A stretch of 64,000 nucleotides of DNA from Thecamonas trahens ATCC 50062 (taxonomy: Eukaryota > Protista > Apusomonadida). Of this stretch, positions 1 through 64,000 are shown one piece after another. The notes below the pieces were generated by a model, which was not told the origin of the DNA, did not search any database, and saw only the letters and a list, made by a program, of their open reading frames with translations. A program made the translations under genes and the position numbers. The stretch spans positions 372,001 to 436,000 of the forward strand of contig NW_013657661.1 of assembly GCF_000142905.1 (NCBI RefSeq), given 5' to 3'. How positions within the stretch are numbered: the stretch's first letter is position 1; every line of letters starts with the position of its first letter.

Positions 1-2
1 GA

Positions 3-1472
3 CTGGAAGGCTCACTTCTGCGGTTCGGCACTGCCGGTCTGCGGACGTTGGTGTACGGCTATCGGGTTGTGCCGCGCGTCGAGGCCGAGCAGTGGCTGGC
101 TGGCCTCGATGCGGCACGAGCTTCGATGAGGCACCGGGCGCAGCGAGTGGCGGCTACGTACGCTGCGCTTGAGCGCGGGCTGACGCTCCTCGGCGCATCA
201 GCGGTGGAGGACAAGCTCCAGGAGGGCGTGCCCGAAACTATTGCCCAGCTCCGAAAGGCCGGCATTCGGTTCTGGATGCTGACCGGCGACAAGGAGTCGA
301 CAGCACGGCAAATTGCGATCTCGTGCAACTTGGTCGGTAACCACGGGGCAGCGGTAGTGCCGCTCACAAGCATTGCGCGTGCGCCGAACGAGGTCCATGC
401 CATTCTTGGCGAGGCGTCGCGGAACATGGGACCGGAGACATCGCTCGTCATCGACGGCGCGTCGCTGCGGATTGTACTGAGCTCTGCGCGCGAGTACTTC
501 GTGCGGCTGGCGCTGTCGGCGGCAGCCGTGGTCTGCTGTCGCATGTCGCCAGACCAAAAGGCCGAGCTAGTGCGTGAGGTGCAGGCTTTAGGGCGCGGAG
601 CACGGACGCTGGCCATCGGTGATGGCGGCAACGATGTGGCCATGCTCCAGGCTGCTGCGGTCGGCGTCGGCATCTCGGGACGCGAGGGCCTGCAGGCCGC
701 ACGAGCGGCCGACTACGCTGTGGCGCAGTTCCGGTTCCTCGGACGGCTGCTTCTTGTCCACGGGCGATATGCTTACACTCGGACAGCCTACGTGGCTCAG
801 TACTGCTTCTACAAGTCGATCTACCTCTGCTCGGTCCAGGTCTTCTACAATGGACTTGCTGGCTACTCGGGCATCTCGTACTTCAACACCTTTGCGCTCA
901 CGCTCTACAACGTGGCCATCACCGGGCTGCCGATCCTTTCGTATGCCCTCGACCGCGACGTGCCGATTGCACTTGCGATGGCAAATCCCGGCCTCTACCA
1001 GCACCGACTTCCGTGCTCGGTGGCATCGCTCACGCGGTGGATGGGCCTCGGCGTGGCACAAGGCGGCGTGGCGCTTGGTGTAGCGCTGCTCGGCGCTGGC
1101 CATGTCGGGTTTGACGCCGTCTCGATGGTCACCTACTCGATCCTAGTCCTTGTCACCCTTGCCATGCTCAGCATTGGCCTCCGCGCGCCCAACGCCATCC
1201 ACGCCAGTGTCCTCGGCGCCACGCTCCTCACCTATTTCGTCCTCGTCTCGATCTACTCGTCCATTCCTCGGCTCGCGTTTTTTGGCACCATGGGCCGACT
1301 CGCCACCGAGCCTACAGTCTGGCTCTCTGTCGTCCTCGGCACGTCCATCTCCCTTATCCTCCCCGCTCTCCAGGTCGGACTCCAACGGCGGCGAGTCGCA
1401 CCTGTGGGCAACAGCAGCGATGGCAACAGTGACGGCGCGAGCACGCGACTTTTGCCGATGTCGATGTCATAA
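3..1472 (+). CDS. P4-type ATPase (phospholipid flippase), C-terminal part; 5' end lies outside the window
   Basis: Frame is open from position 3 (FGTAGLRTLVYG). Motifs GASAVEDKLQEGVPETI, WMLTGDK, CCRMSPDQKA, TLAIGDGGNDVAM and GISGREGLQAARAADY...LLLVHGRY, followed by six hydrophobic segments. Confidence 0.95.
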   Translation: MEGSLLRFGTAGLRTLVYGYRVVPRVEAEQWLAGLDAARASMRHRAQRVAATYAALERGLTLLGASAVEDKLQEGVPETIAQLRKAGIRFWMLTGDKESTARQIAISCNLVGNHGAAVVPLTSIARAPNEVHAILGEASRNMGPETSLVIDGASLRIVLSSAREYFVRLALSAAAVVCCRMSPDQKAELVREVQALGRGARTLAIGDGGNDVAMLQAAAVGVGISGREGLQAARAADYAVAQFRFLGRLLLVHGRYAYTRTAYVAQYCFYKSIYLCSVQVFYNGLAGYSGISYFNTFALTLYNVAITGLPILSYALDRDVPIALAMANPGLYQHRLPCSVASLTRWMGLGVAQGGVALGVALLGAGHVGFDAVSMVTYSILVLVTLAMLSIGLRAPNAIHASVLGATLLTYFVLVSIYSSIPRLAFFGTMGRLATEPTVWLSVVLGTSISLILPALQVGLQRRRVAPVGNSSDGNSDGASTRLLPMSMS

Positions 1473-1610
1473 ATAGAAAACTTCCATATGTGTCGTCTGC
1501 AGTCTGCAAGTAGTGGACGTGGCGATGGGGGCATGGTGGCTGTGACGGCGGAGGTGGTCCGTCCGTTCCAAACTGTCTGACACTTGCTCACTCCACTCGC
1601 CGTGGAACTC

Positions 1611-1643
1611 CACCACCACCACCACCACCACCACCACCACCAC
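1611..1643 (+). repeat. (CAC)n microsatellite
   Basis: About 11 CAC/CCA units; a second run at ~1866-1900. Confidence 0.9.
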
Positions 1644-1911
1644 CCCACTCCCTCCCCAGGACTCACCAACAAGGGATCATGGGTGGCTCATCGTCCAAGC
1701 ATTCAAAGCTCTTTGACAGTATGTGTGTGCGAGTGAGAAGGGGGAGGGGGGGGGGGGGGGGGGGGTGAGGGGCGAGCGGGTGCCTGACGCCTGACTCTGT
1801 CGCCTCCTTGCTAGCTCACTGCTGCCACTGGGCATGACATCTCATCAGCCACCAGCCACCAGCAGCCACCACCACCACCACCACCACCACCACCACCACC
1901 AAGCACTCACC

Positions 1912-2553
1912 ATGACCATCGCCGTAGAACTCTTCGCAAATGCCATCGATCTCATCAGGCAGTCGGCACACTCGCACGAGCTGGATAGGGTAATGGAGGC
2001 GGCGATGGAAGGCGATACAGAGGCGGTCGAGCAGCTGCGCCACGAGCAGCAGGAGAAGGCCATGGAGATGAATCGGGCGGTGCTAATGGAGCTGTGGAAC
2101 GAGTTTGATGAAAATGGCGACGGCGTACTGTCACGTGAGGAGAACCGGAGGCTGGTTCACCAGTACCTCGTCGCCTCCAAGATCCACCTGCCCAAGGTCA
2201 TGGAGGAGTCGCTGCGGGTCTCGATGGAGCTGGGCCTGAGCGCGATCGAGGCCCAGGATCCAAGCATGGCGCATGACATGCGCAAGGAGCTCAAGGCTGT
2301 GATGAAGACCATCAAGAAGGATTTGACTGCAGGCGTGGTCTCCGTCCTCGACGAAATCCTAGCCAACGTCGACGAGACCGCAGACGCCCTGCTTGCCGAG
2401 ATGGACATCGACGGCGACGGCCAAGTCGACCGCGAGGAGTTTATCACCAAGTTCCTCGCCGCCACCTCGGCAGTCATCAAGCCGGAGCGGTTCCAAGCGG
2501 CCACGTCGTCAGCCATGGCTGCTGCTAACGAGGCGCTGCACGGCGAAGAGTAA
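1912..2553 (+). CDS. EF-hand calcium-binding protein with two widely separated EF-hands
   Basis: Canonical loops DENGDGVLSREE and DIDGDGQVDREE. ATG at 1912 preferred; the in-frame ATG at 1834 would add a CAC-repeat-encoded poly-His. Confidence 0.85.
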   Translation: MTIAVELFANAIDLIRQSAHSHELDRVMEAAMEGDTEAVEQLRHEQQEKAMEMNRAVLMELWNEFDENGDGVLSREENRRLVHQYLVASKIHLPKVMEESLRVSMELGLSAIEAQDPSMAHDMRKELKAVMKTIKKDLTAGVVSVLDEILANVDETADALLAEMDIDGDGQVDREEFITKFLAATSAVIKPERFQAATSSAMAAANEALHGEE

Positions 2554-2618
2554 CTCCTCACCGACGATGTACTCGCTTCACCCTCAAGCGGCTTTCCTTC
2601 AGCTTTAAAATCTACTTC

Positions 2619-5600
2619 TCAGCCGCGGTGCTGATGTGAGCTGTGGCGTGGGCCCGGGCCACGGAGCGGCGACGAGAGGTTGGGGCCGATGTTAGACCGC
2701 GTTGATGGCACGATGTAGCGGACAGGCGAGGAGACCGGGACCGGAACGGCAACCGGGACGGCAATATACTTGGTCTCAGTCTTGGTCTTTCCGGTCTTGG
2801 TCCGGGACGACGACGACGACTTTGACTTTGACGTCGATGAGGCGCGCGAGCGGGAGCGGGCCTTGGGTGGCGTCGACGGGCGCGACCGGCGCTTCGATCC
2901 GCTGGTCTTGCGGGCCGAGCGGCGGATCGGCTCCTCTGAAGTCGAGAGCGAGGTCGAGAGTGAGGTCGAGAGCGACGATTCGTCGTCAACGGTTGCCCGC
3001 GACGGAATTGGCGGTGGCGACGCAAAGAATGGCGGCGTGGCAAGGTATGGCGGCATCGGTGAGGCGTAGCGGCCGCGCATGTACATGTCAGTGCGCGGCG
3101 GCGGTGAAGCATACGAGCCCATAGATGCAAGCGATGAGACCCTGCGGTGCGGAACGGTCGACATCGACGACGGCGTCTCGGTCGAGTACACAACCAGGGC
3201 TCGCGAGTCAATGCTCGACTCGGTTTGAGGCGTTGCGCTCGGCGCTGACACTGGCCGCTCGCGGCGGAGCGGAGTGTCCGGTGCGTCGGCCAGGCTTGGA
3301 ACGGCAGACTGCATCTCGATGAGGGCATCGAGCTGGGCCTGGAGCTGGCGCGACTCGGCCTGAGCCAGACTCAACTCGTTGCGCATGCGCTCGCGCTCGA
3401 GCACATCCCAATGGACCACATCCTCCTTCCCTGACGCGTACAGCTCTTCCTCCAGGTCGGCGATGCGCTTGCGCAGCTCCTGCTCTACGATCTGTTCGAA
3501 CAAGACTTCGGTGTCGGAGATGAGGTGCGACGACTGCAGCGTCGACGGAAGAACGGTGTCAAGCAGCTCGTTTCGCTGCGACAGGAGCTCGTTGTAGGAG
3601 GCGCGCAGGTTGTCGAGCTCGCTGCTGAGATCCTCGTTGGCGCCTTCAGACGTCGCTAGCGTCTCCTGTACGTCGGCCAGCTGGCTGGTCAGAAGCTCCT
3701 TGGACGAGGTGAGGAGCGCAGCACGCTCGCGCTCGCGCTCAAGCTCGGTCTGCAGCTCGGAGAGACGCTTGTCGCGCGACTTGGCAGCAGCAGCGGCAGC
3801 CTTTTTGGCGGCAGAAAGCTCCGACTCAAGGTCCATGTTTGCATCAATAAGAGCGTCGAGCCGGCTCTGAAGATCCGCGGCGCGGGCCTCGGCAGATGCA
3901 ACAGCACGTTCAACCTCATCGCGCGAGACGCGCTCCGGGGAGAGCAGCTCGCGGGTGAGCGAGGTCGTGGCGTTGGTTAGCGACGAGTGCTCAGCGGTAA
4001 GCTTGTCGACATCCTGGCGGAGGAGAACGCGCTCCGAGTTGCAGACAGTGAGTGCCGCCACAGAATCGGCAAGCTCCGTCTCGAGCTCAGCAACACGAGT
4101 GCGGAGCGATGCAGCCTCGGCACGAGCTTCTAGAAGTTTTTCGACGGTCGTCTCGACAGTGGAACCTTCCGTGGTCCGGGCATCAAGCGCAGCACGGAGC
4201 GCCGCAGCATCGGCCACAGCAAGATCACGCTCGGCCTTGGTGTCAAGCAGCTGGCGGAGCGTCGACTCGACCCCAGAGGTATCTGCGAGCGCGGCGCGGA
4301 GCGCGGCGAGTTCGGCGACGGCCTCGTCACGCTCGACAGAAGCAGCTGCAAGCTGATCGCGCAAGGCGTCGGCGTCCTCAACCAGCTCGTCGCGAAGCAC
4401 GTCGAGTTGGCCACGGAACGCATCGAGCTCCAAATGGAGGTCGCGTACGTCGGTGCGGGCGGCGTCACGCTCAGCCGAGGCAGCAGCAAGCTGGCTTTGG
4501 AGCGAGTCGAGTTGCTCGTAAGTGTCGGCAGTCTCGGCTTCAAGAGCCTCGAGCCTGATTTGAACGGCATCAGCGCCCGCGCGAGCAATGTCACGCTCAG
4601 AGGTTGTAGTCTCAACTTGGTTGCGGAGTGCGTTGGCGTCAGCACGAGCAAGGTCGCGCTCGGTAGTGGCAGCTTCGAGCTGCTCACGCAGTCCGTCAGT
4701 GTCAGCACCGATCTGCTCGCGGAGAGCATCGAGTTCGGTACGCAGCCCATCGGCATCAGCACGAGCAAGGTCGCGCTCGGTAGTGGCAGCTTCGAGCTGC
4801 TCACGCAGTCCGTCAGTGTCAGCACCGATCTGCTCGCGGAGAGCATCAAGTTCGGTACGCAGCCCATCGGCATCAGCACGAGCAAGGTCGCGCTCGGTAG
4901 TGGCAGCTTCGAGCTGCTCACGCAGTCCGTCAGTGTCAGCATCGAGCTGTTCGCGGAGAGTATCGAGTTCAGTACGCAGCCCATCGGCATCGGCACGGGC
5001 AAGGTCGCGCTCGGTAGTGGCAGCTTGAAGCTGCTCGCGAAGTGCATCAATCTCAGTCCTCAGCCCATCGGCATCAGCACAAGCAGCATCGCGCTCGGTG
5101 ACAGCAGCTTCGAGCTGCTCGCGCAGTCCGTCAGTGTCAGCACCGAGCTGTTCGCGGAGAGTATCGAGTTCGGTACGCAGCCCATCGGCATCAGCACGAG
5201 CAGCATCGCGCTTGGTGGCGGCAGCATCGAGCTGCTCGCGAAGTACATCGAGCTGTTCGCGGAGAGTATCGAGTTCGGTACGCAGCCCATCGGCATCAGC
5301 ACGAGCAGCATCGCCCTTGGTGGCGGCAGCATCGAGCTGCTCGCGAAGTACATCGAGCTGTTCGCGGAGAGTATCGAGTTCAGTACGCAGCCCATCGGCA
5401 TCAGCACGAGCAAGGTCGCGCTCGGTAGTGGCAGCTTCGAGCTGCTCACGCAGTCCGTCAGTGTCAGCACCGATCTGCTCGCGGAGAGCATCAAGTTNNN
5501 NNNNNNNNNNNNNNNNNNNNNNNNNNNNNNNNNNNNNNNNNNNNNNNNNNNNNNNNNNNNNNNNNNNNNNNNNNNNNNNNNNNNNNNNNNNNNNNNNNNN

Positions 5601-8600
5601 NNNAGTATCGAGTTCAGTACGCAGCCCATCGGCATCAGCACGAGCAAGGTCGCGCTCGGTAGTGGCAGCTTGAAGCTGCTCGCGAAGTGCATCAATCTCA
5701 GTCCTCAGCCCATCGGCATCAGCACAAGCAGCATCGCGCTCGGTGACAGCAGCTTCGAGCTGCTCGCGCAGTCCGTCAGTGTCAGCACCGATCTGCTCGC
5801 GGAGAGCATCAAGTTCGGTACGCAGCCCATCGGCATCAGCACAAGCAGCATCGCGCTCGGTGACAGCAGCTTCGAGCTGCTCGCGCAGTCCGTCAGTGTC
5901 AGCACCGATCTGCTCGCGGAGAGCATCGAGTTCGGTACGCAGCCCATCGGCATCAGCACGAGCAAGGTCGCGCTCGGTAGTGGCAGCTTCGAGCTGCTCA
6001 CGCAGTCCGTCAGTGTCAGCACCGAGCTGTTCGCGGAGAGCATCGAGTTCGGTACGCAGCCCATCGGCATCAGCACGAGCAAGGTCGCGCTCGGTGGTAG
6101 CAGACTCGAGCAGATCACGCAATCCGTCGGCATCAGCACGGGCAGCATCGCGCTCGGTGGCGGCAGCATCGAGCTGCTCGCGAAGTACATCGAGCTGTTC
6201 GCGGAGAGTATCGAGTTCGGTACGCAGCCCATCGGCATCAGCACGAGCAAGGTCGCGCTCGGTGGTAGCAGACTCGAGCAGATCACGCAATCCGTCGGCA
6301 TCAGCACGGGCAGCATCGCGCTCGGTGGCGGCAGCATCGAGCTGCTCGCGAAGTACATCGAGCTGTTCGCGGAGAGTATCGAGTTCGGTACGCAGCCCAT
6401 CGGCATCAGCACGAGCAAGGTCGCGCTCGGTAGTGGCAGCTTCGAGCTGCTCACGCAGTCCGTCGGCTTCGGTATCAAGCTGCTCGCGAACTGACGTCAG
6501 CTCATCCTCGCACTGCCGCAGTTTCTCTTCGCTCTCTGCAGCGACACTCTCGAGGCGCGCCACGTCGGCTCGGGCGTCCACCAGAGCTTGTGTCAAACTG
6601 GCAGAATCGACATCACGCTCCATCTCAATCGCCTCAATCTTCGACGAAAGCTCCGCCTGACCGGCAAGAAGCTCGTCGCGATCGACTTCAAGCTCATCCA
6701 CCTTGCTTTCCAGATCGTCGTGATCCCGCTCCAACTCCTGGCATCTCGCCTCGAGCTCGTCGCAGGCGAGCTCAGCACTCTCAGCCCGTTCCAGCAGAAT
6801 CTTACGCTCAGCAGCAGCCGCGGCACATCGTGCAACCAGCTCATCACGCTCATCTTCGACCGCAACCAGGCCAACTTGTGAGACCTTGAGCGCAGCCCCC
6901 GCTCGCGCAAGCTCTGACCGCAACGTCTCAATCTCTGCAGCTGCACCCTCGCACTCTGCGCGCGCGCGCCAAAGATCTCCATTCGCAGCCTCAAGTCGAC
7001 CGTCCTCTCGGCAATGGCTCCACGGGCATCCAGCAGCGCTGTCTGTGCTGCTGCAAGTTCGACAAGAATTGCCTGTCGCTGCATCTCGTTAGCAGCCACC
7101 TTGCGCCGCAGCGCCTCTCCCACGCTTCGCAGCGCATCGGCCTCGCTGGCTGCTTCAGCACGATCGCGGGCGAGCCGCTGGATCCGCTTCAGCATGTCCT
7201 CACTCGACGCACCCACAGCAGCGAGTGCCTCCTCAAGCTCAGCCTGCAGCCGACGAACAGTTGCTTCGGCGCGCGCATGCGCAGCACGACTGGCAGAAAG
7301 CTCCATTTCGACCACGGTTTCACCACCAGTAAACGACTCCGAAGAGTTGGTGGTGCCAACAGCATCGGTACTACCAACCTGAGAGAGTGCAGCCTCGCTC
7401 CGGCTTGCGTCAAGCAACAGGCGTAGACGATCCACCTCGCCCATAGCAGTGTCGCGCTCGCCCATAACGTCGGCCAAAGACGACATCGAGTCAGCCAGCC
7501 GCCCTGCCAGAGAGACAAAGGCCTCCATTGTCTCTGCCACTGGCACTTCGTCACCAAGCTCTGCAAGAAGAGCCTGCACACGTGCAAGCTCTGGCTCAAT
7601 CGTGTCCGCCGCGGCAGTTGTAGGAAGAACCATCCGTGTAGCAGAGGCAACTTCTGCCAGCTCAGCATGCCCGTGATACACACCTTCTGCGACTTGGTGT
7701 GAGTTGGTGCCTTGGTGGGAAGCAGTCTCAAGCGTGTCCAGCATGTCGCGCAAATGGCGGAGCTCGCCTTGCGCTTCGGCCTCAGCAGCAGCAGCCAGAA
7801 GTGCCTCTGCGCCCAAGCGCGCCACCTCGGCTTCCAAATCACTAATCCTACACTGCGCCGCAATATGATCATCCACCACAGGTGTTGTACCTTCTGTGGC
7901 CGTATCTGCTACGGGCTCTGCTTGGCGATCCGCCAGCTCCACCTTTGCGGCTGCCAGCTCAGTCTCCAATTCAGCAACATAGTCCAGGGTGGGGCGCGAT
8001 GAAAGATCACGCTCTGCCTTGGCGAGCTGGAGCTCAACAGCAGCAAGCTTGTCTGTGAGCCCATCCGTTGCACTCTCGGTTGACTTGGATGACAACTTCT
8101 TCGTCGCCTTCAGCTCACGCTCCAGAACAGCTACGCGACTGGCAAGCTCATCAGCGGCAGATGCCTGGCGCTTCAGGACCTGGTTCTCCACCTCCAGACG
8201 AGCCACAGTCTGTGCGGCCTCCTCCAGACGTGCTTCCGTGCTGTTGAGCTGCGCTTTCAGCTGTTCACAATCCAGTGTCCCAGCATCCTCCAGCTCACGC
8301 TCGGCTATCTCCAGCTGTTTGACGAGCACCTGGCGCTCAGCCTCGGCCCGCTTGCTGGTCACGCTGCAAGCCTGCAGCTGCCCTTCGACTCCTGCCAAAT
8401 TTTGCTCGAGCACCTCCTTCTCGGCCTCAAGCCTGACCACAGCCTCGTCCTTGGCCGTCACCTCGGCTTCCAGCTCGGCCACACGTGCTGCGCTGGTCGC
8501 AGCGTCGGCAGCCTGCTCATCTGCAGCCGCAATCCGCCGCTCGAGAACCTCCTTCTCGGCCTCAAGCCTGACCACAGCCTCGTCCTTGGCCGTCACCTCG

Positions 8601-11600
8601 GCTTCCAGCTCGGCCACACGTGCTGCGCTGGTCGCAGTGTTGGTAGCCTGCTCATCTGCAGCCGCAATCCGCCTCTCGAGAACCTCCTTCTCGGCCTCAA
8701 GCCTGACCACAGCCTCGTCCTTGGCCGTCACCTCGGCTTCCAGCTCGGCCACACGTGCTGCGCTGGTCGCAGCGTCAGCAGCCTGCTCATCTGCAGCCGC
8801 AATCCGCCGCTCAAGCACCTCCTTCTCGGCCTCAAGCCTGACCACAGCCTCGTCCTTGGCCGTCACCTCGGCTTCCAGCTCGGCCACACGTGCTGCGCTT
8901 GTCGCAGTGTCGGTAGCCTGCTCATCTACAGCCGCAATCCGCCGCTCAAGCACCTCCTTCTCGGCCTCAAGCCTGACCACAGCCTCGTCCTTGGCCGTCA
9001 CCTCGGCTTCCAGCTCGGCCACACGTGCTGCGCTTGTCGCAGTGTCGGTAGCCTGCTCATCTACAGCCGCAATCCGCCGCTCAAGCACCTCCTTCTCGGC
9101 CTCAAGCCTGACCANNNNNNNNNNNNNNNNNNNNNNNNNNNNNNNNNNNNNNNNNNNNNNNNNNNNNNNNNNNNNNNNNNNNNNNNNNNNNNNNNNNNNN
9201 NNNNNNNNNNNNNNNNNNNNNNNNNNNNNNNNNNNNNNNNNNNNNNNNNNNNNNNNNNNNNNNNNNNNNNNNNNNNNNNNNNNNNNNNNNNNNNNNNNNN
9301 NNNNNNNNNNNNNNNNNNNNNNNNNNNNNNNNNNNNNNNNNNNNNNNNNNNNNNNNNNNNNNNNNNNNNNNNNNNNNNNNNNNNNNNNNNNNNNNNNNNN
9401 NNNNNNNNNNNNNNNNNNNNNNNNNNNNNNNNNNNNNNNNNNNNNNNNNNNNNNNNNNNNNNNNNNNNNNNNNNNNNNNNNNNNNNNNNNNNNNNNNNNN
9501 NNNNNNNNNNNNNNNNNNNNNNNNNNNNNNNNNNNNNNNNNNNNNNNNNNNNNNNNNNNNNNNNNNNNNNNNNNNNNNNNNNNNNNNNNNNNNNNNNNNN
9601 NNNNNNNNNNNNNNNNNNNNNNNNNNNNNNNNNNNNNNNNNNNNNNNNNNNNNNNNNNNNNNNNNNNNNNNNNNNNNNNNNNNNNNNNNNNNNNNNNNNN
9701 NNNNNNNNNNNNNNNNNNNNNNNNNNNNNNNNNNNNNNNNNNNNNNNNNNNNNNNNNNNNNNNNNNNNNNNNNNNNGGCCTCAAGCCTGACCACAGCCTC
9801 GTCCTTGGCCGTCACCTCGGCTTCCAGCTCGGCCACACGTGCTGCGCTGGTCGCAGCGTCAGCAGCCTGCTCATCTACAGCCGCAATCCGCCGCTCGAGA
9901 ACCTCCTTCTCGGCCTCAAGCCTGACCACAGCCTCGTCCTTGGCCGTCACCTCGGCTTCCAGCTCGGCCACACGTGCTGCGCTGGTCACAGCGTCGGCAG
10001 CCTGCTCATCTGCAGCCGCAATCCGCCGCTCGAGAACCTCCTTCTCGGCCTCAAGCCTGACCACAGCCTCGTTCTTGGCCGTCACCTCGGCTTCCAGCTC
10101 GGCCACACGTGCTGCGCTGGTCGCAGCGTCAGCAGCCTGCTCATCTACAGCCGCAATCCGCCGCTCGAGAACCTCCTTCTCGACCTCAAGCCTGACCACA
10201 GCCTCGTCCTTGGCCGTCACCTCGGCTTCCAGCTCGGCCACACGTGCTGCACTGGTCGTAGCGTCGGCAGCCTGCTCATCTGCAGCCGCAATCCGCCGCT
10301 CAAGCACCTCCTTCTCGGCCTCAAGCCTGACCACAGCCTCGTCCTTGGCCGTCACCTCGGCTTCCAGCTCGGCCACACGTGCTGCGCTTGTCGCAGCGTC
10401 AGCAGCCTGCTCATCTACAGCCGCAATCCGCCGCTCGAGAACCTCCTTCTCGGCCTCAAGCCTGACCACAGCCTCGTCCTTGGCCGTCACCTCGGCTTCC
10501 AGCTCGGCCACACGTGCTGCGCTTGTCGCAGTGTCAGCAGCCTGCTCATCTACAGCCGCAATCCGCCGCCCAAGCACCTCCTTCTCGGTCTCAAGCCTGA
10601 CCACAGCCTCGTCCTTCGTTCTCAATGCAGCCTCGAGACCCATCTCCCGCTCCTCGGCCGCTTCGACAGCCGCCCCAAGCCGCTTGCGCAGCTTGCCCAC
10701 CTCGGCCGTCGCGGCTGCGGCATCGCTCTCGGCAGCTAGCTTCGCCGACTTGGCCTCCACAAGCTGCTGCATCAGATCCCGCTGCGATGCATCCGACGCT
10801 GCACTTCTAACACTCTCCCGGACCACAGCAAGCTCGGCCTCGGCAGCTGCAAGCTTCTCCTCCAACTCGCGAATCATCTCACCCGAACGTGACTCGTCGG
10901 TCGCAGAGTCAACGCGGACGATAACATCAGCCTTGGCCGCCAGTGCCTCGTCCAGTTCGCGCTCAAGCTCTTCCACTCGCTCGCTGAGCAAGTCGTTGCT
11001 CTTAGATGCCGCCTCCAGCTTATTGCGCAACCTCTGCGTCTCAGCATCGCCGCCTTCGCTCGCCGCTACTGCCTCGCGCTCACCCTCCAGAGAGGCCACT
11101 CGTGAGCTCAACGCATTTGCGTTGGCTTCGGCAAAAACAAGCTGCTTCCGAAGCCGCTTCTCCTCAACACTCTCCGCGGCGTCCCTGGCATCAAGAACAC
11201 CTTCAAGCTCCCGGACTCGCGACTTCAGGCTACCCGCTCGTCGCGTTGCCTCCTTCAGTTCGCGCTGGACATGTGCCAGCTCGGCCACCGCGGCTGCCGC
11301 ATCGCTCTCGGCCTCCAGCTTAAAAGCCTTGGCTTCCACAAGCTGGCGCATGATATCGTCTTCGCGTCGGCCCTCGCTCGCAGCATGCGCAAGCGCTGTC
11401 TCGCGCTCGAGTGTCCACACTCGCTCTTGGAGCTCACGAACGCTCTGCTTTTCATCAAGCAGCTGCTGCTGAAGACGGAAGACCTCGCGATCAGCAGCGG
11501 CCTCGCGCTCCGCACGCGCCTCGGCGAGTGCATTCTCGAGCTCCTGCACGCGACCACTCAGCTCATGCGTGCTCTCGCCCGCTGAGAGCAGCTTGCTGTG

Positions 11601-14600
11601 CAGCCGCTCCACCATTGCCGCCGCCGCCGCCGCATCCGACTCGGCGGCCATCTTGGCCGAGCGAGCATCCACCAGTTGCTGCATCACCGCTAGATCGGCA
11701 CTACTCGCACCCTCCTCCTCCATGCTGCGGAACACAGCGTCCAGCTCGGCCCGTGTCTCAGCAACCTTACGCTCAAGCTTCCGCTCCAGCTCTTCCACGC
11801 GCTGATTCAGCTCATCGGCTGAGGCGCCTTCCGACAGCAGCTGGCTCCTCAGCTGCTCGACCTCGGCCGCAGCCGCGGCCGCATCGCTCTCGGCGGCCAA
11901 CTTGGCTGTCTTGGCCTCCACAAGCTGTTGCATCACCTGAAGCTCGGCCATCGCCTCGTCACTCCCGCGTCCTTGCAACAGCGCCATTTTGTCCTTGAGC
12001 GCTCGGTCACGCTCCGACCGAGCACGCGCCAGGTCGCGCTCAAGCTGAGCCACGTGCGTCCCGAGCTCCATCACTTGTGGACCAGGCCGGATCGCTTCCG
12101 CTTCCGCTTCGGCCATCGCCGTCGCGCTCGACGTCACTAGCTTGGCACTGAGGTCGGCAACCTGTGCCCGCAAGTGCTCGACTTCAGCAGCCGCGGCAGC
12201 CGCGTCACTCTCGGCGGCAACCACTCGCTGCATCATATCCACAAGCGATGTGTCGATGCCCTCTGAATGCATCGCAGCCATCGCCTCGTCGCGCTCGCCA
12301 CGGGTCCGCATCAGCTCGTCCTCCAGCTCCTGCACTCGCATGTCAGCCTCGGGGACATCTGGCACACTCGCCGCGGCGCTCTCGCTGTCAGCGTCACTTG
12401 CTGCTGCAAAGAGCACGTCCGAGCTCGTCGTCGGCGTGAGCAGCTCTCGCCGCAGCTTGTCGACCTCGTTGTCTAGCTGAAGGTCGGAGCCAGAGTCACT
12501 CCGGCTCGAAACGAGATTTTGCATCATGGCCAGTTGCACCAAAGTCTCGCCTCGCTTCCGAGCCTCGTTGGCCTCGTCCAAAAGCGCTCGCGACATCGCC
12601 AGCTCGCTCTCCAGCTCGGCGACACGCGCCTTCAACGCAGAGTTCTCGGCTCTCTGTGCATCGCAATCAGCACGAACACTCTCGAGCGATGTCTCCAATG
12701 CGGACACCTCCTCTCGCAGTGAATTTGTAAGCGTACCGGCGCCTTCGAGCTTCTGCCGCATGGTCTCGAGCTCCGACTCGTTGGCGTTGTTCCTCGACTC
12801 GGCAGCCGCTTGTGCAGCGCGCGCAGCCACGAGCTGATACGTGCCGCGCGCGTCATCGACGTGATTCTCTAGCGCTGCATCTCGCGCCGCAGCTGCTGCA
12901 TCTCGCTCCACAGCCAGCTCCTGTACCGCTGCCTCTTTCTCCTCCAGTGCCGCCTCCAACGTCGCCTTTCTGGTCTCGAGCTCCGCCAGCGCCTCCTGTA
13001 CAGCTGACTTATCGGCTTCAAGCTCTTCACGCACGGCAAGCATCGACGCTTTCTCGACCACTGCATCCTGCAGGGCTGTGCCTTTCTCCTCCGCCACAGC
13101 CTTCAGCGTTGCTACTTCGGCCTCAAGCTCCAGGATCTGTGAATCTTTCGAATCAAGTACGACCTGCATCGCTGCCTTCTCGGCCTCGGCATCCACTCGG
13201 GTCTCATTGGCCGCAGTCATGACTCCCGCATCTTCAGGCGCCAGACTCTTGTCAAGTTGGCTCTCTTCGAGCAGTGCTTCGAGCTCATGGACACGGCTGG
13301 TGAGCTCTTCGACGTTCTCGACGGCGCTTCGCAGCTGACGACGCAGCTTGCGCGCCTCGGTCTTGGCTCGACTGCCAAGCTTCTTGTCGGCCTTGGCTTT
13401 CTCCAGGCTCGCGCGCAACGCATCCACTTCGGTAGCAAGGGAGTCACGGCTCTCTTGCATTGTCGCGAAAGCGCCCCGCATGCTCTCCAGCTCTCCAACT
13501 GCGCTTGAGCATCCGGTCTCGGCAGCCATCTTGGCCGCCTTTGCTTCCATCAGTTGCTCCATGAGTGCAGCAACCTCGGCCGCCCTGTGAGCATCCTGAG
13601 AGGCCTTCGCTTCCGCAAGTTGTGCGTCGAGCGCGTCGGCTCGAGCGGTTGTCTCGCGCAAACTATTGCGGACCTTGTCAAGCTCACCTGTCGCGGCCGC
13701 CACTTCGGTCTCAGCCGCCATCCTTGCCGCCTTGGCCTCTACAAGTTGCTGCACCAAACCCGCGGTATCGGACGCTGTCGCGCTACTGGTGGCCACAGCC
13801 TTTTGAAGCTCTTCGCGAAGCGCAGTGAGCTCAGTCGTCGCCGAGGCAGTCTTGTCATCTGCCTGTGCTTTGGCGGCAGTAACGTCGGCAAGTTGCTGTC
13901 GCAGATCAGCAAGCTCACGGCTGGCAGCAGCCTGTGTGCTCTCCACCTCAGCGCGCGCGGCTGCAAGCTGCTTCTGCACATCGACCAGATCCTGTACTGA
14001 CACGGTGCCGTCGGACTCGCTTTCGTTCTCCTTGCGGAGCATGGCCAGTTCTTGCTCGGCCTTGTCGCGATCTGTCTCGGCGATGCTCAGTGCATTACGA
14101 AGCTCTGTGAGAGAAGCAGCCGTCGCAAAACTCTCGTTGGCAGCCGCATCTGCCAGCTGCTTGCGGACCGCTGCTAGATCGTTGGATGCAGCAGCAGCAT
14201 CGCTCACGGCGCGAACTCGCGCGGCATCTGTGGTCGCCAGTTGAGCCCGTAGCTCTGCAATCGAACTCTCTTCCACCTGGTCCATTGCGGCGTCGCACTC
14301 GGACAGCGCCATCGCGAGTGCGGTCTCCAACTCAGAGATCCGCTCCACCTTGGCTCCGGCCTCGTGCAGCTGCTTCTTCAACTCTCGCACCTCGCCAGCA
14401 GCTGCAGCAGCATCTGACTCGGCCGCCAGCTTGGCTGTCTTGGCCTCAACTAGCTGCTCAACAAGAGCGTCCTGAGTAGCGGTCAAGTTGGCATTCCCGG
14501 TCGCGATTGGGCGGCTCGCTACTGTCGCGTTTCTGGTCGCCGCCAGACTCTCGACCAGCTGGCGAGTCAGCTCCGCAAGCTGAAGTCGGAGACGCTCGAT

Positions 14601-17600
14601 CTCTTCGCGACCGGCATCACGCTCGCGAACAGCCATTGTGTGATCCATGCGACACTTGGCGAGCTCGTCGGCCAACTTGGTCACGTCCGCAGGTGTCGGC
14701 ACGATCGTCGACTGGCTCTGCTCCGCGCGCAAGCGCGCTACTTCGGCATCGGCGCTGGCCAGTCGTCCACGGAGGTCATCAAGTGATGCCCTGCACCGCT
14801 CCACTGTCTCCTGCAACGCACGCGAGCGCGTCTGCTCGATAGCTAGAGCGCGCTCTGTAGCCACAACTTGATGCTCAAGGTTATCAACACGTGCCCCCGC
14901 CCGCTCGAGTTCGCTCGTGGCCACTGAGCTGGCTACCCTGACGCCATCGAGCTCGCGCTCGGCGACTTCGGCGCGTCCTCGCTCGGCTGCGAGCTCGCTG
15001 AGCACTCGCTGGTGCTCGTCGCGCAGCTCACGAAGCGAATGACGTAGCAAACCATGATCAGCCTCGACCGCAGCAAGCTGGCCTCGCGCCTCATCCCGCT
15101 CGCGGGCCACATCCGCAAGTTCGTCCCGCGCACGCTGGCTGGCAATCGATGCGTTCAGCTCCTCGATGTCATCATCCACCAGCCCTTGATACATAGCACG
15201 CGAGCGCTCTAGTTCGGCAGTGAGCATGGCTACTTTCTTCTCGAGACTCGCCACCTGCATCCCAAGCTTGACGGCCTTGGTCTTCTCGCCCGATGCCTCC
15301 GCGCGCGATGCCTCGATTTGGTTGCGGAGATCAGCGGTCCGCGCCATAGACAGCTCGCGTTGGCGCTCCATTTGGGCCATCTTCGCCAAAGCTTCGTTGC
15401 GGTCGCGGTGCGCTTCTGTTTGGCTGAGCTCGAGTGCACGCATTTCGTCCTCGATGTCGCGGAGAGCAGCGCCACTGCGGAAGACCTCGCCTTCCAGCTG
15501 CTGGCGTGCGGCTTCGGCCGACGCGATGTGGGCGTTGGCTGCGGCAAGCTTTTCGTGCAGTGCCTCGTTCGACTCAGAGCCCTCCATAAAGGACGCGGCC
15601 TGGTCGAAAGCCTTGGCCTCAGCTACTGCAAGCCGCCCCGACAGCTCGGTAACCTCATCGGTGAGTGTATCGCGCTCGGCACACACGATGGCGTACTCGG
15701 CCTGAAGACCGTGCTCGAGCTGCGAGGCAGAAAGGTCTTCGCGCTCACGTGCGCGCTTGGCCTCGCCGCGAGCTTTGCGCACTTCATCTTCAAGGCGGGT
15801 GCGAGCGGCAGTTGCGGCTTCCAGGCGCTTTTCTGCAGCCGAGACACGCCGCTCGGCGCGAGCAGCGACAGCACTGCTACGCTCCACATCCGAACCGAGC
15901 CGCGCAATCTCGGTTCGTGCAGTCCGAAGCTCGGCACGCGTTTCATCGGCCTCCGCCCGCGCGTCTTCAACGTCATGGCGCGTACGCTCCAGCTCGCCCT
16001 CGATAGCCATCAGCTTGCTCTGGGTATCGTCGAACATCGCTTCGTTAGCAGCTCGCGCTTCGTTAGCTTCGCGCAAATCTGCCTGCACCGACGCTAGCGC
16101 GGCCTTCGCCTCTTCCAGGTCTTGTACCGCAACCACTAGCTTGGCTGCCGTTGCACGCAAGCTTCGCTCAGCTTCGGCAGTCTGGGCTCGCGCGTCATCG
16201 CGCTCGCGGGCAACACGCGAGGCGTCAGTGCGGAGGGAGGCGACAAGGGCCGACTCGTCGTTAGCCCTGGTGGCCTCAACAGCAGAGAGACTCCTGTGAA
16301 GCTCTGCCTCGCGGGACGCCGATGCAACAGCAGCACTGTCCAGCTCGTCCTGGACAGCAGCAGTCTCTGCTTTTGCGGTTTCCAGACGGTCACGAAGCGC
16401 TACGATCTGGTCCTTGAGTTCGGCCACAAGACGTTCGGATGAGGCCGTCTCGCTCTGGGTGGTGACGAGATCGGCAACGTGAGCGTCGCGACGCGCAATT
16501 TCGGCTTGTGCCTCGTCAAGCTGAGACTTGAGCTCGACGCACTCGCTACGTAGCGCCCCAATGTTAGCCTTGCTCTCACTCTGAAGCTCTTCGAGAGCGG
16601 CCTGGAGACGGGCGTTGGAATATTCAAGCGCCTTGGTGGCCGCAGCAGTGTCTGCGGCGGCCGCGGCTGCTGCGCGCTCCTGTCGGGAGAGATCCACAGT
16701 AAGATCATTGACGTGGCGCTCAGCGGCGTCGGCACGCGTCTTGTGCTCCACAGCGGCTGCCAGTTCGACCCGCAGCGCATCGCGATCAGCCTCGGTAGCG
16801 CGAAGACTGTTGGCCATATGGCGAGCTCGCTGGCCACAGATGCCTTGTCCGCCGATGCCTTGCGCTGGTCGGCACGCAGACTGGCAATCTGCTCGCCCAA
16901 GCGCTCGATCTCGGCTGTGCGAAGCGACTCTGACGTCTGAGCAGACGCCAGTTCGCTCTGCAAGTCTTGGATAGAGGCTTCAAGCTGTGCGGCGCGCGAG
17001 GCGAGCTTCTGGCGCTCCTCGACAAGCTCGTTGATGCGGGCTGTGAGCTTGGACTTATCTTCGCCGGCTTTCTTGAGCGCGGCCTCTAGGTCGGCGATGT
17101 GCAGCGCCATAGCGTGGTGCTCGATGGCAGTAGCCTCGGAAGCATCACCGAGCTCGGCCATGTGGGTGGCAGCCTCGCGAATCTCGTCGCGCATGCGCTT
17201 GATTTCGTTGTCGCGCTCGGCCCGGCGGGCACGCAGGCGCTCGAGCGACGCGGCCTTGCGCTGGGCGTCAGACTCGGCAGTGTGTTTTCGGCCTCTGTGC
17301 GCTCGATTCGTGACTCAAGCGTCATGATCTCTTTGTGGCAGTGGTCAAGATCGGCACGAAGCTCGCTCTCGACGGCAGCAGAGCGCTTGACATTGGCATC
17401 GAGGACTGCGCGGGCTTCGGCGGTCTCGGCGCGAGCGCGGGAAGCATCGATACGGGCTGTCTCGGTCTCTTGCTGCGATGCGTTGAGCAGCTGGCGCAGC
17501 GACGCAATCTCCGCCTGCGATGCGTCCAGGTTGGCCTGCAGCTTGTCTCGCGAACGATTGATGGCATCCAGGTGGGCTTCGATGTGATCAATTGCGGCGT

Positions 17601-20600
17601 CAGGTGCGGTGTCACGCATCGGTGTCAGCGTCGCCAGTCGTGACTGCAGCGCGTCAAGGCGGTCGCTGTCGTAGTGGTGAACGTGCGACGGCGGAGTCGA
17701 AGGTGTCGCCAATGTCGGTCCTCGCGAGACAGCAAGATCCTCCACGCCGAGTGATGCCTGAGGCACAGTCTCTGAGGCTGCAAGGCGCTGCTCAAGCCTT
17801 GCCAGTCGGGCAATGGTGGCCGAGTTTGCAGCAGCAGCCTGCGCCTCTGCGGCGTCGCGAGTACGTTGCAGCTCGGTCTCGAGGTCTGCGAGTTTGCGCG
17901 CGGCCGTCGACTCGGCGTTGATCGCTGCCGTCTTGGCCTGGGCCAGCTCAGCCTCGAGGTTTGCAAGCTTGCGCGCGGCCGTCGACTCGGTGTCGGCCGC
18001 TGCACCCTGCTGCTCATCACGCATTTCCACCGCCATGGGAGCGCTGCTGCTTGCTTCCGCAGCTGTTGTAGATATCTCGTGCTTCATCCTCTCAATAACA
18101 GCCCTCGAGTCTGCCAACTCGGTCTCACATGCTGCCAACTTGTGGCGCAGGGTAGCCTCTGCTCCGTCTTCCTGCGCGACGAGAGCACCAGCGCGCGCAG
18201 TAACAATGTCAAGCTCGGCGCGGGTATTGGCGAGCTGCTTGCGGGCGTCGGCAAGACGGGCGTCGGTCTCAATCAACTCGGTCTCGAACCGCTTGCTCTT
18301 TGCCTCGGCATCGGCGAGTTTGCCGGTAAGGTCTGAGTACTCGGAGCGAGCATTCGACCGGAAGTGCTCGCTCTCGTTGCGAAGCTGGTCGTTGGCTGCC
18401 TCTAGTGCCGACACCTGCGCCGAAACCTGGTCGAGCTTGGTCTGGGCGTCAGCAAGGGCGCTCGCGGTCTGGTCGCGGTCGCTGAGTGCATCTGCCAGAG
18501 AACTTTCAAGCTCTGCAATCTTCGCTTGACTGGCAGCAAATGCTGAAGACTCTGTCGCTTGCAAAGAGCTCTTGACTTGTGCCAGTTCTTCAGCCTTGCC
18601 CGCAGCATCGGCCTGGGCGGTCTCAAGCATCTGCTTGGCCTCGGCGAGCTCCTTGGCCTTGCTATCCGCGTCAGCCCGGGCTTTGTCGAGATCCTTGGCC
18701 GCGCCGGTTTGAGCTTCCTCAAGCGCCTGCCTGACTTCGCCGAGCTCCTTGGCCTTGGCATCGGCATCGGCCTGGGCAGTCTCAAGCGCCTGCCTGACTT
18801 CGCCGAGCTCCTTGACCTTGGCCTCGGCATCGGTCTGAGCAGTCTCGAGCGCCTGCCTGACTTCGACAAGCTCATTCGCCTTGGCATCGGCATCGGCCTG
18901 GGCGGTCTCAAGCACCTGTCTGACTTCGACAAGCTCATTCGCCTTGCTCTCCGCGTCAGCCTGGGCTTCGACAAGCTCCTTGGCCTTGGCCTCGGCATCG
19001 GCCTGGGCAGTCTCAAGCGCCTGCCTGACTTCGCCGAGCTCCTTGACCTTGGCCTCGGCATCGGTCTGAGCAGTCTCGAGCGCCTGCCTGACTTCGACAA
19101 GCTCATTCGCCTTGGCATCGGCATCGGCCTGGGCGGTCTCAAGCACCTGTCTGACTTCGACAAGCTCATTCGCCTTGGCCTCCGCGTCAGCCTGGGCTTC
19201 GACAAGCTCCTTGGCCTTGGCCTCGGCATCGGTCTGGGCGGTCTCAAGCACCTGCCTGACTTCGCCGAGCTCCTTGGCCTTGGCATCGGCATCGGTCTGG
19301 GCGGTCTCGAGCACCTGCCTGACTTCACCGAGCTCCTTGGCCTTGGCCTCGGCATCGGCCTGGGCGGTCTCAAGCGCCTGCCTGACCTCGCCGAGCTCAT
19401 TCGCCTTGCTCTCCGCGTCAGCCTGGGCTTTGACAAGCTCCTTCGCCTTGCTCTCGGCATCGGCCTGGGCGGTCTCAAGCGCCTGTCTGACTTCGCCGAG
19501 CTCCTTGGCCTTGGCCTCGGCATCGGCCTGGGCGGTCTCAAGCACCTGCCTGACTTCGACAAGCTCATTCGCCTTGGCATCGGCATCGGCCTGGGCGGTC
19601 TCAAGCACCTGTCTGACTTCGACAAGCTCATTCGCCTTGCTCTCCGCGTCAGCCTGGGCTTCGACAAGCTCCTTGGCCTTGGCATCGGCATCGGCCTGGG
19701 CGGTCTCAAGCACCTGTCTGACTTCGACAAGCTCATTCGCCTTGCTCTCCGCGTCAGCCTGGGCTTCGATAAGCTCCTTGGCCTTGGCCTCGGCATCGGT
19801 CTGGGCGGTCTCAAGCACCTGCCTGACTTCGCCGAGCTCCTTGGCCTTGGCATCGGCATCGGCCTGGGCGGTCTCAAGCGCCTGCCTGACTTCGACAAGC
19901 TCATTCGCCTTGCTCTCTGCGTCAGCCTGGGCTTCGACAAGCTCCTTTGCCTTGCTCTCGGCATCGGTCTGAGCTTCCTCAAGCGCCTGCCTGACTTCGC
20001 CGAGCTCCTTGGCCTTGGCCTCGGCATCGGCCTGGGCAGTCTCGAGTGTCTGCTTGACCTTGGCAAGCTCCTTCACCATACTCTCAGCGTCGGCCCGGGC
20101 CTCAGCAAGCTCCTTGGCTTTCCTCTCGGCATCAGCCTGGGCTGCGCGAGCCTCGGCCTCCGCCATGGCGCCACTCCTCCTGATCCGCACCAGCTCAGCC
20201 TCGGCAGCATCGCGCGCGACTTCGACTTCTGCCAATCGCTCGCGCGCCGCCTCGCGCGCCGCAGTTTCATCGGCTTGCTTCCGCGCTGCCCGTGCAAGGT
20301 CGGCCTTGAGCTCATTCACGTGCTTGGACGTCGTCCGTGTCTCAGAGTCGAGAATCTGCGCCTTGCGCTCAACTTCGGCTTCAGCCTCGCGGGCACGCGC
20401 CATAGCCCGCTCAAGATCAGCCTTGAGCTCAGCCATCTCGCGCCCAATCCGCTCCGCACGCCGCGCTTCTTCTTCGGCGGCATCACGCGCAGTCTCGAGT
20501 TCGCTGCTTGCGGTTCGAGCCTTGGTGCGCAGCTCGCGCTCGCGCTCCTCGGCCGCCGCCAAACGCGACGTCGCGTCATCGCGGGCTGCTGTTGCTGATC

Positions 20601-23600
20601 CAAGCCGGGCGTCGAGCTGGAGCTTGTCAGCCTCCAGCTCGTCAACACGAACGCGCAAGAGTGCAATTTCCTTCCGCATAGTGCTGCACTCACTACGGAG
20701 TGTCTCTGCCTCGGTTGCAGCTTCGGCCGCAAGAGTATCGGCACGGTCGCGCCCCGCCCGCAGCGTTGCCACCTCGCGCGTGAGTTCGTCGACGCTGACT
20801 TGCGACGAGTGCTTCTCACTTTGCACTTTCTTGAGCTCATCGGCAGCGGCAGTGACCTCAGTCTCGAGCTCCTCGCGGCGGTTGGTCTCCGCCGCAAGGA
20901 GCCCCTCCAGCTTAGCCGCCTTGGCCGAAAGTGTCTTGTTCTCGGAAGCGGTAGTCTCCGCGCCAGCTGTAGTGCTCTCAATGTCACATTGGGCCTTCTC
21001 CAGCTTAGCCTCTAGCGACGCAATCGACGCGTCCGCCGACCTAGCCTTGACTTTTGCGGCCTCAAGCTCAGATTCAAGGGTGCGGATGCGTGACTTGTGA
21101 GTCGCATCAAGCGTGTCACGCTCGCGGCACGCCGACTCCAGCTCCGCCTCTAGCTTCGACGTCCGCGAGCGCAGGCCTGCTGCCTCGTCGGCGGCGGCCG
21201 AGCTTCGGCTCAATCGCTCCTCCTCGAGCGCGGCGAGGCGGGTCCGGAGGCCGGCCTCGCGGGCCTCGGCTGCTTCCAAACTCTCCTCCATAGAGCGTGC
21301 CTGGGATTCAAACCGCGATGCCTTGGCAGCTGCTTCAGCCGCCTCCTCCAGCGTCTCGTCACGCACCTGGACCACACTGCGGAGCTTCTCGTTCGCGGCA
21401 GAAAGCTGCTTCTCCAGCACTACCACGCGCGCCCTGTACGGCTCCGCGCCCGACCGTTCTGTCGCCAGTTGAGCATCAAGCTCTGCTACCTGCGACGAGA
21501 GCTCCTTGCGGCTCTCGCGAGCGAGTGAGACCACAGACTCCAGCTCGCGCTCGAGCTCCCCAATTCGTGCCTCGAGCTTGGACACTGCCTCGGTACTGCG
21601 CATAGAGCTGGTCTCCAGTTCACGCTCAAGATAGCGAACCCGGCGGTCCTTGGTGGCGAGGCGAGTTGCCAGCTCGGCGGCTTCGGCCGAGGCACCGGCT
21701 GCCTGACTGGCGAGCGCAGATCGAGACTTGGCGAGCTCGGCCGAGGCCGCCTCGGCAGCCTCGGACGCAGCCGTGCTTTCCGCTTTGAACACGGCCTGTT
21801 CATCGGCTGCGGCAGCAAGGGCGCGCTCGAGCTCTTCGACTCTGGCTTCGAGTTCGCTGGCATGCTTGGAGTCCGCAGTCCGAGCCTTGCGCTCAGCCGC
21901 AAGCTGAGCCTCGACGCTGTCGCGCTCTTCACGAGCGGTGGCGAGCGACGCCCGCAGCTCCGACTCGATCGACGTGAGCGACGAGTCAAACTGGCTTACC
22001 TGTAGCGTGAGGACTTGCAGTTGCTCCGACTTGGAGCGGACCTCAACCTGGGCTGCCGTTTCGGCTGCCTTGGTCGCCTGATACGCTGAGGTGAGCGACT
22101 CCAGCTCACTCCGCGACGTGGCCGCCAGCTGCTTGTACTCGCCGCGGACGCGGTCGAGAGCAGACCGTAGCGTAGTGATCTGCGCAGTAGCTCTGCTCAG
22201 GTCGCGCTCATGCTCGCTGGAAACACGACGGCTCTCCTCCAGAGACACAGTGGCAGTCTCTAGCTTCGAGTACGCGGTCCGCATGCTCTCATTGGCTGAC
22301 CGGGCGGCATCCTCGGCAGCCACGGCGCGGGCCAGCAGGGACTTGCGGTCCTCTTCAAGGAGGTGGACCTGGTCGCGCAGAGCAACGAGTGCACCGTGGA
22401 GCGACGCCGCGCTCTCAGCCCCACTCTCCGAGTTGAGCTGGAGCCGCAGGGCACTGAGCTCGGCGCGGAGTGCTTCCAGCTCGGCGTGTTCAGCCTGGGA
22501 GGCCGTAATCGCCTGCTTGAGTCGAGCGCGCAGCTCGGCGGGCTCGGTTGACTCTAGGTCTCCGAGCTTGAGTGGTCCATAGCCGGCAGAGGTAGTCGTA
22601 GCATGTGATTTGGCTTGCGCCTTGCCCTCGAGCTTGGGCTCAGGCTCGGGCTCGGGCAAGAGAGCCAAGTCGGACGGGCCAGCCGCGGAGCGGGCGGCCG
22701 CCAGCTGTTCGCGCAGCTCCTTTTCGGTCTCGAGATGACGCCGGTTGCGCGCATCGGCTTCGGCGAGCGCGTCGCGGAGGTGCGTCAGCTGCGCCTCGAG
22801 TGAGTCGAGCTCCGAGCGCGAAGCCAGTCGCGGAGAGGACGAGCTCTGGCCGGGCCGGCGGGGGTCTTGGGCGAGCGCGGCGCAATGGGCACATCGTGCG
22901 AGCTGCGCTCGGCACGGGCCGAGGCCGCGAGCTCGCTCTCCTCTGTAGCGGCATCAAAGACGGTTGAGCTTGGCGCAAGGGCGCGGTGCTCGGCGAGGGC
23001 GAGGTGGAGAGCGACGTGGGCAGCCTGGTGTGTCTTCACCAGGCTCATGGGTCGGATTGTGGCAGCCGCAAACTTGCGCAGCGGCGACTGGGCCGGGAGC
23101 GCGACGGGCGACAGCGGCGGTGCCGGATCATGCTCAGTGGTGAGGGCAAAAGAAACTCGTCCATGCGAACAAGAAGAGTGCGGAGCATGGCGGCGCCGTA
23201 GGCTGCGCGGGCTCGGGCAGAGACGTCGTACTGCGGCAAGTCTCCGTCAGCAGCTACCTTTTCCAGGGCACGGGCAAGCTTGCGCGCAGCCTTGAGCGCC
23301 GATGAGAGGCGAGAGTGCGAAAAGAGGAGGCCGGTGTGGACGGCGGCCATCATCCTAATGGCGTCGTTCTCCTGAATAAAGTCAAAATGAAGGGCCATGA
23401 CATTACAAAAGTCCGCCACCAGCGAGGTGAGCCAGGCGCTAGGCATTGGGCGCGACGGGAGGAGAGTGAGCGACTCGACAAGGATGTCGACAAGCGAGGT
23501 GGCGAGTTGGGCGCGGGCGCTGAGCTCGGCAATGGCGGCATCGAGATCGTGCGCCGGAACGCGCTCGGCTGCGAGCGCCTGGCGGAGCTCGTCGGCAAGG

Positions 23601-25409
23601 GAGAGGACGTGGGTAGCCGAAGCAACCGAGACGCCGTGCAGGGCGCGCGCGACGCGCTGGTAGTTCTCGTTATCGTCAAGGGCAGGATACGCGGCTGAGA
23701 GACCGTTGAGAAAGGGTACAAACGGATGGTTGGGGAACGACGGCAGGGCGCGGGCTTGAGAGACGAGGGCTCGGAGGCGCGAGGCGACGTGCGAGGGCAG
23801 CCTCGTGGCCAAGGCCATGACCTCGATGAGGCCGCCAGAAAAAGCCGCAGGCGACGAGCCAATGAGGAGGCGACCAGCAATGGCAAAGACATAGGCCCGG
23901 GTGGGGGTGGCTACCAGCGGCGGGATGGTGGCGAGAACAGAGATGACATTGGTTGGTGCCAGGCCGAGGCGGGCGAGCATGGGCGCGTTCCACTCGGGCA
24001 AGTCCGACATGGCTGTGAGGAGAGCGTGCGCGAGCTGCGTCGAGCGGGCTGCAAACTGAAGCGGGAGCGAGTCAGAGATGCCGAGGGCGGCGAGCCATGT
24101 GGTGACAAACATGGTGAGCTCAAAGGCCTGCACATGCATGAGAATCGGGGTAGAAACAAGCGAGTGCTCACCAAACATGTCGGAGAGATGGCCAAAGGCG
24201 AGGACGGCCGGATGGCTTGTGTGTGAGGAGAGGGCGCGCTCGGTGGTGATGGCCAGGATGCGGGCAGCGAGAAAGGCGCGGAGGAGGGCGAGCGCAAACG
24301 AGGAGCCGAGCACCGAAGGCAGGGCGGAGACGTGCTGCTCGACGGTGCTGGCGAGTGCCGGTGCCATCTCAACCACAAACTTGAGCAAGGTGGCATCAGG
24401 TGCGTCGCCGGGCAGCAGCGTTGACTTGGCCAGCGCCTTGACCTTGGCGAGGATAGCCCACAGCTGGGCCGAGCCCATGTAGGCCGCATCGGCCGTCGAG
24501 TCCGACAGCGGCGATGACGAGAGCGCAGCGGCCACAGCATCCGACGGAGCAACATGCGAGGAGAGAGCCTCGAGAACAGCCGCAAGCGAGTCAAGGGCAT
24601 CGACAGCGAGACGAGCAGTGAGCGGTGACCCGCCGCCAAAGTACGCCCTCAGCACTGTAGTCATGTAGTGAATGACGAGCGGGTGCGGTCTATCTGCGGT
24701 GACGAAGACAGCAAGTACAGATGGAGCCCTTGCCGAGGGCTTACGCAACGGAGTCCCACCAGGACTCCTCGGCTCATCTGCCGGAATCAGTAGCGTGTCG
24801 GCCTCGGTGAGGAAGACATCGACCTGTGTCAGCAGGCCCAGCAGACGTGCCCGCAGTGCCGGCGGCGCATGTTCAGGCCGCGGCGGGCCCGGGAGTGCCG
24901 GGAACGACGACGACGTCGCACCCATGACCACCTACACCTACACACCGTACAAGCAGGGGGTATGGGTGTGCGAGGGTGGGGGGGGGGAGTCGTGTGTGTG
25001 AAGGGGGTGTGGGGGGGGGGTNNNNNNNNNNNNNNNNNNNNNNNNNNNNNNNNNNNNNNNNNNNNNNNNNNNNNNNNNNNNNNNNNNNNNNNNNNNNNNN
25101 NNNNNNNNNNNNNNNNNNNNNNNNNNNNNNNNNNNNNNNNNNNNNNNNNNNNNNNNNNNNNNNNNNNNNNNNNNNNNNNNNNNNNNNNNNNNNNNNNNNN
25201 NNNNNNNNNNNNNNNNNNNNNNNNNNNNNNNNNNNNNNNNNNNNNNNNNNNNNNNNNNNNNNNNNNNNNNNNNAGCTCTGGCTGACGCCAACCATCGCTC
25301 CGAACGGCATGTGCCAGCCGAATCGGTGGCCGGCCAATGAGCGCGACTTGCGGGGGATGGACGTCGTGCTCGGCGGATCGGATCGGTGTAACACCAGCCA
25401 ATGTGTCAT
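2619..25409 (-). CDS. Giant (~7,400 aa) coiled-coil protein: helical N-terminal domain, very long rod, basic Ser/Arg/Lys-rich C-tail; five 1-nt frame breaks and two internal gaps
   Basis: ORFs 23045-24931, 22785-23048, 17086-22668, 16400-17194, 9102-16817, 6593-9784 and 2619-6923 join into one E/A/L/R/K-rich protein if one base is added at ~23150, ~22862, ~17286, ~16818 and ~7004. Putative first exon starts at ATG 25409 (MTHWLVLH..., runs into the N-gap), with a TAG acceptor just before 24931. Confidence 0.75.
4600..6480 (-). repeat. Coding tandem array with 21/28/35/39-aa unit variants (TERDLARADADGLRTELDALREQ...)
   Basis: Near-identical 63-117 bp DNA units; contains an N-gap at 5498-5603. 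Confidence 0.95.
8400..10620 (-). repeat. Coding tandem array, 135-bp / 45-aa unit (VRLEAEKEVLERRIAAVDEQATDTATSAARVAELEAEVTAKDEAV)
   Basis: CCTCCTTCTCGGCCTCAAGC recurs at 8413, 8548, 8683... (period 135); the array is interrupted by an N-gap at 9115-9777. Confidence 0.97.
18600..20130 (-). repeat. Coding tandem array of mixed 21-aa (ADAEAKAKELGEVRQALETAQ) and 14-aa (ADAESKAKELVEAQ) units
   Basis: 63-bp and 42-bp near-identical units are visible in both DNA and translation. Confidence 0.95.
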
Positions 25410-25700
25410 CGGGGAAGGGGGGGGGGGGGGAGGGGGTAGAAGTGGGAGATCGGGGTTGTAGGGTTGGTGGATGGGAGATCGGAGGTGGAAGGGTGGGTGG
25501 GTGCCGGCGTGATAAGTGCGGTGGCTGTGTCGGCCGTGTCGGTGCTGTCGGGGACGTGGCTGTGTCAGACGGTCGGTGCAGTTGTGTCTATCTCGGGCCA
25601 GGGGGCGGGGACGGGGACGGAGACGGGGCGGGCACTCGTCTCTTGTTGCGTGTGGAGGAAGAGTCGGCGGAGATACGGAAGAGAAAGAGGGCGTGAGAGC

Positions 25701-26336
25701 ATGGCGGTGGATTTGCAGACGGCGTTGGACATGGGCATGAGCGAGGCGCAGCTGGCCGAGGTCCGTGAGCTGGGCGAGGAGGCGGCGTGGTCGCTGTCGA
25801 CGGCCAAGACAGGCTTCCCGGTCGATCATCTGCGAGATGGCTCGACGGAAACATACTGGCAGTCGGACGGACCGCAGCCGCATCTGGTCAACATCCAGTT
25901 TCCCAAGAAGATGGCCATCACACATCTCGCCCTCCACGTCGACTATCGCCACGACGAGTCGTACACGCCGCGGACACTCTCGCTCCGCATCGGGACCAAC
26001 TACCACGACCTGGTCGAGCTCGAGGTTGTCGAGCTGGATCAGCCGGCCGGATGGGTCGTCATTCCGCTGCGGACGGCGGCGGCGGCGGCACGGGCGGCCC
26101 GGCGGGCGGAAGCGCTGGAGAATGGCGAGGAGCCCGACGATGACGACGCCGCAGACCTCGACGCCGTGGTGCGGACCAACTTTCTCCAAGTCGCCGTCGT
26201 CTCCAACCATCAGAACGGACGCGATACACACATTCGCCAGATGCGGGTCTTTGGGCCGAAGCGGAGCGTCGCCCTCCCTGGCCACATCCCGCACTTTGGC
26301 ACCGTCGAGATGCAGCAGTTTGCCATCCTGCGATGA
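25701..26336 (+). CDS. ANAPC10: Anaphase-promoting complex subunit 10 (DOC1)
   Basis: WSLSTAK..., LRDGSTETYWQSDGPQPHLVNIQF, DESYTP, NHQNGRDTHIRQ. Confidence 0.97.
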   Translation: MAVDLQTALDMGMSEAQLAEVRELGEEAAWSLSTAKTGFPVDHLRDGSTETYWQSDGPQPHLVNIQFPKKMAITHLALHVDYRHDESYTPRTLSLRIGTNYHDLVELEVVELDQPAGWVVIPLRTAAAAARAARRAEALENGEEPDDDDAADLDAVVRTNFLQVAVVSNHQNGRDTHIRQMRVFGPKRSVALPGHIPHFGTVEMQQFAILR

Positions 26337-26361
26337 CAACCATGGACAAGCATGGGGTGGT

Positions 26362-27141
26362 TTATGCTGTGTCGGTCGGTGGAGGGGGGGAAGGAGGCGA
26401 GGAGGCAGAAGCGGGAGCAGCTTCGGCATCACTAACGGCAGCGGCAGCAGCGGCGGTAGCGCGGGCAGAGACGTCAAAGCGGATAAAGTCGACCTCGATA
26501 TCGACCGATTTCTTCTTGTGGAACTTGTACGTGTTAGGCAGTTCGTAGCGGAGCTCTGCAAGGACGTGTGCGTCAACGCCGTGCTTGGCCGCAAACTTGA
26601 GGAGGAATCGCCGGGTCGACGACTTGTGGAGCGAGTAGACGGCCGAGGTGGCGAGATCAAAGGCGACAGCGAGGAACTTAGTGTCGAGGCCCTTGTGCTT
26701 CTTGGTGCCAAACGGCGGGTTGAGGATGACCGTTCTGCAGCACCGCGGCGAGAGACCGGTCTCTGATGGAGTGCCTTCCGTCAGCGTCTCGCCCAGAGCC
26801 AGCACATCGCCCGCAACAAACGTCACGCCCGTCGGCGCGTCGAGCTCGCCGGCGTCGACCAGGAGAGCCAAGTTCTCCTCGGCAGCCATTCTCGCCTCGT
26901 CATCGATCTCCACCCCGGTCACCGACTCTGCACCACCCAGGGCACATGCCAGCGAGAGCATACCCGTTCCCGATCCCAGATCAACCACATGGGCGCCCTC
27001 GACATCGCCGTAGCCCTCATCCATAGTCGCCACCATGTGCGAGGCAATCTCCGCAGACGTCGGGTACTGCTCCAGCACGATCTTGGGCGCAGGGAAAGCT
27101 GCCTTGGCCCGGGACAGGGCCCACTCGATCTCCCTCTGCAT
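26362..27141 (-). CDS. METTL5: 18S rRNA N6-adenosine methyltransferase
   Basis: PKIVLEQYPTS, DLGSGTGML, NPPFGTK, VYSLHKSSTR, YKFHKKKSVDIEVD. Confidence 0.96.
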   Translation of the reverse strand: MQREIEWALSRAKAAFPAPKIVLEQYPTSAEIASHMVATMDEGYGDVEGAHVVDLGSGTGMLSLACALGGAESVTGVEIDDEARMAAEENLALLVDAGELDAPTGVTFVAGDVLALGETLTEGTPSETGLSPRCCRTVILNPPFGTKKHKGLDTKFLAVAFDLATSAVYSLHKSSTRRFLLKFAAKHGVDAHVLAELRYELPNTYKFHKKKSVDIEVDFIRFDVSARATAAAAAAVSDAEAAPASASSPPSPPPPTDTA

Positions 27142-27869
27142 GGTTCGAGGTGTATGTGTGTGGGGGGGGGGTAGAGGAGAGGTTACGGGTAGCGGGGGGG
27201 GGGTGCCCCTGCCCGCCCTCGGTGTGTGATGGGCCATTTGGGACAGTCACACAGTTTGAGAGAGCCAAGTCATTGGATCGCCGTGACGATCTGGGTGGGT
27301 TTGATGTGGAGGTGGCGGTGAGGAGATGCAGTGGGAGGGGTAGATGACCCGGGTGCGGTTGTGCTTGTAAGCGCTTGCCAGTCACGAGAGAGCCATCTGG
27401 ACAAGGATCATCGTTTGTCGTCGCAGTGGGTCGGTTCACAAAGGGGAAACCGGAGGCGGCAGCTTGTTAGAGGCAATCAAAGATGCGATTAGGAGCTTTT
27501 GCGCTCAGATGTTCAGTTTAGGGGGTAAAGATGGTGGTACCAAGTGTGCACAATGGAGATGGAGGAGTTGACTTGTGTCTTGCCTCACACATGGTGTGTG
27601 TGCAGTTGCAGAATGCCAAACCGACTGCGACGGATTTGGGATCAATCGTTCTCGAGCTATGATCTGGAACAGACACGACCAGGCGTTGTGGGCGATGGCA
27701 GCTGCGATAGAGACAGGACTACCGCCCCTTATACACCAGCAGTCTTAGTGCAAGTTGCTGGTGCCACCAAGCCACAACTGCAGTTGCACGTGCCTTGCGC
27801 GTGGCGTGCGAGCGGGTTCCCAGACGGACACAACCGACTGACTCACTCGACTCAACGCGAGGCGGCGAC

Positions 27870-28832
27870 ATGGCGGACGGGCCGGCGGGAGACGCACAGC
27901 GGACGGCAGTGGCTGGTCTGAGTGTGCGGGTGCTTAAGGCGCGGCTACAGGCGGCGGGCGTGCCGAGCCGCGGCATGGTGGAGAAGGACGAGCTGGTGGC
28001 GGCGGTGCTGGCGCTGGGCGGCGAGGGGCATGGCACGGAAGCGTCGGACGAGGCGGCGATGTGTAAGTTCTGCCACGAGGGAGGCGAGACCCAGGTGGTG
28101 GCCGAGTACGGACCACTCATTGCTCCGTGCGCGTGTACCGGATCGCTTGGCCACGTCCATCGCGGGTGTCTGGACGCGTGGCGCGACGCCGGATCGCACC
28201 CGGACGCTGCGGTTGCGTGCCAGATCTGCGGCGAGCGATACGTGACTGCGCATCTGCCGCCGCGCGGCGGGCAGGCTGCGGTCTGGCGCTCGCTGGCCTT
28301 GCTCGGATGCGAGTATGGCGTGGCGCTGGCTGCTCTGATTGCGGCGGTGCTGGTGTGCGGCGTGCTGGCGGCGCGATGGCGGGTGCTGGAGCAGCTGGGC
28401 GAAATGTTTGATGCGTATCTGGCCATGGTCCAGCCACAAGTGGCTGCCGGGCAAGAGAGCGCCGGCGAGGCGGAGCAGGTGCTCGGCATGCTGGGCGAGT
28501 TCGGGCACACCCTCCTGGCGGGCTCGCTGGCGTTCTCGATCGTGATCGGCCTTGTGGGTGCGCTGCTTGCGGCCGGCGGTGTGGTCGACACGCCAGACCT
28601 CTCGCGGTGCCGGTGCATGGCGATTGGATTTGGCGGCCCGCTGGTGGTTCTCCTCATCGGCGCTGCCGTGTTGTACGGCCAGCTTGTCGCCGGCCAGCTT
28701 GCGTGGCGGGCGGGGCGACGAGCGTGGGACCGGCATCTCGAGCGAGTGTATGGCTCGGCGCGGGCTGTCGACCGGATCGTGGTTGTTGATTGGCCCGGCC
28801 ATCGTCAGTCTGGAGCCGAATCGTCGACGTAA
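27870..28832 (+). CDS. Membrane RING-CH (RINGv/MARCH-type) E3 ubiquitin ligase with an N-terminal SAP/HeH-like motif
   Basis: CKFC...LIAPCACTGSLGHVHRGCLDAW...CQICG; LSVRVLKARLQAAGV...EKDELV; three hydrophobic segments. Confidence 0.88.
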   Translation: MADGPAGDAQRTAVAGLSVRVLKARLQAAGVPSRGMVEKDELVAAVLALGGEGHGTEASDEAAMCKFCHEGGETQVVAEYGPLIAPCACTGSLGHVHRGCLDAWRDAGSHPDAAVACQICGERYVTAHLPPRGGQAAVWRSLALLGCEYGVALAALIAAVLVCGVLAARWRVLEQLGEMFDAYLAMVQPQVAAGQESAGEAEQVLGMLGEFGHTLLAGSLAFSIVIGLVGALLAAGGVVDTPDLSRCRCMAIGFGGPLVVLLIGAAVLYGQLVAGQLAWRAGRRAWDRHLERVYGSARAVDRIVVVDWPGHRQSGAESST

Positions 28833-29247
28833 TGCGTCGCGATCCTGGATGGGGTCGTCGTGGTGTAGTCGTAGTCTGTGTGTACAGTAGTGATATGTAG
28901 GTGAAGCTAGGTCAAGGACGTGTCATAGGGGATAGGTGGTCCCCTCTTGTCCAAGGTTTTTGCTCATCTGGATGTGTTCTGCCTTCGATACGAGCAGCAG
29001 ATAGCCATATGGGTCCCGGCTATCCAAGCTTGTGTCAAGGCCGTTTCTTTCGTGAGAATGAAAAAACAACAATTAATCGATCCTTCCCGCCTCGTCCGAG
29101 TAACTCCCCCTTTTCCCCCGGGTCGTCGCCAAATGGGTTGCACTCACGCACGCCAGTAGCCTCACCGTCTCTGCCGCGCCTCGCCACGCCGCTGCACCGT
29201 GGTCTGGCTGCAGCTCTACCACCACCGCTCTCTCTGCTCTCCGCACC

Positions 29248-30156
29248 ATGCAGAGCGCACGGGCCACGCTGGGTATTCTTCTCGCAGCCCTGGCGGGCCT
29301 CCTCCTCACCACCATGCTTGCACCGACCTCGGGTCCGGACGGACTGCCGCTCCCGGCCTCGTTGCCTGCCCCGCTCCTCGCGGCTGCCCGCGACTGCGGC
29401 GACTCTCCGCCGCCATCGCCGACTCGGTGCGAGCCAGCCCGCTGCGGGCGGCTTGCCGTCGATGGCATTGTTTCGCCCGAGCATGCTGACGCCCTGCGCG
29501 CGCTGATGGACGCCGCGCTGGCTGTCGGCGGCGGCGGATCAGGTGGCGTCTCCATCCTTGACCTGACCTCGGGCGCCGTCTCGCATCGCAACCGCTTTGC
29601 GGATCTCTTCCGGCTCCTTGCCGCCCGTCCAGAAGCTGGCCGACTGGACGCTACCGCGCTGGATGTCTACGCGCACGTTGTGACCTCTGTCCGCGATCTT
29701 ATCGCCAGCGTGTTCGAGGCCGAGACCGGCCGGCAGCTCTACCTCTCGTCGCCGACGTTTTTCTCGCGATTCAACGGGAGCCAGCCGCCGGCAACCGATC
29801 ACGACGAGTACTGGCACACACACGTCGACACGGTTGCCTATCCAGATTTTACCTATACCGGTCTGGTGTATCTCGCCGATCCGGCTGCGGTAGATGGCGG
29901 TGACGGCGACGGCGACGGCGACGGCGACGGCTTTGCTGGCGGCGAGTTTGAGTTCACCGACACCGCCTCCCGCATCGTACCGCGCAAGGGCCGGATTCTT
30001 GTCTTTTCGTCTGGCGGCGAGAACCCGCACCGGGTCCGGCGAGTCACCGCGGGCCTCCGCTACGCTCTCACCATCTCGTTCACCTGCGACCCCGCGCGTG
30101 GCATCGACGACGCTGACTTTTTGGCACGGGCCCGTGCTGCCGCCACCCAAGCGTAG
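29248..30156 (+). CDS. OGFOD3: 2-oxoglutarate/Fe(II)-dependent oxygenase domain-containing protein 3
   Basis: N-terminal TM/signal; GGVSILDLTSGAVS, PTFFSR, HDEYWHTHVD, FSSGGENPHRV..RYALTISFTCDP. Confidence 0.92.
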   Translation: MQSARATLGILLAALAGLLLTTMLAPTSGPDGLPLPASLPAPLLAAARDCGDSPPPSPTRCEPARCGRLAVDGIVSPEHADALRALMDAALAVGGGGSGGVSILDLTSGAVSHRNRFADLFRLLAARPEAGRLDATALDVYAHVVTSVRDLIASVFEAETGRQLYLSSPTFFSRFNGSQPPATDHDEYWHTHVDTVAYPDFTYTGLVYLADPAAVDGGDGDGDGDGDGFAGGEFEFTDTASRIVPRKGRILVFSSGGENPHRVRRVTAGLRYALTISFTCDPARGIDDADFLARARAAATQA

Positions 30157-30649
30157 GCACTGCACCACATCGACTCTCTGCGTCGCACTCGAACTTGGCC
30201 TTGGTGATGAGAGCGGAGAGCGAGATTAGAGTGGAAGCAAGGGAAGGTCGAGCGTGAGTAGCTCAAGGCCAAGGCCATGGCCAGATCGCCATCCTCCCCC
30301 CCCCCCCCTCCTAACCCCTCCGCCCCCTCCACCCCTCCCCCCATCAAACCAACCATCCATCCATCCCCTCATCCACCGACCTCGCCCAGACGCTCTCTCC
30401 CAAATCCGCCACGTCTTTCCCATTTTTGACCGTTGGCGCGCTATCTCCGGCCCAGCACCCCCCCCCCCTGGCACGGCCGTCCTCCCGCTATTATATGGAT
30501 GGAAAACGACCCCATTTTTCGACCGTTGGCGCGCAATCTCCGGCCAACCACCCTCCCCCAGCCCCCCCCTCCCCCTCTACCATCCCCACAGCACACCCAT
30601 CTCCACCCCCCACCCCCCTGCGAGTGCGACCCAGGAGGAGCGGCGAGGT

Positions 30650-33600
30650 ATGGTGTATACGGTGACACTGTCTGGAAGCCATGGGCGTATCTGGACAACC
30701 AAGCCCAGGGTTGCCCGCAATGGTGTCCTCACTCTGGTGGCTAACTCGCTCAACGGCTCGGCCACCCGGACGCCATTCACAGCTGCTGCCTTTGCGCCCT
30801 CGGGAGCCACCTTTACTCTTGCTGATGCTGCTGGCAAGTGTTACACCTTCCATGTCCTCTCCAATCGATACTCGCTGCTGCACTCTGCTAATGGCCCGCC
30901 ATCGGCTCTTGCCCATGCTGCTGCTGATCTTGTCATCGCTCCGCCAAGAAAGCCTCTCGCTGTCGTCTCGGGCTCTACTGGCGCTCCGCTCGCCGCCCTG
31001 AGGGGTCACCGCAAGCCGGTTGCCGCTGTTTCAGTCTCAAAGCTGGGCGTTCTCACTGTCTCGCCCGACGCCGCCCTGCTGTGGGATCCACTCGGCTGGG
31101 CCAAGACCCGTGCCCTCGGCGGCGAGAGCGACGACGGTGCAGCTGTCCCGCTGCGAACGGCAGCGCTCGGCGACACCGTCGCGGTCACCGTCCTAGCCAC
31201 CGGTGCGATTGTTCTGTGGGACGGCGCTTCGTTCAGCGCCACCTATCAGCTGCACCTGCCCAAGGCCGAGCTCGAGCTCGACGTGACTGGCGTCGCGCTC
31301 TCGGGTGACGACCGCTACGTCCTCGGCTGGGGCGCGGCGCCGACGCTGGGCGTGGCAGTGTGGCGGACCGTCGACGGCTCGCTGGCCAAGATCTTCTACC
31401 TGCCTGCTGCCGCCCGCGGCGTCGTTGCCGGCGCCTTTGTCCCGCCGGACGGCAATGCGCACTGGAGCCTACCGAGTCACTCGCCGGTCCTCGCTCTGCT
31501 GTGTGACAACGGCGTGCTGTACTTTGTCTCGCTCGCCTCGGGCGTCGTGCTGGCGCAGATTGGCGGCAAGACTCGCCCGCTGACTGGCTTTGCACTCTCA
31601 CCGTTTGGCCGCTACTGTGTGGCGCTCACACACGACGGCCATGCTGCGCTGTACGACCTCGAGGTGGTTGGCGCTCGAGCAAGCTCGAGCTCCACCTCGA
31701 GTGCGGCGTCGGGCGAGACGCTGGTGGCCAAGTCGTACGGGCCCGACGCGACGCCGGCGATGCCGGTTCCGTCTGCGGCCGAGAAGCGGCAGCAAGCGCG
31801 CAAGGGCAAGTCGAGCGCTGGCTCGTCGACCTTTGCGCATCCGTCGTCGGCGGCAACCGGCAAGCTTCGTGGTGGATGGACCAAGTCCGGCTGGCCTGGC
31901 GCGTCCAAACCGGCGCCGCGGGCCGATCCGCCGCTGGATGTGCGGGCGGGGAAGACCGGATCGGCGTCGGCGCTGCTCTCTGCCGACAAGCTCGCCTCGC
32001 TCCTCCTCGAGTACGGCGAGTACCCGTCCAAGTACCGGCTGCTCATTTGGCGGTTCCTCCTCCAGGTTCCGAGCAACAGCGAGGCGTTTGAAGCGCTGGT
32101 GGCCAAGGGAGTCCACGTCTCGTGGTCGCGGCTCGCCGAGACCTACCCGATCTCGTCGCGCAAGCTCTTCAAGCTCCTCGAGCGACAGGTCTCTGCGCTC
32201 GCCCACTGGGCGCCGATCTTTGGCGAGCTCTCGTGGCTCCCGCAAGTCGTCTTTCCCTTTGTCAAGCTCTTTGCCAAGTCGGACGACGTGGTTGTCTTTG
32301 AGGTCCTAGCCACGCTCCTCACCCAGTACACCGGCTCGTGGTACGAGTACTACCCGAACCCACCGATCAACACGCTCGCCCACGTCGAGGCGGTCCTCGA
32401 AACTGGTTATCCGGAGCTCGCGGCGCACTTTGCGGCCGTCGGCTTCTCGATGGTCGAGGTTGCGTGGCCGCTGCTCTCCTCGCTCTTCACCGACGTCCTC
32501 ACCCGCGGCGAGTGGCTCAAGCTCATGGACCACGTGTTCTCGGGCCCCAAGGACTTGCTCAACTACATTGTTGCCGCCTATCTCGGCGCCTTTTCGTCGG
32601 CGCTGCTGCGGGTGACGTCGCGGAACGACCTCGAGTTCTTCCTCACACACCACAACGCGGTCAACCTCAACGCAGTCCTGCAGGCGGCGTACGGCCTAGT
32701 CGGCCGGGCGCCGGCCGGTCCGGACGCCGGTGCGCCGTTTGTGGCGCTTCCGCCCGGCGCGGCGTATCCCATCTTCAATGCATACCCGCACTTTGTCGTC
32801 AACTACCAAGCCAAGGAGCACGCCCGCATTGCGGCCGACGAGGCCGAGGCCTCGCGCAAGCGGGCGACGATCGAGGAGCTCGCCGCCCGCGCTGCCGCCA
32901 TCGAGGCTGAGGAGGCCGAGTGGCAGCGCCAGCAGGACGAGCTGCTCAAGGCCGAGCAGGTCCGCCGCCGCCAGGCCGCAGAGCTCGAGGCACAGAGCCT
33001 CAAGCAGCGCTCGCTCCTTGACGCCCAGGCCAAGGAGCAGCGGCTTGCTCAGCTGGCGGTCTACGAGGCCTCGCGCAAAAAGTTCATGGAGACCCAGAAA
33101 CGCGCACGCGCCGCCGAGCTGGAGCGTCTTGACGAGGAGCTCGCGCTCGGCCGCTCACGACTGGCGTACGAGATGCGGCAGCGGCTTGAGGAGGAGGCGC
33201 TGCTCAAGCTCGAGTTTACCGCCATGCAGCGACTGCAGGAGATGGAGGCCGAGCGCGAGCGCGAGTCGACCTCAGTCCACCTGCGCACCGAGGCCGAGGC
33301 GCGGCGCAAGCAGGACGAGCTGCAGGAGAAGATGCTGTTCGAGGCGTGGCGACTGGAGGATGAAGAGCGCAAGCTCGAGCAGGAGCTCGCCCGCTCGAAG
33401 CTCTCCAAGCTGGCGTCGCTCGAGGAACAGCTGCGTGCCAAGGCCGCGCTCGACGAAAAGTACCAGCTCGAGCAGCTGGAGAAGGACTTTGCCCTCGCCG
33501 AGGTCAAGCGCGAGCGCCGCCTCCGCCAGCTCGCCGAGGACGAGGCCAACCGTATTGCTCTCGAGCTTGATGAGAAGCGCCGCTACGAGGAGCTCCTCTC

Positions 33601-34222
33601 CAAGCAGGACGAACGCGAGGTCCGGGTCCTCACCGCCGAGGAGCGCAAGTGGCGCCAGGCCAAGGAGGACGAGCGCAAGCGCATCCTCGAGCGCGAGCGC
33701 CGCCGCCAGAAGCTCGAGATGGAGCGCCGCCGAGAGAAGCTGACCCTGCTCGAAAAGGCCCAGCGCCGCCGCGAGTTTGAGGAGGCGCTCGAGGCCAAGC
33801 GTGAAGCTGAAGAGGCCAACGCGCTCGCCGAGGAGAAGGAGCTGCAGGCCGCCGTCCTAGCGCTCGATGAGGAGCGGAACAAGGATCGCGTGCTCGAGGA
33901 GGAGCTCCTCCTCAAGGAGAAGGAGCTCAACGACAAGGTCGCCTTCCAGGCCAAGCTCCGCTCCCTGGAGCAGCAGGTCTACGCCTCGGAGCGCGCCCGC
34001 TTTGCCGCCTTCCGCCACGAGCTCTCGCGCAGGATGGAGCTCGACAACGAAGAGGTCCGCCGCCAGCACGAGCTCGCCCTCCAGCAAGCCGCTGTCGAGC
34101 GCGAGGCAAAGATGGCCGGCCTCGAGGCCGAAGTCCGCGCCCGCGTCGAGGCCGAAGAACTGGCCAAGTTAGAGGCCGATCAGGCCGCTGTCCGTGCCCG
34201 TGCCGCCCGTGTCCGTGCGTAG
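30650..34222 (+). CDS. TBC1D31: TBC1 domain family member 31 (WDR67): WD40 + TBC + coiled coil, centrosomal/ciliary
   Basis: N-terminal GRIW..KP...NG, WD repeats (LRGHRKPV), TBC region YGEYPSKYRLLIWRFLLQVP...LAHWAPIFGE..VFPFVKLF, YPIFNAYPHFVVNYQ, E/R-rich tail. Confidence 0.9.
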   Translation: MVYTVTLSGSHGRIWTTKPRVARNGVLTLVANSLNGSATRTPFTAAAFAPSGATFTLADAAGKCYTFHVLSNRYSLLHSANGPPSALAHAAADLVIAPPRKPLAVVSGSTGAPLAALRGHRKPVAAVSVSKLGVLTVSPDAALLWDPLGWAKTRALGGESDDGAAVPLRTAALGDTVAVTVLATGAIVLWDGASFSATYQLHLPKAELELDVTGVALSGDDRYVLGWGAAPTLGVAVWRTVDGSLAKIFYLPAAARGVVAGAFVPPDGNAHWSLPSHSPVLALLCDNGVLYFVSLASGVVLAQIGGKTRPLTGFALSPFGRYCVALTHDGHAALYDLEVVGARASSSSTSSAASGETLVAKSYGPDATPAMPVPSAAEKRQQARKGKSSAGSSTFAHPSSAATGKLRGGWTKSGWPGASKPAPRADPPLDVRAGKTGSASALLSADKLASLLLEYGEYPSKYRLLIWRFLLQVPSNSEAFEALVAKGVHVSWSRLAETYPISSRKLFKLLERQVSALAHWAPIFGELSWLPQVVFPFVKLFAKSDDVVVFEVLATLLTQYTGSWYEYYPNPPINTLAHVEAVLETGYPELAAHFAAVGFSMVEVAWPLLSSLFTDVLTRGEWLKLMDHVFSGPKDLLNYIVAAYLGAFSSALLRVTSRNDLEFFLTHHNAVNLNAVLQAAYGLVGRAPAGPDAGAPFVALPPGAAYPIFNAYPHFVVNYQAKEHARIAADEAEASRKRATIEELAARAAAIEAEEAEWQRQQDELLKAEQVRRRQAAELEAQSLKQRSLLDAQAKEQRLAQLAVYEASRKKFMETQKRARAAELERLDEELALGRSRLAYEMRQRLEEEALLKLEFTAMQRLQEMEAERERESTSVHLRTEAEARRKQDELQEKMLFEAWRLEDEERKLEQELARSKLSKLASLEEQLRAKAALDEKYQLEQLEKDFALAEVKRERRLRQLAEDEANRIALELDEKRRYEELLSKQDEREVRVLTAEERKWRQAKEDERKRILERERRRQKLEMERRREKLTLLEKAQRRREFEEALEAKREAEEANALAEEKELQAAVLALDEERNKDRVLEEELLLKEKELNDKVAFQAKLRSLEQQVYASERARFAAFRHELSRRMELDNEEVRRQHELALQQAAVEREAKMAGLEAEVRARVEAEELAKLEADQAAVRARAARVRA

Positions 34223-34444
34223 CACATAAAAAACGCCCGCCCATCCTTGACCGTCCACTGACCACCGACTACCAGACGAGACCGCCGGCCGCCGTCTGGC
34301 TGCGGGCCAGACCGGCAAAGCACCCAGCCGGCTTCGCCCACCAGCCGCAGCCGCAGCCCCACCCATCCCCACCCCACCCACCCACCCCCACCCCACTACC
34401 CCCTCCACCCCCTCATTACCCCCTCCACTCCCCACATTCCTCAC

Positions 34445-36876
34445 ATGGCATCCCCAGTGGCGACGGCTCCGGGTCAACGACGGCCGGCGGGAGCGGGACA
34501 CCGACGGGCGAGACCGGACCCACGACCCACCGACGGGTGCTGGAGACTCTGGTGGCGGCACAGGCAGCCCACATCGATCGGTTGCTGGCACGGAATGCTG
34601 CGCTGCGTGCGCGACTGGAGGGTGCGGCGGTAGGTGGCGTGGCTGGTGTGTATGGGCGATACGGCGGGCTTGCGGCGAGCTTTGTTGACGCTGCCGCTGT
34701 CGACCGGTTGGAGACTGCCTTTGACTCGCTCGTCTACCAGATGCGCGAGATTGTGCTGGGGCAGAGGCTGCGCGCAGAAGCGCTGACGTCAGAGACGGGA
34801 ACTGGTGAGACAGAGGCGATGACCAAGCTCATGGACGATATGCTGGCTCACATTGATGCAGCAGAGGCTACCGCTCGCGCACTTGGTGCGCCGCCGCGGT
34901 CGCGGCCTGGCGAGACCCGCGGATCACGGCTGTCGCAACGCTCATTCTCGGGCTCGTCGTTGGGAGAGAACCATCGCTCGGGCTCATGCTCGGGCTCATG
35001 CTCGGGCTCGGGCACCGGATCCGACTCGGGCTCGGGCTCGGGCTCGCGGACGCCGTCACCATCGGGCTCGATGGACGAGCTTCTCGCCGACTTTGAGCTC
35101 GACCCGAACACCTCATTTGGCGACATTTCGCTCGTCTCCGAGACAGATACCAACTTCGGCATGTCTGCGGCGCAGCTGATGCTGGGCCGACTGGATAGGA
35201 CCTGCTCGGACGCGTCGATGGTCCAGGTCATTGCTGACATGCACTCGGTCATGAACTCGGAGATCATGTCGGCGCTCGCCGAGTACTCGAGCTCGGGCTC
35301 GGGCGCCATAGGCGCCAGCCCGTACTCGGACGTCGACGACGAGTGCTCGTCGTCGGCACACATTGCCGATGCACATGCCGACGCCGATTCGGCGTCCGGC
35401 GGATTGGAGGCGTCGCTGCCGTCGTTGGAGGATGCGTCGTCGGACGACGGCGGGGAGTCGGTTGTTGCAGCCGCACCATCGCCGGACCCAGCGGCCACCC
35501 CTGGCGCACTGCGCATGGATGAGAACGAGCTGCCTGCGCTGCTGGCGCCATCGCCCATACCACCAACAGCAGCTGCTGGAGCTACAGATCCCAGCAGAGC
35601 TGATGAGCCCGAGACACTCACACACAAGCCCGAGGTGCCGGATGCCGGCTGGGATGCGGCCGCTGCTGCCGTCGCCGCGTCAGCTTCGGAAGAGCCACAG
35701 CCGCGCGCCCTGGTACCAGCGCTAGATGTGATGCTTTCGTGGACTCACTCGTACGACGATTCCGACTCTGATGGCGAGTCATCGTCGTCGTCGACCACGG
35801 AGCCACCACCTGTCATTGCGCACTGGCTGGCGTCGTGCCAGGCAGTGCTGGGCGAGATGTACGAGTTTGGCAAACGTATTGCGCTCAACGACGACAATGC
35901 TGTGTACAGAGTCAAGCTTGTGGGCAGCAGCGAGGACGCGCCCGAGTTTGCGCTCAAGCTCTTGATGGAGCGCGACATTGTGGACGGGATGCCGTCAGGC
36001 GAGGCGCAAGCGCTGATGCTGCTCCGCGGACACCCGTGCATTCAGGAGATTCACTGGTGGGCGGCCATGGCGCCGCTTTCGTGCCTGGTCATTGTCTCGC
36101 CACTTTTGCGCGAGGACAAGGTCGACGTCGACGATCCGAGCGCAGTGCAGCAGTACATGCACGACGTGATCTCTGCGCTCGCTTTCACCCACAAGCGCGG
36201 CATCGTCAACCGCGACATCAAGCCGGAGAACATCATGTACAACGCGGAGGAGCGGCGAGCGATTGTGATCGACTTTGACACGGCGGTGTATGTGCGGACG
36301 CACGCGGACCGGCCGACGTCGCCAACAGGCACGATTGCGTTTATGGCACCCGAGGTCAAGGCGCTCGACTCGCACCCGTCCACCCACACGCCGTACGACT
36401 TTGCCGTCGATGTTTTCTCGGCAGGCATTGTCTTTGGCAACATGCTCTTTGAGAGCTACAATCCCAAGTACCCGGACTGGTACCTCGACTTTTCCAACGT
36501 GGCCAAGCTCTTGGCGGCGATGAAGGCGGAGCTGGCGGCGGCGCCCGCCGCTGACTATGGCGTTCGGTCGCACTTGGCGCTCGACTTGCTGGAGAAGATG
36601 ATTGAGGCCGACCCGGGACGGCGCATCACTGCTGAGCAAGCGCTGGGCCACCCGTACTTTGCCGGCCTCACCGAGCGGGAAATGCTCCCAGTCCCGCCGC
36701 TCCATACGCGGCCGGGTTACGCATCGCCGTCGCCGTCGCGCTCGGTGACGCCACCGCATGGCGGCGGCAGCTCGCCAATCTCGCCGAGCGAGACCATGGC
36801 CATTGCGAGCCATAGTGGCGGATACATGATGTCGAGCTCGGCGTACCACCAGAACATGATGGGCATGTGGCGGTGA
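34445..36876 (+). CDS. Ser/Thr protein kinase (CDC7/CK2-like C-lobe features, atypical motifs) with a long acidic N-terminal region
   Basis: ALK, NRDIKPEN, DFD, GTIAFMAPE, DVFSAG, DLLEKMIEADPGRRITAEQALGHPYF. ATG 34445 joins the main ORF if one C is added at 34452-34455. Confidence 0.85.
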
Positions 36877-36894
36877 TGGAGCGAGGCAAGGCAA

Positions 36895-38193
36895 TCAGTC
36901 GAGCTCGTCGAAACGCATCATTTTGCGACGCATCTCCTCGGCATCAGCGCCGATACGGAGAGGCGACTGGGCGGCTAGCAGCGCAGCCTCGCGCCCAGCA
37001 GGCTTGAACGGCGTGTCCTCGTACGACGCGAGCCCCGCGGCGGCGTCGGCAGCAAGCGGCTGGTACACCCAGCTGCCGACGGCTGCGTTGCAGAATGGAC
37101 ACGGTCCACCATCGGCCGACGTCGCCACATACTCGGACGCACATTCGCCGCACGACGAGTTGCGACAGCAGGACGTGGCATATGCCGAGCCAAAGTACAT
37201 CATGCACAACGGGCAGTAAATGGTGGCATCGGCGGTGGCATCGTCCTCGCCTTCGACGATGTCAAATACCGGATGGCCGAGGCGCGGAGGCGAGGCGGGC
37301 GGTGTGGCCGGCGGCGAGACAGGCGCCGGAGCAGCGGCCGGGGCAGCGGCCGGGGCAGCGGCCGGAGAAGCCGGCGGCACCAACTCGGCATCGTCAGCAG
37401 CGGGTGCGATACGGCCACGCGAGTCGTTGAGATGCAGTCCACGGGCGAGGACGGCAACAATGGCAACCGGCCAGACGGCGAGGAGTGCAAAGATGAGATA
37501 TACGCCGAGACTGAGACTTGGCAGGGAGATGGCCGGCGCGAGGGCAATGAGGGCCACAACGATGGCGGTGAGAATGCCGAGAACAACAACAACGTCGCAC
37601 GAGAGCACAACAGCCTGAATTTTCGCCGCAGTGCTGGCCGGCGGCTCCTTGTCGAGCCGCTCACGGACCGATGGTAGCCAGAGGATGGCCGCCAGGCCGA
37701 CGTAGCTTGCCAGAGAGAGCGCCGACACGAGATGATGGATCCAGTACGCACGCGACCAGTGGAAGAGCAGCGGCGAGACATCGAGAATGAGCTGGGCAGT
37801 ATGGAGTTCGCTAGCAGCGACGGGTCGACCCGAGTCGGCATACGCCAGCGAGTACATCACGCTCGGGCCTGGGAGGCCCGGACGGAGGAGGACACCGCGG
37901 CCCGCGACCACCTCAGCTCTATCGAGCGATATGTTGCGTGGAGGCGAGGTGGCAATGCGAAGAACAAGCGTTGCTCGCGGATGACGCCAAGAGGCGTCAG
38001 CAAGCAGCAGTGCAGGCGGCGGAGGCGATGACGGCGGAGGTGGCGGGAGAGCAATGGCACCCGAGGCAGCGAGCGGGACGGTCGGGCGGAGGAAGAGCGA
38101 GAGCGAGAACAGAGCCGAGAGGAGAGAGAGGGCCACCAGGATGAGGTAGACCAGACATGCAAGAATGACCGCCGCCCGGTGGCTGCTCTTCAT
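36895..38193 (-). CDS. Multi-pass membrane protein with a C-terminal Sip5/GW2/DA2-like RING finger
   Basis: About four hydrophobic segments; CPLCMMYF...SCCRNSSCGEC...CPFC. Confidence 0.7.
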   Translation of the reverse strand: MKSSHRAAVILACLVYLILVALSLLSALFSLSLFLRPTVPLAASGAIALPPPPPSSPPPPALLLADASWRHPRATLVLRIATSPPRNISLDRAEVVAGRGVLLRPGLPGPSVMYSLAYADSGRPVAASELHTAQLILDVSPLLFHWSRAYWIHHLVSALSLASYVGLAAILWLPSVRERLDKEPPASTAAKIQAVVLSCDVVVVLGILTAIVVALIALAPAISLPSLSLGVYLIFALLAVWPVAIVAVLARGLHLNDSRGRIAPAADDAELVPPASPAAAPAAAPAAAPAPVSPPATPPASPPRLGHPVFDIVEGEDDATADATIYCPLCMMYFGSAYATSCCRNSSCGECASEYVATSADGGPCPFCNAAVGSWVYQPLAADAAAGLASYEDTPFKPAGREAALLAAQSPLRIGADAEEMRRKMMRFDELD

Positions 38194-38830
38194 GCTGCAC
38201 AGAGTCGAGTGGTGGCCGTCGCGGTCGCGGCTGTGGCCGTGGCTGTGGCCGTGGCCGTCGCCGTGGTGGTGGCGCGGCGCGAAAGTGGCGCCAGAAAGTG
38301 GCGCGCTTTCTCGGCGCGACGTGAGTCTGCTGATTGTTTTGTGGGCGACTGAGCTGTGATCATGCTGTGCTTGGCTTTGTGACTAGTGACGAGCTGATGG
38401 GTCAGTGTAGCTGCAGAGGAGATGGACGATGTAGGCTGGAGAGGGAAGAGCTGTCCTCGCGTGCTCTGGATCTCGGCCTTGAGACTGATGTCGCGAGCTC
38501 TTCCACCCATGCGCTCATCATCCCACCACGGCACGTCTCCTCCCATAGCTCATGATGGCACCGATGGGTGGCGAGCGGAGACCATACGCAAATGGATGAC
38601 GCAGATAGAGGCTTGTCACACCCTGCCATCTCGCCCGGGTTGTCAGCAGCAGACCAAGCAGCGCCGCATTCAGCTTCCTGAACGCTTTTTGGTTTGACCA
38701 CAGTGTTGACGTCGTTTCGAACATTGTCCCCGTTTCCGTTTTCCCCGGCACACCCCACGCCGACACCACGCCCCGCCACCACCACGGGCAAACACCACAG
38801 CTCCAGCCCCCCCCCCCCCCGCACACACCC

Positions 38831-41800
38831 ATGTACCCGCTTCAACTGCTCATCATCATCTGGGTGGTTGCTCTATCTGGTTCATGCCTGGGGCAGGTCA
38901 ATTCCTATCGCCGCGGCTTCCCCTCCAACACCCCGGTTCTTCCCACATTCACGCCCCACACCGACCGAGCATGGGCCGACATGGGCACCGCCGCGCCATG
39001 GAACACCGCATATGCTGTCCTCCCGCTCGAGTCGTCGTCAGATTTGGTCCTTGCCAAGGCTGTGAATGGCACTTACTTCCCCGCCCCGCCCCATGCCGTC
39101 CCGAGCTACCCACGTGGATTCAGCAGCAAGCCAGGAATTACGCCCGGTACCGGGGGCCTGGCCACCGCACTCGGCGCTCCTACTGATGCTGGCATTCCGC
39201 TCATTCGCTGGGATGTGGCGCCCATCTTTGATGTGACAGAGTCGACTATTGGCGTCTCGTTCTGGTTTCGGTACACTGGGCGTGTTGCGTCCGGAGAGTC
39301 GACGGCCAAGACCTCGATCTTCGCCTCGCATCTTCCGAGCGACCACACATACACTGCCGGCGCTGGCGTGCCGGCTGTCTTTCCGATTCTCCTTTTCTCC
39401 TCCGAGTTCTTTAACGTCACCATCAACTCGGACAAGGGCGACGTGGCCCTCATCGGCGGCGGGGTTACCGCCAACGACCCGGCACTCGGCAATGTGCTCG
39501 ACGGCCACGCCCACTACATTGTTGCTCGCGTCATCGACCACATAGACGCGGCCGTCATTTCTGTAGACGGCGTGGCGATCGATGCCGACATCCCGGGTAT
39601 TCGAAGCAACGCTCCTGTGACCTCGTCCGAGCCAGCGTTCTTCTGGGCCGAGATCGACGCTGTCCTCGACCACATCACCGTTGGCTCGATGCCTTACCGC
39701 ATCTTCGGGGGCAAGATCTACTCCTGGGGCGGTATCCACACCCAGGACCTCGATGCTGCGTGGGACATGGCGCTCGCGCTCAATCCAACGCACTTTTACA
39801 TCCACCCAGACACCGCCGGCACTGCTGCGATTGACTACGGCTCCTCACCGGCCACAGCTACCATCATCGGTCCGCCGCCACCAACAGTGCCTACCTCACG
39901 TGCGCTGTCGCCGTTCACCCAGCCGTTCCCTGTCGGCCCGGGGTACGTGTTTTCGGCCACCGGAGCTGCGCCGTCACTCACCTTTTCATTCTCGGCTTGG
40001 ATCTACCTCTCGTCGTCGGCACGTCTCGCCGGCGCCACCCACGCGGTTGCATATGTCCAGGACATGTTTTCACTTGAGATTACACCGTCGGGCACACTGC
40101 GGCTTGAAGCATCGGTTCTGCCGGGCCCGCTTGAGTCCGATGCCTCATTTGACCTCCGCGATGCCGCCTGGCATCATGTTGCGGTCGTTCAGGAGAGCAG
40201 CAACACATCAGTTTGGATCGACGGCTCGGTGGTGGCCCACGGGGTGCCAGACCTAGCCGGCGCAGCTGCAGCAACCTGGACGACGTCTCGAGGCGCGTCC
40301 AGCCCACTGGTTCTTGGCGCCAACCCTAGCACTGGTACTTCGCTCTGCGCCGACTGCGGCCTTGACATTGTCACGCTGTTTGATGACTTGGCGCTCTCGA
40401 GCCAGGCTATTTTTGACCTCAACCTCGGCTATCGCATCGGATCGCGGGCCAACCCGGCATGGACTTGCAATCATGTTGCCGCACAATGGCCGCGCGCCCG
40501 CCACCCGTTTATCTCGGTCTTTGGGCGCTTCGAGTACGAGACTACACCAATCAAGCGGACGGTGTGCGACCTTGCCACCGACGGCGGCGGCTGGCGGCGG
40601 CTTCTTGCCTGCGCTCACGATGCCAGCGGCGCGTTGGTCTTTGACTGGCCGCGGCGTGTCACCTTCCGCTCTGCTCCGCAGGGAACGCATGTCGGGCGGC
40701 TGACAACCGAGCTCCAAATCCGCGCCACTTTTAATGACTCTTCGACGGTGGGCGGGGAGCTGCATGCGGCGACCGCATCGGCGCCGGGATCTACGCTCGA
40801 CAACTGGGCGACTGACGGCTCGTCGACTCGTCCGAACGCGGTCAACCGTCTCGTACTGGGCCAGTCGATCGACCGCCTCTCCACTTTTCCGGCGTCAGAG
40901 TGGAGCTACGTCGGGACACGGCTGACCGCAAGTCATCTGAGCTACACACCCGGGCCCAGTGGTGCGGCGGAGTTTGTCCAGGCCCCATACGGTCACGACT
41001 CGGACGCCGATCTCCACATTGTGAAGCCTGGCGAGCTGGGCGAGCCGATAGGCCGATGCGATGTTACCGGCTCGGGCCCGCTCGATGGGTTTGAGATCTG
41101 GATTCGTGCCAGCCCAGCTGCCTTCACCAACACACTTGCGGTTTCTGCCATCGACTATGAGGGACTGGCATACCTGTACGAGTCGAGCGTCCGAGCTCTG
41201 ACTCACCTCACGACCCAGTCGCTGTCGTGGTCCGATACCCACATCATGCCGGCGACCGATGCCGACTTTCTCATTGTCAACAGCGAGGACTCGGGTGGGA
41301 CGGCAAACATCTGCGCCGGTATCCTGCTCAGCACCGCGCGCACGGCGTACTACGTGCCGGACGCCTGGCGCTGTACGCCGACGTCGAGCCTCGCCGACTT
41401 TGACGATGTCATCACCGTCTTGCCGGACACCTCCTCTTGGGGCTCAGTGCAGACGATGTCGGTGGCGGTAGCAGGCCAGCATGTGGCGCCGTGGAAGCCA
41501 TTTACGTTTGCGCCCTGGTTTGCGCGCTGGGTCAAGTCCAAGGAGACAAGCGCCGCGTCGATGGTATGTGTTGTCCGACTCCGCTGCCCGGCGGTAGACC
41601 GCAGCCACGGAAACCTGCTCTGCTCGCATGGCTCTGGCGTCGATTCCGAGTGTTCGCTCGTCTGCGATGCCGGCTTTGCACTGCAGTATGGACCAGCTAT
41701 CGCAAAATGTACGACGGACGGGTGGCAGCCGGCACCGCTCGGCATCTGCCTCCCGTCGTCGTTTGTGGCCTCACCGCTGGCGACCGGCTCCGGCGGCTCC

Positions 41801-44800
41801 TCGCTTGCCCTGTTGACGGCCACCGTCGAGTACGGGTCCTCGCTCGCGGCAGTCCGCGATGCCTCGGGCGCGCTGGCGGTGGCTGTCGGTGACGCTGGGG
41901 CTGACGTTGCCTTTGTGGGCACCTACTCGGCAACAGGAGGACTCGACATCTCGCCATCTTCCAACGCCAGCGCGCTAGCGAACGGAACTCGGTTTGGTGA
42001 AGGCGTCGCGCTGGTGGGCGATGTCAACGGCGACGGGCTCGGTGATCTGGCGGTTCTCAGTGCAGGTGACGAGGCCTCGGTCTCTGTCGCACTTGCACCG
42101 GACTGGTCTGTCGTCGGTCCCTGGACCCGCACCCAACTTGGTACCCGGTGTGGCGTGCTTGCTGCAGCGGGCGATGTCAACAGCGACGGCGTGCCCGACG
42201 TTGTTGTCGGATGTCCTGACGCCGACGGCGGAAGCGGCCGGATTGCTCTCCTTCTTCTTGGTTCGGACGGCCGGGCCATAGTGATGACGTGGGCGAGTCT
42301 GCCTGGTGTGACTCAATTGGGGCGAAGCCTGGTTCCGCTTCCCATCGGCGCGCTGTGCAGCGTGTACGACAGCGTGGGCTTGCTGGTTGGAACGACCAAT
42401 GCGCTCCACGTCGCCTTGCTCGAGTACTCGGGGCCCGGAAACGCGACCCTTGTCCTGCTCGACAACGTGGTGGATGAGGCTGGCGGCTCGCCAGTGGTGG
42501 ACGGCTTGCTGGGCAGCGTGAGCCGGGCCGGCGCCAAAGGGCTCGGAGCCGGGGCAGTGTATCTCGGCTCGCGGCTTGATCCGAGTACTGGGCTCGGCGA
42601 GGTGGCGGTTCTGGCTGCCGGCCACGGCATGATCCTTCCACTGGGACTCTCGCTGTCGGCACAGTACGGGTCGTGCGCTGCCGGTACAAGTAGTAGTTTC
42701 GTTGCGAGCGGCGAGCCAGCGTTAGCGTCGATACTGTTGCTTGATGACGACAGCGCGGTTGGCGATGCGCTCCAAGGCACCTTACTGCGCCGTGGGAGCG
42801 GCTAGTCGGCACCGGCATGACGTTGCTCGAGTCGAGCTCTGAGGATCAGATCATGCTCGGAGTGGGCGTCCCGCTCTCGCACGGACGGGGCGCGGTGGGT
42901 TCCATCAAACTGGATGTGCCGATGCTTGGCCCACGGGTCTCAGCGCTCACGCTCGGACACGCTCCGGAACTTGGCTCGCGACTCGGTGTCGCAGTTGGCG
43001 GCGGCAATGTGGTCTGGGTATCGGGCTCGGGTCTGTCACCAGCCGCCCTGGCGGGCATCAGCTTGCACTTTGTCGAGTGGCAAGTGGGCGGAGGCGTCGT
43101 CGACGGTGGATGGAGCGCCACATGCAGTGTCATGGCTGGATCGCACTCGGGCACGACGGCCTTTAGCTGCCTCACAGCCCACGATCCGACCAGTGCACGG
43201 ATGCCATCGCTGACGACCGGCACAAGCGCGGCGTGTCTGGCAACCGCACGTGGCGGCGGCGCACCAGAGCTGGTGATACCGCGAGTATGCCTGCGGTTTG
43301 CGCTGCCAGGCGCAGTGGCGAATACGCCGCGAGTGTTCAACGCGCGCGAAGATGCTAGCAATGCGTTTGGGGCGGGCGTGGGCGCGACATTGGCGATGGG
43401 CCAGTCGATAGTGGGCCACTTTGACCACGATGGCGACGGTGCGTCGGACATGCTGTTTTCGATCGGCAACTGGGCTCCTCATCACATGGCACTGCTGCTG
43501 ACCGATCCAGCGTCACGAGCCGGAGGTAGCACGCTCGGCTTTAGCAAGTACGTAGAACTCAAGAACGGAGTTAATGGTGTCCCGCCCGGAACCATTGACG
43601 CAAGCCATCACGTGGCGCATGCCGCTGGCTGGGTTGGCGACGTGGACGGCGACGGTAGCAGTGACTACGCGCTGGGCTCCAAGGCGGCGACGGTGCTTCA
43701 TAGCCACAGCTCGCGCAACGGGTCTGTGGCGTCTATCTCTCAGTTTGCGGTTGACTTTGAGTGTCTTGGCGGCGTGGTGCTGATGAAGCGCGCGTTTGAG
43801 GGGATCGGCGCAGTTGTGGCATGTAGCTCGTTCCACGTGCCTGCGCTCGGCGTGAGAGTTTATCGGCTGGAGTACGAGCCACAGTCGGCCAACCTGACGG
43901 GTGTGCTGCTGGCAAACCACACAACGGTGGTAACACCGGCCTACTTTGGGCGGTCACTGACCGGCATCGGCGAGACGGGCGAGCCCGGATGGTATGAGGT
44001 GATGGTGGGTGGCCGCGGCGACGAGGTGGTCTTTGGCAGCCTCTCGACAGCAACTGGAGAGCTGAGCAGCCGTGGATGGACGACGATCTCGTACAGCAAC
44101 GACCTCGAACCGCTGCTTCCCGCTTCGCAGCACGGGCTATGGAGCGTAGGCTTTGGTTCTTCCGGTGCGTGTGTCGGCGATCTGGACGGAAACGGAGTGG
44201 TCGATGTTGTCATCGGCGACGAAACGGCCGTGGGCCCAGGTTATGGCGCGGTGTTTGTGGTGCTGCGCGGGCGCGCGCGTCCGGTGGTCGGGGTGCGGGC
44301 AGTGGGTGTGACCCGTCACGGCCAGACGGGCGGCGCGCTTGATGTTCCGGGCTCTAGCTGGCTGCTGTACGGGACCGGGATGGGCTTTCTGGGCCACAGC
44401 TGGGGCGCCGGGACACACACGGTGGAACTCGGGGTTTCTGCGCGCGAGGATCGACCGCTAGCACGGTTTGGCAACCTGGCGCCGTCTGGCTCGATTGTGG
44501 TACACTCGTTGGTGTCTGTGGGGAGCGGGCCGACGGTGATGCGAATTCACCCCCGCTTGTGGCCATGGATTCCGGTGTCGTGCTGCAGGTGGAGGGCATC
44601 CACTTAGACCGGACGGCCGGCGGTGTGTTTGCGCTAGTCGACAGTGCGGGAGTTGCTGCACCGGGCGAGTGCCGTGTTGTGGGCAGCCCGATTTCGACCG
44701 ACCGGGCTGCGTGCAGCCTGACTGGCGCAGTCGAGGGTCGTTTCCGGCTTGTGGGCAGCGGAGCTTATGCCAGCCAGTCGACACCGAGCGCGTGGGTTGC

Positions 44801-46142
44801 GATCTACCAGCCTGACACATCGCTGCAGGTGACGGGCGTTGCTCCGGCGAAAGTTTTGCCGGGAGACACGTTGACGGTAAGTGGCATGTCGCTTGGTTCA
44901 GGGTTTGTGACGCGTGTGTGGATTGGCAGCGTGGCTTGCCAAGTGGCAGCCGGGTCGAGCGCAACCGAGCTCGTTTGCGTGGTCGGAGAGCTGCCGCCCG
45001 TAGCAGTGGCGCGCAACGAGTCGTACGTCGGGACAGTGTCGCTCGAGGTGTCACGTGTGGCTACCGGGCAGGTGGAGCGGGTTGAAGGCGGCAACGTGAC
45101 GGTGATCAACGTGTGGGCGAGGAGCATTAGCGCGCCGCCGCCAGCATCGCCCAAGACCACCGCTGTCAACGACAACGTGTTGCCTGCGTCTGGAGCGGCG
45201 TCGACAGGCGCGATGGCGATGTACTTGCTGGTCGCGATTGTCGTTTGGATGCTGATGTTTGGAGTCCGGCAGCGGCGGAAGAACGTGGCCAAGTACCGGC
45301 GCGAGCCGGAGAAGTGGCTTGGGCTGGGGTTAGACCAGTACGTGGTTCGGAACCACATGGTGTTTGGCATTGTAGCGAGCTGCAAGCATGATGTGTTTGG
45401 TCGGATGGCGCGGGCAATCGATCTCTCGGTCCACCTTGCGCTGATGTTCTTTGTCACCGCGTGTCTGCAGATACTCAAGCCCGAGTCGTTTGCGTCCGAC
45501 ACTGAAGTGGTGTCGCTGGAGCGGCTACTGGACATGGTGTTTATCAATGTGGTGACGCTTCTGATGTCTGTGGTGCTGGGTGTGCCGATGGTTCGATGGG
45601 CGCTGAAGCGCGGGCAGATTGCGATTGCGGTGGTGCTCAACGCAGGACTGGTCGCACTAGGCGCCGTTGTGGTCACCCTCCCGCTATATGTGCCTGGATT
45701 TGAGGTCAATCTTGGCGCGCTAGCCTTTGTGCTCGGCCTCGGACTGGCGGTGTCGTGGCTGGTGATGGACCCGCTGAAGGTGACGGCGCTGTACGTCGTC
45801 CTAGGCTACCGGGCAATCGAAGTGCGCCAGGGTGGCAACGGCGGCTCAACAGCGGTGGCGGCGGTGGCACCGGGCGATTATGCCGGCGCAGGCAAGACGC
45901 TGCCGACCAAGTCGGAGTCGTCGGATGCTGCGGCTCCATCGGATGCCGAATCTCGAAGCGGTGGCGACGTCGATGTTGACCTCGAGGAAGGCACTGCAGA
46001 CCGATCGGAGCAGAAGTCGCGGTCGGGATCTGGCTCTGGGTTCGAGCTCGAGTCGAGCAGTCTCGCCGAGCTGAAGCAGCGGCCGCGGCGCGGGTCCGCG
46101 GTGCCGAGACTTGAGGGCCGGCGCCGGCGTGGACCGGGATAA
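38831..46142 (+). CDS. Large (~2,430 aa) cell-surface receptor: signal peptide, LamG x2, fibrinogen-like motif, CCP/sushi, FG-GAP clusters x2, IPT/TIG, polycystin-1-like 5-TM region; two 1-nt frame breaks
   Basis: ORFs 38831-42805, 42817-44607 and 44559-46142 join on adding one base at ~42781 and at 44550-44554. Motifs WHHVAVV, CDLATDGGGW, CSLVCDAGFAL, GDVNGDGLGDLAV, GDLDGNGVVDVVIG, VTGVAP..VLPGDTLTVSG, NH.VFGI...FGRMAR, MDPLKV. Confidence 0.82.
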
Positions 46143-46163
46143 AGGCACGTCTTTACTACACGC

Positions 46164-46955
46164 TCACACCAGCCACTTGCGGCCATCGGCGAGAGTGTCC
46201 CCCCCGATCATGGAGAGAAAGGCACGGACTATGCGCCAAAGTGCCGACGCTAGCGAGCGGGCGAGTTGCAGGCGGCGCGAGAGCAGGTAGGCGACGACGA
46301 GCGCACCGAGCGCGGCACCGACACCGGAGAGGCCGAGGCTGGCCACAAGACGGTCCATGAGCGACGACGGCGGCAGCGGGCGGCGTTCCGGGAGGCGAGG
46401 CAGTGGATCGAGGTCGTCGGCGTCGTCGTTGTGGCGAGTCGGGGCAAGGCGGGTGTCGGGCGAGAGTGTGCCGGCGTCAGTGGCGTCTGCCGGCATATCG
46501 ATGTCGTCCAGGACCGGATCGGGCGTTCCGGCGCGGGGAAGCGGGGAGCACGGTGGGGTGTCCATAACCACGCGCACGTTTGCAGCGGCGGCGCGGCGGG
46601 AGACCGACTCGGGAGCGTCGGTGGCACCATGAGAAGCCAACGTGTCGCTGAGGTCGTCCATAAAGGCAGCAACTGCCGGCGGAAAAGCAGCGTCGTCCCC
46701 CTCGCCGTACATGGTAGCAGCAGCAGCACGGATGCGGGCTTCGTCAGCACCAGAGACAACCAAAGCCTGAAGCCAGGCAAGGGCAACATGGGCACATGCA
46801 CAGGCGGCGTCAGCAGGGCAGACGTGGGCCGAGGCGTCCTGGGCGGTGGCGGCGGCAAAGGCAGTGGCGGCGTGGGCGACGGTAGCTTCATACGCCCGCG
46901 AGAGAAAGAGTGACTCGATGGAGGTGGCGGTGGCGCGTGGGATGGGTAGGCCCAT
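46164..46955 (-). CDS. Tail-anchored protein, candidate PEX26/APEM9/Pex15-like peroxin
   Basis: Helical N-terminus (SLFLSRAYE...CAHVALAWLQAL...YG...FPPAV), disordered linker, C-terminal TM followed by basic residues and an amphipathic helix. Confidence 0.45.
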   Translation of the reverse strand: MGLPIPRATATSIESLFLSRAYEATVAHAATAFAAATAQDASAHVCPADAACACAHVALAWLQALVVSGADEARIRAAAATMYGEGDDAAFPPAVAAFMDDLSDTLASHGATDAPESVSRRAAAANVRVVMDTPPCSPLPRAGTPDPVLDDIDMPADATDAGTLSPDTRLAPTRHNDDADDLDPLPRLPERRPLPPSSLMDRLVASLGLSGVGAALGALVVAYLLSRRLQLARSLASALWRIVRAFLSMIGGDTLADGRKWLV

Positions 46956-47154
46956 GGTTGGGTGGTGTGTGTGTGTGGGGGGGGGGGGGGGGGAGTGGTG
47001 TGTGTGGTGGTCGGGCGACGGGGTGCGAAGCGGGGTGGGGCGATGGGAGCCACCGGAGGGGAGGGGGAGGGAGGGAGGGAGGGAGGGGAGGGGAGGGGGG
47101 GGGGTGGGGGATGAGTAGTATGTCTTTGAATCATATGATTTGGGTAAGACGGGA

Positions 47155-47209
47155 TCTGCCTGCGGTCTGCCTGCGGTCTGCCTGCGGTCTGCCTGCGATC
47201 AGCCTGCGA
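47155..47209. repeat. Five 11-bp tandem units (TCTGCCTGCGG) in a divergent promoter region
   Basis: Three perfect and two variant copies; a 12-bp palindrome AATCATATGATT lies at 47129-47140. Confidence 0.85.
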
Positions 47210-47384
47210 TGACCGAGTATGGCCATGATCGATTGACGTCGTTGAGTCTGGTAGCGGGACAAGGGGCACAGGGCTCGACAGCATCACCTCCACCCCTCTC
47301 TCCCCCCTTCCCCCTCCTTCCCCCCCTCCCTCTCCCCCGTCCACCCCCATCTCGTCCGATCATCCGAGACAGAAGCTAGAGAAG

Positions 47385-48764
47385 ATGGCAATGAACACGA
47401 ACATCATCTTTGTGTTCCTCTGCCTTGCTCTTGTCACCCTTGCGGCCGGTGCGAGCTTTGACTGCGACATGGCGCCTGCCGACCCGCAGGGTACGTCACG
47501 TGCCGCACGACCGTGGGGGGGGAGGGGGGAGGGGGGGAGGGGGGGGGGGGGGGGTGCAAGGGAGGGGATGACTCATGGATGATTGTGGGTGTGGTGTGGT
47601 GTATGGGTGTGGTGTATGGGTGTGGATGTATGGGTGTGGATGTATGGGTGTGGTGGATGTGGTGGTGGTGATGGTGGTGGTGGTGGTGGTGGTGGTGGCG
47701 ATGGTGGTGGTCGTGCCGATGTCGATGCGATGCCGAGGACCGTGCTGATCACCCCTCTCCTCCCCCTCCCCTCCTCACACGCGCATACACGCATACGTAC
47801 ACGCACGCGTACAGATCGCCGGACAAACAAGGAACAACTGGTCATCACCACGTTCAACGTCGAGTGGCTGTTTGATGGCGTGACCGGCCCGTCGTCGTGC
47901 CCATGGAAGACGGCGGAGGAGGCGGACCGGCATCTGGAGCTCGTGGCGACGTTTGTGGCGACGATGAACCCCTTGCCCGACGTGCTGATGATGCAGGAGG
48001 TGCAGGACTGCGACATGCTGCGGCGACTGGCGAAGGCGCTTCCCGGCGGCGAGGCCGTCTACCGCGCGTACATGGTCAAGGGCACCGACACGTCGACCCA
48101 GCAGAACACCGGGATGTTGACCAAGATCGATCCCGAGACTCATGTCTTCCGCACCAGCGACCGCTTCCCGTACCCGATTGGCGGCGAGCAGTGCGGCTAC
48201 AAGGGCTCGGACGGGACCCAGGGCGTGTCGAAGCACATGTTTGCCCAACTCCGGGTTGGCTCGCGCCGCCTCGCGCTGGCCAACATCCACTTTCTCGCCT
48301 TTCCCACCGAGTCGACCCGGTGCGCCAAGCGCGAGGCCCAGGCCAACGTCATTCGCTACCAGGTTGACGAGTTCCTGACCAAGGGCATGGACGTCATCAT
48401 CCTCGGCGACCACAACGACTACTCGGCCGACGTGCCAGACTCGGCCGACAACAAGCCGAGTTCGCGAGTCGTCAACATCCTCCGCAACGGCGTCATCAAG
48501 GGCGCATCGAGCCCGGCTGCCAACGCCACCACGCCCAGCATCACCGAGTCGATGTCGTTGGAGGAGGTCTCTGCACTTGTCAAGCAGCCGTCGCGCTACA
48601 CATCGGCGTACGGGACCGACCTGGTCTCGCAGATCGATCATCTGCTCATCTCCAACTCGCTCATCGGCTCGCTCTCGCACGCGTACATCGACCACGGCTT
48701 TCCGCGCGGCGTCGTCTCGGACCACTGGCCTCTCACCGCGGTTCTCAAGACGAGCGACTGGTAG
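47385..48764 (+). CDS. Secreted endonuclease/exonuclease/phosphatase (EEP, DNase I-like) protein; exons 47385-47490 and 47815-48764
   Basis: Signal peptide; phase-1 GTACGT...ACAG intron 47491-47814; catalytic motifs TFNVEW, MQEV, IHF, ILGDHND, IDHLL, SDHWPL. Confidence 0.92.
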
Positions 48765-48825
48765 CCAGCCACCCTGATAAACTCGTACTTCTACTTTGCT
48801 CCCGCCACCCTCTGCTTTTATGTGC

Positions 48826-50387
48826 TTACGACGACGGGGCTGCGGCGGCGTCTGCAGCGTGACCAGCGTCGAGTGTACCGCCTCCATCTGGGCGAGCATC
48901 TCGTCGAGCGACTCCTTGGTGAACTCGACGGTCATGTCCGACGACTCGCCCGAGACCTGCTCGACTTGCACGTTGAGCAGAAGCTTGGGCTGGTGGAGAG
49001 CGGCGATCTTGTCCGAGCCGAGCGTCACGTTGAGTTTCCAGTCAAAGTCGGTCATGTACGCCGAGGCAATCTGCGACGAGGCTACAACAAGGGCAAGTCG
49101 GAGTTCATCTGTCCGCGAGCGGAGGACGCCGACAATCGGCGCAAAAAGCTTGCGGTCGACGCCGAGGGTGGCAAGATCGCTGGCAATGGCCTCGTTCGAC
49201 AGCGAGAACTTGATCGCGTTGGTGAACAGCAGCTTGAAGGCCTCCACCGAGCCGAGAATCGAGTCGATCGACGCGCACTCTTGGAACCGCTGCACGTACG
49301 ACTGCGGCTTGGAGCAGAGGTCATCGATGATCGCATGCAGAAACTACCCACCCGCACCACCCCCCCTGTCTGCGTGAGTCTAGGCGTCTGTGCCGTCCAC
49401 GACCCCAGCAGCCGACCGCCTGCAGCCCAACCAGCAGAGCCGCCTCAGCCGACCACCACCACCACCACCACCACCGTCACCCCCCCCCTTGTGGCTAACC
49501 TTGCCTCTGCCCCGCCCTCACTCCCGCTCCTGCCCCCCTCCCCCCATGCCCCTGCCGCCCCGTCCCGGTCACGCGTCCACTCACCACGACCACCACGACC
49601 ACCACGGCCACCACCACGGCCACCACCACGGCCACCACCCTCTCCATCGCCACCATATCCTCCCTACCACCACTCTCACCCCCCCCCCCNNNNNNNNNNN
49701 NNNNNNNNNNNNNNNNNNNNNNNNNNNNNNNNNNNNNNNNNNNNNNNNNNNNNNNNNNNNNNNNNNNNNNNNNNNNNNNNNNNNNNNNNNNNNNNNNNNN
49801 NNNNNNNNNNNNNNNNNNNNNNNNNNNNNNNNNNNNNNNNNNNNNNNNNNNNNNNNNNNNNNNNNNNNNNNNNNNNNNNNNNNNNNNNNNNNNNNNNNNN
49901 NNNNNNNNNNNNNNNNNNNNNNNNNNNNNNNNNNNNNNNNNNNNNNNNNNNNNNNNNNNNNNNNNNNNNNNNNNNNNNNNNNNNNNNNNNNNNNNNNNNN
50001 NNNNNNNNNNNNNNNNNNNNNNNNNNNNNNNNNNNNNNNNNNNNNNNNNNNNNNNNNNNNNNNNNNNNNNNNNNNNNNNNNNNNNNNNNNNNNNNNNNNN
50101 NNNNNNNNNNNNNNNNNNNNNNNNNNNNNNNNNNNNNNNNNNNNNNNNNNNNNNNNNNNNNNNNNNNNNNNNNNNNNNNNNNNNNNNNNNNNNNNNNNNN
50201 NNNNNNNNNNNNNNNNNNNNNNNNNNNNNNNNNNNACACCCCCACATCTCCTGGTACGCACCTGCATCACAAGGTCGCCGTCACTCCAGTCACACACGTC
50301 CTTGACATAGGCAAGAAGCTTGAGGTTATGGGCAGAGGGCACTCCGCCCAGACAGTGCAGCCGTGCTTCACCATCACTCGACGCCAT
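48826..50387 (-). CDS. COMMD8: COMM domain-containing protein 8; exons 50387-50262 and 49343-48826
   Basis: Phase-0 intron GTGCGT...GTAG. FLHAIIDDLC, RSRTDELRLAL, MTDFDWKLNVTLGSDKIAALHQP, EFTKESLDEMLAQME. Stop TAA at 48826-48828 is reached if one C is added at 48836-48839. Confidence 0.88.
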
Positions 50388-50980
50388 CGCCAGACTCTCT
50401 TCGCCTCACACAGAAAGGGGAGAGAGAGGGGGGGGGAGGGAGGGAGGGAGGGAGAGAGAGGTGGGGGTGGTGGGGTGGGGTTGGGGGACACGCAGCGGAC
50501 TGGTCGAGGCAGCTCACATGGTCCGACCCTGTCGACATGTGCGTCACATACGGTAGCGGTGAGCCGTGATGGCGAGGTTGGTGGTCAGAGGGACAGAGTG
50601 ATGGGTGTCAATGATGGTGATGGTGGTGGTGATGGTAGCTGCGACGGGGACACCGGGGTCGATGGCCTCGGTCGATCTTCCTCTCGGGCAGGTAGCCAGC
50701 ACGCGGTCCGGCCACTCGGCGCCTTAGCCAGAGGAGCAACACCTGACTCCCAGGGGAGAAGGATGAGTCACTCCACTTGGGGGCGGACTAGATGCCATCG
50801 ACTCGCCGTCGCACTCCCCACTCAGGCAGCCACCTTGCAAACGCGCGAATCCTCTCACACCTCCGCGCGCTCGCCTGCACACGCGCACACCTGCAAACAC
50901 AGCGGGAACGCGGGAGGCCGCACGGCGAGAAGGCTATGGATGTAGTATACAATGCGTCACGGCCCAAGTTGATGCACGGG

Positions 50981-51244
50981 CTGGTGCTGGTGATGGTGCT
51001 GGTGGTGGTGATGGTGATGGTGATGGTGATGGTGATGATGGTGGTGATGGTGCTGGTGGTGGTGATGGTGATGGTGATGATGGTGGTGATGGTGATGGTG
51101 ATGATGGTGGTGATGGTGATGGTGCTGGTGATGGTGCTGGTGGTGGTGCTGGTGGTGGTGCTGGTGATGGTGCTGGTGATGATGGTGGTGATGGTGCTGG
51201 TGGTGGTGATGGTGGTGGTGACGGTGGTGGTGATGGTGATGATG
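50981..51244. repeat. Degenerate (GTG/ATG/CTG)n trinucleotide-hexanucleotide microsatellite
   Basis: About 260 bp of GTGATG/GTGGTG/GTGCTG units between COMMD8 and crescerin. Confidence 0.93.
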
Positions 51245-51959
51245 TACAATACTGTTCTCGTTGGGCCTTGTCTGTCACGGTCACCATCCCCATCCGCAGC
51301 ACTGGCCATCGCCACGTTCATCAACATTCCCTTGACCACACCAGCACACACCACAAAGCACCTCCTTCCACCCTCCCTCCATCCCGTCCACCCAATCACC
51401 TCTAACCCCCCCCCTATGGAGGCTAGGGTCTTCGGGTTCCTCCCGGANNNNNNNNNNNNNNNNNNNNNNNNNNNNNNNNNNNNNNNNNNNNNNNNNNNNN
51501 NNNNNNNNNNNNNNNNNNNNNNNNNNNNNNNNNNNNNNNNNNNNNNNNNNNNNNNNNNNNNNNNNNNNNNNNNNNNNNNNNNNNNNNNNNNNNNNNNNNN
51601 NNNNNNNNNNNNNNNNNNNNNNNNNNNNNNNNNNNNNNNNNNNNNNNNNNNNNNNNNNNNNNNNNNNNNNNNNNNNNNNNNNNNNNNNNNNNNNNNNNNN
51701 NNNNNNNNNNNNNNNNNNNNNNNNNNNNNNNNNNNNNNNNNNNNNNNNNNNACCCTCCCTCCACTCCCGTCCCACCCAACTCCACTCCTAACCCCCCCCC
51801 CCCCCCCCCTCCCCCTCCCCCCCATACCCCGATCCCGATCACCCTGATCATCCCCAAACACACCTCCAATCACCTCCAATCACCACACCAGCCAAACCCA
51901 ACCCACCACCACACCAATTCCAGCAAATTCCCGCCCCTTCCCTACCCCCCCCCCCCCCT

Positions 51960-54898
51960 ATGGAGGCTAGGGTCTTCGGGTTCCTCCCGGACGAGGTGTA
52001 CAAGGCACTCTCTGCCCAACCGTGGCGAGAACGGACACAGGCTGCCCATGCCCTGCTTGACGGCTTGCAAGGACTTGGGCCAAGGGAGATACCTTCGGTA
52101 CGGAGACACCTTGCCAAGCTCTGTGATGTGGCTACCAAACTGCTGGCTGATCCAAAGTTCAAGGTCGCTCTCACAGGCTTGCACATCATCGAGTGCTTGG
52201 TCCTCCGCTTTGGTCCGGCTCTCAAGCCGCTGCTCTCGGTCCTTGTTCCCCGTCTTGCTCACGAACTCGGTGGCAAGCATGTGGTATTTGTCTCGGCTGT
52301 CGTCAAGGTCTTTCACGATCTGTATGATGTCCTTGGTCCGCTCCCGGTCGTCGTCCATCTCGCAGAGCATCTCGAGACCTCGCCACCGCATCGCGTCGTC
52401 GAGCGATCGCTCAACCTCCTCATCTCTGCTCTGCTGCTCTTTCCCGACGCCCGCGTTCCCTATGCCTCGCTCCTCCGCCCATTGCTGCGCCTCCTCACAG
52501 AAAACGGTCTGGAGCTCGGCGAACAGCCGCGGACTCGCGCAGGCGTCATGGTTCTCGAGTTTCTGGCTATCGCATACACCGACGTTGGCGAGTCGCTCAT
52601 CGACGAGCTCGCCCGCTTTGCCCCGTCGGACGCCGCGCTCGACGACTTGCGTGTCCTCATGGTCGCCACCCCGCTGCCCACCATCACAGAAGACGGTGTG
52701 GTCGAGCACGGCGCACAGCTCCCCCCCCGCCGTCGTCGGCTGCCTCGCACTCGAGCGAGGTCTCGGCCTCCCGCACCCCACACCGCCGCCGCTCCTCCCG
52801 CCGTGCTCTGCTTGCACCGGACACCTTGTACCGCGACCATAGCGGCCGTGACGACCGCGGCGCACGCGACGGCCCGGCCTACACCCCGCCATCAAGCCAC
52901 CGCCGTGCCAACACCTACGACGCGTCGCGATCTGCCCCGTCGTCGCTCCGTACGGATGCCAATGGCCGCAGCACGCGTTCGCCGTCGTCGCCCTACGTTT
53001 CGCCAGCCGACCACTCTTCATACGCTGCCCGCCACGCCTCGTACCGCGCCGCACGCGACGCCAGTTCCGGCCCCAGCTCGGTCCTCTCCCGCCGCAACGC
53101 CCCGCCGTCGGTCCAGCCGCTCAGAGTGGACCGCTCGCAAGCATCAGACCACCCGCATGCCGGCGGTGCATCCTCCTCGTCATCTCGTGGCGTCTTTCGC
53201 GCATCCTCTATTCACGGCCGCGACATCATGCTTGACGACGCCGATCAGTCCCGTCGCCGCGTCGCCCCGCGCACCTTTGGCGGCCACATCAAGCGTACCC
53301 GGAGCTCGCGCGATGCCATCGTCGACCCGTACGACCTCGACGAAGCGGAGCCTACCCGCAGCAGCGGAGGCGGCGGCGGCAAGCACAAGCGCCGCATGTC
53401 CACCCCACGGCTCGGCCTCATCAAGCGCCGTGCCTCCCAGCGCATGGCCGCTCGCCGCGAGTCGGTCGACTCTTCGGCCCAGTCCGCGATCGCCTTTGCG
53501 CCCAAGTCCGAGCCACGGCTCGAGCCCGAGCCCGAGCCCACTGCAGTGCGCACCCCATCTCATCGCCGCGGCTCCTCGCGTCGCCGTACCTTGTCGCTCG
53601 TCCCGGATACCTCCCTCGCCGTCTCGATCCGCTCGTCGTCGACCCGCTCCCCAACCGACTCGGGCCACTCGCCATCACCGATGCCTTCACATGCAGGCTC
53701 GTTCTCGCCAACCGCCGACCGCCGCCGCGCGGCCTCCATTGCTGTAGCTCCACTTGCGGAGCAAGCCTCCGACTCTCAAATCCCACTCCGCCGCCGTCGC
53801 AAGAACTCGGTCAGCTCGGCCTCTTCGCGCCTCGACTCGTCAGTGCCCAACATACCGCTGGGCGATTCAATGTCATCGACAGCCAGCGGTCGCCGCCGCC
53901 GCCGCAAGCCGTCGCACAGCCCAGATCCTGACCACGAGCCGGCCCGCACCTCCAGCTATCGCCGCCGCCGCAAGCGCTCGGTCGACCTCAACCGCAGTGT
54001 CTCGCCACAGTTGATGCCGTCGTCGATGTCCTCGCGGATGTCCGACGTCGACTCCAATGCAGCCGAGGCTGAAGCCGGGTACAGTTCAAGGCGGCCGTCC
54101 CGGCGGATGTCTACCGCCTCGACCAAGTCCATTGTCTCGATGAGGTCGTATGCCGGCGCCGCTGCATCACCCAAAATCGACAATGCCGAACAAGTTCCAA
54201 CCGAGCTGCTACAGCCGGTCGATGGTGACGTCGACGCCGCTCTCGAGCACGCGCTCCACGATGCGTCTACAGCCAAGGAGTGGGAGGTTGCGTTCCGCGC
54301 CCTTGAGCTCCTTCGCCGCATTGTTGTCCACTCGCCCGACACCGTCGTGGCCGCCTCGGACGGCGTCCCGCGCCTGGTCGAGGCCACCCGGACCTGCGTC
54401 GCCAACCTCCGCTCCTCAGTCTCACGCGCAGCGCTGTTGCTGCTCGAGAACGTGTTTACCCACCTCGGCCGCCCCATCTCCTCACATCTTACCGGCCTGG
54501 TTCCGGACCTTGTTAAGAAGGCTGGCGAATCGTCGACCTTTATGCAGGAGCAGGTCTACTCGACCCTCGAGGCCATGGTCACCCACGTCGCACTCTCGCG
54601 TGCCATCGGCACCCTCTGCGGCGAGGCCGAGTCCAAGAACAAGCTCATCCGTGCCGCCGTCGCCCATGCTTTTACCCAGCTCGTTGTCCACCGCGGCAGC
54701 CGGGCCCTCCACGCCCGCGACGTCGGCGACCTCCTCGACATTGTCGCCAAACAGCTCAAGGACCGCGACTCCAAGGTCCGCGCCCATGCCCGAGCCACTG
54801 CTAAGGCCTGCTATGAAGCCACTCCGGACTTTAGCTCGATCCTCGCATCGCACCTATCGTCGTCGGCAGCATCTGCCTTTGCCGCCGCAAACAAGTAA
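51960..54898 (+). CDS. TOGARAM1: Crescerin/TOGARAM (FAM179/CHE-12) family ciliary tubulin-binding protein with two TOG domains and a Ser/Arg-rich linker; one frame break
   Basis: VFGFLPDEVYKAL...WRERTQA...LLADPKFKV (TOG2-like) and EWEVAFRALELLRR...NLRSSVSRAA...KKAGESSTFM (TOG3-like). The ORFs join across the C8 run at 52721-52728. Confidence 0.85.
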
Positions 54899-54915
54899 CA
54901 CTACCGTGCGCTCTA

Positions 54916-57277
54916 TCACAGCGCCGCCAGCAGCGAGTCGAGCTCGTCCATGGCGGGCGCATCACCCACACCGTTGCTACTCGTTTGGCCACCCGCAGGC
55001 TCCAGCGCTGCCAGCATCGAATCCAAGTCGTCGTCGCCGTGCCCGCCTTCCACACCACTGCCACCCGAGACCCCATCCTCTGGCCCTAGCGCTGCCAGCA
55101 TTGCGTCCAGATCATCGACTGCCGCAGCCGTCTCGCTCGCCAAAGCCGCAACCTGCGGGGTTCCGACGGCGCTGCACCTGTCTCCAATGCTGCCATGGCC
55201 GCATTGAGCACATCAGACTCTTTGCGGGCCGCGCGCTGCGCTTCGGCTTCAGCCTCGGCCTCAGCCTCGGTCTCACCTTCAGTGCCGGCACCCAGCGTGT
55301 CAAGCAGCGCGTCGAGGTCCGAGAACTCTTGTGCTGCCAGATTGCTTTCTCCGTTCTCAGCATTGGCCAGGTCGATCTGCTCCAACAAGTCATGCAAGCT
55401 GGTGTCGGCCGGGTTGGTGCTTGCACTTGCGCTGGCACTTGCACTTGCGCTTGCCCCCGCGTTAGCACCACCATCGCCATCGGGATCGGCATCCGGCTCG
55501 AGTTGACCCAGAAGTTCGGCCAGCTCATCCGTCTCGGCAGACGGCACAGGCTCAGCCAGAGACCCGGCTACGGGCTGAGCCACATGCTCGGGTTCGACCA
55601 CAGGCTCTGGCTCCGAGGCGGAAGCAGCGGCAGGACAAGGTTCGGCACTCGGCGCTGATGCGGCCTTTTTGGCAGCGGCAGCGGCGGCCTCCTCACCCTT
55701 GAGTGTACGCAGAGTCTCAGCGACAGCCAACGCAAGATACTCGGACTCTTTGCGGACCTTGTTCTTGCGCTCGGGCTCAGGCGTGGTCTCGTCGGTCACC
55801 TCGACGGCGGCAAACTGGAGCTGCGACGGCCGCGACTGGACGGTGGCAATGTCACGCTCGAGCTGGTCACGCACGGCGGCGTCGGGCGTGTTCTTGCGGA
55901 CAATCGACGCCCGCGCCACAAACGCCTGCGTTTGTTTGGAGACCTCGGACGACGAGAGGAGCACCTCGGAGGCGGTGGTAGCGTCGGCCAGCGACCGCAT
56001 CGACGAAGCCAGGTTCTTGGCCATCGAGACCAACGCCGACGTCTCGTCCTCGCCGTCATCGTCAAAGGCATCGATCTCGTCAAGCACACTTTGGTGCGCC
56101 TCGGCATGGACCTCGGTCACCTGCACAGGTGTCGCCTGGACCTTGGTCACCACCGCCTGCGACTTTTGCACCATGAGCTTGAGGTACTCGCGCTCGGCAA
56201 ACTCGACCGAGTCGGGCAGCCGCTTATGTGGCTGTGGCGGGCGCGATGCGGCCTTGGAGAGCGCGTTGACCAGCTGCGCCAGCTGGCCCAGGGCCTCGTG
56301 GAATGCCGTTGGATCAGCGCCCGGCTGCCTCACCAGCACCACCGCCTCGTTGGCCAGTCGGGTCAGCCCGCCGTTGACGTAGCTCACGCCGCGCTCCAGA
56401 TCATCGCGCATGTCAAAGTCTGCCACCTCGGTGATGCGCGCCTCGACGAGGTTGCACAGCGAGGTAGCCAGTGCCTTCATGTGCTGCAGCACCTGAAGCG
56501 AGCCCTGCCTGTTGCCACGCGGCAACACATCGCGCAGCTGCTTGAACGAGAGCATCAGTTCGCGCGCAACCTTTGCAATGCGCGAGACAGCAGCCTTGTC
56601 GAGCGCCTTGAGGAAGTCCGAGACGGCGACTCCAATGGCTCTGCACCCATTGATGATACCAGCCCACGCCTTGCCCACCTTGTAGCTGCTGAGATTACGG
56701 GTGACCGCGAGCAGCGTTTCCCCAGCTGTATGCATCGACTGCGAGACTTGGTTCAGATCGCTCACCACCTCGGGGTACTCGGCATACACTTCGGTCTGGG
56801 AGATGGCTACAGAGCACAGCGTCTGCACTGCGGCGCCCACCTTTTCGCATCCGAGCGCTGTTTGGGCGATGTTGATGGAGGAGGAGGGAGGGGGGGGGGG
56901 TGGGAAGGACGGCTCGTGTGAGAGAATGCGCACACCCATACACACCTTAATTCCCATACACATACATAGACATGTATACTACTACCCTATGGCATTTGTG
57001 TGGTATGGCTAGATATGCACTGCCTTGTACGGCTTGCAGAAGACCGACACAGGTGGCGGCGGAACGGTTGGCGAATTCTGACGAAGTGACACCTGGAGCG
57101 AGAGGGGGGGGGGGAGGGGGGGTATGGGTATGACGCATGGTATGAGACAAGAATACACAGGGGGGGGGTGGACATACTGATGGCTGGAGGTGGGGCTACG
57201 TTGTGGTTCTGGAACTTGATGGCAGTCACCACAAGTTGGGAGATAGAGTCCGCAACAGGGTTGAGCGACGCCTGCAT
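54916..57277 (-). CDS. Vinculin/alpha-catenin family protein (~680 aa): D1 head + tail (Vt) + LD-motif C-terminal extension; exons 57277-57178 and 56857-54916, one frame break
   Basis: ASLNPVADSISQLVV and IINGCRAIGVAVSDFLKALDKAAVSRI resemble vinculin D1. LVSMAKNLASSMRSL...DAAVRDQLERDIATVQSRPSQLQ...LALAVAETLR resembles Vt. Phase-1 GTATGT...ACAG intron; one base missing at 55157-55160. Confidence 0.85.
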
Positions 57278-57428
57278 CGACTGCGAGCCTGCCCGTCCGA
57301 GTTGAGTGGCGGTGGCGGTGGCAGGGGCAGAAGAGGTAGAGGGGCAGAGAGGCCGAGGCGCCGAGCTGGCTGGCTAGCTTTACGATCTGCACTGCGAGCG
57401 AGTAGGGCGGTGCAGGTGGCGCGCATGG

Positions 57429-58577
57429 CTACATCGGTGCAAGGCCACTGTCGTCGAGGGCAGTGACGACAAGGCAGCCGTCGTCAGAGACGGTGATGAG
57501 TGATGAGTTCGAGATGTCGACGCCGACCGGCCACGACGTGAGCTCGACATGGCCTGGGGCCGGCAGCTCTCCGCCTGGATACGACCGGATGGCCACCTTT
57601 GGCGAGGCGGTGGCGATGGCGAGACGGGTCGGGGAGGTGGCAAGCGCAAATACGGCGGTGGTGAGGGCGGCAAAGACCGGGAGAGGGCGGCTCTCGGCGG
57701 CCAGATCCTCGGCAGTGGCGCGGTGGACGACGCCGTCAGCGGTGCCGATGATCACCGCGCCATCGGGCGCGAGGGCGAGCGCTGTGATGGCCACATCAAG
57801 CGACCGGGCCCACACCACGGCTGCATCTGCTAGCGCCAGCAGGCACGTCCCCGATGCGACCAGCACCAGCGGGGGGCCGTCGGGTCGGGCGCGAAAGAGC
57901 GTGATGGCGGGCGGCGCGAGCGAGGTCTCCAGTGCTGCGACGGCCGCCGCCACGTGAGCGTCTCGGCTCGGGCCGTCAGCCGGCTCACCCGGTGGCGGGA
58001 CTAGCGATCTCAGGGAGATGTCAGCAAGTCTCACCACAAACATGACACACCGTGCGTCAAACGCCACCACCGATCCATCTAGCAGCGCAGCGTAAGCAAG
58101 GTTGGAGGCAGGAATGCCGCCCAGTACGCCACTTCCGGTCCCGGCCGCGGTGGCGTCCGGAAGCGGCGCAGCGAGAGCCACCACCGACGCGTCGCCCAGG
58201 GCATGATGGGCTAGGACTGACCCTGTACTTGCGCCGACCACCGCCACAGCGCCAGCATCATCGCCCACCAGCAGATCCTGTGCCGCAAGACCTGAGAGCC
58301 ATCCGGCAGCGAGAGCGGTGATGGGCCCGGTCTTTGCATCGATCCGGGCGAGCAGCCGCAAGTTCTTGTCCTTCCCCGACCCAGTCTCAGCACCAGTCCC
58401 ACTCACCCCGTCCACCATACCCAGTCTCAGCACCTCGACATGGCCCGTGCTCTCGCCGACGGCCACGGCCGACTCTCCGGCCTCACCCCATGCCATGCTT
58501 GCAACACACGTCGCCTCCCTCCCGGCACCCTGTGCAACCTGCTGTTGCCAACTGCACTCTGCTGCTGAGCTCGCCAT
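57429..58577 (-). CDS. Uncharacterised beta-propeller (WD40-like) protein
   Basis: Repeated strand motifs VAVGESTGHVEV, GPITALA, LLVGDDAGAVAV, ITALALAPDGAVIIGTADGVV, LITVSDDGCLVV. Confidence 0.7.
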   Translation of the reverse strand: MASSAAECSWQQQVAQGAGREATCVASMAWGEAGESAVAVGESTGHVEVLRLGMVDGVSGTGAETGSGKDKNLRLLARIDAKTGPITALAAGWLSGLAAQDLLVGDDAGAVAVVGASTGSVLAHHALGDASVVALAAPLPDATAAGTGSGVLGGIPASNLAYAALLDGSVVAFDARCVMFVVRLADISLRSLVPPPGEPADGPSRDAHVAAAVAALETSLAPPAITLFRARPDGPPLVLVASGTCLLALADAAVVWARSLDVAITALALAPDGAVIIGTADGVVHRATAEDLAAESRPLPVFAALTTAVFALATSPTRLAIATASPKVAIRSYPGGELPAPGHVELTSWPVGVDISNSSLITVSDDGCLVVTALDDSGLAPM

Positions 58578-58771
58578 GTACTCGTGGCAGTATTTGGTGG
58601 AAGGGGGGGGGGGGGGGAGGAGGGGTGGAGGGAGGAAGGGGGGTTGGTCGGGCGGAGGGGGGGGGGCGACGGGTGGCGGACGGGCGGGAGGCAAGGCAAC
58701 CGAGACATGCGACGGAGCAAACGTGTTACACATCGATTCATGGACGTGAGTGGTGTTCATTCGACTGATGG

Positions 58772-61700
58772 TTAGAGGAGCGTGACGTCGGTGACAAGAT
58801 CGCCACCGAGGGCCTTGATGTCGGCCACCATGCCGACAATGTCAAAGACGACGGCGTCACCGGATGAGGCGAGGCCGGCGGCCGGTGCCGAGTTAAAGGC
58901 GGCGACGGGCTCGAGCGGGCGGAGACGAGAGGTAGCAGCGAGCTGGTCGGTACGCCAGGCGATGGCAATGATGTCGCGACCGCCGTAGCAGATGGTAGCG
59001 AGTTCGCTGTAGCGGGCCTGGAGCTGGCGAACGAGCCATGCGCCGGGCTCAAAGTTGACGAGGGTGTCCTCCTCGTTGACAAGGTTCTTGTACTTTGAGC
59101 CGGTGGCGGCCTTGAGCTTGGGCGCGTTCTTGAGGGTGACGATGAGGTCAAAGTCAGCGAGCTGAAGGTTGAAGATGGCGTCCCACCAGGCGGGCCTGAC
59201 GTGGCCGCCATGCTCGACGATCTTAGCGAGGAGGTGTGCCGAGGCCTTGGCGAGGCGGACGAGGCGAGCAAGCTCGGTGGAAGTGGGGGCGTTGAGGGTG
59301 ACGAGCGGACCTGCGGAGGCATCGGCGATAAACATGACGACACCATCGGCGCGGGCGACCTTGAAAGCGGCGTAGAGGTCGTTGATGTTGCCGACGGCGA
59401 TGTCGTCGGCAGCGAGGCGGACAATGAGCGGGTCGAGCTCCCAGTCAAAGTTGGCCACAAGGTGCAGGACGCGGAGGAGGCCGGGGAGCGGGCTGACAGT
59501 CATGCCCGCGACTGACCACTGGTCGAGCGCGTAGGCGACGATGAGGTCTGCGGCGCGCGACGGGAGCGAGGCCGAGAAGCAGTGGCCGGCGAGCCAGGCC
59601 TTGAAGGCCACGGCTGTGGCCGGGAAGGCCGGGTGGGAGGTGGTAAATGCGTCGAGGGCGGCGGCGTGCTCCGGCGCGCGCTCCTGCACCTCGGTCACCG
59701 CCGCGAGTTCGGCCTCGGCGGCGGCGACAGCCACGTCAGCCGTGGCGTCAGCCTCGTCTGCGTCGTCACCGAGCATGGTCTGAGCCGACCGCGAGCGGAT
59801 GGCGTCGACGCGCTGCTGCAGCATGGCGATCTCGTGCGGGTGGTGGATGACGAGGCGAAAGACAAAGTCTGCAAAGAAGACATCGAGCACCGGGGCGCCC
59901 ATCGGCCCGTGCCCGTTCGAGTCGAGGACGGCTGAGAGCCCGTGCCGGACCTGCAGGGTCTGGGCAAGCTTGATGAGGAAGCCGGCCTTCATGGCCTGGA
60001 ACGCGACAAGGTCCGACGGCCAGTGGGCCGAGGCGCGGAACTGGATGACCATCTCGAGGCCGGTCGCCACGAGGATCCGCCCGTCGCCGGGCTTGAGGAG
60101 CGGACCGGCCGAGGTGGCGGTGAGCGCGGGGCTTGCGGGGCGGACCGACGAGATGTCGAGCGGGAGCGAGGTGATGCCGAGCAAGAGGGTGGATAGCTCC
60201 TGGGCGGCCTTGCGGGCGGCCTTGACGTCGCCGATGTAGCCGTGCCAGTCGCGGCGAGTGTGCGGCTCGACGCCGCCGAGCTCGACCGGGAGCATTGCCA
60301 AGGTCTTGCGGGGAATGCTGCAGTGGAGCTTGAGCAGGTGCTTGACGACAGCGCCGACAATGGCCTCCTGGTGGTTCTCGTACTTGGACCAGACGACAGC
60401 TTCACAGATGGAGCCGTCGACGAACCGACGAAGCTCGGCCTTGGCGCCCCAAAAGGCACGGAAGGCCTCGGCGAGCTCGCCCGAGTCGGCGGATGGGCCC
60501 ATGTCAACGATGCCGATCGAGTGGAGCGGCGCGAGGCGGAGGCCAATCCACAGCGTGTCCGGGCCGTGGCTGCCGCCCATCTGGACGTCAACGCCGACGG
60601 CGCGCTTGCCGAGGCCACGCGTGAGGACCGAGTGGGCGCGCGAGGCGAGTGCGCGGGCAAAGCCGCCCTCGTGGGTGACTCGGCTCTCCTCGCCGGCAAA
60701 GGCGTCGGCCACGTCCGGCAACGGGTGGATGCGGATGATGGTGTCAAAGGTGGCGACAGCTGGGAGATCGCGGGCAAACAGCGAGGCAAAGGCGTCGACA
60801 AGGAGCGAGGGCTGTTCAAGAACCGCCAGCGACCGCTGGGCCGTCCACGACGCCGACGACCACGCCGAGGCGCTCACTCTCCAGGCAAAGTTGTACGAGC
60901 CGGTCGGGTCAAGCAGGGAGACGTCGTAGCCAGCGCCGGCGGCGAGGAGCACCGCGTCGGGTTCGGCCGGCACCGGGCTCTTCACGCCGGCCTTGGACAG
61001 GATGGGACCAATGCCGAGCGGCCAGCCGTCGTCGTCGACCGGCAGCGCGAGAAACATCGGCTGCGGCTCCGGGCCAGCCGCAGCGAGGAACTCGAGCAGA
61101 GCCTTGAACAGCAGGTACGACGAGGTCGAGCGCGGGACCTTGCGCGAGATGAGCAGATGGAGGAGGATGAGCGAGACGTGGAGGCCGGCGAGACGGCCGG
61201 GCACGCCGCATCCTGCGCCCTGGCCGTGCTTGGCGAGCCAGACCTTGGCGAGAACGATGGCACCACGGAGTGCGTCGCCGTAGGTATCGGACGAGGTGGC
61301 GGCATGCAAGAGCGGGAGTTGGCCGGGGAGGATGAGATCCTCGAGAATGGCGGCGTTGTAGAGTGGGGTGGCGGTCGAGAGGCCAAAGTGCGGCTTGCGA
61401 AGGTTGTTGCGGGCCGGGCCAAGCTTGCGGGCCTCAAAGACCGGGGCCGCCGAGTCGAGGACCGGGATGAGCTTGATGGTAAATGGCGTGGCCACTTTCT
61501 TGCCCTCGAACGACTCTGTGTCAGGCCCAATGTGGGAGATGGCGATGATGGGCTTTGTCTCGTCGCCAGCAAAGCCGACGGTCTGGACCTTGGTCTTGGC
61601 GTAGCGCTTGGACTTTGCACGCAGAGCGGCGGCGAGAGCGGTGGCAATCTGGGCCACGTAAGCAGCGCGAGTCGACGGGTAGCGGTTGTTGACGTAGTCT

Positions 61701-62379
61701 TTGGGAATGACCATGGCCGGCGGAATGACAAAGCCAATGTCGACGTTGAGCGCGGGCTTGACGCAGGTCTGAGTGAGGAACGAGCCCACAAGATTGGCGT
61801 CTGTCGGCGGTGGGGTAAGCGGGCCGAGTTCGAGATCAAGCAGAGCGGCGCGGACATCAAACAGAGCCGACTTTGTGGCCTGCGTCCGATCGTAGTCGAT
61901 GGTGACAGCAGCCAGGAGCTCGTCGACCTGCATCTTGAACAGGTTTGACTTGAACAGCTGCTTTGTGTTGCGCAGCTTCTCCAGTTCCTTTCGGGTCGGC
62001 ACCTTGAACTCTTCCTCCTCCTTCTCCGCCATCCCACCAAACCGAGCCTTGTCCACCACCCTCAGCTTGTTATCATACGTCCACGGCACCTTTGCCTTCT
62101 TCTTGCTAGCCTTGCCCGACCACTTCTTCGCCGGTTCACCCCATCATCACCCGAGCAATACGACGACGCAGAAGAAGCATCTGCCGAGTATGAATCCTGA
62201 TCATCATCGGCATTGCTCTTGGACTTGGTGGACTTGGTGGACTTGGTGGACCTGGTGGACCTGGTCATGCTCTCCTCCGATGAGGAGAGTTCGTCAAAGG
62301 AGGCATCCATGACGAGCTCCTGGTCCTGGTCCTGGGTCTGGACCTCTGTGGCCTCTGTCTTCCGCCTGCGCTTCCCCAT
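58772..62379 (-). CDS. NOL6: Nucleolar protein 6 / Utp22 (Nrap); one frame break near the N-terminus
   Basis: LFKSNLFKMQVDELL, VGSF, KDYVNNRY, TPLYNAAIL, FRAFWGAKAELRRFVDGSICEAVVW, FDWELDPLIV. The acidic N-terminal ORF 62062-62379 joins on adding one G at 62139-62142. Confidence 0.93.
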
Positions 62380-62708
62380 AGTGATAGATTACTATGTCTA
62401 TGTGGGGGAAAGTGTGTGGTGTGGTGTGCGAGTGAGGTGTGTCTGTGGGTAGGGTGGTGGCTCGTGCTGGGGTGGGGGGAGGGGGGTGGGGGGAGGGGAT
62501 GGGATGGGGGAGATGGTCCCGACTGGGTNNNNNNNNNNNNNNNNNNNNNNNNNNNNNNNNNNNNNNNNNNNNNNNNNNNNNNNNNNNNNNNNNNNNNNNN
62601 NNNNNNNNNNNNNNNNNNNNNNNNNNNNNNNNNNNNNNNNNNNNNNNNNNNNNNNNNNNNNNNNNNNNNAGAGTCACGCAACGATGGCGGTATATATTCC
62701 AAACATTA

Positions 62709-62871
62709 ATCTCTCTGGCAGATGAAAGTTCGTCGTATGGAATTTCCAGGTCTTGGGCGGTCGCTGCAAGTTCTTTCCTCGGACTTAGTCGTCGCAAGGG
62801 GCTTGCGACTGGTTAGGCCGGTTACTGGCCTAATTAGGGCGGGACATCTGCACGAACTAGGAGGGGGAGAT
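62709..62871 (+). ncRNA. Candidate structured non-coding RNA of unknown family
   Basis: TATATA at 62691, several hairpins and long-range helices with G-U pairs favouring the + strand (see findings). Confidence 0.35.
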
Positions 62872-63177
62872 GGGGATGATCGGGGAGAGGGGGAGAGGGG
62901 ATCGGTGATGGGGGAGGGGGAGGGGGATCGGTGATGGGGGATGGGGTGAGGGGTGAGGGAGGGGGGGATGTTTGATGATGATGGGTAGGGGGAGCGGGGA
63001 GAGAGGGCCGGCAATGGTGATGGACAGGGGGACAGAGGGTGACGAGCAAGGGGCGGGGAGACGGACAAGGGTGGAGAGTCGGTACACTCGACTGTGTTTG
63101 GTGAGACAGACTCAGGAGGAGGTACAGAGAGAAAGAGAGAGAGAAAGAGAGAAGGTCTGCGTGTGTCTGTCTTGGTC

Positions 63178-63314
63178 ATGGCTCGTAAGAGAGGCAAGCG
63201 TAGCGGAGGTCGAGGTGGCGGCAAGCGGCAGAGAGGCAATAGCGGGCGGTATGTCGACGTCCGGACCAATGCCGCCTTTGAGGCGTACTACAAGGTATGG
63301 TATCGGGTGGATGT

Positions 63315-63346
<32 letters not shown>

Positions 63347-64000
63347 TTGCTGTGGTGGGGACTCATCGATGGCGATGACCGCTTGCCGGACACGGATCTC
63401 TGGGCTGACATGGATGTCTGGCGGACAATGATCGATGCCGGATACGGGCGTAGGCGACTGGCATTGTGGACGAGTCCGAGTGGGAGGCGTTCCTCGCCTG
63501 CCTTCAAGCGCCGCTGCCGACCACGTTTCGTCTGTCGATTGACTCTGAGACGCGGGCCAGGCAGCGCGCGTTTCTTGGCGCCCAGGCGGATGCGCTCGTT
63601 GCGGCTGGCGTCGACGCCAAGTATGTGCCGCGGCCGCTAGAGTGGTTTCCGGACGGGCGGCTGTGGCAGATTGATGCGTGCAGGGGCGAGCTGAAGGCCG
63701 AGCACATGCAGGAGCTGCGGGCGATGCTGATGCGGGAAAACAGTCCGGCGACATCACCCGCCAGGAGGCGGTCTCGATGATCCCGGTCTGCTACCTGGGC
63801 GTCCAGCCCGGGAACCGCGTCGTCGACATGTGCGCCGCTCCGGGCTCCAAGACCTCGCAGATCGTCGAGTGCCTCGGGTGGTCGAGTGACGACGCAGGCT
63901 TTGTCCTCGCCAACGACGCCAACATTCATCGCTGCCAGACGCTGACTGGCCAGTTGCGGCGGCTCAAAAGTGACAAGGCGCTCGTCGTCTCGCACCAGGC
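63178..64000 (+). CDS. NSUN2: tRNA m5C methyltransferase NSUN2/Trm4, 5' part; exons 63178-63294 and 63454 onward; one frame break
   Basis: NAAFEAYYK|ATGIVDESEWEAFLACLQAPLPTTFR; phase-0 GTATGG...GTAG intron 63295-63453. After adding one base at 63737-63740: GDITRQEAVSMIP...VVDMCAAPGSKTSQI...VLAND. Confidence 0.93.

What the first reader, a model, noticed from the sequence alone, without database searches (positions are those of the whole stretch)
38831..46142. Chimeric adhesion receptor: integrin-alpha-like FG-GAP propellers on a polycystin-1-like 5-TM anchor
Seen: signal peptide, two LamG/ConA-like regions, a CDLATDGGGW fibrinogen-like motif, a CCP module, two separate FG-GAP clusters with DxDxDG Ca-loops (~41860-42400 and ~43390-44420), IPT/TIG repeats, five TM helices and an acidic/basic tail. 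Segments VRNHMVFGIVASCKHDVFGRMAR (before TM2) and AVSWLVMDPLKV (TM5) parallel polycystin-1 KHIWLSIWDRPPRSRFTRIQR and SFLGWEPLKV. Known: PKD1 has a 5-TM N-terminal membrane domain plus PLAT, GAIN/GPS and a 6-TM channel-like domain. None of the latter are visible here, nor is the integrin-alpha GFFKR motif. Inference: the PKD1 5-TM module is used as a stand-alone anchor or signalling unit for a lectin/propeller ectodomain, a possible undescribed protist adhesion, prey or mechanosensing receptor family.
Basis: partly seen in the sequence, partly recalled or inferred. Interest (0 to 1): 0.8.

Follow-up and report, generated by a model that had tools for sequence, protein, structure and literature searches.

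The report
Protist receptor with polycystin-1-like membrane module
A gene of the marine flagellate Thecamonas trahens encodes a large adhesion-type surface protein whose five-helix membrane part is predicted to fold like the poorly understood peripheral membrane domain of human polycystin-1; the same module sits under many different outer domains in this protist, so it looks like an undescribed receptor family and a possible free-standing precursor of part of polycystin-1.

Summary
Three abutting + strand ORFs (38831-46142) read as one gene of about 2,430 codons. It has a signal peptide, one Pfam LamG domain, a sub-threshold Sushi hit, five integrin-type Ca-loop FG-GAP blades in two clusters, TIG domains, five hydrophobic helices and an acidic-then-basic tail. 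The first LamG region and a fibrinogen domain were not confirmed.

A confident AlphaFold model of the membrane module (pLDDT 86.9) matches only polycystin-1 well. Across 48,161 PDB representatives, PC1 is the only chain with Z >= 8 (Z 11.0-12.1, about 150 residues, 15-18% identity). The match covers PC1 3243-3624, from just after PLAT through TM5. A model of a family member 19% identical gave the same top hit (Z 10.7).

HMMER profiles do not reach PKD1, so homology is likely but not proven. TM1 lies outside the aligned range. PLAT, GAIN/GPS, REJ, a channel domain and GFFKR are all absent.

The module defines a small family: 16 loci in this genome and 48 representatives among 1.84 billion proteins. 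The named members are all Thecamonas hypothetical proteins. Ectodomains vary (FG-GAP, 14 Sushi, beta-helix/PMP). Function is inferred. Two frame breaks remain unresolved and are probably assembly errors.

The parts
38831..42805 (+). Segment 1 of the gene (1324 codons plus stop): signal peptide and most of the ectodomain
   Evidence: ORF list and translation; Pfam hits
38831..38896 (+). Predicted signal peptide (MYPLQLLIIIWVVALSGSCLGQ)
   Evidence: Hydrophobic N-terminal segment aa 1-25; read by eye, no dedicated predictor was run
39956..40405 (+). Laminin_G_3 / ConA-like lectin domain (aa 376-525)
   Evidence: PF13385, E 4.2e-11, 43.6 bits against a cut-off of 27.6
40565..40594 (+). CDLATDGGGW string (a fibrinogen-like motif only)
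   Evidence: Present; no Fibrinogen_C hit at E <= 5
41627..41737 (+). Sushi/CCP-like module, below threshold
   Evidence: PF00084, 18.6-19.6 bits against a cut-off of 20.7
41963..42253 (+). FG-GAP cluster 1, with Ca loops DVNGDGLGD and DVNSDGVPD
   Evidence: PF01839/PF13517; integrin alpha-V propeller match, E 1e-4; motif scan
42748..42805 (+). Junction 1: overlap of open frames 2 and 1, holding the first frame break (a 1-nt indel or a short GT-AG intron)
   Evidence: Open-frame limits; many GT-AG options keep the frame open, so it is not resolved
42817..44607 (+). Segment 2 (596 codons from the first ATG; frame open from 42748): FG-GAP cluster 2, with no signal peptide or TM of its own
   Evidence: FG-GAP_3 at aa 436-466; Ca loops at 43423, 43639 and 44179
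44557..44579 (+). Junction 2: single-base frame break inside the first TIG-like domain, next to a C5 run at 44552-44556
   Evidence: tblastn of the uninterrupted environmental homologue P0005: frame +3 to 44556, frame +2 from 44580, with 8 homologue residues across 23 nt; every GT-AG alternative deletes aligned residues
44559..46142 (+). Segment 3 (frame open from 44358): TIG domains, 5-TM module, tail and stop
44826..45020 (+). IPT/TIG domain (ORF3 aa 90-154)
   Evidence: PF01833, E 2.5e-5, 24.6 bits against a cut-off of 20.9
45150..45845 (+). Conserved C-terminal module: juxtamembrane NVLPxSGAxS motif, TM1 (45207-45266), cytosolic KYRxxPxxW / H / FxRxxR segment (45267-45410), TM2 (45411-45479), TM3 (45519-45599), TM4 (45612-45692), TM5 with D/E-P (45705-45794), and GGNGG (45831-45845)
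   Evidence: Hydropathy; family alignments; AlphaFold model with pLDDT 86.9; PC1 as the only strong structural match
45846..46142 (+). Low-complexity cytoplasmic tail (acidic, then basic) and stop codon
   Evidence: Translation; model pLDDT below 50

Best explanation
The three ORFs are one gene of Thecamonas trahens. It encodes a surface receptor-like protein of about 2,430 residues, N-terminus outside and C-terminus inside. The order of parts is: signal peptide, ConA/LamG lectin-type domain, unassigned regions, a possible CCP, Ca-binding FG-GAP propeller blades of the integrin type, a TIG stalk, then a conserved C-terminal five-helix module and a disordered charged tail.

The module's TM2-TM5 bundle, together with the cytosolic segments before TM2 and after TM5, has the fold of the peripheral N-terminal membrane domain of polycystin-1. 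It is probably homologous to it. It stands alone here: no PLAT, no GAIN/GPS, no REJ and no TRP-like channel half.

The module is a reusable cassette of an apusomonad-centred family with at least 16 loci in this genome. It is combined with different adhesive ectodomains.

Inferred mechanism (not shown): the ectodomain binds a surface or glycan ligand in a Ca-dependent way. The 5-TM bundle anchors the protein. Its strongly conserved cytosolic face (KYRxxPxxW, His, FxRxxR, GGNGG) relays binding or directs trafficking.
For: One gene. The open frames abut or overlap. Only segment 1 has a signal peptide and only segment 3 has TM helices. FG-GAP blades lie on both sides of junction 1. An uninterrupted environmental homologue (P0005, 42-47% identical) reads straight across junction 2.

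Fold. The window-module model has pLDDT 86.9 and pTM 0.80. Foldseek puts PC1 chains at ranks 1-4 with probability 0.99-1.00 and TMq 0.45-0.49, while non-PC1 rows score 0.15 or less. VIA-align puts 11 PC1 entries on top (Z 11.0-12.1, rmsd 2.7-4.9, 142-167 residues, 15-18% identity); the next hit scores 8.3. In the unbiased scan of 48,161 chains, PC1 is the only Z >= 8, at 11.0 against 7.2. The replicate on P0042 gave Z 10.7 against 8.0 and Foldseek probability 0.94-1.00. The aligned PC1 range is 3243-3624, in human P98161 numbering.

Family. There are 15 single-sequence and 19 profile matches in this genome, making 16 loci. Among 1.84e9 proteins there are 48 representatives. Ectodomains are FG-GAP, Sushi x14 plus hemopexin, beta-helix/PMP, or unassigned. 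Ectodomain types are scattered on the module tree.

Constraint. dN/dS is 0.175 against a partial duplicate.

Topology. The loop charges follow the positive-inside rule (by eye).
Against: - HMMER profiles of the family do not reach PKD1, either in the PDB sequence set at E <= 10 or in 1.84e9 representatives at E <= 1e-3.
- Pfam has no model that hits the module.
- Z values of 11-12 are below the level at which the tool's notes say helical bundles can match by arrangement alone.
- TM1 is outside the aligned range.
- Both models rest on alignments of the same family.
- The gene has two frame breaks in this assembly. None of the three ORFs (first two as listed, third from its first ATG, 44565) is in the protein collection as an exact sequence, so an intact transcript is not shown.
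- There are no functional data. The first LamG, the fibrinogen-like region and the CCP are unconfirmed.
Confidence: 0.7

Rival explanations
1. The 5-TM module is a lineage-specific membrane anchor. Its likeness to the polycystin-1 N-terminal membrane domain is convergent, a common four-helix packing, with no shared ancestry or shared mechanism.
For: There is no sequence-level link by HMMER. The Foldseek E-values are only 0.1-0.4. The VIA-align notes warn that Z below about 13 can be a generic arrangement for helical bundles. TM1 is not aligned.
Against: PC1 is the only chain of 48,161 that stands out, by 2.7-3.8 Z units, in two models. The match covers about 150 residues, including the non-helical segments before TM2 and after TM5. 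Identity is 15-21%, against 4-13% for nearly all other hits. The match starts exactly where PLAT ends in PC1 and ends just after TM5.
Confidence: 0.25
2. This copy is a pseudogene: the two frame breaks are real and no full-length protein is made.
For: There are two frame changes, at 42748-42805 and 44557-44579. None of the three ORFs (first two as listed, third from its first ATG, 44565) is in the protein collection as an exact sequence.
Against: There is no in-frame stop within any of the three long segments of 1324, 596 and 527 codons. dN/dS of the module against its duplicate is 0.175. Break 2 lies next to a C5 homopolymer. Paralogues in the same assembly show similar breaks, which their annotators bridged with 26-56-nt 'introns'.
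Confidence: 0.15
3. It is a true integrin alpha subunit with an unusual anchor.
For: It has FG-GAP blades with canonical cation loops and a weak direct match to the integrin alpha-V propeller. Thecamonas is reported to have integrins (bioRxiv 10.1101/2020.04.29.069435).
Against: There is no Integrin_alpha2 leg domain hit. It has five TM helices rather than one. There is no GFFKR-type motif. LamG, TIG and other modules are foreign to integrin alpha.
Confidence: 0.03

Closest known systems
Polycystin-1 (PKD1 / PKD1L / PKDREJ family), N-terminal membrane domain TM1-TM5
   Same: Both have a large modular adhesive ectodomain outside, followed by a five-helix membrane domain. The predicted fold of TM2-TM5 and the flanking cytosolic segments matches PC1 3243-3624 (Z 10.7-12.1, 15-21% identity). 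The overall topology is the same, N-terminus outside and end of TM5 inside.
   Different: There is no GAIN/GPS before TM1. There is no PLAT between TM1 and TM2; the loop here is about 48 residues. There is no REJ and no TM6-TM11 TRP-like channel half, because the protein ends about 115 residues after TM5. PLAT gave no match in the whole genome, although the control genomes did not match either. HMMER detects no similarity.
Integrin alpha subunits
   Same: It has FG-GAP beta-propeller blades with D-x-D/N-x-D/N-G-x-x-D cation loops and a direct weak match to integrin alpha-V blades. Ig-like (TIG) domains sit between the head and the membrane.
   Different: There is no integrin leg (Integrin_alpha2) domain, no single-pass anchor and no KxGFFxR tail. 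It carries extra LamG and CCP-like modules. The defining features are taken from bioRxiv 10.1101/2020.04.29.069435.
Thecamonas trahens hypothetical proteins AMSG_08515, AMSG_06259, AMSG_06248, AMSG_02464 and AMSG_02878
   Same: They share the same C-terminal 5-TM module with the same motifs (profile E-values from 1.5e-85 to 2e-7).
   Different: Their ectodomains differ: 14 Sushi plus hemopexin, right-handed beta-helix, or DUF4215-type Cys-rich regions. All are annotated only as hypothetical or by their ectodomain.

Membership tests
Polycystin-1 family (PKD1, PKD1L1-3, PKDREJ) | GAIN domain with a GPS cleavage site just before TM1 | tested here: not met
   Pfam finds no GPS or GAIN in any segment. 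The nearest HL[ST] strings are at ORF1 aa 702 and 792, far from TM1.
Polycystin-1 family (PKD1, PKD1L1-3, PKDREJ) | PLAT domain in the TM1-TM2 cytosolic loop | tested here: not met
   The loop is about 48 residues and has no Pfam hit at E <= 10. PF01477 found nothing in the genome, but its controls were silent too.
Polycystin-1 family (PKD1, PKD1L1-3, PKDREJ) | Eleven TM helices, with a C-terminal TRP-like (PKD_channel) half | tested here: not met
   There are only five hydrophobic segments and the stop comes about 115 residues after TM5. PF08016 does not hit.
Polycystin-1 family (PKD1, PKD1L1-3, PKDREJ) | Fold of the peripheral TM1-TM5 domain | tested here: met
   Met for TM2-TM5 and their flanks: PC1 is the only Z >= 8 among 48,161 chains in two models. 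TM1 is not in the aligned range.
Polycystin-1 family (PKD1, PKD1L1-3, PKDREJ) | Detectable sequence homology to the PKD1 TM1-5 region | tested here: inconclusive
   HMMER profiles do not reach PKD1. Structure-based identity is 15-21%. A profile-profile test could not be run because no PKD1-family sequences were available to the tools.
Integrin alpha | Beta-propeller of FG-GAP blades with cation-binding loops | tested here: met
   PF01839/PF13517 hits, five canonical loops, and an integrin alpha-V match at E 1e-4. The number of blades and propellers was not determined.
Integrin alpha | Integrin leg (thigh/calf, Integrin_alpha2) domains | tested here: not met
   No such Pfam hit at E <= 0.1. TIG domains are found instead.
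Integrin alpha | Single TM helix followed by a KxGFFxR motif | tested here: not met
   There are five TM helices, and neither GFFKR nor GFF.R is present.
Apusomonad 5-TM receptor family (defined here) | C-terminal module with Y in TM1, KYRxxPxxW, H, FxRxxR, GxP in TM3, E/D-P in TM5 and often GGNGG, placed below a secreted ectodomain | tested here: met
   The window sequence carries every signature position. It is the best own-genome match to the family profile, at E 3.4e-92.

The most novel reading that the evidence does not exclude
The peripheral TM1-5 domain of polycystin-1 began as a free-standing receptor module of the kind kept in apusomonads. PKD1 would then have arisen by fusing such a receptor to a PKD2-like channel subunit and inserting PLAT and GAIN. 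In Thecamonas the two halves are still separate genes: 16 loci with the 5-TM module, and 22 PKD_channel matches (8 of them strong) with no PLAT. They may work together in trans, so that varied adhesive ectodomains gate or target polycystin-2-type channels.
Probability: 0.2. Interest if true: 0.85.

Novelty: new variant of a known kind. Interest (0 to 1): 0.68.

Why it matters
The TM1-TM5 domain of polycystin-1 is described only as a peripheral complex beside the channel core (PMC7728438; PMC8357825). I found no account of its origin or of free-standing relatives in the papers searched.

A protist family in which this module works alone, under interchangeable ectodomains, would do three things:
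- give that domain an evolutionary history;
- point to the residues that matter, namely the conserved His and the two Arg before TM2 and the E/D-P in TM5;
- offer a small, separable system in which to ask what the domain does.

As a lead from memory only: the hypomorphic folding variant PC1 R3277C lies inside the aligned stretch. If that stretch is gapless, R3277 falls on or next to one of the two conserved arginines.

The family also adds a class of adhesion-type receptors to an organism that is used to reconstruct the pre-animal adhesion toolkit.

Tried and rejected
- Sequence links to PKD1: phmmer and two family profiles against PDB sequences, and Pfam at E <= 10. None reached PKD1.
- Protein-language-model atlas: only unnamed ciliate and diatom clusters, at scores below 0.9. 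No use was made of it.
- Word-index protein searches: the TM module found only P0005. ORF2 found nothing.
- Metagenome locus scan with ORF2: one weak FG-GAP locus (L042, 32% identity), uninformative for junction 1.
- A PKD1-like gene in Thecamonas to compare with: there was no PLAT match. The long ORF behind a weak PKD_channel hit on C28 is a four-domain voltage-gated channel, not PKD1-like.
- Own-genome paralogues of ORF1 aa 26-375 and aa 531-932: none were found, so no alignment could be built to model them.
- GC3 periodicity to locate break 1: too weak to decide.
- Exact look-up of the three ORFs in the protein collection: absent.
- Complex prediction (TM module against a Thecamonas PKD2-like channel, L028): the tool was busy and then declared unavailable, and nothing was folded. 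This gives no evidence either way.
- Reading as three separate genes: rejected. See the full report.
- The joined protein was never searched or folded.
Full report
**Organism and locus.** Earlier notes of this scan name the genome as Thecamonas trahens. I confirmed this. Family hit P0001 is NCBI AMSG_08515 of T. trahens ATCC 50062, and it maps at 99.9% identity onto contig C42 of the window's own assembly. The window is G000:C19:372001-436000.

**Gene structure.** The + strand carries three long ORFs: 38831-42805 (1324 aa), 42817-44607 (596 aa) and 44559-46142 (527 aa), in frames 2, 1 and 0. The second frame is already open from 42748 and the third from 44358, so the frames overlap and there is no intergenic space.
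- Only segment 1 starts with a signal-peptide-like hydrophobic stretch.
- Segment 2 has neither a signal peptide nor a TM helix.
- All five TM helices lie in segment 3.
- FG-GAP blades lie on both sides of the first junction.

*Junction 2.* An environmental protein, P0005, comes from an uninterrupted ORF on ENA contig L041 and is 42-47% identical. It aligns in frame +3 up to nt 44556 and in frame +2 from nt 44580, with 8 of its residues opposite 23 nt of the window. This is what a one-base frame break looks like, and it sits next to a C5 run at 44552-44556. Every GT-AG alternative would delete residues that align to P0005.

*Junction 1 (42748-42805).* This junction is unresolved. A one-base indel or one of many possible short GT-AG introns would each give a continuous frame. 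GC3 periodicity is too weak to decide between them.

*Are the breaks real?* Annotated paralogues in the same assembly bridge similar breaks with 26-, 32- and 56-nt 'introns'. One of these removes TM1 of AMSG_06259. Frame breaks therefore seem common in this assembly or this family, and I read them as probable sequencing errors, though a pseudogene is not excluded. The C-terminal module has evolved under purifying selection relative to a partial duplicate on contig C1 (dN/dS 0.175 over 194 codons, dS 0.68).

I did not search or fold a joined protein. The pieces were handled separately by reference.

**Ectodomain.**
- *Pfam results:* Laminin_G_3 at aa 376-525 (E 4e-11), FG-GAP/FG-GAP_3 at ORF1 aa 1064-1141 and ORF2 aa 436-466, and TIG at ORF3 aa 90-154. 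Sushi scores just under its cut-off.
- *Cation loops:* five loops of the integrin type start at nt 42020, 42173, 43423, 43639 and 44179. They fit the consensus quoted in bioRxiv 10.1101/2020.04.29.069435.
- *Direct integrin match:* ORF1 aa 1045-1135 matches integrin alpha-V propeller residues 212-305 at E 1e-4.
- *Absent:* there is no integrin leg domain and no GFFKR.
Only the ten-residue string is present.
- *Not modelled:* aa 26-375 and aa 531-932 have no paralogue in the genome, so I could not build alignments to model them.

**The 5-TM module.** The loop charges give an N-out, C-in topology: RQRRKNVAKYRRE after TM1, an acidic TM2-TM3 loop, RWALKRGQ after TM3, and YRAIEVRQ after TM5.

*Family size.* The module alone finds 15 matches in the genome. 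A 27-sequence profile finds 19 matches at 16 loci. A profile search of 1.84 billion representative proteins found only 48 hits at E <= 1e-3, and none of PKD1 size or type.

*Members.* Named members are all T. trahens hypothetical proteins: AMSG_08515, AMSG_06259, AMSG_06248, AMSG_02464 and AMSG_02878. One hit comes from an unnamed EukProt transcriptome and the rest from ENA or Logan assemblies. One environmental contig carries a neighbouring gene that is 61% identical to a Thecamonas protein and has similar G+C, so that contig at least comes from an apusomonad-like organism.

*Ectodomains.* They differ between members: FG-GAP; 14 Sushi plus hemopexin; right-handed beta-helix or PMP repeats; DUF4215-type regions; or nothing recognisable. 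On a tree of 35 modules the ectodomain types are scattered. For example, FG-GAP-bearing P0036 is sister to DUF4215-bearing P0041 at 100/99 support. One of the FG-GAP labels in that tree, P0023, was assigned by eye. The C1 locus shares only the last kilobase (TIG plus module, 75.5% nucleotide identity) with this gene. Together these points indicate that the module has been shuffled between genes.

*Signature.* Over 35 sequences the most conserved positions are Y25, R42, P53, H69, G73, D81, R85, R88, S140, G144 and P208; majority residues include W56, P146 and E207. A frequent GGNGG and a VAP follow TM5. Most of these positions face the cytosol.

**Test of the polycystin-1 claim.** The AlphaFold2 model of window:45150-45908, built with alignment A2, has mean pLDDT 86.9 and pTM 0.80.

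| Search | Result for polycystin-1 (PC1) | Best non-PC1 result |
|---|---|---|
| Foldseek, window model | ranks 1-4; probability 0.99-1.00; TMq 0.45-0.49; 18-20% identity; E only 0.2-0.4 | probability 0.15 or less |
| VIA-align on Foldseek's list, window model | 11 entries on top; Z 11.0-12.1; rmsd 2.7-4.9; 142-167 aligned; 15-18% identity | mGlu2, Z 8.3 |
| VIA-align, 48,161 PDB representatives, window model | 8z6b_A, the only Z >= 8; Z 11.0 | Z 7.2 |
| VIA-align, same scan, P0042 model | again rank 1; Z 10.7; 143 aligned; 18% identity | Z 8.0 |
| Foldseek, P0042 model | top ranks again; probability 0.94-1.00 | probability 0.33 or less |

P0042 is a family member 19% identical to the window module. 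Its model has pLDDT 80.4.

The aligned ranges are model residues 43/58 to 213/234 against PC1 3243/3250 to 3610/3624. These entries use human P98161 numbering. From my own knowledge of the UniProt entry, PLAT ends at about 3233 and TM2-TM5 span about 3278-3602. The match therefore starts just after PLAT and ends just after TM5, and it skips the long unresolved TM3-TM4 loop.

Limits on this result:
- TM1 is not in the aligned range.
- Z values of 11-12 are under the level at which the tool's notes accept helical bundles without reserve.
- Both models draw on the same family alignment.
- HMMER sees no similarity to PKD1.
- I could not run a profile-profile comparison, because no PKD1-family sequence was available from the tools and I did not type one.

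I put homology at about 0.65-0.7 and fold similarity at about 0.85.

**What it is not.** It is not a member of the PKD1 family as defined, because it has no GPS, PLAT, REJ or channel half. It is not an integrin alpha, because it has no leg domains, no single-pass anchor and no GFFKR. In the whole genome, PF01477 (PLAT) gave no match, although that search's controls were silent too. PF08016 (PKD_channel) gave 22 matches, eight of them strong. None lies next to a 5-TM-module locus (by comparing the coordinates).

**Mechanism.**
- *Shown:* the domain content, the five helices, the family, the conserved cytosolic face, the fold match and purifying selection.
- *Inferred:* the ectodomain binds substrate, prey or glycan ligands through the lectin-type and Ca-dependent propeller parts. 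The TIG domains act as a stalk. The 5-TM bundle, with its small cytosolic sheet, is the constant signalling or sorting unit. That sheet is formed by the strand after TM1 and the strand after TM5 (secondary structure).
- *Speculative:* the module cooperates in trans with PKD2-like channels. The tool that could have probed this was unavailable.

**Novelty.** Full-text searches found the TM1-TM5 domain described only as a peripheral complex of PC1. They found no report of a stand-alone relative or of this apusomonad family. First-reader notes of this scan on other pieces of the genome describe FG-GAP or beta-helix proteins with a multi-TM domain (s1-746643, s1-744765). These probably are paralogues, but I did not map them.

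**Verdict.** This is a new architectural context for a module known so far only inside polycystin-1.

Noticed in passing
G000:C1:407233-408317 (loci L002, L007, L018): A partial duplicate of only the last kilobase of this gene (TIG plus the 5-TM module). It is 75.5% identical in DNA and 80% in protein, and has its own frame break in TM5. It sits downstream of an unrelated PH/RUN-domain gene and is annotated as a 181-aa protein (P0002). This is either a truncated copy or a snapshot of module shuffling.
   Followed up: partly
G000:C26:390571-390596 and 391662-391717; G000:C15:28186-28217: The annotated models of paralogues AMSG_06259 and AMSG_02464 bridge frame changes with 26-, 56- and 32-nt 'introns', all of length 2 mod 3. 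The 56-nt one removes the TM1 helix that the genomic frame encodes. These are likely annotation workarounds for assembly frameshifts.
   Followed up: partly
window 45831-45845 and family alignment A2: A GGNGG motif followed by a V-A-P tripeptide recurs just after TM5 in many family members. It lies in a region that the model leaves unstructured. Its role is unknown.
   Followed up: no
window 4635-6467, 8404-10729, 18718-20142 (minus-strand ORFs 2619-22668): Very long ORFs containing near-identical tandem repeats of 105-234 nt (up to 97% identity). They look like giant coiled-coil-type repeat proteins upstream of the gene studied.
   Followed up: no
G000:C28:61438-67000 (L038): An open frame of more than 1,850 codons encodes a four-domain voltage-gated cation channel (Cav/Nav-like). 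It was met while checking a weak PKD_channel hit.
   Followed up: no
whole genome G000: There are 22 PKD_channel (PF08016) matches, eight of them strong (E <= 4e-31), but no PLAT match. Thecamonas therefore seems to have several polycystin-2-like channels and no classical polycystin-1.
   Followed up: partly

Follow-up and report, generated by a model that had tools for sequence, protein, structure and literature searches.

The minus strand of a 64,000-nt window of the Thecamonas trahens genome (the window being the whole stretch of DNA analyzed here, with positions counted from its first letter) carries at 57277-54916 what is apparently a real, unannotated gene of this marine flagellate. It encodes a shortened vinculin-family adaptor of ~680 aa, composed of a head, a helical bundle and an acidic extension; all features described below are located on the minus strand. 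Exon 1 (57178-57277) consists of an ATG at 57277, 33 codons and 1 nt, and encodes helix 1 of the vinculin-type head. Directly past it, a GTATGT donor at 57177 opens a putative GT..AG intron region of 320 nt (56858-57177, as read from the sequence), inside which lies a possible 72-nt cassette exon (57092-57021); the frame is preserved with or without it. The cassette does not resemble vinculin (shuffle p 0.59), and the single-intron model fits the spacing of T. trahens' own vinculin, with 31 residues compared to 35; the cassette would bring in 24 more. The main ORF (55086-56963, 625 aa) comprises the remainder of the head, a linker, the bundle and most of the extension, while a second-frame ORF (54916-55143, 75 aa), whose stop codon lies directly behind the last motif, provides the protein's C-terminus. 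In all searches and fold predictions the exons and frames were entered separately and not as a joined protein.

The initial annotation had described the N-terminal region as a vinculin D1-like head, and this assignment is borne out by comparisons of several kinds. The profile HMM analysis of the main-exon head (56244-56857, predicted to be all-helical and to form two four-helix bundles) identified positions 43-215 of the Pfam Vinculin family (PF01044) with an E-value of 1e-6; however, the score of 27.9 bits remains under the curated gathering cut-off of 38.1. BLASTP aligned the head with residues 81-204 of AMSG_10327, the canonical giant vinculin of T. trahens (1697 aa), at 25% identity and an E-value of 3e-5. 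The short exons yielded no match in Pfam, and exon 1 was found to be collinear with residues 15-44 of AMSG_10327 (score 56, reached by 0 of 2000 shuffles). Collinearity with the N-terminal D1/VH1 region of a bona fide family member is thus present in the Pfam, BLASTP and exon 1 alignments. The structural model of the head is of low confidence (pLDDT 33-44).

The head is followed by a short linker (56106-56243), which according to the translation and the secondary structure of the model begins Pro-rich (RPPQPHKRLP) and contains a single helix, and which occupies the place of D2-D4. Only ~50 residues separate the head from the bundle and the central domains (D2-D4 or the M domain) are missing; therefore, as claimed initially, there is no room for D2-D4. 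The C-terminal bundle (55656-56105) is delimited by the structure model and fold matches, with one short and four long helices (pLDDT 60-85), and had been predicted to be tail-like. The top Foldseek matches (6duw, 6dv1, 5l0j, 1qkr, 9qwo) are alpha-catenin actin-binding domains and vinculin tails, and VIA-align superimposed the bundle on 1qkr with a Z score of 15.3 and an rmsd of 3.2 over 145 aligned residues; helical bundles score high non-specifically by this measure, and FAT-type four-helix bundles (Z 14-15) are almost level with the vinculin tail, which together with the alpha-catenin domain provides the best matches of both programs. At the sequence level the support is weak: a tail HMM built from 3 sequences scored 8.0 bits (reached by 13 of 5000 shuffles), hhalign reported an E-value of 0.078, and the best phmmer match in PDB had an E-value of 0.82. 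Three sequence methods recovered an identical, collinear alignment register between the bundle and the vinculin tail. Taken together, the modeled fold and this faint sequence signal weakly suggest that the bundle is a homolog of the tail. The bundle is acidic (pI 4.7, net charge -9, vs pI 9.1 and net charge +5 for the tail of AMSG_10327) and is devoid of the basic C-terminal end found in vinculin tails, a composition that argues against a canonical tail with affinity for actin and lipids, insofar as charge predicts these functions.

The acidic, Ala-rich, disordered extension (~240 aa; A 22.5%, D+E 21.7%, net charge about -49) continues in the main frame from 55655 to 55161 and, past a C4 run at 55157-55160, in the second frame from 55156 to the stop codon at 54918-54916, as delineated by translations and motif scans. 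All seven LD-like motifs quoted for it in the initial annotation were located, four of them strong and three degenerate. The main frame contains DELAELLGQL (motif 1, 55529-55500), SLHDLLEQI (motif 2, 55400-55374) and DVLNAAMAAL (motif 4, 55214-55185), which are degenerate, and SDLDALLDTL (motif 3, 55322-55293), the only strong one among motifs 1-4; the second frame contains the strong motifs DDLDAMLAAL (motif 5, 55116-55087), DDLDSMLAAL (motif 6, 55032-55003) and MDELDSLLAAL (motif 7, 54951-54919), the last of which forms the C-terminal end of the protein. The pattern L[DE]x[LM][LM]xx[LI] fits four motifs, compared with 0.01 expected from shuffled sequences (0 of 20000 shuffles reach four), and these four count as strict LD motifs of the paxillin-family consensus LDxLLxxL. 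We also scanned 12-mers with a PSSM built solely from the LD motifs of T. trahens paxillins. Motif 3 scored 17.1 bits and the second-frame motifs 5 and 6 scored 23.2 and 15.8 bits, against a maximum of 14.0 bits elsewhere (~70,000 positions in all other ORFs of the window), whereas the three degenerate motifs reached 4.5 bits or less; the terminal motif is placed too close to the protein end for a 12-mer. The motifs thus match those of the organism's own paxillins. In addition, similarity to the C-terminus of a LIM-LD protein, encoded on contig C4, extends over the last two motifs and the linker between them (43 aa with 40% identity, E-value 2e-4). No LIM domain was matched in any piece of the gene, and for this reason the term "paxillin hybrid" fits the motifs only.

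The combination of a vinculin-family protein with paxillin-type LD motifs was absent from the databases and papers searched. The resemblance to vinculin (human VCL and AMSG_10327) lies in the D1-type head, whose first helix is shared, in the Pro-rich segment that comes next, and in the C-terminal helical bundle, which is tail-like in its modeled fold; the protein differs in the missing D2-D4, the acidic instead of basic bundle, the sub-threshold Pfam score, and a chain that runs on past the bundle for ~240 residues with LD motifs. The actin-binding domains of alpha-N- and alpha-E-catenin are the top Foldseek matches, and the bundle resembles them in its layout (a short helix at the N-terminus, then four long helices); alpha-catulin is likewise a shortened member of the PF01044 family; in contrast to these proteins, the T. 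trahens product has no M domain and no evidence for a beta-catenin partner, while catenins have no LD array. Paxillins (human PXN and three T. trahens proteins with LD and LIM domains, encoded on contigs C13, C46 and C30) have in common with it the signature DDLD[AS][LM][LM]A[AD]L and arrays with flexible spacers of ~30 residues, but in them the motifs come first and three or four LIM domains follow, whereas here the array is C-terminal and LIM domains are missing. A parallel in layout is provided by the inverted LIM-LD protein of contig C4 (~129.8-132.1 kb): both proteins terminate in a Gly/Ala/acidic tail bearing an array of six or seven LD motifs. The folded module of the C4 protein, however, is a pair of LIM domains instead of a vinculin-like head and tail.

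Besides AMSG_10327 the genome contains a second long vinculin-family gene, and the Pfam profile search of the genome reported two other vinculin-family loci above the cut-off, with the present locus as a fourth, sub-threshold match. A vinculin with 77% identity in the tail region is contained in ENA assembly ERZ17175005. Genes of the talin type (I_LWEQ) are abundant. FAK FAT and GIT1_C were not detected in T. trahens; vinculin-family tails, parvin and talin-type bundles are thereby left as candidate LD receptors. The initial annotation had proposed a vinculin-paxillin hybrid representing an alternative wiring of the adhesome. The architecture and the resemblance of the motifs to those of the organism's own paxillins agree with the first part of this proposal, LIM domains excepted; the second part is not upheld, as the canonical vinculin, its paralog, the paxillins and the LIM-LD protein are all kept, which indicates an extra adaptor, in a lineage where several scaffolds bear LD arrays, and not a replacement of the adhesome wiring.

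The interpretation we prefer, with a probability of about one half, is that of a truncated vinculin-family adaptor with a D1-type head and a tail-type bundle, in which the LD array serves as a multivalent docking platform. The head would bind exposed amphipathic helices of talin-like rods, which are numerous in the T. trahens genome, and the array would recruit LD-binding helical bundles or domains, with parvin, talin rod bundles and the tails of both the giant vinculin and its C19 paralog as candidate partners. In human, paxillin LD1 and LD2 are bound by the vinculin tail at 2-3 uM (PMC12013189). With the head on talin-like rods and the array as a platform, a site for vinculin binding would become a hub of the paxillin type, though one lacking LIM domains.

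A different, rather unlikely main mode of action is self-interaction, with the LD helices bound either to the protein's own bundle (autoinhibition) or to that of a neighbor, giving rise to chains or condensates, and opened by the binding of the head to a talin-like rod. The best structural matches of the bundle are all LD-binding (vinculin tail, p130Cas with LD1, the Pyk2 FAT domain with LD, CCM3 and GIT1 with paxillin), and one of the Foldseek matches, 9qwo, is a vinculin tail with LD2. In the human vinculin tail the LD2 site is formed by helices 2-3 (PMC12013189); the equivalent helices of the T. trahens bundle have a small net positive charge, as read from the sequence, and the seven motifs are separated by flexible spacers of 27-42 aa, which would also be in keeping with such contacts. 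However, the structural argument is diminished by the non-specificity of high Z scores among helical bundles, the acidic bundle is a less obvious landing site for acidic LD helices, and since bundle and extension are both net negative (-9 and about -49), they should repel each other. A bolder scheme, which we likewise consider doubtful, holds that a talin-binding head, an LD-receiving bundle and an LD array on one chain could clamp the protein onto itself or build head-to-tail plaques without paxillin, and that a portable C-terminal LD-array module has been shuffled onto adhesome scaffolds throughout apusomonads, as an alternative pre-metazoan wiring.

Quite improbable is the view that the helical part is derived from vinculin, but that the LD-like helices have a role away from adhesion plaques, as export signals or as amphipathic motifs of a generic acidic kind that address some other partner. 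LD motifs have been proposed to derive from nuclear export signals, with which they may overlap (bioRxiv 10.1101/278903), three of the seven motifs are degenerate, and the bare pattern LDxL[LIM]xxL is not enriched genome-wide (180 matches vs 254 in the control). The strong motifs, on the other hand, display the full DDLDxxLxxL signature, which in T. trahens is nearly confined to LIM-domain relatives of paxillin: the strict motif at the DNA level occurs at 16 places in the 28.7-Mb genome (1 in the control), 3 of them in this gene and 4 in LIM proteins. By inspection of the sequence, they also lack one hydrophobic position (the fourth) that classical export signals have, and they are carried by a vinculin-family protein.

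The last three motifs lie in a reading frame different from that of the main ORF, and frame arithmetic and translations confine the switch to the region between 55210 and 55089, with the C4 run at 55157-55160 as the likeliest point; one extra C there leads through ...SEPPQVAAL... into the tail frame, which has no ATG of its own ahead of motif 5. The break would most simply reflect a one-base undercall in the C run, a common assembly error. GC3 periodicity was uninformative for locating the switch in this Ala/Asp/Glu-rich part. A programmed frameshift was rejected by inspection, because a shift by -1 would be needed and the C run does not form a slippery site for it, and frame-fixing introns starting upstream of 55181 conflict with continuous RNA-library contigs. 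One GT..AG candidate (55177-55119, 59 nt) keeps all motifs, but is GC-rich, unlike the pyrimidine-rich intron 1. Further candidate introns are shorter, have non-GT donors or use downstream acceptors that would delete a motif. The three motifs are spaced by exactly 84 nt, forming a diverged 28-aa triplication at the protein end, and their copies differ by 12 synonymous and 6 non-synonymous codon changes. Most codon changes within the motif have hence left its residues intact, whereas the linkers have diverged; judged from these codon differences, the second frame is coding.

These observations bear on the explanation that the gene is decaying or truncated, namely that the frameshift is genuine, with translation ending at 55086 and the last three motifs left over as relics, or that the entire locus is a pseudogene. 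The frame break is indeed present in the assembly, and a pseudogene would explain why the gene is not annotated: the protein itself and any homologs are missing from two very large protein libraries, even though the T. trahens proteome is represented there. A word-indexed homolog search with the helical part returned nothing at an E-value of 0.01 or better, self included; exhaustive phmmer searches of 1.84 billion representatives reported two matches only, both TPR or low-complexity artifacts; and no ortholog was found. Metagenomes scanned with peptide patterns revealed no relative, and a degenerate DNA pattern for DDLDxMLAAL retrieved 108 metagenomic contigs, which we regard as chance matches, since none encodes a homolog of the head or tail or a second motif. 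Nonetheless, we give decay only a slim chance: the second frame is open for ~100 codons with its stop exactly past the last motif, its motif copies differ mostly synonymously, the remainder is a clean 625-codon ORF, and identical contigs are found in RNA libraries. The latter (150-294 nt, from one organism-labeled run and three metatranscriptomes) cover 55181-55914 and parts of 56004-56826, and stop short of the splice sites, the cassette exon and the frame switch, for which RNA evidence was sought; they are a hint of expression, although their source could also be DNA in the libraries. An odd contig joint at 55274/55671 and another in a poly-C tract look like repeat artifacts. Least probable of all is a generic talin-rod-like helical-bundle protein outside the vinculin family, with a convergent or compositional resemblance to D1, for while the Pfam match lies under the cut-off and disappears in the whole-ORF scan, phmmer searches of PDB sequences with the whole ORF and the head found nothing meaningful and the language-model neighbors are mostly talin rod clusters, with low recognition, one of these clusters carries Pfam Vinculin, the bundle best matches vinculin and alpha-catenin tails, and three independent D1 matches are collinear in the right N-to-C order from residue 1.

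If the protein is a truncated vinculin-family adaptor with an LD docking platform, it offers a compact natural construct of head, tail and LD motifs for in vitro tests of head-tail and LD-tail interactions; its detection also flags a gene missing from current protein sets. A full integrin adhesome is present in few non-animal lineages, that of Thecamonas among them, and for that reason the variants of this organism help to tell ancestral connections from those that can vary freely. Viewed alongside the inverted LIM-LD protein, the present gene suggests that LD arrays act as a portable module. Paxillin and vinculin are partners that have been proposed as the ancient core of LD signaling (bioRxiv 10.1101/278903), and a vinculin-family protein with LD motifs of its own would place these partners on one chain.

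The short vinculin-LD gene lies on the minus strand at 57277-54916, in a window of eukaryotic, GC-rich DNA corresponding to C19:372001-436000 of the T. trahens genome; its exons and reading frames were searched and folded singly. The ATG-initiated coding piece starts at 57277 (-) and forms exon 1 (57277-57178, -), whose 3' end is a GTATGT donor, while an acceptor at 56859-56858 (-) brings back the main frame (ORF 55086-56963, -, 625 codons) in phase 1. A possible 72-nt cassette exon (57092-57021, -) would keep the frame whether or not it is included. Because the head spacing without the cassette (31 residues vs 35) fits that of the organism's own vinculin (AMSG_10327), and because no similarity of the cassette to vinculin was seen, a single 320-nt intron is the favoured prediction for the junction of exon 1 with the main exon.

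The last three LD motifs are encoded in a second frame (ORF 54916-55143, -, 75 codons), here called the tail frame. The change from the main to the tail frame requires one added base or a 3n+2 intron within 55210-55089, and the simplest switch site is the run of four C residues at 55157-55160, where a fifth C gives read-through. The tail frame lacks an ATG upstream of its first motif and can therefore be translated only by reading on from the main ORF. The spacing of its three motifs is exactly 84 nt, and pairwise comparison of the motif codons revealed 12 synonymous vs 6 non-synonymous differences, with diverged linkers; this periodicity, the synonymous bias and the stop codon directly after the last motif show that the tail frame is coding. 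The stop codon of a convergent neighbour gene (52826-54898, +) is 17 nt from that of the short vinculin-LD gene (54898-54916); the two genes must therefore have overlapping 3' untranslated regions.

Contigs from RNA libraries (one organism-labelled run and three metatranscriptomes, with DNA carry-over a possible source) span 55181-55914 without gaps as well as several stretches within 56004-56826; the longer ones are mostly identical to the genome, and none of the matching contigs extends to the introns or to the position of the frame change. Contigs of 150-243 nt identical to the gene (55181-56826) were found in subsurface and seawater metatranscriptome assemblies, hence T. trahens or a near-identical strain seems to be present in those samples. 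GAGGCx and GCAAGx hexamer repeats within the acidic extension (55243-55275, 55420-55454) are short and draw many contigs of 90-95% identity that stem from unrelated organisms in the metatranscriptomes; the resulting peaks in depth are misleading.

The N-terminal head had been predicted to be similar to vinculin D1, and this prediction was borne out. The part encoded by the main exon matches positions 43-215 of the Pfam Vinculin profile (E-value 1e-6), but its score of 27.9 bits is below the curated family cut-off of 38.1 bits. BLASTP aligned it collinearly with residues 81-204 of the own vinculin (25% identity, E-value 3e-5), and exon 1 matches residues 15-44 of the same protein, including the LxPVADxxSQLxV helix, with a score reached by 0/2000 shuffles. 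Two results speak against it: the phmmer search of PDB sequences with the head returned no match, and the single-sequence structure model of the head is of low confidence. We take the head as a true, though divergent, vinculin D1.

The head is followed by a linker of ~50 residues, Pro-rich at its start, and then by a helical bundle; the central domains (D2-D4) of the vinculin family are absent, as the initial annotation had proposed. The bundle (main ORF residues 287-436) is modeled as one short and four long helices with pLDDT 60-85. Foldseek reported the actin-binding domains of alpha-N- and alpha-E-catenin and the tail of vinculin as the best matches (E-value 2e-3 to 1e-2, TM 0.57-0.67); entry 9qwo, a complex of the tail with LD2, is among the latter. 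In the full VIA-align scan, in which high scores are non-specific for helical bundles, the vinculin tail 1qkr was matched with Z 15.3 (rmsd 3.2, 145 residues), and the four-helix bundles of p130Cas, Pyk2 FAT, CCM3 and GIT1 with Z 14-15 (115-136 residues). The sequence matches are weak: metavinculin tail was the best of 177,635 PDB sequences (E-value 0.82), an HMM built from three tails (own vinculin, the paralogue on contig C19 and an ENA relative) scored 8.0 bits (13/5000 shuffles reach this score), and hhalign gave E-value 0.078 (reached by 6/300 shuffles). Their register is consistent across methods. The proposed tail-like bundle is supported by the fold, and its kinship with vinculin-family tails is probable, at roughly 70%. 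With a pI of 4.7 and a net charge of -9, the bundle is acidic, in contrast to the basic tail of the own vinculin (pI 9.1), and canonical binding of actin and lipids by it is doubtful.

The C-terminal extension is acidic and Ala-rich, as predicted (Ala 22.5%, Asp+Glu 21.7%), and contains all seven quoted motifs in their places. Four of them fit the strict LD pattern (0.01 expected, 0/20000 shuffles), and three (DELAELLGQL, SLHDLLEQI and DVLNAAMAAL) are degenerate; the proposed paxillin-type array is supported. On a matrix derived solely from the LD motifs of the T. trahens paxillins, for which the terminal motif is too short, the other three strict motifs scored 23.2, 17.1 and 15.8 bits, vs 14.0 bits for the best of ~70,000 positions in all other ORFs of the window. 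The DNA-level pattern D-[DE]-[LF]-D-x-[LIM]-[LF]-x-x-[LF] has 16 sites in the 28.7-Mb genome vs 1 in the control, three of them in this gene and four in LIM-domain proteins; bare LDxLLxxL is not enriched genome-wide. The LD signal lies in the full signature and the clustering.

The LIM-domain proteins of T. trahens that carry this signature are three paxillins and one inverted paxillin. The inverted paxillin on contig C4 (C4:129771-132125, +; L008:771-3125), whose ORF includes a masked N run, comprises two LIM domains and a C-terminal Gly/Ala/acidic tail; six LD motifs are arrayed in this tail, and the protein stops with the sixth. Its C-terminus aligns with the final two motifs and spacer of the short vinculin-LD protein (40% over 43 aa, E-value 2e-4), which hints at a common portable C-terminal LD module. 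The C13 paxillin (~505.0-506.7 kb, -; L015:2546-4213) has at least seven near-identical LD motifs (LDDLDSLMADL) with a period of ~105 nt and linkers of Pro/Ala; next comes a Cys/His-rich region, taken to form four LIM domains. The LD array of this paxillin looks recently amplified. The other two paxillins are on C46 and C30.

The own vinculin (C56, L005:3058-8115, +; 100% identical to AMSG_10327) has 1697 aa and exceeds animal vinculins by ~600 residues. A third vinculin-family gene, the second long one (C19:295522-298473, -; L003/L006; 1510-codon open frame), shares its contig with the short vinculin-LD gene at a distance of ~130 kb; it encodes a clear tail (52 bits) preceded by an Ala-rich stretch, and no D1 was reported in it. 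Neither protein library contained the short vinculin-LD protein or a homolog, though the T. trahens proteome is represented, and two metagenome scans yielded no match. ENA contig NODE_805042 of ERZ17175005 (L124) encodes a vinculin tail region 77% identical to the own vinculin, which indicates that a related apusomonad has already been sampled; no counterpart of the gene surfaced from that assembly. None of the papers found in the literature search describes LD motifs on a member of the vinculin family, in agreement with the initial annotation.

In its layout the protein resembles the N-terminus of a paxillin attached to the head and tail of a vinculin. It shares the D1 head with the vinculin family, but differs by its sub-cut-off Pfam score, the lack of central domains, the acidic bundle and the extension past the tail; having no LIM domain, it is not a paxillin. 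It shares the C-terminal LD array with the C4 inverted paxillin, in which the folded part is two LIM domains. The fusion to a vinculin-family protein is thus unique to this gene, whereas the LD array itself is not.

Paxillin LD1 and LD2 are bound by the human vinculin tail at 2-3 uM, LD2 on helices 2-3 (PMC12013189). The LD helices could possibly bind the protein's own bundle, but bundle and extension are both strongly negative, which argues against such putative self-binding. T. trahens has a full integrin adhesome (bioRxiv 10.1101/2020.04.29.069435), and LD signalling has been proposed to have had paxillin plus vinculin as its ancient core (bioRxiv 10.1101/278903). Talin-type I_LWEQ domains occur at at least seven genome loci, several within open frames of 2200-3200 codons; FAK FAT (PF03623) and GIT1_C (PF12205) were not detected in the whole genome. 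From the observed architecture we infer, as the most likely role of the short vinculin-LD protein, that of an accessory adaptor in plaques, whose head would dock onto talin-like rod helices and whose LD array would recruit LD-binding bundles. As neither FAT nor GIT was detected, these bundles would chiefly be those of vinculin-family tails and of talin type, together with parvin.
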